Below are positions 1 to 32,000 of a stretch of 32,000 bases of DNA, piece by piece. Each line of letters opens with the position of its first letter. The first letter of the stretch is position 1. The notes beneath the pieces are model-generated. The model searched no databases. It had not been told where the DNA came from and saw only the letters and a program-made list of their open reading frames with translations. Position numbers and translations under genes: made by a program. The DNA comes from Mycolicibacterium smegmatis. Lineage in GTDB: Bacteria; Actinomycetota; Actinomycetes; Mycobacteriales; Mycobacteriaceae. The stretch spans positions 5,970,001 through 6,002,000 of the forward strand of contig NZ_LN831039.1 in NCBI RefSeq assembly GCF_001457595.1, given 5' to 3'.

Positions 1-8327: not shown

Positions 8328-9881
8328 ATGCCCGCTCCGTCCGCCGCCGACTTCGCTCGCCTGCGCAGCCTCGTCGCCATCGAAGACCTCGACGCACGCC
8401 AGTCGCGCCCGATCGAGGAGGTGTTCACGGGCCGTGAACTGACCACGATCCCCGTCGGCACGGCCGAGGACGTCGCCGCCGCGTTCGCCAAGGCGCGCGC
8501 CGCGCAGCGGGGCTGGGCGCACCGGCCCGTGGCCGAACGCGCCGCGATCATGGAACGCTTCCGCGACCTCGTCGCCAAGAACCGCGACTTCCTCATGGAC
8601 GTGGCACAGGCCGAGACCGGAAAGGCCCGCTCGGCGGCGCAGGAAGAGATCGTCGACATGATGCTCAACGCGCGCTACTACGCGCGTCAGGCCGTCAAAC
8701 TCCTTGCGCCCAAACGTGTCCAGGGCCTGCTGCCGGGTGTGGTGAAAACGGTCGTCAACCATCACCCCAAGGGCGTCGTCGGCGTGATCTCGCCGTGGAA
8801 CTACCCGATGGCGCTGTCGATCTCCGATTCGATCCCCGCGCTGCTCGCAGGCAACGCTGTGGTGGTCAAACCCGACAGCCAGACGCCCTACTGCACGCTG
8901 GCCAACGCCGAACTGCTCTACGAGGCCGGTCTGCCACGGGATCTGTTCGCGGTCGTGCCCGGCCCCGGTTCGGTGGTGGGCACCGCGATCGTCGAGAACT
9001 GCGACTACCTGATGTTCACGGGTTCCACGGCCACGGGACGCACGCTCGCCGAGCAGTGCGGGCGCAGGCTCATCGGGTTCTCGGCCGAACTCGGCGGCAA
9101 GAACCCGATGATCGTGACCAAGGGCGCCAAGCTCGACGTGGCGGCCAAGGCCGCGACGCGGGCGTGCTTCTCCAACGCCGGCCAGTTGTGCATCTCGATC
9201 GAACGCATCTACGTCGAACGTGCGGTCGCCGACGAGTTCACCGCCAAGTTCGGCGAACAGGTCCGCAGCATGAGGCTCGCCGCGACCTACGACTTCACCG
9301 CCGACATGGGCAGCCTGATCTCCGAGGACCAGATCAAGACCGTCTCGGGTCACGTCGACGACGCGAAAGCCAAGGGCGCCACCGTGATCGCGGGTGGCAA
9401 CATCCGGCCCGACATCGGCCCGCGGTTCTACGAGCCCACCGTGCTCACCGGCGTCACCGACGAGATGGAGTGCGCACGCAACGAGACGTTCGGCCCCGTG
9501 GTCTCGATCTATCCCGTCGAATCCGTCGCCGAGGCCATCGAGAAGGCCAACGACACCGAGTACGGGCTCAACGCCAGCGTGTGGGCCGGCAGCAAGGCCG
9601 AGGGTGAGGCCATCGCAGCGCAACTGCAGGCCGGCACCGTCAACGTCGACGAGGGCTACGCCCTGGCGTTCGGCAGCACGGCGGCACCGATGGGCGGCAT
9701 GAAGGCCTCCGGTGTGGGCCGCCGGCACGGGGCCGACGGCATCCTCAAATACACCGAATCCCAGACCGTCGCCACCGCGCGTGTGCTCAATCTCGATCCG
9801 CCGCTGGGCATCTCGGGCACGCTGTGGCAGAAGGCGATGACGCCCATGATCCGGGCCGTCCAGAAACTGCCCGGCCGCTAG
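8328..9881 (+). CDS. gabD2: NAD(P)-dependent aldehyde dehydrogenase, succinate-semialdehyde dehydrogenase GabD2-like
   Basis: ORF 8328..9881, 517 aa (MPAPSAADFARLRSLVAIEDL...). ALDH motifs ELGGKNP and FSNAGQLCISIERIYV (catalytic Cys). GGGAGGG SD at 8315-8321, and a TATGTT -10-like hexamer at 8281-8286. Confidence 0.8.
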   Translation: MPAPSAADFARLRSLVAIEDLDARQSRPIEEVFTGRELTTIPVGTAEDVAAAFAKARAAQRGWAHRPVAERAAIMERFRDLVAKNRDFLMDVAQAETGKARSAAQEEIVDMMLNARYYARQAVKLLAPKRVQGLLPGVVKTVVNHHPKGVVGVISPWNYPMALSISDSIPALLAGNAVVVKPDSQTPYCTLANAELLYEAGLPRDLFAVVPGPGSVVGTAIVENCDYLMFTGSTATGRTLAEQCGRRLIGFSAELGGKNPMIVTKGAKLDVAAKAATRACFSNAGQLCISIERIYVERAVADEFTAKFGEQVRSMRLAATYDFTADMGSLISEDQIKTVSGHVDDAKAKGATVIAGGNIRPDIGPRFYEPTVLTGVTDEMECARNETFGPVVSIYPVESVAEAIEKANDTEYGLNASVWAGSKAEGEAIAAQLQAGTVNVDEGYALAFGSTAAPMGGMKASGVGRRHGADGILKYTESQTVATARVLNLDPPLGISGTLWQKAMTPMIRAVQKLPGR

Positions 9882-9884
9882 AGG

Positions 9885-11006
9885 TCAGGCGTCGCGGACC
9901 GTGTCGAGCCGGTTGGTGGCCTTCTCGAAGCCCTCGACCAGTTCGGCGATGATGTCGGCCACGGGACGGATCTGGTTCATGCGCCCCACGATCTGGCCCA
10001 CCGGCATGGCCACGGTGTCGGGGTTGTCCGACCCGTTCATGCGCTGGTGTGCCTCGCTGACCAGGATGTTCTGCAGCGGCATGGGCAGCGGCTCGGGCGC
10101 GTCGGGCGCATCCCAGGCATCGGTCCACTTGGTCTTGAGCAGGCGCGCAGGCTTGCCGGTGTAGATCTTGCGGCGCACGGTGTCGGCCGTGCCCGCGCGC
10201 AGCAGCGCCTCCTGGATCGTCGAGACGCCACTGGGCTTGCGATGCCCGAGGTCGTATTCGGCCGAGGTCAAGAACGCCGATCCCATCCAGACGCCGGACG
10301 CGCCGAGGGCGAGCGCCGCCGCGACCTGGCGACCCGTGCCGATGCCGCCCGCGGCCAGCACAGGGGCCTTACCGTCCAGTGCGTCAACAATTTCCGGCCA
10401 GAGCACCATGGAGCCGATCTCGCCGGTGTGCCCACCGGCCTCGTGGCCCTGTGCGACGACGATGTCGACGCCGTTCTCGACGTGGCGCAGCGCGTGCTTG
10501 GCGCTGCCGGCCAGCGCGGCGACCGGGACACCCGCGGCGTGCGCCTGGTCGATGACGTCCTTGGGCGGTGAGCCCAGCGCGTTGGCGATCAGCTTGATCG
10601 GGTGCTTGAGCGCGACCTCGACGTGGCTGCGGGCCACCGAGTGCAGCCAGCCCAGCACGCCCTCGTTGCGCTCGCCGTCCTCGGGCAGCGGCGGAACACC
10701 CAGATCGGCAAGGGTTTTCGCGACGAAGTCGCGGTGCCCCTGCGGGATCAGCTTGTTGATGTCGACGGCCGTGCCCTCGGTGGGCACCTTGGCCGGCATC
10801 ACGACGTCGACGCCGTACGGCTTGCCGTCGGTGTTGGCGTCCATCCACTGCAGGACGTCCTCGAGGTCGTCGGCGTCGTTGAACCGCACGCAGCCCAGCA
10901 CACCGAGACCGCCGGCCTTGCTCACCGCGGCGGCGACCTTCTCCGACGGGGTGAAGACGAAGATCGGGTACTCGATCCCGAACCGTTCACAGAGTTCAGT
11001 TTTCAT
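9885..11006 (-). CDS. Nitronate monooxygenase / 2-nitropropane dioxygenase-like FMN oxidoreductase
   Basis: ORF 9885..11006 (MKTELCERFGIEYPIFVFTPSEKVAAAVSKAGGLGVLGC...GHEAGGHTGEIGSMVLWPEIV). NMO family signature. Starts 10 nt downstream of the fadD19 stop, so probably co-transcribed. Confidence 0.85.
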   Translation of the reverse strand: MKTELCERFGIEYPIFVFTPSEKVAAAVSKAGGLGVLGCVRFNDADDLEDVLQWMDANTDGKPYGVDVVMPAKVPTEGTAVDINKLIPQGHRDFVAKTLADLGVPPLPEDGERNEGVLGWLHSVARSHVEVALKHPIKLIANALGSPPKDVIDQAHAAGVPVAALAGSAKHALRHVENGVDIVVAQGHEAGGHTGEIGSMVLWPEIVDALDGKAPVLAAGGIGTGRQVAAALALGASGVWMGSAFLTSAEYDLGHRKPSGVSTIQEALLRAGTADTVRRKIYTGKPARLLKTKWTDAWDAPDAPEPLPMPLQNILVSEAHQRMNGSDNPDTVAMPVGQIVGRMNQIRPVADIIAELVEGFEKATNRLDTVRDA

Positions 11007-11016
11007 TCTTCATCCC

Positions 11017-12672
11017 TCACTTGGCATTCGCGGCGACATGATTGGCGTGCACCTCGTCGGCCGGGCGTTCCTCGGTGACGTCCTTGGCCCACCGGTAGTC
11101 GGGCTTGCCCGCCGGGGACCGCTTGATCTCGTCGACCAGCCAGAGGCTGCGCGGCACTTTGTATCCCGCGATCTCGGTGCGCACGTGGGCGTCGAGTTCG
11201 GCCAGCGTCGGCCGGGTCCCCTCACGCGGATGGACGACGGCGGCGACGTGCTGACCGAAACGTGGATCGGGCACACCGACGACGAGCGCGTCGAACACGT
11301 CGGGATGGCCCTTGAGCGCGGCCTCGACCTCTTCGGGATAGATCTTCTCGCCGCCGGAGTTGATGGACACCGACCCGCGGCCCAGCATGGTCACCGAGCC
11401 GTCGGCCTCGACCTCGGCGTAGTCACCCGGGATCGCGTACCGCACACCGTTGATCGTCTTGAACGTCTCGGCCGTCTTCTTCTCGTCCTTGTAGTAGCAC
11501 AGCGGGATGTGGCCGCGTTTGGCGATCACCCCGCGCACCCCCGAGCCGGGCTTGACCTCGTTGCCGTCGTCGTCGAGCACCACGGTGTTCTTGTCGATGG
11601 TCACGCGCGGACCGCCGGTGTGCGACTGGCCTTTCGCGACGATGCTGGTGCCGCCGAAACCGGTCTCCGACGAGCCGATCGAATCGGTGATGACGCGGTT
11701 GGGCAGCAGTTCGAGGAACTTCTCCTTGAGGCTCGTCGAGAACAGCGCCGCGGTGCTGGCCAACAGGAACAGGCTCGACAGGTCGTATTCCTTGCCCGCA
11801 TCCTTGGCGGCGAGCAGCGAGTCCAGCAGCGGCCGCGCCATCGCGTCGCCGGTGAAGAACAACAGGTTGACCTTGTGGTCGTGGATGGCCTGCCACACCT
11901 CGTCGGGGCTGAATTCCGGTGTGAGAAGCACGGTTCCGCCCGCGAACAGGGCCATCCACGTCGCCGACTGCGTCGCCCCGTGGATCATCGGCGGGATCGG
12001 GTAGCGCACCATCGGCGGGTTCGCGGCGGCCTGCTTGGCCAGCCCGTACTCGTCCTCGATGGGCTCGCCCGTGGCGAAGTCGGTGCCGCCGAACAAAACG
12101 CGGTAGATGTCCTCGTGGCGCCACATCACGCCCTTGGGGAAACCGGTCGTGCCGCCCGTGTAGAGCAGGTAGATGTCGTCCTCGCTGCGCGGGCCGAAGT
12201 CGCGCTCAGGCGAACTCTTCTCGAGTGCCGAGTAGAACTCGACCCCGCCGAACCGCTCGTAGTCGTCGTCGGACCCGTCCTCGACGACCAGGATCGTCTT
12301 GATGTCCGGCGTCTCCGGCAGCACGTTGGCGACACGGTCGGAGTAGCGGCGCTCGTGCACCAGCGCGACCATGTCGGAGTTCTCGAAGAGGTACTTGAGC
12401 TCCCCCTCGACGTAACGGAAGTTGACGTTGACCAGGATCGCGCCCGCCTTGACGATGCCCAGCATCGCGATGACGATCTCGATGCGGTTGCGGCAGTACA
12501 GGCCGACCTTGTCGTCCTTCTTGACGCCCTGGTCGATCAGGTAGTGCGCGAAGCGATTGGCTTTCTCCTCCAACTGCCCGTAGGTCAGCTGTTCGCCGCC
12601 GGAGATCAACGCGACACGGTCAGGCACAGCGTCGATGGCGTGCTCGGCAAGATCCGCAATGTTCAGAGCCAC
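11017..12672 (-). CDS. fadD19: Steroid-CoA (3-oxocholest-4-en-26-oate) ligase
   Basis: ORF 11017..12672, 551 aa (MALNIADLAEHAIDAVPDRVALISGGEQLTYGQLEEKANRF...). Close to the remembered Rv3515c sequence. AMP-binding motif YTGGTTGFPKGV. Confidence 0.92.
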   Translation of the reverse strand: MALNIADLAEHAIDAVPDRVALISGGEQLTYGQLEEKANRFAHYLIDQGVKKDDKVGLYCRNRIEIVIAMLGIVKAGAILVNVNFRYVEGELKYLFENSDMVALVHERRYSDRVANVLPETPDIKTILVVEDGSDDDYERFGGVEFYSALEKSSPERDFGPRSEDDIYLLYTGGTTGFPKGVMWRHEDIYRVLFGGTDFATGEPIEDEYGLAKQAAANPPMVRYPIPPMIHGATQSATWMALFAGGTVLLTPEFSPDEVWQAIHDHKVNLLFFTGDAMARPLLDSLLAAKDAGKEYDLSSLFLLASTAALFSTSLKEKFLELLPNRVITDSIGSSETGFGGTSIVAKGQSHTGGPRVTIDKNTVVLDDDGNEVKPGSGVRGVIAKRGHIPLCYYKDEKKTAETFKTINGVRYAIPGDYAEVEADGSVTMLGRGSVSINSGGEKIYPEEVEAALKGHPDVFDALVVGVPDPRFGQHVAAVVHPREGTRPTLAELDAHVRTEIAGYKVPRSLWLVDEIKRSPAGKPDYRWAKDVTEERPADEVHANHVAANAK

Positions 12673-12682
12673 GACCCTAAAC

Positions 12683-12696
12683 TAGAACGTGTTACA
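12683..12696. promoter_or_regulatory. KstR operator, TAGAACGTGTTACA
   Basis: Identical 14-mer to the site at 732..745. Lies in the divergent fadD19/echA19 intergenic region. Confidence 0.8.
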
Positions 12697-12740
12697 TTTC
12701 GAGACAAGTCTGGGGTTACCGAGCATGGAGGCGAATACCC

Positions 12741-13541
12741 GTGAGTGAGACCGGCAAGGGGCCTGACGCCCTCGTTGAGCAGCGCGGACACACCCTCATC
12801 GTCACGTTGAACCGTCCTGAGGCGCGCAACGCTCTCTCGGGCGAGATGCTCTCGATCATGGTCGAAGCATGGGACCGGGTCGACAACGATCCGGAGATCC
12901 GCACCTGCATCCTGACCGGCGCCGGCGGCTACTTCTGCTCGGGCATGGACCTCAAGGGCGCGGACAAGAAGCCGCCGGGTGACTCGTTCAAGGACGGCAG
13001 CTACGACCCGTCGAAGATTCCCGGCCTGCTCAAGGGCCGCCGCCTGACCAAGCCGCTGATCGCCGCGGTCGAGGGTCCCGCCATCGCGGGCGGCACCGAG
13101 ATCCTGCAGGGCACCGACATCCGCGTGGCCGGTGAGAGCGCCAAGTTCGGGATCTCCGAGGCCAAGTGGAGCCTGTACCCGATGGGCGGTTCGGCCGTGC
13201 GCCTGGTGCGCCAGATCCCCTACACCATCGCGTGCGACATGCTGCTCACCGGTCGCCACATCACCGCGGCCGAGGCCAAGGAGTACGGCCTGATCGGGTA
13301 CGTCGTTCCCGACGGCACCGCGCTGGACAAGGCGCTGGAGATCGCCGAGACCATCAACAACAACGGTCCGCTCGCCGTGCAGGCGATCCTCAAGACCATC
13401 CGTGAGACCGAGGGCATGCACGAGGACGAGGCGTTCGGCCCCGACACCCGCAACGGCATCCCGGTGTTCCTGTCCGAGGACGCCAAGGAGGGGCCGCGTG
13501 CGTTCAAGGAGAAGCGCGCACCGAACTTCCAGATGAAGTAG
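12741..13541 (+). CDS. echA19: Enoyl-CoA hydratase (crotonase family), steroid side chain
   Basis: ORF 12741..13541 with a GTG start and GGAGG SD 9 nt upstream. Crotonase motifs ([29 protein letters not shown]). Synteny with Rv3516. Confidence 0.9.
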
Positions 13542-13550
13542 ACGCGAACG

Positions 13551-13591
13551 CAGTTGAGGCCTGCTCGATTCGAGCAGGCCTCAACTGTTTT
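13551..13591. terminator. Strong hairpin terminator (17-bp perfect stem, followed by TTTT on the plus strand) between the convergent echA19 and Pro-rich genes
   Basis: CAGTTGAGGCCTGCTCG (13551-13567) pairs with CGAGCAGGCCTCAACTG (13571-13587), followed by tttt at 13588-13591. Confidence 0.8.
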
Positions 13592-13595
13592 CAGC

Positions 13596-13922
13596 TCAGC
13601 GCCAGTGTCCGGGCGGTCTGGGTGGCGGCGGAGGCCCCCAGAATGGCGGCGGCGGTGGTGGCGGCGGCAACCAGATCGGCGGCGGTGGCGGGGGCCGCCA
13701 GAACGGCGGTGGTGGCGGCGGGGGCGGCGGTGGCCCCCAGAACGGCGGCGGTGGCGGCGGCGGTGGCGGGAACGCCGGCACCGGCCCGAGCACACTCATC
13801 GGTGCCGAGTCGCCCGCCGGTTGGGCACCGGCCAGCGCAGCGGCGCCTGTGGCACCCGCGAAAAGCGCGCCCCCCAACAGAACTCCGCCCAACAGTCGTC
13901 GCCCCGGTAAATGTCGTGCCAT
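13596..13922 (-). CDS. Small secreted polyproline-(F/I)W repeat protein (hypothetical)
   Basis: ORF 13596..13931. I prefer the second in-frame ATG (13922, MARHLPGRRLLGG...) because the GAAGGA SD (13936->13931) is 8 nt upstream of it. Signal-peptide-like N-terminus with RR, then proline runs of 9, 10, 6, 8 and 5 separated by FWG/FWR/IWL/FWG. Confidence 0.6.
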   Translation of the reverse strand: MARHLPGRRLLGGVLLGGALFAGATGAAALAGAQPAGDSAPMSVLGPVPAFPPPPPPPPPFWGPPPPPPPPPPFWRPPPPPPIWLPPPPPPPPFWGPPPPPRPPGHWR

Positions 13923-13995
13923 GACGTACATCCTTCGGTCGTTGCGTATCCCCCCGATTTCTCGAGACTATCTAATTAGTCGGCCTAGGAGGAAC

Positions 13996-14034
13996 CTGTG
14001 AAACCCTATGCACAGCTGACGCTTAAGTTCACAC
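13996..14034. repeat. Degenerate copy of the palindromic unit (TGTGAA...CAGCTGACG...TTCACAC)
   Basis: Shares TGTGAA / GCTGACG / TTCACAC blocks with the units at 14067 and 14996. Confidence 0.4.
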
Positions 14035-14066
14035 AGCCGGCGCTCATGGGTCCCACCGTTCCCGAA

Positions 14067-14116
14067 TGTGAATCCACAGCGAATCTTTCGCCGATTTTTC
14101 GCTGACGTTTCACACT
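14067..14116. repeat. 50-nt palindromic unit, copy 1 (aTGTGAAtccaCAGCGAA...TTCGCTGacgtTTCACAc)
   Basis: Internally self-complementary. Its last 25 nt (14092-14116) are the perfect reverse complement of 14996-15020. Confidence 0.75.
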
Positions 14117-14152
14117 CGAGGAGTTGTCGGTGCCTTACGGCACACTCCCCAC

Positions 14153-15001
14153 ATGGGGGATCCAGTCATCGGCACCGAAGCCATCGCCGCGGGCATCGCG
14201 ACGCCCTATCAGCTCCGTAGCCGGTACTGGCCGGTGTACCCGGGCATCTACGTACCGAAGGACACCCAACCCACGGCAGCGCTGCGGGCAAAGGCCGCGT
14301 GGTTGTGGTCGGATCGGCGCGCGGTGCTGGCGGGTCGTTCGGCGTCGGCGCTGCACCGTTCGAAGTGGCTCGATCCACGTGCACCCGCCGAACTGATCCA
14401 CGACAACCGCCGTCCACCATGTGGGATAAAGACGTGGCTGGATCGATTCGAGGACGACGAGATCACCGTCGTCGACGGGATGCGCGTGACGACGCCGGCG
14501 CGCACGGCGCTGGACCTGGCCTGCCGGTACCCGCTCGATACCGCCGTGACGCTGATCGACGCGCTCGCCAACGCCACCCGGCTCAAGATGGCCGACGTCG
14601 AACTGCTCGTGGACCGGTATCGGGGCCGGCGAGGCATCAAGAACGCACGCCACGTGCTCGACCTGGTCGATGGCGGCGCCGAGTCACCCCGCGAGACGTG
14701 GCTGCGGTTGGAGGTGATCCGCGGCGGCTTCCCGCGTCCACAGACCCAGATCCCGGTTCACGACGAATACGGGGTGCTGGTCGGGGTTTTCGACATGGGC
14801 TGGGAGGACGCCATGGTCGGCCTCGACTACGAGGGCGACCAGCACCGGACCGACCGGCGACGGTTCAACCGCGACATCCACAAGTCCGAGGACGTCAGAC
14901 GGTTGGGCTGGACCCACATCCGGGTGACCGCTCAGGACGGCGAAGCCGACATCCTCAAGCGCATCGAGGCGGCAGGTGTTCCGCGCGGTCCGCGAGTGTG
15001 A
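14153..15001 (+). CDS. AbiEi_4-like N-terminal domain plus DUF559 (Vsr/restriction-endonuclease-like fold) C-terminal domain protein
   Basis: ORF 14153..15001, 282 aa. N-terminus GTEAIAAGIATPYQLRSRYWPVYPGIYV. C-terminus ESPRETWLRLEVIRGGFPRPQTQIPV...FDMGWEDAMVGLDYEGDQHRTDRRRFNRD. This family is multi-copy in actinobacteria. The position corresponds to Rv3517 (279 aa, from memory), but orthology was not verified. Confidence 0.75.
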   Translation: MGDPVIGTEAIAAGIATPYQLRSRYWPVYPGIYVPKDTQPTAALRAKAAWLWSDRRAVLAGRSASALHRSKWLDPRAPAELIHDNRRPPCGIKTWLDRFEDDEITVVDGMRVTTPARTALDLACRYPLDTAVTLIDALANATRLKMADVELLVDRYRGRRGIKNARHVLDLVDGGAESPRETWLRLEVIRGGFPRPQTQIPVHDEYGVLVGVFDMGWEDAMVGLDYEGDQHRTDRRRFNRDIHKSEDVRRLGWTHIRVTAQDGEADILKRIEAAGVPRGPRV

Positions 15002-15045
15002 AACGTCAGCGAAAAATCGGGCGAGAATTCGCTGAGGTTTCACAC
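14996..15045. repeat. 50-nt palindromic unit, copy 2 (inverted relative to copy 1), overlapping the stop codon of the DUF559 gene
   Basis: gTGTGAAacgtCAGCGAAaaatcgggcgagaaTTCGCTGaggtTTCACAc. About 41/50 identical to the reverse complement of copy 1, and the first 25 nt are identical. Confidence 0.75.
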
Positions 15046-15072
15046 TCGCGGGCCTGAGACCAGCGGCGAGAC

Positions 15073-16278
15073 CTACGCCAGCACAGGCGCACTCGGTGTG
15101 AACACCACGGGCATCGACTCTGGTCCGCTGACGAAGTTGGCGGGCCGCAACGGCACCGGGGCGTCGTCGGCGAGACGCAGGTCGGGCAGTCTGCGGAGCA
15201 CACGCTCGGTCATGAGCCTGAGCTCGAGGCGCGCCAGCTGATTGCCCAGGCAGAAGTGGGTGCCGAAGCCGAAGGCCACGTGGCTGTTGGGATTTCGGTC
15301 GATGCGGAAGTTGTCCGGATCGCCGAAGACGGACTCGTCGAAGTTGGCCGACTCGAACATCAGCATGATCTTCTCGCCCGCACGCAGCTCGGTGCCGTGG
15401 AACACCGTGTCGGCGGTCAGGGTCCGGCACATGTTCTTCACCGGTGAGGTCCACCGCAGCATCTCCTCGATCGCCCCGGGCAGCAGATCGACGTCGGCGA
15501 CCAGCGCATCCCACTGATCCCGGTGGCGCAGAAGCTGTTCGGTGCCGCCCGACAGCGTGTGCCGGGTGGTCTCGTCGCCGCCGATGAGGATCAGCAGCGT
15601 CTCGAAGACGATCTCGTCGTCACTCATGCGCTGACCCTCGACCTCGGAGTTGACCAGCACCGAGAAGAGGTCGTCGGTGGGCTCGGCGCGGCGCTTGGTG
15701 ATGACGTCCTTGGTGAACTCGGTGTACGCCGCGAAGGTGTCCATGAGTTTCTGGATCGCCGCTTCGTCGACGTGCGACGAGAGCCCGCACACCAGGTCGT
15801 CGGACCACTTCAGCAGCATGTCCCGCTCGGTGGGCAGCACCCCGAGCATGTCGCCGATCACCGCCATGGGCAGCGGTGCGGCGATGTCGCGCACGAAGTC
15901 GCACTCGCCGCGTTCGCACACCGCGTCGATCAGGGTGTCGCACAACCGGCCGATGGAATCCACCTTGTCCATGACGCGCTTGCGGGTGAAGCCGGCGTTG
16001 ACGAGCTTGCGCCGCAACAGATGTTGCGGGTCGTCCATGTCGATCATGTAGGGCATGCCCGGCTGATCGGGCCGGATGCCGCCGGTCGACGAGAACAGTT
16101 CGGGGTTGCGTTCGGCGTCGAGCACGGCCTGATACGTCGTCGCGGCCGCGAGCCCGTTGCGGTCACGGAACACCGGTTCGTTGGCCCGCATCCAGCGGTA
16201 GGCCTCGCGCGCCCCGCCGTCGGCGTAGAACATGCCGTTGGCCAGGTCCACGTCGGGCCTGGTGAGCATCTGCGTCAT
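15073..16278 (-). CDS. cyp142: Cytochrome P450, steroid C26-monooxygenase CYP142
   Basis: ORF 15073..16278, 401 aa. Heme-Cys loop FGFGTHFCLG and ETLLILIGGDETT I-helix. Synteny with Rv3518c. ATGA start/stop overlap with the upstream gene. Confidence 0.92.
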   Translation of the reverse strand: MTQMLTRPDVDLANGMFYADGGAREAYRWMRANEPVFRDRNGLAAATTYQAVLDAERNPELFSSTGGIRPDQPGMPYMIDMDDPQHLLRRKLVNAGFTRKRVMDKVDSIGRLCDTLIDAVCERGECDFVRDIAAPLPMAVIGDMLGVLPTERDMLLKWSDDLVCGLSSHVDEAAIQKLMDTFAAYTEFTKDVITKRRAEPTDDLFSVLVNSEVEGQRMSDDEIVFETLLILIGGDETTRHTLSGGTEQLLRHRDQWDALVADVDLLPGAIEEMLRWTSPVKNMCRTLTADTVFHGTELRAGEKIMLMFESANFDESVFGDPDNFRIDRNPNSHVAFGFGTHFCLGNQLARLELRLMTERVLRRLPDLRLADDAPVPLRPANFVSGPESMPVVFTPSAPVLA

Positions 16279-16991
16279 GAGATCACCTCAGCCTCACCGA
16301 AAGTCATCTGCACGTTGGCCGCCGAACTCGACACGAGCGCCCGCTTCGGCAGCCCCAGCGATGCCAGTTCGGCCGCGTAGGGGTGATCGCCGAGCCGCAG
16401 GCGCACGCCCCCGAACCGGTAGCGCACGCCCGACAAACGCATCTGGCCTTCGGTCCGGCGCGTGACGCCGTCGAGGTGCGAGTAGGTGGGATGCACCTGC
16501 GGACGCGACGTGAACACCGGCGGAACCGGGATGCCCGGCCGGAACTCCATGCCGACGGCGAACTTTCCGCCGATGCTGACGTCGAACCCGAACTGCCTGG
16601 CCTCACGAACGGTGAAGTCCGCCATGACCTTCGGGTAGCCCCAGATCGTGCGGCCGGCCTCCAGCGTGAAGGACTGGTCTACCGGCAGGTGGTGGATGTA
16701 CGCGCCCGCCGACTGCAGTGCGCGAAGGCCGGTCGCGGTCGACCCCGGCGGGTTCACCATGACGTTGGTGCCGTACTCGAGGTACTCGCCGAGATCGCCG
16801 TCGACGTAGCGCATCAGCATGAGGATGACCATCGCGCGCCCCGGCCGGTAGCGGCACACCTGCAATCCGCTGTGGTCGATCATGCGCTGGGCGGCGTCGG
16901 CATCCACCGAGAACATCGCCATGTGCTGGTCTGCGGTGCGGATACGCACCGGCATGGTCACCGTGTTGCCGGCGATGGTGTGCTGCGTCAC
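16275..16991 (-). CDS. Conserved hypothetical protein, Rv3519-like (possibly acetoacetate-decarboxylase-like fold)
   Basis: ORF 16275..16991, 238 aa. Its stop overlaps the cyp142 start (ATGA at 16275-16278). A KstR operator lies 12 nt upstream. Confidence 0.8.
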   Translation of the reverse strand: MTQHTIAGNTVTMPVRIRTADQHMAMFSVDADAAQRMIDHSGLQVCRYRPGRAMVILMLMRYVDGDLGEYLEYGTNVMVNPPGSTATGLRALQSAGAYIHHLPVDQSFTLEAGRTIWGYPKVMADFTVREARQFGFDVSIGGKFAVGMEFRPGIPVPPVFTSRPQVHPTYSHLDGVTRRTEGQMRLSGVRYRFGGVRLRLGDHPYAAELASLGLPKRALVSSSAANVQMTFGEAEVIS

Positions 16992-17002
16992 ATGCCAAAT
17001 CT

Positions 17003-17016
17003 AGAACGCGTTCTAG
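17003..17016. promoter_or_regulatory. KstR operator, perfect palindrome TAGAACGCGTTCTA
   Basis: Matches TnnAACnnGTTnnA, directly upstream of the Rv3519-like/cyp142 operon. Confidence 0.85.
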
Positions 17017-17034
17017 ACACTTTGCAAGAAGTGT

Positions 17035-18066
17035 CTACAACAGCGCGGCGAGTTCGCGGATGTGCTCGGGGCTGCGGCCCGAGACCACCATGGTGGTGAC
17101 CCCCGCGGCCTCCCACACCTTGATCTGTTCGCGCACGTAGGACACGTCGCCGACGATCGCGGCGTCGTCGACCACCTCGTCGGGGATCACCTTGGCGGCC
17201 TCGTCCTTGCGGCCCGAGCGGAACAGCTTCGTCACCTCGTCGACCACGTCGCCGTAACCCATGCGGCGGTAGACGTCGGCGTGGAAGTTGGTGTCCTCGG
17301 CGCCCATGCCGCCCATGTACAGCGCGAGGTAGGGCTTCATCGCCGCGAACGCCGCGGCCCGGTCCTCGGTGATGACGATGTTGGCGGTCGCGCAGATCTC
17401 GAACGTCTCGCGCGTGCGACACGCGCCGGGCCGCGCGAAGCCCTCGTCGAGCCACGCGTTGTAGGTGTCGGCCATGCGCGGCGTGTAGAAGATCGGCAGC
17501 CAGCCGTCGCAGATCTCGGCGGCCAGCGCGACGTTCTTGGGGCCCTCGGCCCCGAGCATGATCGGGATGTCCGCGCGCAGCGGATGCGTGATGGGCTTGA
17601 GCGGCTTGCCCAGTCCGGTCGTGCCCTCGCCGGTCAGCGGCAACGGATAGTGCGGACCATCGCTGGTCACCGGGGCCTCGCGGGCCCACACCTGCCGGAT
17701 AATGTCGATGTACTCGCGCGTGCGGGCCAGTGGCTTGGGGAACTTCTGCCCGTACCAGCCCTCGACCACCTGCGGCCCGGACACGCCCAGGCCCAGGATG
17801 TGGCGGCCGCCCGAGAGGTGGTCGAGCGTCAGCGACGCCATGGCACACGCCGTGGGAGTGCGCGCGGACATCTGCACCACCGACGTGCCCAGCCGCAGAC
17901 TCTTGGTCTCGCGTCCCCACCAGGCCAGCGGCGTGAATGCATCCGAGCCCCATGCCTCTGCGGTGAACACGGTGTCGAAACCGGCCTCCTCGGCCGCGGC
18001 CACCAACTCCGCATGGTTGCTCGGCGGCTGCGCTGCCCAATATCCGAGTTGCAAACCCAACTTCAT
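17035..18066 (-). CDS. LLM-class F420-dependent (luciferase-like) oxidoreductase, Rv3520c-like
   Basis: Track ORF 17035..18162, trimmed to ATG 18066 (MKLGLQLGYWAAQPPSNHAELVAAAEEAGFDTVFTAEAWGSDAF...) with a GGAGGG SD at 18081->18076. Confidence 0.88.
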   Translation of the reverse strand: MKLGLQLGYWAAQPPSNHAELVAAAEEAGFDTVFTAEAWGSDAFTPLAWWGRETKSLRLGTSVVQMSARTPTACAMASLTLDHLSGGRHILGLGVSGPQVVEGWYGQKFPKPLARTREYIDIIRQVWAREAPVTSDGPHYPLPLTGEGTTGLGKPLKPITHPLRADIPIMLGAEGPKNVALAAEICDGWLPIFYTPRMADTYNAWLDEGFARPGACRTRETFEICATANIVITEDRAAAFAAMKPYLALYMGGMGAEDTNFHADVYRRMGYGDVVDEVTKLFRSGRKDEAAKVIPDEVVDDAAIVGDVSYVREQIKVWEAAGVTTMVVSGRSPEHIRELAALL

Positions 18067-18101
18067 TCCGGCCGCCCTCCCTGGCTTCTTGCCACGATTC
18101 T

Positions 18102-18115
18102 TAGAACCTGTTCTA
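18102..18115. promoter_or_regulatory. KstR operator, TAGAACCTGTTCTA
   Basis: Matches the motif. Lies in the divergent region between the LLM oxidoreductase and the DUF35/ltp4/ltp3 operon. Confidence 0.85.
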
Positions 18116-18123
18116 CTCGATGT

Positions 18124-19128
18124 GTGACAGCCAGCCAAAGCCGCCCGGCCTCGACAGATCACCGTGAGCCGCCACTTTCAGCGCCACTGAAACTGTCTTT
18201 CGACTACACCCGTTCAGTCGGGCCCTTGCTCAGTCAGTTCTTCACCGCGCTTCGTGACCGCCGCATCGTCGGCGTGCGCGGATCCGATGGACGTGTGCAT
18301 GTGCCACCCGCCGAGTATGACCCGGTCACCTACGAACCATTGACCGAGGTCGTGCCGGTGGGCAGCGTCGGGACCGTCGTGTCCTGGACGTGGCAGCCCG
18401 AGCCGCTGGAGGGGCAGCCACTCGACCGGCCGTTCGCGTGGGCGCTGATCAAACTCGACGGTGCCGACACCCCTTTGCTGCATGCCGTTGCCGCCGAAGA
18501 GGGTTCGGTGAGCACCGGCATGCGGGTGCACGCGCACTGGGTCGACGAGCCCGCGGGCGCGATCACCGACATCGCGTACTTCCTGCCGGGCGACACCCCG
18601 GAACCCGTTGCCGACGCGCCCGCCGACGAGCGTGATCCGGTGACGATGCTGGTGGTGCCGTCGAGCATCGAGATCCAGCACTCGGCCTCGCTGCCCGAGA
18701 GCACCTACCTGCGCAGCCTGCGCGAGGGCAAGCTGGTCGGCGCCCGCACGGTGGGCCCGAACGGCGAGAAGGGCAAGGTCTACTTCCCGCCCAAGGAAGC
18801 CGATCCGGCCACGGGCCTTGAGCTCAACGAGTTCGTCGAACTGCCCGACAAGGGCACGGTGACGACGTTCGCGATCATCAACATCCCGTTCGCGGGGCAG
18901 CGCATCAAGCCGCCGTACGTCGCGGCGTACGTGCTGCTGGACGGCGCCGACATCCCGTTCTTGCACCTGGTCACCGACATCGACGCGTCCGAGGTCCGCA
19001 TGGGCATGCGCGTCGAGGCGGTCTGGAAGCCCAAGGACGAGTGGGGCCTGGGCATCGACAACATCTCGCATTTCCGGCCGACGGGTGAGCCCGACGCCGA
19101 CTACGACAGCTACAAGCACCACCTGTAA
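18124..19128 (+). CDS. Tandem DUF35 (OB-fold, ChsH2-C-terminal-like) protein, Rv3521-like
   Basis: In frame with track ORF 17062..19128. The only plausible start after the operator and before the conserved FDYTRSVGPLLSQFFTAL segment is GTG 18124, so the start is uncertain. Two OB-like halves (…VGSVGTVVSWTW…GMRVHAHWV… and …KGTVTTFAIINIPF…GMRVEAVWKP…). Confidence 0.75.
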   Translation: MTASQSRPASTDHREPPLSAPLKLSFDYTRSVGPLLSQFFTALRDRRIVGVRGSDGRVHVPPAEYDPVTYEPLTEVVPVGSVGTVVSWTWQPEPLEGQPLDRPFAWALIKLDGADTPLLHAVAAEEGSVSTGMRVHAHWVDEPAGAITDIAYFLPGDTPEPVADAPADERDPVTMLVVPSSIEIQHSASLPESTYLRSLREGKLVGARTVGPNGEKGKVYFPPKEADPATGLELNEFVELPDKGTVTTFAIINIPFAGQRIKPPYVAAYVLLDGADIPFLHLVTDIDASEVRMGMRVEAVWKPKDEWGLGIDNISHFRPTGEPDADYDSYKHHL

Positions 19129-19137
19129 AGGGAAAAG

Positions 19138-20211
19138 ATGACCGCACCCTCGGGTAGACAAGTCGCGGTGGTCGGCTTCGCACATGCCCCGCATGTCCGC
19201 CGCACCGACGGCACCACCAACGGCGTCGAGATGTTGATGCCGTGCTTCCACCAGCTGTACGACGAGCTGGGCCTTCAGCAGAGCGACATCGGCTTCTGGT
19301 GCTCCGGGTCCTCGGATTACCTTGCCGGACGCGCATTCTCGTTCATCTCGGCGATCGACTCGATCGGCGCCGTACCGCCGATCAACGAGTCCCACGTCGA
19401 GATGGACGGCGCATGGGCGTTGTACGAGGCCTACATCAAGATCCTGACCGGCGAGGTCGACACCGCGCTGGTGTACGGCTTCGGCAAGTCGTCGGCCGGT
19501 GTGCTGCGGCGCGTGCTCGCACTGCAGACCGATCCGTACTCGGTGGCCCCGCTGTGGCCCGATGCGGTCTCGATGGCGGGTCTGCAGGCCCGGTTCGGGC
19601 TCGATGCGGGCAAGTGGACGGCCGAACAGATGGCGCAGGTGGCGCTCGACGCGTTCGCCGCGGGCGGGCGCACGGATTCGGTGAAGCCGGCCAAGAGCAT
19701 CGACGAACTGCTCGAACGCCCCTTCTTCGCCGATCCGCTGCGACGCCACGACATCGCGCCAATCACCGACGGCGCGGCGGCGATCGTGCTGGCCGCGGGC
19801 GACCGGGCGCGTGAGCTGCGCGAGAACCCGGCCTGGATCACCGGCATCGAACACCGCATCGACACCCCGGTGCTCGGCGCGCGGGATCTGACGACCTCGC
19901 CGTCCACCGCGGCCTCGGCCGCCGCGGCCACGGGCGGGGACACCGCGTCCATCGAGGTGGCCGAGATCCACGCACCGTTCACCCACCAGCACCTGATCCT
20001 CACCGAGGCCATCGGCCTGGGTGGTTCGACGAAGATCAACCCGTCGGGCGGGGCGCTTTCCGCCAACCCGATGTTCTCGGCGGGCCTGGAGCGTATCGGT
20101 TTCGCCGCGCGGCACATCTTCGACGGTTCGGCGGGCCGGGTGCTCGCCCACGCCACCAGTGGGCCTGCGCTGCAACAGAATCTGGTCGCCGTCTTGGAAG
20201 GGAAGAACTGA
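19138..20211 (+). CDS. ltp4: Thiolase-like / nonspecific lipid-transfer protein
   Basis: ORF 19138..20211, 357 aa. Thiolase-superfamily-like. Synteny with Rv3522. Its stop overlaps the ltp3 start (TGATG). Confidence 0.85.
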   Translation: MTAPSGRQVAVVGFAHAPHVRRTDGTTNGVEMLMPCFHQLYDELGLQQSDIGFWCSGSSDYLAGRAFSFISAIDSIGAVPPINESHVEMDGAWALYEAYIKILTGEVDTALVYGFGKSSAGVLRRVLALQTDPYSVAPLWPDAVSMAGLQARFGLDAGKWTAEQMAQVALDAFAAGGRTDSVKPAKSIDELLERPFFADPLRRHDIAPITDGAAAIVLAAGDRARELRENPAWITGIEHRIDTPVLGARDLTTSPSTAASAAAATGGDTASIEVAEIHAPFTHQHLILTEAIGLGGSTKINPSGGALSANPMFSAGLERIGFAARHIFDGSAGRVLAHATSGPALQQNLVAVLEGKN

Positions 20212-21389
20212 TGGCCGTCAATGCCGCCGTTCTGGGCACGGGCCAGACGAAGTACGTCGCCAAGCGCACCGACGTCTCGATGAACGGCCTGGTGCGCGAG
20301 GCCATCGACCGCGCGCTCGCCGATTCGGGTTCGACGATGGCCGACATCGACGCCGTGGTCGTCGGCAAGGCGCCGGACTTCTTCGAGGGCGTGATGATGC
20401 CCGAGCTGTTCATGGCCGATGCCGTGGGTGCGACGGGCAAGCCGCTGATCCGCGTGCACACCGCGGGTTCGGTCGGCGGGTCGACGGCCATCGTCGCGGC
20501 GAGCCTGGTGAAATCCGGCAGGTACCGCCGCGTGCTCACCATGGCGTGGGAGAAGCAGTCCGAGTCGAATGCCATGTGGGCGTTGAGCATTCCGGTGCCG
20601 TTCACCAAGCCCGTGGGTGCGGGCGCCGGCGGGTACTTCGCACCGCACGTGCGGGCCTACATCCGCCGCTCGGGCGCGCCGACGCACATCGGCGCGATGG
20701 TCGCGGTCAAGGACCGGCTCAACGGGGCCAAGAACCCGCTGGCACACCTGCATCAGCCCGACATCACGCTCGAGAAGGTGCTGAGCTCGCAGATGCTGTG
20801 GGATCCGATCCGGTTCGACGAGACGTGCCCGTCGTCCGACGGTGCGTGCGCGATGGTGATCGGTGACGAACAGATCGCGGATGCCCGTGTGGCCGAGGGG
20901 CATCCGGTGGCGTGGATCCACGCGACCGCGCTGCGCACCGAACCGTTGGCGTACGCGGGGCGCGATCAGGTGAACCCGCAGGCCGGCCGCGACGCCGCCA
21001 AGGCGCTGTGGCGTGACGCGGGCATCACCAGCCCGATCGACGAGATCGACGTCGCCGAGGTGTACGTGCCGTTCTCGTGGTTCGAGCCCATGTGGCTGGA
21101 GAACCTGGGCTTCGCTCCCGAGGGCGAGGGCTGGAAGCTCACCGAGGCAGGCGAGACCGCGATCGGTGGACGCATCCCGTTCAACCCGTCGGGTGGTGTG
21201 CTGAGCTCCAATCCGATCGGCGCGTCGGGCATGATCCGCTTCGCCGAGTCGGCCATCCAGGTGATGGGCAAGGCCGGCGAACATCAGGTGCAGGGCGCCC
21301 GCAAGGCCCTCGGCCACGCATACGGCGGTGGTTCGCAGTACTTCTCCATGTGGGTTGTGTCTTCGGACAAGCCCGCAGCCAAGCCCTGA
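20211..21389 (+). CDS. ltp3: Thiolase-like / nonspecific lipid-transfer protein (SCP-x thiolase-like)
   Basis: ORF 20211..21389, 392 aa (MAVNAAVLGTGQTKYVAKR...NPSGGVLSSNPIGASGMIRF...). Synteny with Rv3523. Confidence 0.88.
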   Translation: MAVNAAVLGTGQTKYVAKRTDVSMNGLVREAIDRALADSGSTMADIDAVVVGKAPDFFEGVMMPELFMADAVGATGKPLIRVHTAGSVGGSTAIVAASLVKSGRYRRVLTMAWEKQSESNAMWALSIPVPFTKPVGAGAGGYFAPHVRAYIRRSGAPTHIGAMVAVKDRLNGAKNPLAHLHQPDITLEKVLSSQMLWDPIRFDETCPSSDGACAMVIGDEQIADARVAEGHPVAWIHATALRTEPLAYAGRDQVNPQAGRDAAKALWRDAGITSPIDEIDVAEVYVPFSWFEPMWLENLGFAPEGEGWKLTEAGETAIGGRIPFNPSGGVLSSNPIGASGMIRFAESAIQVMGKAGEHQVQGARKALGHAYGGGSQYFSMWVVSSDKPAAKP

Positions 21390-21395
21390 TATCTC

Positions 21396-21458
21396 CGCCG
21401 AAACGGCATTCCGGCAGGCAAAGTGCGAGTGCACGCCTGCCGGAATGTCGTTTCGGCG
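21396..21458. terminator. Long hairpin (24-bp stem with one mismatch, 15-nt loop) downstream of ltp3; a likely factor-independent terminator without a U-tract
   Basis: CGCCGAAACGGCATTCCGGCAGGC (21396-21419) pairs with GCCTGCCGGAATGTCGTTTCGGCG (21435-21458). Confidence 0.55.
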
Positions 21459-21547
21459 CGTGAGAGGTGACGCTCGGCGCATGCGGGCCACCCTCGGGCG
21501 CGACGAAAGGCGGGCATCGGCGGCGCCGCGTACCCTGATCAGTAACT

Positions 21548-22180
21548 ATGTCGCCCACGACGGTCCCCCGCCTCAGACTTCTGCTCACCACCGGCCTTGC
21601 GGCTGCTGTCGTCGCGACGGCGGCCGGCTGCCAGGACGCGCAACTGACCGCGGATCCGGCCACGGGCAAGGCGCCGGCGGCCTCGTCGTCAGCCGCCACC
21701 AGTTCACCCCAGGCCAAGGCCTCCGACTACAGCCATCTGTTGCTGCAGGCCGAGGACATCAGCATCCCGCCCAACACCTTCACCAGGCGGTCCACCAAGG
21801 TCAACCCGGACGGCCAGGACGGCGCCAGCGCGCTCTACGTCAACGCCGACGACACCAGGGCCATCGCCGACACGATCCTGATCTATCCGGACGTCGCGAC
21901 CGCGACCGCGACACTGCAGCAGGCCGTGGGCGCCATCAACACCATGGTCGAGGGCGGCACTCCTCAGCCGCACCCCGTCGGCACGAACGGCACGGTGATC
22001 TCCGGGACGGCGCCGGACGGCTCCAAGGCGGTCACGCTGTTGATGTTCACGCAGGGCCGGGCGCTGGTGCGGTTGGAGTTCGACAGCGCCATCGAGGACC
22101 CGGTCACCGAGCAGACCGTGACCGCCATCGGCAGGATGCAGCAGATCGCGCTGCGGATCGGCCTGCCCGAGCGGGAGTAA
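21548..22180 (+). CDS. Putative lipoprotein (hypothetical)
   Basis: ORF 21548..22180. N-terminus MSPTTVPRLRLLLTTGLAAAVVATAAGC has a lipobox-like AAGC. No clear SD. Confidence 0.65.
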   Translation: MSPTTVPRLRLLLTTGLAAAVVATAAGCQDAQLTADPATGKAPAASSSAATSSPQAKASDYSHLLLQAEDISIPPNTFTRRSTKVNPDGQDGASALYVNADDTRAIADTILIYPDVATATATLQQAVGAINTMVEGGTPQPHPVGTNGTVISGTAPDGSKAVTLLMFTQGRALVRLEFDSAIEDPVTEQTVTAIGRMQQIALRIGLPERE

Positions 22181-22244
22181 CCGTCCACGAGCGCGGGTAT
22201 GCCGCAGGTCACGCGTCCCTCGTTGCACTATCGGACGGGAAAAC

Positions 22245-22258
22245 TGTAACGTGTTCTA
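22245..22258. promoter_or_regulatory. KstR operator, TGTAACGTGTTCTA
   Basis: Matches the motif, 27 nt upstream of the kshA ATG. Confidence 0.8.
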
Positions 22259-22284
22259 GTTAGAAGCAACGGACTGGAGGCGTC

Positions 22285-23436
22285 ATGGCTACCGAGACTG
22301 TCGGGATCCGCGAAATCGACACCGGCGCGCTGCCGGATCGGTACGCGCGAGGCTGGCACTGCCTTGGACCGGTGAAGAACTTCTCGGACGGCAAGCCGCA
22401 CAGCGTCAACATCTTCGGCACCAAGCTCGTGGTGTTCGCGGGCTCCAAGGGCGAGCTCAACGTCCTCGACGCGTACTGCCGCCACATGGGCGGTGACCTG
22501 TCGAAGGGCACCGTCAAGGGCGACGAGGTCGCGTGCCCGTTCCACGACTGGCGCTGGGGCGGTGACGGCAAGTGCAAGCTCGTGCCGTACGCCAAGCGCA
22601 CCCCCCGCCTGGCCCGCACCCGGTCCTGGCACACCGACGTGCGCGGCGGCCTGCTGTTCGTGTGGCACGACCACGAGGGCAACCCGCCGCAGCCCGAGGT
22701 GCGCATCCCCGAGATCCCGGAGTGGTCGAGCGGTGAGTGGACCGACTGGAAGTGGAACTCGATGTTGATCGAGGGCAGCAACTGCCGCGAGATCATCGAC
22801 AACGTCACCGACATGGCCCACTTCTTCTACATCCACTTCGGGCTGCCGACGTACTTCAAGAACGTCTTCGAGGGCCACATCGCCAGCCAGTACCTGCACA
22901 ACGTGGGCCGGCCCGATGTCAACGACCTCGGCACGGCCTACGGCGAGGCCAAGCTGGACTCCGAGGCGTCGTACTTCGGCCCGTCGTTCATGATCAACTG
23001 GCTGCACAACACCTACGGCGAGTTCAAGGCCGAGTCGATCCTGATCAACTGCCACTACCCCGTGACGCAGGATTCGTTCGTGCTGCAGTGGGGTGTGATC
23101 GTCGAGAAGCCCAAGGGGCTGGACGACGCGACCACCGAGAAGCTCGCCGACGCCTTCACCGAGGGTGTCAGCAAGGGCTTCCTGCAGGACGTCGAGATCT
23201 GGAAGCACAAGACCCGCATCGACAATCCGCTGCTGGTCGAGGAGGACGGCGCGGTGTACCAGATGCGGCGCTGGTACCAGCAGTTCTACGTCGACGTCGC
23301 CGACATCACGCCGGACATGACCGACCGGTTCGAGATGGAGGTCGACACCACGGCCGCGGTCGAGAAGTGGAACATCGAGGTTCAGGAGAACCTGAAGGCC
23401 CAGGCCGAAGCCGAGAAGGCGGAGCAGTCGAGCTGA
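22285..23436 (+). CDS. kshA: 3-ketosteroid 9-alpha-hydroxylase, Rieske oxygenase component
   Basis: ORF 22285..23436, 383 aa. Rieske motif CRHMGGDLSKGTVKGDEVACPFHDWRW. GGAGG SD upstream. Synteny with Rv3526. Confidence 0.93.
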   Translation: MATETVGIREIDTGALPDRYARGWHCLGPVKNFSDGKPHSVNIFGTKLVVFAGSKGELNVLDAYCRHMGGDLSKGTVKGDEVACPFHDWRWGGDGKCKLVPYAKRTPRLARTRSWHTDVRGGLLFVWHDHEGNPPQPEVRIPEIPEWSSGEWTDWKWNSMLIEGSNCREIIDNVTDMAHFFYIHFGLPTYFKNVFEGHIASQYLHNVGRPDVNDLGTAYGEAKLDSEASYFGPSFMINWLHNTYGEFKAESILINCHYPVTQDSFVLQWGVIVEKPKGLDDATTEKLADAFTEGVSKGFLQDVEIWKHKTRIDNPLLVEEDGAVYQMRRWYQQFYVDVADITPDMTDRFEMEVDTTAAVEKWNIEVQENLKAQAEAEKAEQSS

Positions 23437-23912
23437 TGCCGGCACGCAACGAGCAGGGCCGCACCCAGACACCGGATGTCGGTGATCTGGCCCGCTCGAT
23501 GCTGTTGCTGCACGGCATCCACGACGACGACGATCATCCGGCCGGCAATCAGCCGGGCACCGGAAGTTGGTCCAAGGCACCGAATTTCGCGTCCGATCCG
23601 CAACGCGCGGCAGCCGTTCGCGAGGCCAGCCTGCGTGACCGGGAACGCTACCTGACCTCGGGGCTGGTGTCGGTGGACTGCCGGCACTGCCACGTGTCGG
23701 TGCAGGTGAAGAAGCTCGGTCCCACGCACACCGCGGTGCAGTGGAACTCCGAGGCGACGCAACGCTGCGCGGTGTTCAACGAGATCCGTGCCGCCGGTGG
23801 CGATCCCGCACGTACGCCGTCGTGCCCGCGGCTGTCCGACAGCATCCGGCATGCCGTCGCCGAGGGCGTCCTCGAAGAGTCCTCGACGGCCCCGGCGCCC
23901 GGCGACGGTTAG
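23436..23912 (+). CDS. Conserved hypothetical Cys-rich protein, Rv3527-like
   Basis: In frame with track ORF 22737..23912. ATG 23436 overlaps the kshA stop (TGATG). MPARNEQGRTQTPDVGDL...CRHCHVSVQVKKLG... Confidence 0.7.
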   Translation: MPARNEQGRTQTPDVGDLARSMLLLHGIHDDDDHPAGNQPGTGSWSKAPNFASDPQRAAAVREASLRDRERYLTSGLVSVDCRHCHVSVQVKKLGPTHTAVQWNSEATQRCAVFNEIRAAGGDPARTPSCPRLSDSIRHAVAEGVLEESSTAPAPGDG

Positions 23913-25438
23913 CTTTCCCGCACCTTGGCCAGTGCAGATGCACGTTCGGTCAGGAACTTTCGCAATGTGTCCTTCTGCGCCTCGATCTCGTCGGCGCTCA
24001 GCCCGTCGGTGACGGGCACGGTCTCGGCGATCGAATCCAGCAGCGCCAGGGCCTGTCCGTCGGCGTAGATCTGGTCGTACAGCTCCCAGTACGCCTTGTC
24101 GTAGACCTCGGTGAACGCCGGTGACGCCAGGAACCGTTCCTTGAGAATGTTGCCGCCCAACTCCTTGCCGGGCGGCGGGCCCATGCCGGTGGGAAGTTGG
24201 AAGCCCGACGGCGGCTTGAACTCCATGGGATCGCGCGGCCCGAGCTTCACGTCGCCCATCATCGTGGCGAGGTTCAGGTCCCACGACACCACCGTGAACT
24301 TCTTGGTGCCCAGGTCGTACCACAGGTAGTAGTTCTGCCCGGGTCCGGCCATGTCGTCGCCGTTGATCAACAGGTTCTGCGTCGCGACGTAGCGCGCGAA
24401 CGATTCCACGTCGATCCAGTCACCCAGCGACCGGGCGAATTCCTCGTCGTCGGCGCTGTCGAGCCACTTCAGGAAGTTGATGAGCGGCTGCAGGTTTCCG
24501 GTGTCGACGGTGTTGATCTGCTTGAACTGATCGGCGTAGGCCGACTGGTCGGGGCCGGCGTACTCGAGCCGCGATTTGGCGCGCGCCTTGTACAGGTAGC
24601 CGTCGGAGTCGAACACCGTGCTCGCGTAGTTCTCGTCGGGGTGCTCGAGCAGCAGGCGCGTCGTGGTCGCGCCGTTCACCGAATACGTGATGTAGGAGTA
24701 GCGCTGCGTCGGCTGACCCGTCATCGCGGTCAGCGACAATGCCAGAGCCTCGTTGAGCACGGGCGCCCCGGGACGCACCGACAGTTCGGTCAGGCCCTGA
24801 TATCCACGGCCGTCGGCGTTCTCGTTGAAGCTGATCAGCAGAGGCAACGACAGCGGATCGTCCTCGGACACCGTGCCCATCGGCCCGCCGGGTCCTCCGA
24901 GACCACCAGGCCCACCGAAACCACCAGGCGGCCCACCAGGGCCTGGCGCACCGGGGGGACCCGGCGGACCGGGACGTCCTGGAGGCCCTGGAGGCCCGGG
25001 AGGCCCGCCCTCCCCCGGCGGGGGAGGGAAATGCACGCCGCGCAGACTCATCAACGTCGAGTTGCCCTTGAGCCGCACCGCGACGTCGTTGATCGTGGTG
25101 CCGTCGATCGTGATGTCGGCGGTCACCCACTTCTTGTCGCCGTCGGCCTTGAACTGCTCGACCATGTCGCGGTATTCGGCGTCGGTCAGCTCGACCGACA
25201 GCGAGTGCGGCACGGTGTTGTCGAACAGATCGACCGTGCCCGTGATGTTCTCGGTGATCTCCGAGGCGATGACGGTCGGGTCCCCCGTGATGTACGGCCG
25301 AATGCGGACGTCACCGAACACCAGCGCCACCACGGCCACGAACACGACGAACGCACCGAGCAGTTTCCAGTGCTGGCGCAGCGGTCTGGGGATCCGGTGC
25401 ACGAACCGGCGCCACCTCGAACTGGCCGGAGCCGCCAT
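23909..25438 (-). CDS. CotH kinase family protein with an N-terminal membrane anchor and an internal Gly/Pro-rich insertion
   Basis: ORF 23909..25438, 509 aa. TM segment WKLLGAFVVFVAVVALVFG. CotH-like VRLKGNSTL...YYLWYD... segments. Its start overlaps the DUF4956 stop (TGATG at 25436-25440). Confidence 0.8.
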   Translation of the reverse strand: MAAPASSRWRRFVHRIPRPLRQHWKLLGAFVVFVAVVALVFGDVRIRPYITGDPTVIASEITENITGTVDLFDNTVPHSLSVELTDAEYRDMVEQFKADGDKKWVTADITIDGTTINDVAVRLKGNSTLMSLRGVHFPPPPGEGGPPGPPGPPGRPGPPGPPGAPGPGGPPGGFGGPGGLGGPGGPMGTVSEDDPLSLPLLISFNENADGRGYQGLTELSVRPGAPVLNEALALSLTAMTGQPTQRYSYITYSVNGATTTRLLLEHPDENYASTVFDSDGYLYKARAKSRLEYAGPDQSAYADQFKQINTVDTGNLQPLINFLKWLDSADDEEFARSLGDWIDVESFARYVATQNLLINGDDMAGPGQNYYLWYDLGTKKFTVVSWDLNLATMMGDVKLGPRDPMEFKPPSGFQLPTGMGPPPGKELGGNILKERFLASPAFTEVYDKAYWELYDQIYADGQALALLDSIAETVPVTDGLSADEIEAQKDTLRKFLTERASALAKVRES

Positions 25439-26115
25439 CAGATGTCGGTCTGGTCGTAGCCCGTCAGCACCGTGACGCGCTGGCCGGTGTTCACCGCGGT
25501 CAGCGCCGCGATGAGGTCGCTGCTCTTCTTGTTCTTCTTCAGCTGCGCGGTGTAGTACAGCTCCATCAGCGCACCTGCGCGCACCGATTCGGTTGAGACC
25601 AGCTCGAATTCACTGCAGTACTCGATCAAGGTGTCCTCGACGCGTGCGGTGTATTCGGGCTCCGGCGGCACCTGCACCTTGACCACCTGGCGCTTGACGT
25701 CGAGCTTGAACATGTTGAACTTGTTCATGATCACCAGCACCAGGCAGATCGCGATGGTCGCGGCGATCGCCAACGTGTAGAACCGGGTTCCCGTCGTCAT
25801 ACCGATCGCCATCACCAGGAACACGAACCCGACGTCGCGGGTTTCCTTGATGGCGTTGCGGAATCGGATCACCGACAGCGCGCCGACCAACGCGAACGCA
25901 CGGGCGATGTTCGACCCGACCACCAGCATGATCACCGAGACCACCATGCAGACCAGCACGAGCGTCTGCACGTAGGACTGGCTGTAGGACACGTTCTTGT
26001 GGGTGTAACGGTAGACCCACCCGATGATGACGGACAGGACGAGCGAGAGCGCCAGCGACGCGACGACGTCGAACGTCGTGAAGGTGCCGCTGAGGTCCTG
26101 CAGGTTGATGTTCAC
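25438..26115 (-). CDS. DUF4956-family integral membrane protein
   Basis: Track ORF 25438..26496, trimmed to GTG 26115 (VNINLQDLSGTFTTFDVVASLALSLVLSVIIGW...) with an AGGAG SD 6 nt upstream. Several hydrophobic helices followed by a soluble C-terminal tail. Confidence 0.8.
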   Translation of the reverse strand: MNINLQDLSGTFTTFDVVASLALSLVLSVIIGWVYRYTHKNVSYSQSYVQTLVLVCMVVSVIMLVVGSNIARAFALVGALSVIRFRNAIKETRDVGFVFLVMAIGMTTGTRFYTLAIAATIAICLVLVIMNKFNMFKLDVKRQVVKVQVPPEPEYTARVEDTLIEYCSEFELVSTESVRAGALMELYYTAQLKKNKKSSDLIAALTAVNTGQRVTVLTGYDQTDI

Positions 26116-26164
26116 GGATACTCCTGATCGAACGAAATGGTGAAGCTTTGGGACGCAGCGGGAT

Positions 26165-27064
26165 TCACGCCGACGGTGAGGATTCCAGCAGGTCGTCGGG
26201 CACGGTGTCGTAAGCCCCGGCGGGCATGATGAGTTCGGGGGCGCCGAGCGCCGAGCGCGGCGCGAGGCCAAACGCCTGCACCGACTGGCAGTACTTCGAG
26301 ACGCGGATGACGGACATGTCGACACGGGCCAGCAGGTCGGTGATCCAGTACGGCACCCGCTCGTTGGCCTTGACCTCGACGATGGCCAGCTTGGGCGGGA
26401 TGATGAAGCGGTTCTGCGCACCCGAGGCGAAATGGAAGTCGCGGTCGCGGCCGTGCACCTTGTGGTCGATCGTGACGCGCAGACCCAGGTCGGCATCCCG
26501 GCCGACGAACGCCTCGCGCAGGTAACCCGTGGTGACGATGGGCCGCAGGTCGAGATTCTCCACGAGCGTCGTCACCTCGTTGACGAACGGCTTCTGCGAC
26601 GCGTCGCAGTCGATCTCCTTGCGGTGGTCGAGCCACTGCACGGCGGTCGCGTACGGCAGTTCCGTGCGCCGCTTCTGGGTGACGCGGTTGACGCGCTGTT
26701 TGATCTCGATCTGCACCGGGGTGTCGTCGGTGCAGGCCGACGGCGCGCCGTAGAGCCGCATCCGCAGCTTGCGGCGGAACCGCAGGCCCTCGATCTTCTC
26801 CCAGTAGAACCGCAGATCGGGCGTGTCGTAGTACAGCGAGGTCACCGGGTAGCCGCCGTGCGGCGAATACGGGTCGGTGTCCATGTGCGCGGCGAGTTCG
26901 TCGCGCAGTTCGGGGACCCGCAACTCGTCGACGAAGTACTTGATCTCGTAGCGGTTGAAGGCGTGCATCCTGCTGGCGGTCTGCGCATAGCCGCTCGGTT
27001 GCGTTGGCACGTCCTCGTAGGTCGCCGACGGGGTGTGTACGCGCCTGCGAAACCGGCCGAACAC
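26165..27064 (-). CDS. VTC-domain (Vtc4-like polyphosphate polymerase / triphosphate-tunnel) protein
   Basis: ORF 26165..27064, 299 aa. NRYEIKYFV (ExK beta-1 motif), RFRRKLRMRLY, VQIEIKQR and AIVEVKANE, typical of the tunnel fold. GTG start with a GGAAAGG SD 9 nt upstream; start uncertain. Confidence 0.75.
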   Translation of the reverse strand: MFGRFRRRVHTPSATYEDVPTQPSGYAQTASRMHAFNRYEIKYFVDELRVPELRDELAAHMDTDPYSPHGGYPVTSLYYDTPDLRFYWEKIEGLRFRRKLRMRLYGAPSACTDDTPVQIEIKQRVNRVTQKRRTELPYATAVQWLDHRKEIDCDASQKPFVNEVTTLVENLDLRPIVTTGYLREAFVGRDADLGLRVTIDHKVHGRDRDFHFASGAQNRFIIPPKLAIVEVKANERVPYWITDLLARVDMSVIRVSKYCQSVQAFGLAPRSALGAPELIMPAGAYDTVPDDLLESSPSA

Positions 27065-27170
27065 GCGCCACCGCCTTTCCAGTCTCCAGCACCACCTTGA
27101 CGTTCTCCGCGCTCAGCTAATCGCGCGAAGCTATGCGTCCGCTGTGCGGAAGATGGTTAACAGCTATCAA

Positions 27171-27176
27171 ATTATA
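27171..27176 (-). promoter_or_regulatory. Candidate -10 hexamer TATAAT (minus strand) for the VTC/DUF4956/CotH operon
   Basis: Perfect TATAAT in the only AT-rich intergenic tract of the window, about 100 nt upstream of the VTC start. No convincing -35. Confidence 0.35.
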
Positions 27177-27220
27177 GGTAACTGTCTGGGGTGACCTTCA
27201 CCACGCACCGAAAACCCAGG

Positions 27221-28363
27221 TCAGAGCCCAGTGAAGCGCTCTTTGACGGCTTCGGAGGTCAAACCGTAATCGGCCAGCGAGTAGGTGTGTTTGGGTGCAC
27301 GCGGCCCGCGCCGGCTCGCCTCGTACACCTCGGTGACCGCCGCGCGCGCGGCGTCGGTGTAGGGCATGCCGAAGTGCCGGTACACGCTTTCGACGGTCGC
27401 GAGCGGATCGGCGACGAAGTCGTCGTAGTCCACGTCGAGGAACTGGGCCGGGTCGTGCTTGGCGCGTTCTGCGGTGAACGCCTCGAGCCCGCGGGCCCAC
27501 GTGTCCATGGCGTCGGCGCCGATCTGGGCGCCGACGAACGTGTTGGACCACGCGGCGGTGGTGTGTGCCGACAACGAGCACATCGAGGCCATGATGGTCT
27601 CGGCCGGGCGATGGCACTGGATGACCAGCGCGTCGGGGTAGGTCGCGAACAGCGCGTCGAGCGCGAACAGATGGCTGGGGTTCTTGAGCACCCAGCGCTT
27701 CTCGGCGTCGTTGAGCCCGATGAGCTGCAGGTTGCGGCGGTGCCGCTGATACGGCCTGGTCCAGTCCTGCTGCGCGAGCCAGTTGGCGTAGGTGGGCAGA
27801 TGCGCGAGGGTCTCGTAGGACACCGAGTGCAGCGACTGGCGCAGCAGCTGCCAGCACTCCTCCACCTCGTCGGCGGTCATGAAGTGCAGCCCCGTGTAAT
27901 CGGGGTTCTCCTGGTGGTGCTGTGAGAACGACGCGGCGAGCTGCTGGTAGACGGGATTGTCCGGCCAGGTCTCCCGTGGCGGGCGCGGCTGCGGGAACTC
28001 CGCCAGCCACATCTCCAACCCCTGGTGCGCCGGATCGGCGGTCAACAGCCGGTGCAGCACCGTGGTGCCGGTGCGCGGCAGCCCGGTGACGAAGATCGGC
28101 CGCTCGATCTCGACGTCGGCGTACTGCGGATTCGCCTTCCACGACGCCTCGCTGAGCAACCGCGCCACGAGCGCGTTGCGCAGGAAGAACCGCGACATCT
28201 TGCTGCCCAGCTCGGTGAGGTCGGCGTCGCGCTGATACGACTCCAGCAGCACACCGAGGGCCTCGCGGTAGTTGTCGTCGTCGGTCCCGAAGTCGTCGAG
28301 GCCCGTGGCCTTGGTGGCCGACGCATGCAGATCCTCGACGGTACCCACGTCAGTACGCGTCAT
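27221..28363 (-). CDS. stf1: PAPS-dependent sulfotransferase family protein (Rv3529c-like)
   Basis: ORF 27221..28363, 380 aa. 5'-PSB loop FVTGLPRTGTTVLHRLL. Synteny with Rv3529c, remembered as stf1. ATGA overlap with the upstream SDR gene. Confidence 0.8.
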   Translation of the reverse strand: MTRTDVGTVEDLHASATKATGLDDFGTDDDNYREALGVLLESYQRDADLTELGSKMSRFFLRNALVARLLSEASWKANPQYADVEIERPIFVTGLPRTGTTVLHRLLTADPAHQGLEMWLAEFPQPRPPRETWPDNPVYQQLAASFSQHHQENPDYTGLHFMTADEVEECWQLLRQSLHSVSYETLAHLPTYANWLAQQDWTRPYQRHRRNLQLIGLNDAEKRWVLKNPSHLFALDALFATYPDALVIQCHRPAETIMASMCSLSAHTTAAWSNTFVGAQIGADAMDTWARGLEAFTAERAKHDPAQFLDVDYDDFVADPLATVESVYRHFGMPYTDAARAAVTEVYEASRRGPRAPKHTYSLADYGLTSEAVKERFTGL

Positions 28364-29142
28364 GCCTTGTACTCCCCACAGTTCACATCCAGCGCCTGCC
28401 CGGTGATGCCGCTGGCCAGATCGGACGCCATGAACAGGATCGCCGAGGCCACCTCGTCCTCGGTCGGCAGCCGCTTGAGGTCGGATCCCGCGGCGGCCGC
28501 GTTGTAGATGTCCTCGACGCTGGTCCCGTACTTGCCGGCCTGATGTTCGAAGTAGCTCTTGAGTGTTCCGCCCCAGATGTAGCCGGGCAGCACAGAATTC
28601 ACCCGGATGCCCTTCTCACCGAGCTCGGTGGCCAGCGTCTGCGACATCGCCAGCAACGCAGACTTCGCCATCTTGTAGGCGCCGTACTTTGCCTGCGAGT
28701 GCCGCACCACCATCGAATTCACGTTCACCACAGCACCTTTGGACTCTTCCAGCGCCGGCGTGAAGCCCTGGATGAGCCGCAGCGCGCCGAACACCGTGAG
28801 CTCGATGGCGTCGCGCATGTGCTCGAAGGTCGTGTTGGCGAACGGTTTCATCGAGGGCACCCGGAAGGCGTTGTTGATCACCACGTCCACGCGGCCGTAT
28901 GCCTTCATGGTCTCGTCGACGAGGTGGGCCACCTGCGCGTCGTCGGTGATGTCGGTGCCGACCGACAGTGCGCGCCTGCCGGTGTCGGTGACCTGCTTGG
29001 CGACGTCTTCGAGGCGTTCGACGGTGCGGGCCGCGAGCACCAGATCGGCGCCCTGCTCGGCGCACCGCCGCGCGAGCGTGGTGCCCAGCGCGGGGCCGAC
29101 GCCGCTTATGACCACAACTTTGTCGGTCAGGAGTCCACCCAT
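28360..29142 (-). CDS. Short-chain dehydrogenase/reductase (Rv3530c-like)
   Basis: Track ORF 28360..29679, trimmed to ATG 29142 (MGGLLTDKVVVISGVGPALGTTLARR...NNAF...YGAYKMAK). Confidence 0.85.
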   Translation of the reverse strand: MGGLLTDKVVVISGVGPALGTTLARRCAEQGADLVLAARTVERLEDVAKQVTDTGRRALSVGTDITDDAQVAHLVDETMKAYGRVDVVINNAFRVPSMKPFANTTFEHMRDAIELTVFGALRLIQGFTPALEESKGAVVNVNSMVVRHSQAKYGAYKMAKSALLAMSQTLATELGEKGIRVNSVLPGYIWGGTLKSYFEHQAGKYGTSVEDIYNAAAAGSDLKRLPTEDEVASAILFMASDLASGITGQALDVNCGEYKA

Positions 29143-29144
29143 TG

Positions 29145-30272
29145 TCAGCCCACCATCCTGTTCTGAATCTGTTGTTGGCGCAGCGCGATCCGGGCCCGCC
29201 AGTCCGCCTCGGAGATCTTGTTGGACTCGTGGTACGGCAACTTCTCGGGTACCTGGTCGATGTCGACGACCTCGACCGTCGGCCCGTCGGCCTCGGTGAG
29301 CGCGCGTGACAGTCGCTGCCAGCGGAACTGCAGGTAACCCTTGCGATGGCCGAGCGTCTCGCACCAGTTGGTGACGCCGGGGTTGGCGTCGGACACGACG
29401 ATGCGGATCTTGCCGTCCGGATCTTCCTGCGCCTGAGTGCCGTTGAGTGAGGTCTGGTGGTTGATGTAGTCCAGCGAGATGTACCAGAGGCTGCCGAGCT
29501 GGAAACCGAGGTACGGCGCATCGGTCACCGGAAGCGTGATGACCATGGCCTGGTCGGGCCGTAGGTCGAAATGCCCGACCGACGAGTACTGCGTTGCCAG
29601 GCCACCCGGCGTGAGCCGTGGCGCGACCATGGTGTTGACCGGCAGGTTGTTGTAGAACCACTGCGGGAACTGCAGCCACGTCTTGACCCGTTGCACCAGT
29701 TGCTTACCCGCGACCGCGTACCGCTTCTCGATGAGCTCCTTGGTCAGCGGCGCCGGGGCGGTGCCCGCGGTGTCGGTGCGCGCTATGGCCAGGTGGCCGC
29801 GCTGCGCGGACCAGTCGTTGTAGACCTCGCGGATCACCAGTTGCGACGGACTCGTCGGGGTGATGCGCCATTCGAACGTGCCGTCCTCGGCGATGTCGAG
29901 TTCGCGGTCGTCGAACGCGGCCTGGCTCGCGGGCACGTTGTCGTCGGTGTACTCCCCACCCAGCACCTGGAAGCTCAGATCCGTGGTGGTGCCGCGCTTC
30001 CCGGTGACGACGTACTCGTGCCCGGGCAGCACGCGTGTGCCGAAGTACAGCGTGTCGGGGTTGTCGAGGCCCATCTTGGTGAACGGACCGGTTCCCGACT
30101 GGAGGAACGGGTGGTCGCGGTCGTAGTCGAACGCGAGGTGCAGGCATCCCGAGACACAGCCCGCGAGGTACTGCAGACCTTCGGTCAGATCGGCCTCGGA
30201 TGCGATGAACGGGGCGGCGGCCACGAGGCGTTCGGCCTCGGCGATGGCGTCCACCAACGGCTGTGAGTACAT
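29145..30272 (-). CDS. DUF1214-like conserved hypothetical protein (Rv3531c-like)
   Basis: ORF 29145..30272, 375 aa. Its stop lies 2 nt upstream of the SDR start. A KstR operator lies upstream. Confidence 0.8.
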   Translation of the reverse strand: MYSQPLVDAIAEAERLVAAAPFIASEADLTEGLQYLAGCVSGCLHLAFDYDRDHPFLQSGTGPFTKMGLDNPDTLYFGTRVLPGHEYVVTGKRGTTTDLSFQVLGGEYTDDNVPASQAAFDDRELDIAEDGTFEWRITPTSPSQLVIREVYNDWSAQRGHLAIARTDTAGTAPAPLTKELIEKRYAVAGKQLVQRVKTWLQFPQWFYNNLPVNTMVAPRLTPGGLATQYSSVGHFDLRPDQAMVITLPVTDAPYLGFQLGSLWYISLDYINHQTSLNGTQAQEDPDGKIRIVVSDANPGVTNWCETLGHRKGYLQFRWQRLSRALTEADGPTVEVVDIDQVPEKLPYHESNKISEADWRARIALRQQQIQNRMVG

Positions 30273-30331
30273 CGGCGTCCGTTCTCTCGGTTCAATATTG
30301 AACCATCATGGTAGAGTTTCCGACCTGACAC

Positions 30332-30345
30332 TAGAACGCGTTCTA
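30332..30345. promoter_or_regulatory. KstR operator, perfect palindrome TAGAACGCGTTCTA
   Basis: Same 14-mer as 17003..17016. Lies between the divergent DUF1214 operon and the IclR gene. Confidence 0.85.
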
Positions 30346-30371
30346 ATTCGCGTCAACATTCGGGAGGACTC

Positions 30372-31283
30372 ATGACCGAGGCTGCGGAGTCGGCCGGCCG
30401 TGCGTCGCCGCCAACTGCGCGTGTCGTGGCGATCCTGGATTTCCTGGCCCGTCACCCGCATGACCGGTTCGGTTTGTCGGAACTGTCACGGCGGGTCGGG
30501 GTGAGCAAGCCGACCTGCCTGGGCATCCTCACCACTTTGACCGAATCGAGTTATCTGGTGCGCGAGGGCGACGGGCGGGACAAGTGCTACCGCCTGGGGC
30601 CCGCGTTGATCGCGCTGGGCCACATGGCGCAGGAATCGATGCGCGTGAACCCGTCCGCTCGCGCCGAACTGCGCGCCCTGTCAGGGGCTTTCGACAGCAC
30701 CGCGGCCATCTCGGCGGTGATCGACGACCGCATCACGGTGCTGGAACTCGTGGCCCCGCCCGGCACCGACGTCGGGGTGCGCGTCGGGCAGAGTTATCCG
30801 TTCGCCCCTCCGGTTGGCCTCATGTACGTGCTGTGGGACGACGACGCCCTGCGGGCGTGGCTGGACAAGTCCCCCACGGTGCCGCTGCGCACCGATTCCG
30901 AGCGGTTGGAGAAGGTCATCGGCGAGTGCCGCAACTCGGGCTACCTGGTGGAACGGCTCACCCCAGCCGGTCAGCGGCTGTACGGGCTGATGGCGGGCAT
31001 GTCCAGCCGGTTGCCCGACGAGTTGCAGGCACTGCTACGGGAACTCGTGTCCGACATCGGTGAGCGTGTGCATCTGCGCAGCGAGGCCACCGGTCGGCAG
31101 CGCCACGACGTCAGCGTCATCTCTGCGCCGGTCCACGACCACCACCAGCGGCAGGTCATGGTGGTGTCACTGCACGTGGGCCGCGCGCTCACCGATTCGG
31201 AGATCACCAAACGGGCCCGCGGCGTGGTCGAGGCCGCCGACGCGGTCACCGCGCAGTTGGGCGGCGTGAAACCCACGCGTTGA
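30372..31283 (+). CDS. IclR-family transcriptional regulator
   Basis: ORF 30372..31283, 303 aa. N-terminal wHTH (ARVVAILDFLARHPHDRFGLSELSRRVGVSKPTCLGIL) followed by an IclR effector-domain-like C-terminus. Confidence 0.8.
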   Translation: MTEAAESAGRASPPTARVVAILDFLARHPHDRFGLSELSRRVGVSKPTCLGILTTLTESSYLVREGDGRDKCYRLGPALIALGHMAQESMRVNPSARAELRALSGAFDSTAAISAVIDDRITVLELVAPPGTDVGVRVGQSYPFAPPVGLMYVLWDDDALRAWLDKSPTVPLRTDSERLEKVIGECRNSGYLVERLTPAGQRLYGLMAGMSSRLPDELQALLRELVSDIGERVHLRSEATGRQRHDVSVISAPVHDHHQRQVMVVSLHVGRALTDSEITKRARGVVEAADAVTAQLGGVKPTR

Positions 31284-31295
31284 CAACGACGTTCG

Positions 31296-31643
31296 TCAGA
31301 AGTTGCTACAGGTGTCGAACACCGTCTGCAGCAACCCGATGTAGGGCTGGTTGGGCGGGTATTCCACGATCGCCTTGGCCATGCGTTGACGCAGATCCCG
31401 TGGTGCGTCGATGAATTGGCGAAGCGTGGTCTGCATGTCCGGCGACGAGTTCAGCACCCCGCCGTACACCGGGCTCTGAGCGTTCAGCGCCGAGACGAAC
31501 TGTGGGTACGTACAGGTGGTGTTGACCGCCGAGTCGAGGTTGGGCTCGGCGTTAGCGACGCCGGTGCCTGCGGTCAGTCCGACAACCGTGGCGGCCACCA
31601 GCCCACCCGCGGCGACCGCCGCCTTCATCGGTGTTGATTTCAT
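31296..31643 (-). CDS. Secreted hemophore-related protein (Rv0203-like family)
   Basis: Track ORF 31296..31751, trimmed to ATG 31643 (MKSTPMKAAVAAGGLVAATVVGLTAGTGVANAEPNLDSAVNTTCTYPQFVSALNAQSP...), with a GGAGGTG SD. Has a signal peptide and conserved Cys near both ends. Confidence 0.65.
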   Translation of the reverse strand: MKSTPMKAAVAAGGLVAATVVGLTAGTGVANAEPNLDSAVNTTCTYPQFVSALNAQSPVYGGVLNSSPDMQTTLRQFIDAPRDLRQRMAKAIVEYPPNQPYIGLLQTVFDTCSNF

Positions 31644-31772
31644 GTCTGCACCTCCGATTGCCCGGACTTTACCCGCCCGGTCCGAGCCGTCCCGGCGATT
31701 CGAAGACGCTCGACGGCGACTTGGTTGCGAACGAAAAGACAAGGTGCGCAAGGGCCGGTGTGCGGGAGTTGC

Positions 31773-32000
31773 TCAGGTGGTGCTCGCCAGGACGAACGGC
31801 AGGACTGCCGGCACGCCCGCGTCCCGCAACACCCGTGCGGCCATCGTCAACGTCCAGCCCGAGTCCGTCATGTCGTCGACCAGCAGTACCGGCCCGTCGC
31901 AGTCGATCTGGGGACGTTCCCACGATCCTTCGAGTGCCGCGACGCGGTACGCGGAGTTCGCGGCCGTGACGGGACGTCGGGTCGGGGTGTAGCGCAGGAT
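31773..32000 (-). CDS. C-terminal phosphoribosyltransferase-like domain of a larger protein (possibly a RecQ-family helicase C-terminus); 5' part lies outside the window
   Basis: My own reverse translation: ILRYTPTRRPVTAANSAYRVAALEGSWERPQIDCDGPVLLVDDMTDSGWTLTMAARVLRDAGVPAVLPFVLASTT*. PRTase-type VLLVDDxxxSGxT motif. Not in the ORF track because it is truncated. Confidence 0.6.
   Translation of the reverse strand: MLRYTPTRRPVTAANSAYRVAALEGSWERPQIDCDGPVLLVDDMTDSGWTLTMAARVLRDAGVPAVLPFVLASTT

Follow-up and report, generated by a model that had tools for sequence, protein, structure and literature searches.

The window analyzed here is a 32,000-nucleotide stretch of Mycolicibacterium smegmatis DNA, in which an open reading frame (ORF) of 282 amino acids (14153–15001, + strand) is enclosed by two palindromes of approximately 56–64 nt located at 14059–14122 and 14989–15052, neither of which is assigned to a strand. 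The ORF has echA19 (enoyl-CoA hydratase) and cyp142 (P450) as its neighbors, which is the position of Rv3517 in M. tuberculosis and is likewise found in locus L210, and it encodes a member of the Rv3517 family. The upstream palindromic unit (unit 1) has a GTGTGAA...TTCACAC core at 14066–14115 and an imperfect stem, for which a folding energy of −22.5/−27.8 kcal/mol (z of about −4.5 to −5) was evaluated. The stem of the downstream unit (unit 2) spans 14987–15054 and gave a value of −52.7 kcal/mol (z = −10.4); the TGA of the gene (14999–15001) sits within its GTGTGAA. Covariance model R1 matched the upstream unit with 56 bits (E = 1e-11, both strands) and the downstream unit with 74.5 bits (E = 2e-16). 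Unit 1 and unit 2 are copies of one another in inverted orientation; their 60-nt arms (14063–14122 and 14989–15048) match at 85%, and the 25-mer CCGATTTTTCGCTGACGTTTCACAC occurs at 14091–14115 (+) and 14996–15020 (−) against a chance expectation of 0.00. A chance origin of these repeats was ruled out, as shuffled sequences gave 0 matches. The folds, the palindrome match, and the ORF coordinates thus bear out a preliminary description of this DNA, made from its letters, in which two self-complementary units were placed around a single ORF, with exactly 36 nt between its unit 1 and the ATG and the stop codon inside unit 2. Its positions for unit 1 and the 25-mer were off by one, since unit 1 in register with unit 2 is 14066–14115, and the perfect inverted repeat that it gave as 25 bp is a run of 28 bp (14091–14118/14993–15020).

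A third, decayed unit, again with no strand, was located at 13997–14033. Its arms in the pattern TGTGAA-N25-TTCACA are exact, and this pattern has just three matches in the 32 kb, the third unit among them, when 0.01 is expected. Alignment of the element with units 1 and 2 requires a gap inside it, approximately 10 nt of its interior being lost. It folds no better than shuffled sequences and is not matched by the covariance model, so that the degenerate unit proposed earlier is real in its arms and not in its fold. Between unit 1 and the gene, a spacer motif on the + strand (14125–14146) consists of TGTCGGTG (14125–14132), six nucleotides, and GGCACACT (14139–14146), and ends 6 nt before the ATG. 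The consensus derived over 95 loci reads TGtCGGtG-N6-ggcACaCT-N6-ATG, in which no match to the sigma-70 consensus was found. As judged from this conservation, the spacer probably serves as a promoter of a leaderless mRNA and/or as an operator. A canonical intrinsic terminator and a plain sigma-70 promoter were also considered for the units and rejected after a check of the sequence; a U-tract is absent from both window units.

The AF2 model of the protein (pLDDT 91) was divided into an AbiEi-like half (approximately residues 1–175) and a nuclease half (approximately residues 176–270). The top Foldseek match was the AbiEi protein Rv2827c (1zel; prob 0.99 over 217 columns), and the AbiEi model of PADLOC matched residues 26–148 with E = 4e-10. 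The C-terminus resembles the catalytic domain of I-Bth0305I (3r3p; prob 0.92, TM 0.63 on the target), followed by 4oq2 (prob 0.80), and hence shares its fold with the Vsr-like/DUF559/EDxHD group of PD-(D/E)XK nucleases. The gene, in contrast to I-Bth0305I, is free-standing between palindromes and not part of an intron or intein. In alignments of homologues, E181, D214, Y226, G228, H231, D241, and R257 are invariant, of which E181, D214, H231, and D241 are retained across 17 diverse sequences, and the nuclease motif E...D...(D/E)Y(E/D)GxxH is conserved. The Pfam matches to AbiEi_1 and REase_MTES_1575 were both under the Pfam cut-offs (22.4 bits against 38.2 for the latter), and DUF559 gave no match to the window protein. 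DUF559 was detected in Tsukamurella relatives (L213, 23.8; L215, 21.5; cut-off 20.6) and fell just under that cut-off in Arthrobacter L218 (20.3). An NCBIfam scan of the protein gave no match, and a PDB sequence search nothing useful. Accordingly, the assignment to AbiEi-like and DUF559 families made in the preliminary description was sub-threshold in Pfam and is supported by PADLOC and the structural comparison; the predicted structure shows a DNA-binding, AbiEi-like half joined to a nuclease of the Vsr/DUF559 type. Pfam and NCBIfam scans found no transposase domain, and Pfam, NCBIfam, PADLOC, and Foldseek gave no match to a Y1 (HUH) transposase, only AbiEi-like and PD-(D/E)XK ones.

AbiEi antitoxins of the AbiE family bind inverted repeats and repress their own promoters. 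The approximately 175 N-terminal residues are homologous to AbiEi of the type IV AbiE system (M. tuberculosis Rv2827c, 1zel), and this homology would suit an autoregulated AbiE-like toxin-antitoxin or defense gene, in which the units would be only operators for the AbiEi-like domain, with the nuclease as effector. Unlike AbiE, however, the gene adjoins no AbiEii-type toxin (nucleotidyltransferase) partner, its neighbors being echA19 and cyp142, the protein carries a C-terminal nuclease, and the repeats stand on either side of the gene and are also dispersed. Beyond the AbiEi models, PADLOC returned only a weak match to a Type I specificity subunit (E = 0.03). An operator role also leaves unexplained the downstream unit and the copies dispersed elsewhere, so that we regard this alternative as very improbable.

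The association between gene and units was examined in two samples. The gene-ascertained sample comprised 80 metagenomic loci whose proteins share 49–67% identity. Model R1 identified an upstream unit in approximately 61 of 77 evaluable loci (~80%) and a downstream unit in approximately 65 of 75 (~85%), with approximately 1 match elsewhere in the 371 kb of this sample, and a strict hairpin test concurred. The spacer motif was present in 58 of 79 of these loci but, among the solo units listed, next to just 1 of the 200 sides; solo units are thus not simply scars of lost cassettes. The palindrome-ascertained sample was obtained by a looser search for the outer-arm pattern and contained at least 123 strict units in at least 120 loci. 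The strict full-palindrome pattern of the window subtype gave 0 matches in the contig collection searched. Among the matches listed, 23 of 123 strict units (approximately one fifth) fell in loci with a homologue (20 of the 120), nearly all directly flanking the gene, and the genes of those 20 loci have the same unit subtype on both sides. Stem pairing was accompanied by compensatory changes over 80 units, a statistic that is partly circular because the units had been chosen as hairpins. The unit subtype tracks the protein clade in mycobacteria. Such co-variation could reflect the plain co-inheritance of a duplicated cassette.

A layout of unit, conserved spacer of approximately 35 nt, ORF, and unit overlapping the stop codon is conserved in Mycobacteriaceae, Tsukamurella, and Arthrobacter, and was encountered again in almost all of the actinobacterial relatives examined. 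With approximately 80 independent loci, several unrelated contexts, and other actinobacterial families, repeats and gene belong together as suspected at the outset: the repeat does occur elsewhere yet has a strong association with this gene family, and at the Rv3517 position synteny of the gene goes together with retention of its repeats. The flanking units are direct in 23 cases and inverted in 7, which makes the inverted arrangement of the window a minority case. Unlike the ends of a TIR transposon or MITE, these units are palindromic and mostly direct, no transposase domain is present, and target-site duplications (TSDs) were visible neither at the window ends nor at those of L007, the flanks that were inspected. 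The suggestion of a minimal transposon with terminal inverted repeats was hence not supported, and the other one offered in the preliminary description, REP-like elements, protein-binding sites, or terminators, is closer to the evidence.

At the echA19–cyp142 locus, the upstream (U) and downstream (D) units of 15 genomes were compared. The similarity of U to D within a genome was 0.82, compared with 0.69 for U and 0.66 for D between genomes (p = 5e-6), and the nearest relative of U was the D of the same genome in 8 of 15. The cassette is inverted between the same two neighbors in L135, L164, and L201, which are nested at three places in the clade of this locus, showing that it was flipped in place at least three times. 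The flanking units thus recombine with each other and evolve in concert. Recombination between nearby palindromes could also be host-driven. A difference in the flanks of L171 and L174 was set aside, as it is located at a contig end.

Other contexts bear on whether the cassette moves. In Mycobacterium sp. 141, where the cassette (78% identity) lies in a thiG context, the DNA similarity to the window spans exactly from the upstream to the downstream unit. More generally, cassettes located in different contexts are homologous from their upstream unit to their downstream unit. The L045 site has echA19 and a unit without the nuclease gene, the cassette of sp. DL99 is placed at a synteny break, and in the tables of PMC6429209 Rv3517 is listed as missing in several species. 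Together with the resemblance of the nuclease domain to the homing endonuclease I-Bth0305I, these observations suit a selfish cassette near the homing idea of the preliminary description: palindromes would pre-exist for host reasons, and the protein of a mobile spacer-ORF-unit would recognize a resident unit and insert beside it via unit-by-unit recombination, duplicating the unit. Against this, no near-identical cassettes were found across contexts, the majority of copies lie in four old syntenic loci, none was found on mycobacterial plasmids or phages, and the flanks show no visible TSDs. Such a cassette appears improbable to us, and this distribution likewise gives no support to the minimal-transposon picture drawn earlier.

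Among the matches listed, 100 of the 123 strict units are solo, and the background density of further units in the mycobacterial sequence examined is approximately 1 per 100 kb. Solo units of the same family sit just 3′ of the stop codons of unrelated genes: in a GC3-based test, a coding frame enters the unit on 95 of 188 evaluable sides among the units listed, with the stop mostly 6–30 nt before it. In a crude stop-codon test, open frames of ≥100 codons running into solo units showed no difference from control frames. Individual solo units persist at orthologous positions in several species (e.g., L015/L022/L026/L028/L055/L082), indicating that the spread of units is slow at best.

Distant paralogues (28–36% identity) were identified in Tsukamurella tyrosinosolvens (L213, L214, and L215) and Arthrobacter (L216 and L218). 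Each of them has its own unrelated pair of 60–70-nt palindromes, the left arm again adjoining or containing the stop codon, and these palindromes recur at approximately 5–10 further sites of the same genome only (approximately 8 solo copies per Tsukamurella family). An own dispersed family was shown for L213, L215, L216, and L218. A single Tsukamurella genome thus harbors more than one pairing of a gene lineage with a repeat family. The solo copies sampled lie between convergent unrelated genes. No palindromes were found at Nonomuraea L217.

Two known mycobacterial elements are similar to the units. Rfam RF02470 (Ms_IGR-8), an M. smegmatis sRNA, aligned to unit 2 over the full-length model with 38.3 bits (E = 2.6e-6) and to unit 1 with 23.4 bits, both below the gathering score of 44, and its consensus holds CCGCGAGUGUGAA-stem-loop-stem-UUC, corresponding to a single copy of the unit. 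At the gathering threshold, 0 of 20 other loci scanned were matched. The unit is hence related to Ms_IGR-8 and not a curated member, as the full-model alignment with CCGCGAGUGUGAA was obtained at a sub-threshold score. Ms_IGR-8 is filed by Rfam as a single sRNA gene, whereas the element described here is repeated at scattered sites in the DNA and is associated with a family of proteins. The second element, TRIT (“Tuberculosis Rho-independent terminator”), was described in the RNIE paper as a palindrome restricted to Mycobacterium and found at the ends of genes, where it starts within the CDS (PMC3152330); being palindromic, it would be bidirectional. As judged from its described properties, TRIT shares palindromy and gene-end placement with the units. 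It was read purely as an RNA terminator with no associated gene reported, whereas the present units are tied to a gene, and the RNIE authors suggested its binding by a protein factor (PMC3152330).

These likenesses, the solo units just past stop codons or, in Tsukamurella, exactly between convergent genes, and the filing of Ms_IGR-8 as an RNA species could be explained if the units were passive terminators or insulators, that is, bidirectional 3′-end hairpins of the TRIT/Ms_IGR-8 type that the host employs downstream of numerous genes. The nuclease gene, being potentially toxic, would then be kept between two of them with its own promoter only, its protein acting elsewhere (repair, defense, or toxin-like) and its units recombining through host activity. 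The conserved promoter-like spacer, which implies autonomous transcription, fits this as well. The units, however, lack the U-tract that mycobacterial RNA polymerase needs in vitro (PMC3993855), and predicted TRITs overlap only 2–4% of mapped 3′ ends. Left unexplained are the own dispersed palindrome family of each distant paralogue, the location of approximately one fifth of the strict units, among the matches listed, at one gene family, and the homogenization of U and D. Passive hairpins are thus possible and, in our judgment, unlikely.

REP/RAYT systems (REPtrons, REPIN-RAYT) of Proteobacteria provide a close comparison, in which the RAYT is a Y1/HUH transposase of the IS200/IS605-like type. 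To our knowledge, REP-type repeats are tied to this one enzyme family, mostly in Proteobacteria. The present system resembles them in having a gene that is single-copy per lineage and flanked by two short palindromic repeats, solo copies of the same repeat scattered, at low density, between genes of that genome, a separate repeat family for each gene lineage with several coexisting in one genome (Tsukamurella), and largely vertical inheritance of the gene. It differs in that the protein combines an AbiEi-like winged helix with a PD-(D/E)XK nuclease instead of a Y1/HUH transposase, the units are 56–70 nt, longer than typical REPs, and low in copy number, the flanking units are mostly direct, not inverted, with the stop codon inside the downstream one, and the host group is Actinomycetota. 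The copy number is low for a REP family, being approximately 1 per 100 kb in mycobacteria and approximately 10 per family in Tsukamurella.

The reading that we tentatively prefer, at slightly less than an even chance, is that the units are a REP-like family of hairpin repeats and that the gene between them encodes the cognate protein of that family. This best fit joins both ideas of the preliminary description, a REP-like family and a flanked gene, in a partnership that resembles REP/RAYT but employs a nuclease other than Y1, for which we infer binding and cleavage. The AbiEi-type winged-helix half would recognize the two-fold symmetric outer arms (CGAGTGTGAA/TTCACACTCG) in duplex or extruded hairpin DNA, and the Vsr/DUF559-type half would nick or cut there. 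Repair from another unit could then lead to gene conversion and inversion and, rarely, to the excision of the spacer-ORF-unit or its integration at another unit; such unit-to-unit repair would account for cassettes in new contexts whose ends coincide exactly with units. The upstream unit and the TGTCGGTG-N6-GGCACACT spacer probably double as operator and promoter of the leaderless mRNA, whose 3′ hairpin would be the downstream unit.

A broader proposal, to be taken with more reserve, is that AbiEi-DUF559 nucleases of the Rv3517 family constitute a second class of proteins associated with REPs, independent of the Y1 transposase, in which each gene lineage across Actinomycetota would create, homogenize, and maintain its own palindromes, the mycobacterial ones including the hairpins hitherto interpreted as TRIT terminators and as the sRNA Ms_IGR-8. 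Our literature search found no paper that links the Rv3517 gene family to palindromes. If the proposal is true, repeat-plus-guardian systems arose more than once, in Actinobacteria with a protein of restriction-endonuclease fold, and the long-unexplained gene-end hairpins of mycobacteria would gain a candidate for the protein factor that the RNIE authors predicted. It would also offer a testable role for Rv3517, a conserved hypothetical gene within the cholesterol-catabolism region of M. tuberculosis. It would further mark the units as places where mycobacterial genomes undergo inversion and loss of synteny. Where the subtype of solo units was compared by eye with the clade of the resident gene, the few pairs available matched in 2 of 4 cases.

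Two palindromic units were located by a repeat search and by reading of 13800–15300, at about 14059–14122 (upstream, unit 1) and about 14989–15052 (downstream, unit 2), and the sole ORF between them (14153–15001, + strand) encodes 282 amino acids. The two match each other in inverted orientation (60-nt arms, 85%) and share a perfect inverted run of 28 bp (14091–14118/14993–15020), within which the 25-mer singled out in the preliminary description occurs exactly twice in the window, versus 0.00 expected. The fold of unit 2 is very stable (−52.7 kcal/mol, z = −10.4), that of unit 1 less so. The repeat search and the reading confirm the two mutually inverted palindromes around the gene, as had been described, and the stop codon was indeed placed inside unit 2, as the TGA of GTGTGAA. 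A degenerate third unit had also been proposed; exact TGTGAA/TTCACA arms were found at 13997–14033 (0.01 expected by chance), with part of the interior lost and the fold no longer detectable.

The cassette, which comprises the two units, the spacer and the ORF, is surrounded by a cholesterol-catabolism neighborhood of acyl-CoA synthetase, enoyl-CoA hydratase and P450 genes. The gene hence lies where M. tuberculosis has Rv3517, between echA19 and cyp142 (PMC6429209). The same layout (echA19–unit–gene–unit–cyp142) was observed in the complete genome of the slow grower M. heckeshornense. Directly 3′ of the echA19-like stop codon, the repeat search gave a near-perfect hairpin with 23-nt arms (13546–13592), unlike the units in sequence and followed by TTTTC in a terminator-like manner. 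An ORF at 13596–13931 (− strand), located between echA19 and the cassette, encodes a signal-peptide-like N-terminus and a proline-rich PPPPFWGPPPP repeat region; it is the opposite strand of a GGC-rich tandem repeat, has no gene call in a 99%-identical contig, and has no counterpart there in other species.

Pfam gave only sub-threshold matches for the protein (AbiEi_1 and REase_MTES_1575), while the AbiEi models of PADLOC matched residues 26–148 (E = 4e-10). Its AlphaFold model (pLDDT 91) exhibited the best PDB match to Rv2827c, the AbiEi antitoxin of M. tuberculosis (prob 0.99), and the C-terminal domain matched the catalytic domain of I-Bth0305I, a PD-(D/E)XK homing endonuclease (prob 0.92), as well as PvuRts1I. 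E181, D214, the (D/E)Y(E/D)GxxH block and D241/R257 are invariant among 17 diverse relatives. Together, these matches and residues point to a protein modeled as a winged-helix DNA-binding half fused to a Vsr/DUF559-type nuclease, the latter being apparently active as predicted from its sequence. No AbiEii partner gene lies beside it in the window.

A 78%-identical homologue in Mycobacterium sp. 141 has entirely different neighbors, thiG and an ABC transporter, and one unit on each side; the DNA similarity to the window starts at the upstream unit and stops at the downstream unit. An outer-arm scan (CGAGTGTGAA-N32-40-TTCACACTCG) of species-representative genomes gave at least 120 loci, nearly all from Mycobacteriaceae. 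Among the matches listed, the homologue was present in 20 of 120 loci (23 of 123 units), and wherever it abutted a unit, units of the same subtype lay on both sides; 100 of the 123 were solo units. For an unbiased view, 80 metagenomic loci were fetched by protein alone and examined with a covariance model derived from 80 units. In approximately 61 of 77 evaluable loci, an upstream unit ended about 30–40 nt before the start codon, and in approximately 65 of 75 the stop codon was overlapped by a downstream unit, with matches elsewhere in this sample at about 1 in 371 kb. Subtypes with GTCACGCTAG arms, which the model represents poorly, were seen by eye in further loci. The stop codon supplied by the left arm varies (TGA in GTGTGA, TAA in CGTAAC, TAG in CACGCTAG). 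Typical mycobacterial-type units also occur in contigs filed as Bifidobacterium breve and Acidobacteria MAGs, probably through mis-binning and not because the units truly occur beyond Mycobacteriaceae. At least 6 copies of a palindromic repeat of its own (GGAAACGCGAGTGTGAACGAGCGTGC...) are present in a Pyrinomonadaceae (Acidobacteria) MAG; the repeat has CGAGTGTGAAC arms in common with the mycobacterial units, and tblastn gave no nuclease homologue in the 8-kb pieces of this MAG.

Distant homologues (28–36% identity) were obtained from Tsukamurella tyrosinosolvens and Arthrobacter. The copies examined, three from Tsukamurella (L213–L215) and two from Arthrobacter (L216, L218), each have their own pair of 60–70-nt flanking palindromes, with no sequence relationship either to the mycobacterial unit or among themselves. 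The stop codon again lies at or in the left arm (ATTGAAC in L215, GTTGAGG in L218). Palindromes of the L213, L215 and L216 types recur at several other sites in their own genome and nowhere else in the 7.3 Gb of PLSDB; the L214 type has three further sites, two of them partial, and the L218 type was confined to the replicon that carries it. Unrelated genes converge on each of the three solo copies sampled. No palindromes were found at the Nonomuraea homologue. Both-sided units in gene-ascertained loci, in new contexts and in other genera bear out the earlier proposal that gene and repeats belong together. The cassette is conserved, the gene–palindrome pairing is lineage-specific, and the same palindrome families are dispersed. 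Several gene lineages in one genome, every one flanked by a dispersed palindrome family of its own, are the signature of the REP/RAYT pairs of Proteobacteria. The Y1 transposase that defines RAYTs is absent here, and the system is therefore REP/RAYT-like in its working but not a member; it appears to be a previously undescribed form of the REP-plus-cognate-gene theme, in Actinomycetota and with a PD-(D/E)XK nuclease.

The main rival explanation regards the units as host terminator or insulator hairpins, with the protein doing something else. This accounts for where solo units sit, namely at gene ends: among the matches listed, a GC3-supported coding frame runs into a solo unit on 95 of 188 sides, with the stop mostly 6–30 nt before it and at the built-in TGA in 9. 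Several solo units are kept at orthologous sites across different species, and the density of further units in the sequence examined is about 1 per 100 kb. Unit pairs around other genes also exist, since two units 865 nt apart enclose a short-chain dehydrogenase gene and no nuclease in Mycolicibacterium flavescens (L069, 6465–7395). The lineage-specific gene–palindrome pairing, however, is left without explanation by host hairpins.

In nearly all loci, the upstream unit is followed by the spacer motif TGTCGGTG-N6-GGCACACT-N6-ATG, found in 58 of 79 loci versus 1 of 200 sides of the solo units among the matches listed. That sole case (L120, 1–922, − strand) places a unit and GTGTCGG-N10-CACACT-N6-ATG before a ComF-like phosphoribosyltransferase gene, with no nuclease. 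Counted from the A of ATG, the A and T of CACACT are at −11 and −7, which is the geometry of mycobacterial leaderless promoters, suggesting that the spacer may be one; no consensus sigma-70 site was found at the spacer or units. CACACT is also a copy of the unit's right arm, and the motif may therefore serve as an operator too.

Unit interiors are more alike within one locus (0.79) than between loci (0.65; n = 43 loci). For the 15 genomes with the echA19–cyp142 locus, upstream and downstream units within a genome gave 0.82, versus 0.69 (upstream) and 0.66 (downstream) between genomes (p = 5e-6), and the own downstream unit is the nearest relative of the upstream one in 8 of 15. This pattern is concerted evolution. 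In three loci (L135, L164, L201) the whole cassette lies in the opposite direction between the same two neighbors; these copies fall at distinct, nested positions within the locus clade, and the cassette therefore flipped at least three times. Recombination between the flanking units is thus seen as concerted evolution and inversions. A synteny break occurs at the cassette in Mycobacterium sp. DL99 (L212, 1692–4300), where cyp142 precedes the cassette with the same orientation and, downstream, echA19 is replaced by an AAA ATPase gene.

The earlier idea of a mobile element with terminal inverted repeats is only partly right. Cassettes bounded by units in new contexts agree with it, but most loci are syntenic and units are mostly direct by interior sequence (23 loci, versus 7 inverted and 13 ambiguous), making the inverted window units a minority case. 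The target-site duplications it had suggested looking for were not visible at the ends of the window cassette and of L007. A rampant transposon was ruled out by this result, by the few syntenic contexts (four large ones in flank clustering, all four differing in protein clade and unit subtype, and 33 singleton flanks besides), and because neither near-identical cassettes in different contexts among the loci compared nor close homologues on mycobacterial plasmids or phages were found. We tentatively suggest that the winged-helix half would bind the symmetric arms of the unit and the nuclease half would cut at them, with cutting driving conversion, inversion and rare relocation; for this mechanistic part (binding, cutting and what cutting drives), our doubt slightly outweighs our confidence. 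The upstream unit and spacer would regulate a leaderless transcript. A second rival, a cassette homing to pre-existing units, departs from this reading chiefly as to which of the two partners relies on its counterpart.

The literature searched showed no link of DUF559, AbiEi or Rv3517 to palindromic repeats. The published gene-end repeat TRIT is palindromic, Mycobacterium-restricted and starts inside the CDS (PMC3152330), and the unit fits this description and may be TRIT. An unsupervised motif study reported CGAAA(N)19TTTCG, a palindromic pair widespread in Mycobacterium genomes, as potentially a new motif (PMC5217627); its spacing is unlike that of the inner stem here. Stems of the units are 84% paired, with 309 double-sided changes versus 130 ± 13 in shuffles, suggesting that they are kept through compensatory changes, a partly circular result because hairpin shape was how the units were chosen. 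Both window units match Rfam RF02470 Ms_IGR-8 when the threshold is relaxed, unit 2 with 38.3 bits (E = 2.6e-6) against a gathering score of 44; the consensus of this 63-nt M. smegmatis "sRNA" is a single unit of this kind. Elsewhere in the window, a strong 63-nt hairpin at 21396–21458 is of another sequence type, CGCCGAAACGGCATTCCGGCAGGC...GCCTGCCGGAATGTCGTTTCGGCG, and has a single mismatch between its 20-nt arms, and 7049–7130 (+ strand) matches the actinobacterial sRNA RF02464 Ms_AS-4 over its full length (107.5 bits versus a gathering score of 50), with no relation to the nuclease cassette.

Follow-up and report, generated by a model that had tools for sequence, protein, structure and literature searches.

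The VTC/DUF4956/CotH gene trio of Mycolicibacterium smegmatis is a widespread bacterial module and a candidate system for polyphosphate synthesis and export to the cell envelope

In the eukaryotic VTC complex, mutagenesis of Vtc4 showed that a change of any one of nine residues lowers polyphosphate (polyP), and K458 is the only one of the nine that differs in the inactive Vtc2/3. Genes coding for CotH, a polyphosphate polymerase (PPP) and DUF4956 are accessory genes of Gram-positive pel loci. In S. intermedius, deletion of the DUF4956 or the CotH gene alters aggregation and shifts the level of Pel in opposite directions; no aggregation change was reported upon deletion of the VTC gene. The trio was thus already on record in that setting when the first-pass annotation of the present locus took it to be without a shown function in any bacterium. 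No paper dealing with a bacterial enzyme of the VTC-domain type came up in a literature search. Such an enzyme would represent a third bacterial route to polyP besides PPK1 and PPK2, which convert ATP to polyP.

The window, i.e. the whole stretch of 32,000 nucleotides of M. smegmatis DNA analysed here, carries the three genes on the minus strand, which the first pass had not specified (Table 1). Pfam matches bore out the domain assignment of each of them (VTC: E 7e-50, 170 bits for a cutoff of 23; DUF4956: E 5.5e-31, 108 bits; CotH: E 9e-29, 101 bits), and their common direction, the intergenic gap and the stop/start overlap reported at first pass are all exact in the sequence. The GTG start of the DUF4956 gene (26115) is preceded by AGGAG at 26121-26125, and the median VTC-DUF4956 spacer is 32 nt in actinobacterial loci.

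Table 1. Features of the VTC/DUF4956/CotH locus (positions in the window)
Feature	Position	Strand	Description	Basis
VTC gene	26165-27064	-	GTG start, 299 aa	Pfam VTC PF09359
DUF4956 gene	25438-26115	-	GTG start, 225 aa	PF16316
CotH gene	23909-25438	-	ATG start, 509 aa	PF08757
VTC upstream region	27065..27220	-	156 nt; AT-rich imperfect palindrome, TATAAT at 27171-27176	
VTC tunnel-residue codons	26294..26941	-	K42 to K257	hmmalign to family profile
VTC/DUF4956 spacer	26116..26164	-	49 nt	read from sequence
DUF4956 invariant core	25819..25920	-	residues 66-99, VGSNIARAFALVGALSVIRFRNAIKETRDVGFVF	alignment
Stop/start overlap	25436..25440	-	TGATG, DUF4956 TGA onto CotH ATG	read from sequence
CotH N-terminal module	25307..25438	-	basic cytoplasmic tail, then TM helix 26-44	
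CotH collagen-like insert	24869..25036	-	Pro/Gly-rich, N-lobe, residues ~135-190	
CotH catalytic codons	24278..24358	-	catalytic loop D361/D362...N369 and metal-binding D387 (WDLN)	

The full trio was found in 79 of 80 actinobacterial genome loci, at varied chromosomal sites, the lone exception being a contig of 1.5 kb. The overlap of 1 or 4 nt between the DUF4956 and CotH genes is kept in 71 of 82 loci, a set made of the actinobacterial genome loci and four further loci. Distant VTC genes were sampled from 80 metagenome loci; of the 67 that could be evaluated, 63 contain DUF4956, nearly always directly adjacent, in a sample that is redundant since about 20 loci belong to one gut lineage. The association of the three families first noticed in the window is far beyond chance by these counts. 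In the distant loci, the third partner is CotH (13 loci), a Cthe_2159 lipoprotein with a lipobox (37 loci) or absent (5 loci). The third gene, when there is one, always codes for an extracytoplasmic type of protein (CotH, Cthe_2159 beta-helix lipoprotein or phosphate-selective porin), and genes of the Porin_O_P family (phosphate-selective porins O and P, OprO/P family) flank the VTC/DUF4956 pair in four loci (L097, L105, L106 and L108). Most of the sampled distant loci have a non-kinase in the place of CotH, which indicates that kinase chemistry is not essential to the pair. The VTC/DUF4956/CotH trio is a real and widespread module, and its members very probably form one functional unit. Free-standing trios are common in Actinobacteria and in other bacteria, contrary to the published claim that synteny is limited to pel loci.

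The VTC protein has neither a signal sequence nor a hydrophobic segment (maximum KD19 of 0.83), and its residues 1-35 are predicted to be disordered and basic. Its solubility and the four strings initially quoted as a tunnel signature (YEIKY, RFRRKLRMR, IEIKQR and VEVKANE) were all recovered. A profile built from 76 bacterial VTC sequences matched the Vtc4 catalytic domain over its full length (E 5e-23), and Vtc2/3 more weakly and with partial coverage (1.5e-14 and 4e-11). When the window protein was aligned together with Vtc4 by hmmalign, using the family profile, the nine Vtc4 activity residues proved to be all kept (K42=K200, R101=R264, R103=R266, K122=K281, Y181=Y359, R183=R361, E230=E426, S256=S457 and K257=K458). 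The tunnel Lys, Arg and Glu are thus conserved, as the first interpretation required for Lys and Arg; the nine residues are invariant or nearly so in the 76 diverse homologues. The AF2 model of the protein (pLDDT 80.9) had the Vtc4 structures 3G3R and 3G3Q as its top structural matches (E 5e-16, TM 0.61-0.65), ahead of the triphosphatase ygiF (1e-8) and CYTH cyclases. The protein probably acts on tri- or polyphosphate, and the conservation of residues and fold makes it, with moderate confidence, a candidate polyP polymerase. The beta-1 motif reads R-x-E-x-K in the bacterial proteins versus R-x-T-x-K in Vtc4, and the additional Glu (E40), which is nearly invariant, recalls the ExExK of hydrolytic CYTH enzymes and may point to a hydrolase or to other tunnel chemistry.

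The DUF4956 protein was evaluated as a Vtc1-like subunit or VTC membrane domain, and this candidate was ruled out: the protein is MgtC-like, with a cytoplasmic ACT-like domain. It aligns with profile positions 1-119 of the 121 of Pfam MgtC at 30.5 bits, just under the cutoff of 31.4. Five helices are predicted (14-38, 46-66, 69-84, 91-108 and 113-132), followed by a C-terminal domain with the beta-alpha-beta-beta-alpha-beta order of an ACT/ferredoxin-like fold in the AF2 secondary structure. The AF2 model is poor overall (pLDDT 58; 70-81 in the C-terminal domain), and a structure search with this model found no solved structure resembling the membrane part. Among the closest 120 homologues listed, nearly all are 225 aa long, with 79-97% identity; for CotH, identity in the genome loci is 38-78%. 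Nearly every position of the invariant core is the same in the actinobacterial proteins and in relatives whose overall identity is just 45-51%; the core includes the basic residues R72, R84, R86, K90 and R93. Four of these belong to a basic loop, R84-F-R-N-A-I-K-E-T-R93, which the positive-inside rule places on the cytoplasmic face. This loop and the small-residue-rich helices are more conserved than the ACT-like domain.

The CotH protein has a single TM segment, and the tail before it carries seven K/R and no D/E. Hydropathy and charge bias therefore predict an N-in/C-out topology with the catalytic domain outside the cytoplasm. The tail follows the consensus RRLxHRxPxxLRQHWK, in which R15, P17 and W24 are invariant among actinobacterial orthologues 42-85% identical overall. 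In locus L091, a Cthe_2159 lipoprotein stands in for CotH, yet a 44-aa ORF resembling this anchor remains. The catalytic and metal-binding residues align with the motifs NFD...HNY...WDYD of B. cereus CotH and are invariant in orthologues; the spacing of 23 residues between the Asp residues of the B. cereus protein equals that from D228 to D251 in B. subtilis. With the family profile, the match to B. cereus CotH (5JD9) has an E value of 1e-6. Both the outward topology and the intact kinase residues on which the first interpretation depended were therefore retained. The protein carries two variable low-complexity inserts. In the collagen-like one, G and P together make up 45 of the 56 residues and a 9-nt tandem repeat was detected by TRF (24951-25007, 6.3 copies); the inserts that orthologues carry at this point vary in length and composition. 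Such Pro/Gly-rich inserts explain the spurious collagen matches of CotH in the PDB search.

The favoured reading assembles these features, tentatively, into a self-contained envelope module in which VTC makes polyP, DUF4956 passes it out and CotH acts outside. The cytoplasmic Vtc4-type tunnel enzyme would polymerise the gamma-phosphate of ATP and, with DUF4956 as its obligate membrane partner, would dock on the basic cytoplasmic loop and the ACT-like domain. The chain may then cross the cytoplasmic membrane, with an oligomer of DUF4956 serving as the passage or lying next to it. Should such docking and handover prove true, VTC/DUF4956 would constitute an analogue, split and non-homologous, of the eukaryotic VTC complex, in which synthesis and translocation are coupled. 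CotH, translationally coupled to DUF4956, would be anchored beside it by the conserved tail-plus-helix module and act in the space bounded by the plasma membrane and the mycomembrane, where it could use the exported polymer, for instance as a phosphoryl donor where ATP is absent, or phosphorylate envelope targets during export. The absence of a TM segment or signal sequence in VTC and the orientation of CotH were counted in favour of an outward direction, and the extracytoplasmic third partners and the porins seem to support export indirectly. Arrival of the product at the outer face of the cytoplasmic membrane is nevertheless a doubtful step, and that CotH uses or modifies it is unlikely. The S. 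intermedius phenotypes do not fit a simple linear VTC-DUF4956-CotH pathway.

The alternative that survives best, although itself rather unlikely, is control of phosphate or polyP at the inner face without export: the MgtC-like DUF4956, with its ACT-like domain sensing a ligand, would tether or control a VTC enzyme making or hydrolysing polyP or triphosphate, and CotH would be an envelope kinase coupled to this state through its cytoplasmic tail, as a trans-membrane signalling unit. MgtC is a regulator and not a channel. The homology of DUF4956 to it, the ACT/ferredoxin-like fold, the conserved CotH tail, the resemblance of E40 to hydrolytic enzymes and the opposite Pel-level effects of the two deletions agree with such control, as does the frequent proximity of a two-component system: about 15 of the 80 actinobacterial loci, and also L090 and L092, have an OmpR-type regulator and a HAMP histidine kinase adjoining the module, as do 12 of 47 evaluable metagenome loci. 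However, control without export leaves the constantly extracytoplasmic third partner and the four porin-flanked loci unaccounted for, and the greater conservation of the loop and helices relative to the ACT-like domain speaks against it.

A second possibility, already proposed for Gram-positive pel loci, is an accessory role in the making or modification of an exopolysaccharide: CotH would phosphorylate the polysaccharide or its synthesis machinery while VTC/DUF4956 supply or regulate phosphate, the target here being another envelope glycan. In streptococci, clostridia and bifidobacteria the trio directly adjoins pelDEADAFG, and in C. perfringens NELoc-2 it lies beside a chitin-synthase-like glycosyltransferase. 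L094 and L111 have a GT4 glycosyltransferase or a sugar epimerase adjoining the module, acidic sugar polymers are bound by Cthe_2159 proteins, and the deletions affect Pel and aggregation. Set against this, no pel or other gene for polysaccharide synthesis was found up to 10 kb away, either in the window or in Pfam-annotated Rhodococcus, Gordonia and M. confluentis loci, and the form of the trio is constant over many unrelated chromosomal contexts. This possibility is improbable. It is compatible with the export module rather than exclusive of it, since exported polyP could act on a cationic glycan.

The surroundings of the trio belong to a cholesterol-catabolism cluster. It is flanked by KshA, an Rv3527-like gene, and genes for an Rv3529c-like sulfotransferase, an Rv3530c-like SDR and an Rv3531c-like protein. 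These flanks agree with the initial view that it interrupts an interval syntenic with kshA...Rv3529c of Mtb, in which Mtb has Rv3528c, a gene restricted to the Mtb complex (PMC6429209). The initial statement that there is no KstR operator is correct for the upstream region of VTC, in which no KstR operator, conserved motif or convincing terminator was found, but a perfect operator at 30332 heads a co-directional operon upstream. Read-through from this Rv3531c-Rv3529c-like operon, with a part for the trio in steroid uptake or envelope remodelling on sterols, would be favoured by the common strand, the distance of only 156 nt, the lack of a convincing terminator between the two and a KshA paralogue within about 3 kb in four Rhodococcus loci, yet it is highly improbable. 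The trio occupies this site only in the window organism, in M. vaccae and in Mycobacterium sp. GA-2829 (in all other loci it lies elsewhere), and the site is variable, being taken in Mtb by the lineage-specific Rv3528c. The trio's own upstream region is free of an operator, and the one KstR pattern match within the coding sequence of DUF4956 (25706) is of a weak form, with codons that the Rhodococcus orthologue does not conserve. The placement is a lineage-specific insertion without functional link. As a whole, the earlier interpretation is plausible and stood in its domains, topology, residues and co-occurrence. Three of the four grounds for rejection set at first pass (tunnel residues, co-occurrence, CotH topology and activity) were examined and none of them told against it, the fourth being an experimental polyP phenotype. 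It needed correction on the nature of DUF4956, on the novelty of the trio and on the KstR operator, which lies farther upstream.

Compared with eukaryotic VTC (yeast Vtc4/Vtc3 or Vtc2/Vtc1), the bacterial module has the same tunnel domain, the nine residues including the Vtc4-specific K458, Vtc4 as best structural match and a small multi-helix membrane protein encoded with the enzyme. It differs in lacking an SPX domain and a membrane domain of its own in VTC, in having an MgtC-like partner with an ACT-like domain instead of a three-helix Vtc1-type subunit, in its beta-1 motif and in its proposed destination, the cell envelope instead of the vacuole. The S. intermedius pel accessory genes (SIR_1594, SIR_1593 and SIR_1592) likewise unite the three families contiguously, with a CotH that is secreted or faces outward and a DUF4956 described as combining a membrane domain of the MgtC type with an ACT domain. 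In the window, by contrast, neither a pel operon nor a DUF4832 hydrolase lies close by, and CotH bears a TM anchor together with Pro/Gly-rich inserts in place of a C-terminal FN3 domain. Bacillus CotH (5JD9/5JDA) has the kinase core in common, including its catalytic Asp, Asn and metal-binding Asp, but works with ATP in the mother-cell cytoplasm, where it phosphorylates CotB and CotG, whereas the window protein belongs to a non-sporulating actinobacterium and has an outward anchored domain with two low-complexity inserts. The MgtC/SapB/YhiD family resembles DUF4956 over nearly the full MgtC profile and in the ACT-like domain that follows, while DUF4956 stays under the Pfam cutoff, has its own core (SNIARAF...IRFRNAxKETRD) and is encoded beside a VTC enzyme. 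Finally, PPK1 and PPK2 catalyse the net reaction proposed for VTC, with unrelated folds and mechanisms and with no co-encoded membrane partner or outward-facing protein.

The cassette is one case of a very widespread and conserved module. Pfam assigned its three genes to the VTC, DUF4956 and CotH families with scores far above the cutoffs, as the first-pass annotation had proposed. The 49-nt spacer between VTC and DUF4956 and the TGATG overlap between DUF4956 and CotH were read from the sequence exactly as claimed there, and the four quoted VTC peptide strings were all found in the protein as written. The feature is real and its annotation accurate.

Coordinates of the cassette genes and associated features (window positions unless a locus is named; L091 is a distant relative, and L097, L105, L106 and L108 are metagenome loci)
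Feature	Position	Strand	Remarks
VTC-domain gene	26165-27064	-	299 aa, GTG start; Pfam
DUF4956 gene	25438-26115	-	225 aa, GTG start with AGGAG ahead; Pfam
CotH gene	23909-25438	-	509 aa; Pfam
CotH low-complexity inserts	24869-25036 and ~24150-24250	-	Orthologue comparison: L033, L051, L079, L086, L087
KstR operator matches	732, 12683, 17002, 18102, 22245, 25706, 30332		
AT-rich imperfect palindrome CAGTTACCTATAATTTGATAGCTG	27150-27185		Contains TATAAT; in 156-nt spacer ahead of VTC
44-aa ORF	L091:9572-9706		After DUF4956; resembles the CotH N-terminal tail-plus-TM anchor of related loci
Porin_O_P (phosphate-selective porins O and P) genes	L097:5375-7021, L105:2224-3459, L106:2074-3381, L108:4620-5918		Beside VTC-DUF4956

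The VTC protein matched PF09359 with 170 bits (cutoff 23), its residues 37-264 covering profile positions 1-233 of 235. Hydropathy revealed no hydrophobic or transmembrane (TM) segment, and a Pfam search gave no match to the SPX domain. Homologues retrieved by an exhaustive search at E ≤ 0.001 form 5,583 clusters (50% identity, eukaryotic members counted in); the best 150 of those listed range from 95 to 373 aa, and since their full-length members are only about 230-300 aa long, they can be regarded as stand-alone domains. A family profile built from 76 diverse members matched the catalytic domain of Vtc4, the catalytic subunit of the yeast VTC complex, from end to end (E 5e-23), and matched the inactive Vtc2 and Vtc3 more poorly. 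According to a cryo-EM study, triphosphate and Mn2+ are bound in Vtc4 by nine residues (K200, R264, R266, K281, Y359, R361, E426, S457 and K458), the mutation of which reduces polyP; K458 alone differs in Vtc2/3 (bioRxiv 10.1101/2023.01.27.525886). Alignment of the window protein gave identical residues at all nine positions, in the same order (K42, R101, R103, K122, Y181, R183, E230, S256 and K257), so that the Lys and Arg residues of the catalytic tunnel are kept; all nine are invariant or nearly so among the 76 homologues. The AF2 model (pLDDT 80.9, residues 1-35 disordered) had Vtc4 structures 3G3R/3G3Q as its top Foldseek matches (E 5e-16, TM score 0.61-0.65), with the triphosphatase ygiF and CYTH cyclases ranking below. 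The first tunnel strand (beta-1) reads R-x-E-x-K in the window protein (E40) and R-x-T-x-K in Vtc4, and the former motif is halfway to the ExExK of hydrolytic tunnel enzymes. Its residues and predicted fold fit an active enzyme of the Vtc4 type, which is predicted to make polyP from ATP as a polymerase.

The DUF4956 protein matched PF16316 over residues 27-188 (108 bits, cutoff 30.6). It also matched the MgtC family PF02308 just below the cutoff (30.5 against 31.4 bits, covering profile positions 1-119 of 121) and the NCBIfam MgtC/SapB model at E 4e-4, far under that model's cutoff. The 120 closest homologues listed show 79-97% identity, and almost all have 225 aa; conservation is higher than for CotH, whose identity in the genome loci is 38-78%. 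Residues 66-99 are almost unchanged even where overall identity is just 45-51%. AF2 modelled the protein poorly (pLDDT 58), as five helices and a C-terminal domain, the latter with a beta-alpha-beta-beta-alpha-beta arrangement at residues 142-217 (pLDDT 70-81). In this low-confidence model the domain has a loose likeness to ACT, PII and ferredoxin-like folds, with no significant Foldseek match; it loosely resembles a cytoplasmic ACT-like domain and is likely to bind a ligand. Given a cytoplasmic C-terminal domain, the invariant basic loop R84-R93 would lie at the inner membrane face according to the positive-inside rule. No solved structure matched the membrane part in single-sequence and profile searches, and the Pfam profile matches were to DUF4956 and MgtC only, not to Vtc1 (the three-helix membrane subunit of the yeast complex). 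The protein is therefore MgtC-like and unrelated to the Vtc1-type channel.

The CotH protein scored 101 bits against PF08757 (cutoff 23.8), and a profile of its actinobacterial orthologues matched Bacillus cereus CotH 5JD9 (E 1e-6). Residues D361/D362, N369 and D387 align with NFD...HNY...WDYD of the B. cereus protein, in which the Asp-Asp spacing of 23 residues is that of D228-D251 in B. subtilis CotH. Mutation of either D228 (catalytic) or D251 (metal-binding) inactivates the B. subtilis enzyme (PMC7821199), and the positions of D361 and D387 are invariant in the orthologues. With both the catalytic and the metal-binding Asp kept, the window protein looks like an active kinase rather than a dead one. 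Hydropathy places a single TM helix at residues 26-44, preceded by a tail with 7 K/R and no acidic residue; on this basis the kinase domain would face outward, and the earlier proposal of a CotH domain outside the cytoplasm behind one N-terminal anchor is borne out by sequence rules. The cytoplasmic basic tail is itself conserved (consensus RRLxHRxPxxLRQHWK). Orthologues carry two low-complexity inserts at fixed positions, highly variable in length and composition. The first is collagen-like in the window, with PGP tracts partly encoded by a 9-nt tandem repeat; PEGMEx-type repeats were observed in the inserts of Nocardioides, Dietzia and Glycomyces. Collagen and S100 matches in PDB searches were discarded as low-complexity or chance.

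Scanning one genome per species gave at least 568 relatives. The best 80, all from Actinobacteria, belong to Mycolicibacterium, Rhodococcus, Gordonia, Dietzia, Prescottella, Tomitella, Nocardia, Nocardioides, Micromonospora, Actinoplanes, Nonomuraea and Glycomyces. DUF4956 and CotH adjoin VTC in 79 of these 80 loci, the exception being a 1.5-kb contig, and the linkage of the three families is far beyond chance. Apart from three loci in Rhodococcus, the order is VTC-DUF4956-CotH throughout. The overlapping stop and start codons of DUF4956 and CotH persist in 71 of 82 loci (the best-80 set and four more), which argues for translational coupling of the two genes. The chromosomal surroundings vary among genera and even inside Mycolicibacterium. 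The DUF4956 proteins of Nocardioides (L051-L053, L058) share 80-82% identity with their mycobacterial counterpart, which puts them level with those of Rhodococcus and suggests that the cassette may have been transferred between actinobacterial orders. Plasmid mobility is unsupported, because the three records of plasmid carriage are weak or mislabelled. No PADLOC defence-system model matched.

In several genera and in distant relatives, the cassette is directly adjoined by an OmpR-type response regulator and a HAMP histidine kinase (L001, L003, L011, L016, L036, L046, L049, L063, L070-L078, L081, the distant relatives L090 and L092, and 12 metagenome loci); the window has no such pair. Across Rhodococcus, Dietzia and Tomitella the regulators share 75-95% identity. 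NCBIfam did not name the system, its matches being generic (OmpR/PhoB-like, HAMP kinase) and all under the cutoffs.

Three relatives with about 35-43% identity to the window protein (L090-L092) were also looked up. Two of them have VTC-DUF4956-CotH with the OmpR-type regulator and HAMP kinase adjoining. In the third, L091, VTC-DUF4956 is followed by a 44-aa ORF, which from its sequence may be a remnant or else a small membrane subunit that has been kept, and then by a Cthe_2159 lipoprotein replacing CotH. Proteins of this family are beta-helices binding cellulose and acidic sugar polymers. A further 80 loci came from a metagenome scan with low-GC VTC proteins as seeds and were analysed by ORF calling, profile searches and neighbour clustering, with clusters named by Pfam. 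About 20 of them represent one gut lineage, so the following counts describe the sample and not frequencies. DUF4956 was present, nearly always adjoining VTC, in 63 of 67 evaluable loci, and a third partner in 51 of 56 evaluable ones: a Cthe_2159 lipoprotein in 37, CotH in 13 (some with 900-1,300 aa and a beta-helix tail) and a porin only in one, with no partner found in five. A two-component system was found in 12 of 47 evaluable loci. CotH also occurs in two of the four Porin_O_P loci. The invariant core is the VTC enzyme with DUF4956, and the third partner varies, lying outside the cytoplasmic membrane whenever found. An apparent VTC-DUF4956 fusion in L117 was an ORF-calling artefact; the genes are separate.

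Two further neighbours were observed in the metagenome loci. A HEAT-repeat protein of about 755 aa is encoded between a large CotH and VTC at L099:4671-6938, and also in L100, L102 and L104; a HEAT-repeat gene is likewise near CotH in Clostridium perfringens NELoc-2, according to the paper describing that locus. At L097:238-3108, upstream of VTC in a locus with a porin but no CotH, a 956-aa protein is encoded whose ATP-binding domain is of the pyruvate-phosphate-dikinase type.

The position of the cassette in the window raises the possibility of a role in steroid catabolism. The KstR operator pattern TnnAACnnGTTnnA occurs seven times in the window where 0.04 matches would be expected. These sites mark the cholesterol cluster, and six of the seven precede steroid-catabolism genes (for example 22245, kshA; 30332, the operon resembling Mycobacterium tuberculosis Rv3531c). 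The trio runs in the same direction as the operon behind the operator at 30332; a promoter/terminator scan detected no clear terminator between the two, so read-through is possible. The first-pass annotation had described the trio as lacking a KstR operator. This stands for its own upstream region (27065-27220). The match at 25706, within the DUF4956 coding sequence, is a weaker TTGAAC variant which is part of a short 9-nt repeat and whose codons are not conserved in the Rhodococcus orthologue. The cassette lies between Rv3527-like and Rv3529c-like genes in the window organism, Mycobacterium sp. GA-2829 and M. vaccae only, and because the insertion site is common to just these three related organisms we rejected a steroid link as the main explanation. 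In M. tuberculosis the same junction is occupied by Rv3528c, itself missing from most non-tuberculous species (PMC6429209), which makes the junction a variable site. Rhodococcus loci L001, L016, L030 and L046 have a paralogue of KshA (57-59% identity to that of the window) within about 3 kb of the cassette, and are apart from this unrelated to the cholesterol cluster of the window.

Searches for regulatory signals ahead of VTC gave little. The palindrome in the spacer could be a promoter or operator, and no conservation of it was found in the other loci. Among 84 loci, the search for a common upstream DNA motif recovered conserved parts in coding sequence only, RNA folding was equal to that of shuffled sequences (z = 0), and the promoter/terminator scan detected nothing convincing.

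Bacterial polyP is thought to be made by PPK1 and PPK2 and kept in the cytoplasm. The simplest account of the trio, as read from its predicted proteins, would be that VTC and DUF4956 together produce a phosphate polymer and bring it to the outer side of the membrane, for the third protein to bind, use or modify. In a more far-reaching version, the Vtc4-like polymerase may dock on an oligomer of the MgtC-like DUF4956, through which polyP would be extruded across the cytoplasmic membrane; in diderms it might pass on through OprO/P-type porins, and an outward-facing CotH kinase could take the emerging polyP as phosphoryl donor. The analysis itself shows the domain identities, the conserved catalytic residues, the topology by sequence rules and the gene linkage, and from these we infer the polymerase activity, the docking, the translocation and any use of polyP by CotH. 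The outward-facing partners and the adjacent genes for a porin family selective for phosphate anions, added in some, presumably diderm, bacteria, support the threading of polyP across the membrane indirectly.

Other observations argue against this account. MgtC proteins are known as regulators, and DUF4956 has a likely ligand-binding domain; the extra tunnel Glu E40 also counts against it, as does a literature search that found no paper testing a bacterial VTC-domain protein. The sole genetics on the trio, a 2025 paper on Streptococcus intermedius, argues in the same direction: an aggregation change was not reported for the VTC deletion, and the DUF4956 and CotH deletions lower aggregation and shift Pel levels in opposite directions. 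Polymer export has indirect support here and remains a hypothesis. We consider it rather unlikely that, in its full form, many bacteria possess a PPK-free export machine of a Vtc4-like enzyme and a DUF4956 oligomer, with OprO/P porins in diderms and a polyP-using CotH.

A VTC-type family that occurs across bacteria, almost always together with a single small membrane protein and a partner facing outward, points to a third polyP route, which may place polyP in the envelope or medium. This bears on the source of extracellular polyP, the phosphoryl donor of secreted CotH-type kinases, the role of MgtC-like membrane domains and that of the accessory genes in Gram-positive pel biofilm loci. If the far-reaching version is true, secreted CotH-family kinases could work where ATP is absent, fed by polyP, and MgtC-like membrane domains would gain a transport role. 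The question is directly testable, as the cassette is small, pel-free and present in culturable Mycolicibacterium, Rhodococcus and Gordonia.

The eukaryotic VTC complex combines Vtc1-type three-helix channel domains with SPX domains, and the window trio has neither. The account given here agrees with the first-pass annotation in function but not in homology: the membrane part belongs to a different family, MgtC-like and not Vtc1-type, which would make the module an analogue of VTC rather than a split version of it. What we rate as new is the predicted joining of polyP synthesis of the VTC type to another kind of membrane partner and an effector that faces outward. The same families have been encountered in other settings. 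Whitfield and co-workers described a set of accessory genes directly adjoining pelDEADAFG in streptococci and clostridia, namely cotH, a polyphosphate polymerase gene, DUF4956 and DUF4832; a diguanylate cyclase/phosphodiesterase gene takes the place of DUF4832 in bifidobacteria. The C. perfringens NELoc-2 paper lists the same families and does not comment on their linkage, and the S. intermedius paper states that the three-gene synteny was not found outside pel loci. No pel or DUF4832 gene was found among the genes called within 10 kb on contigs matching the window (99-100% protein identity), nor within 10 kb in Rhodococcus, Gordonia and M. confluentis loci (four Pfam-annotated contexts in all). 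Free-standing cassettes, present in at least 79 actinobacterial species, contradict this published statement on the synteny.
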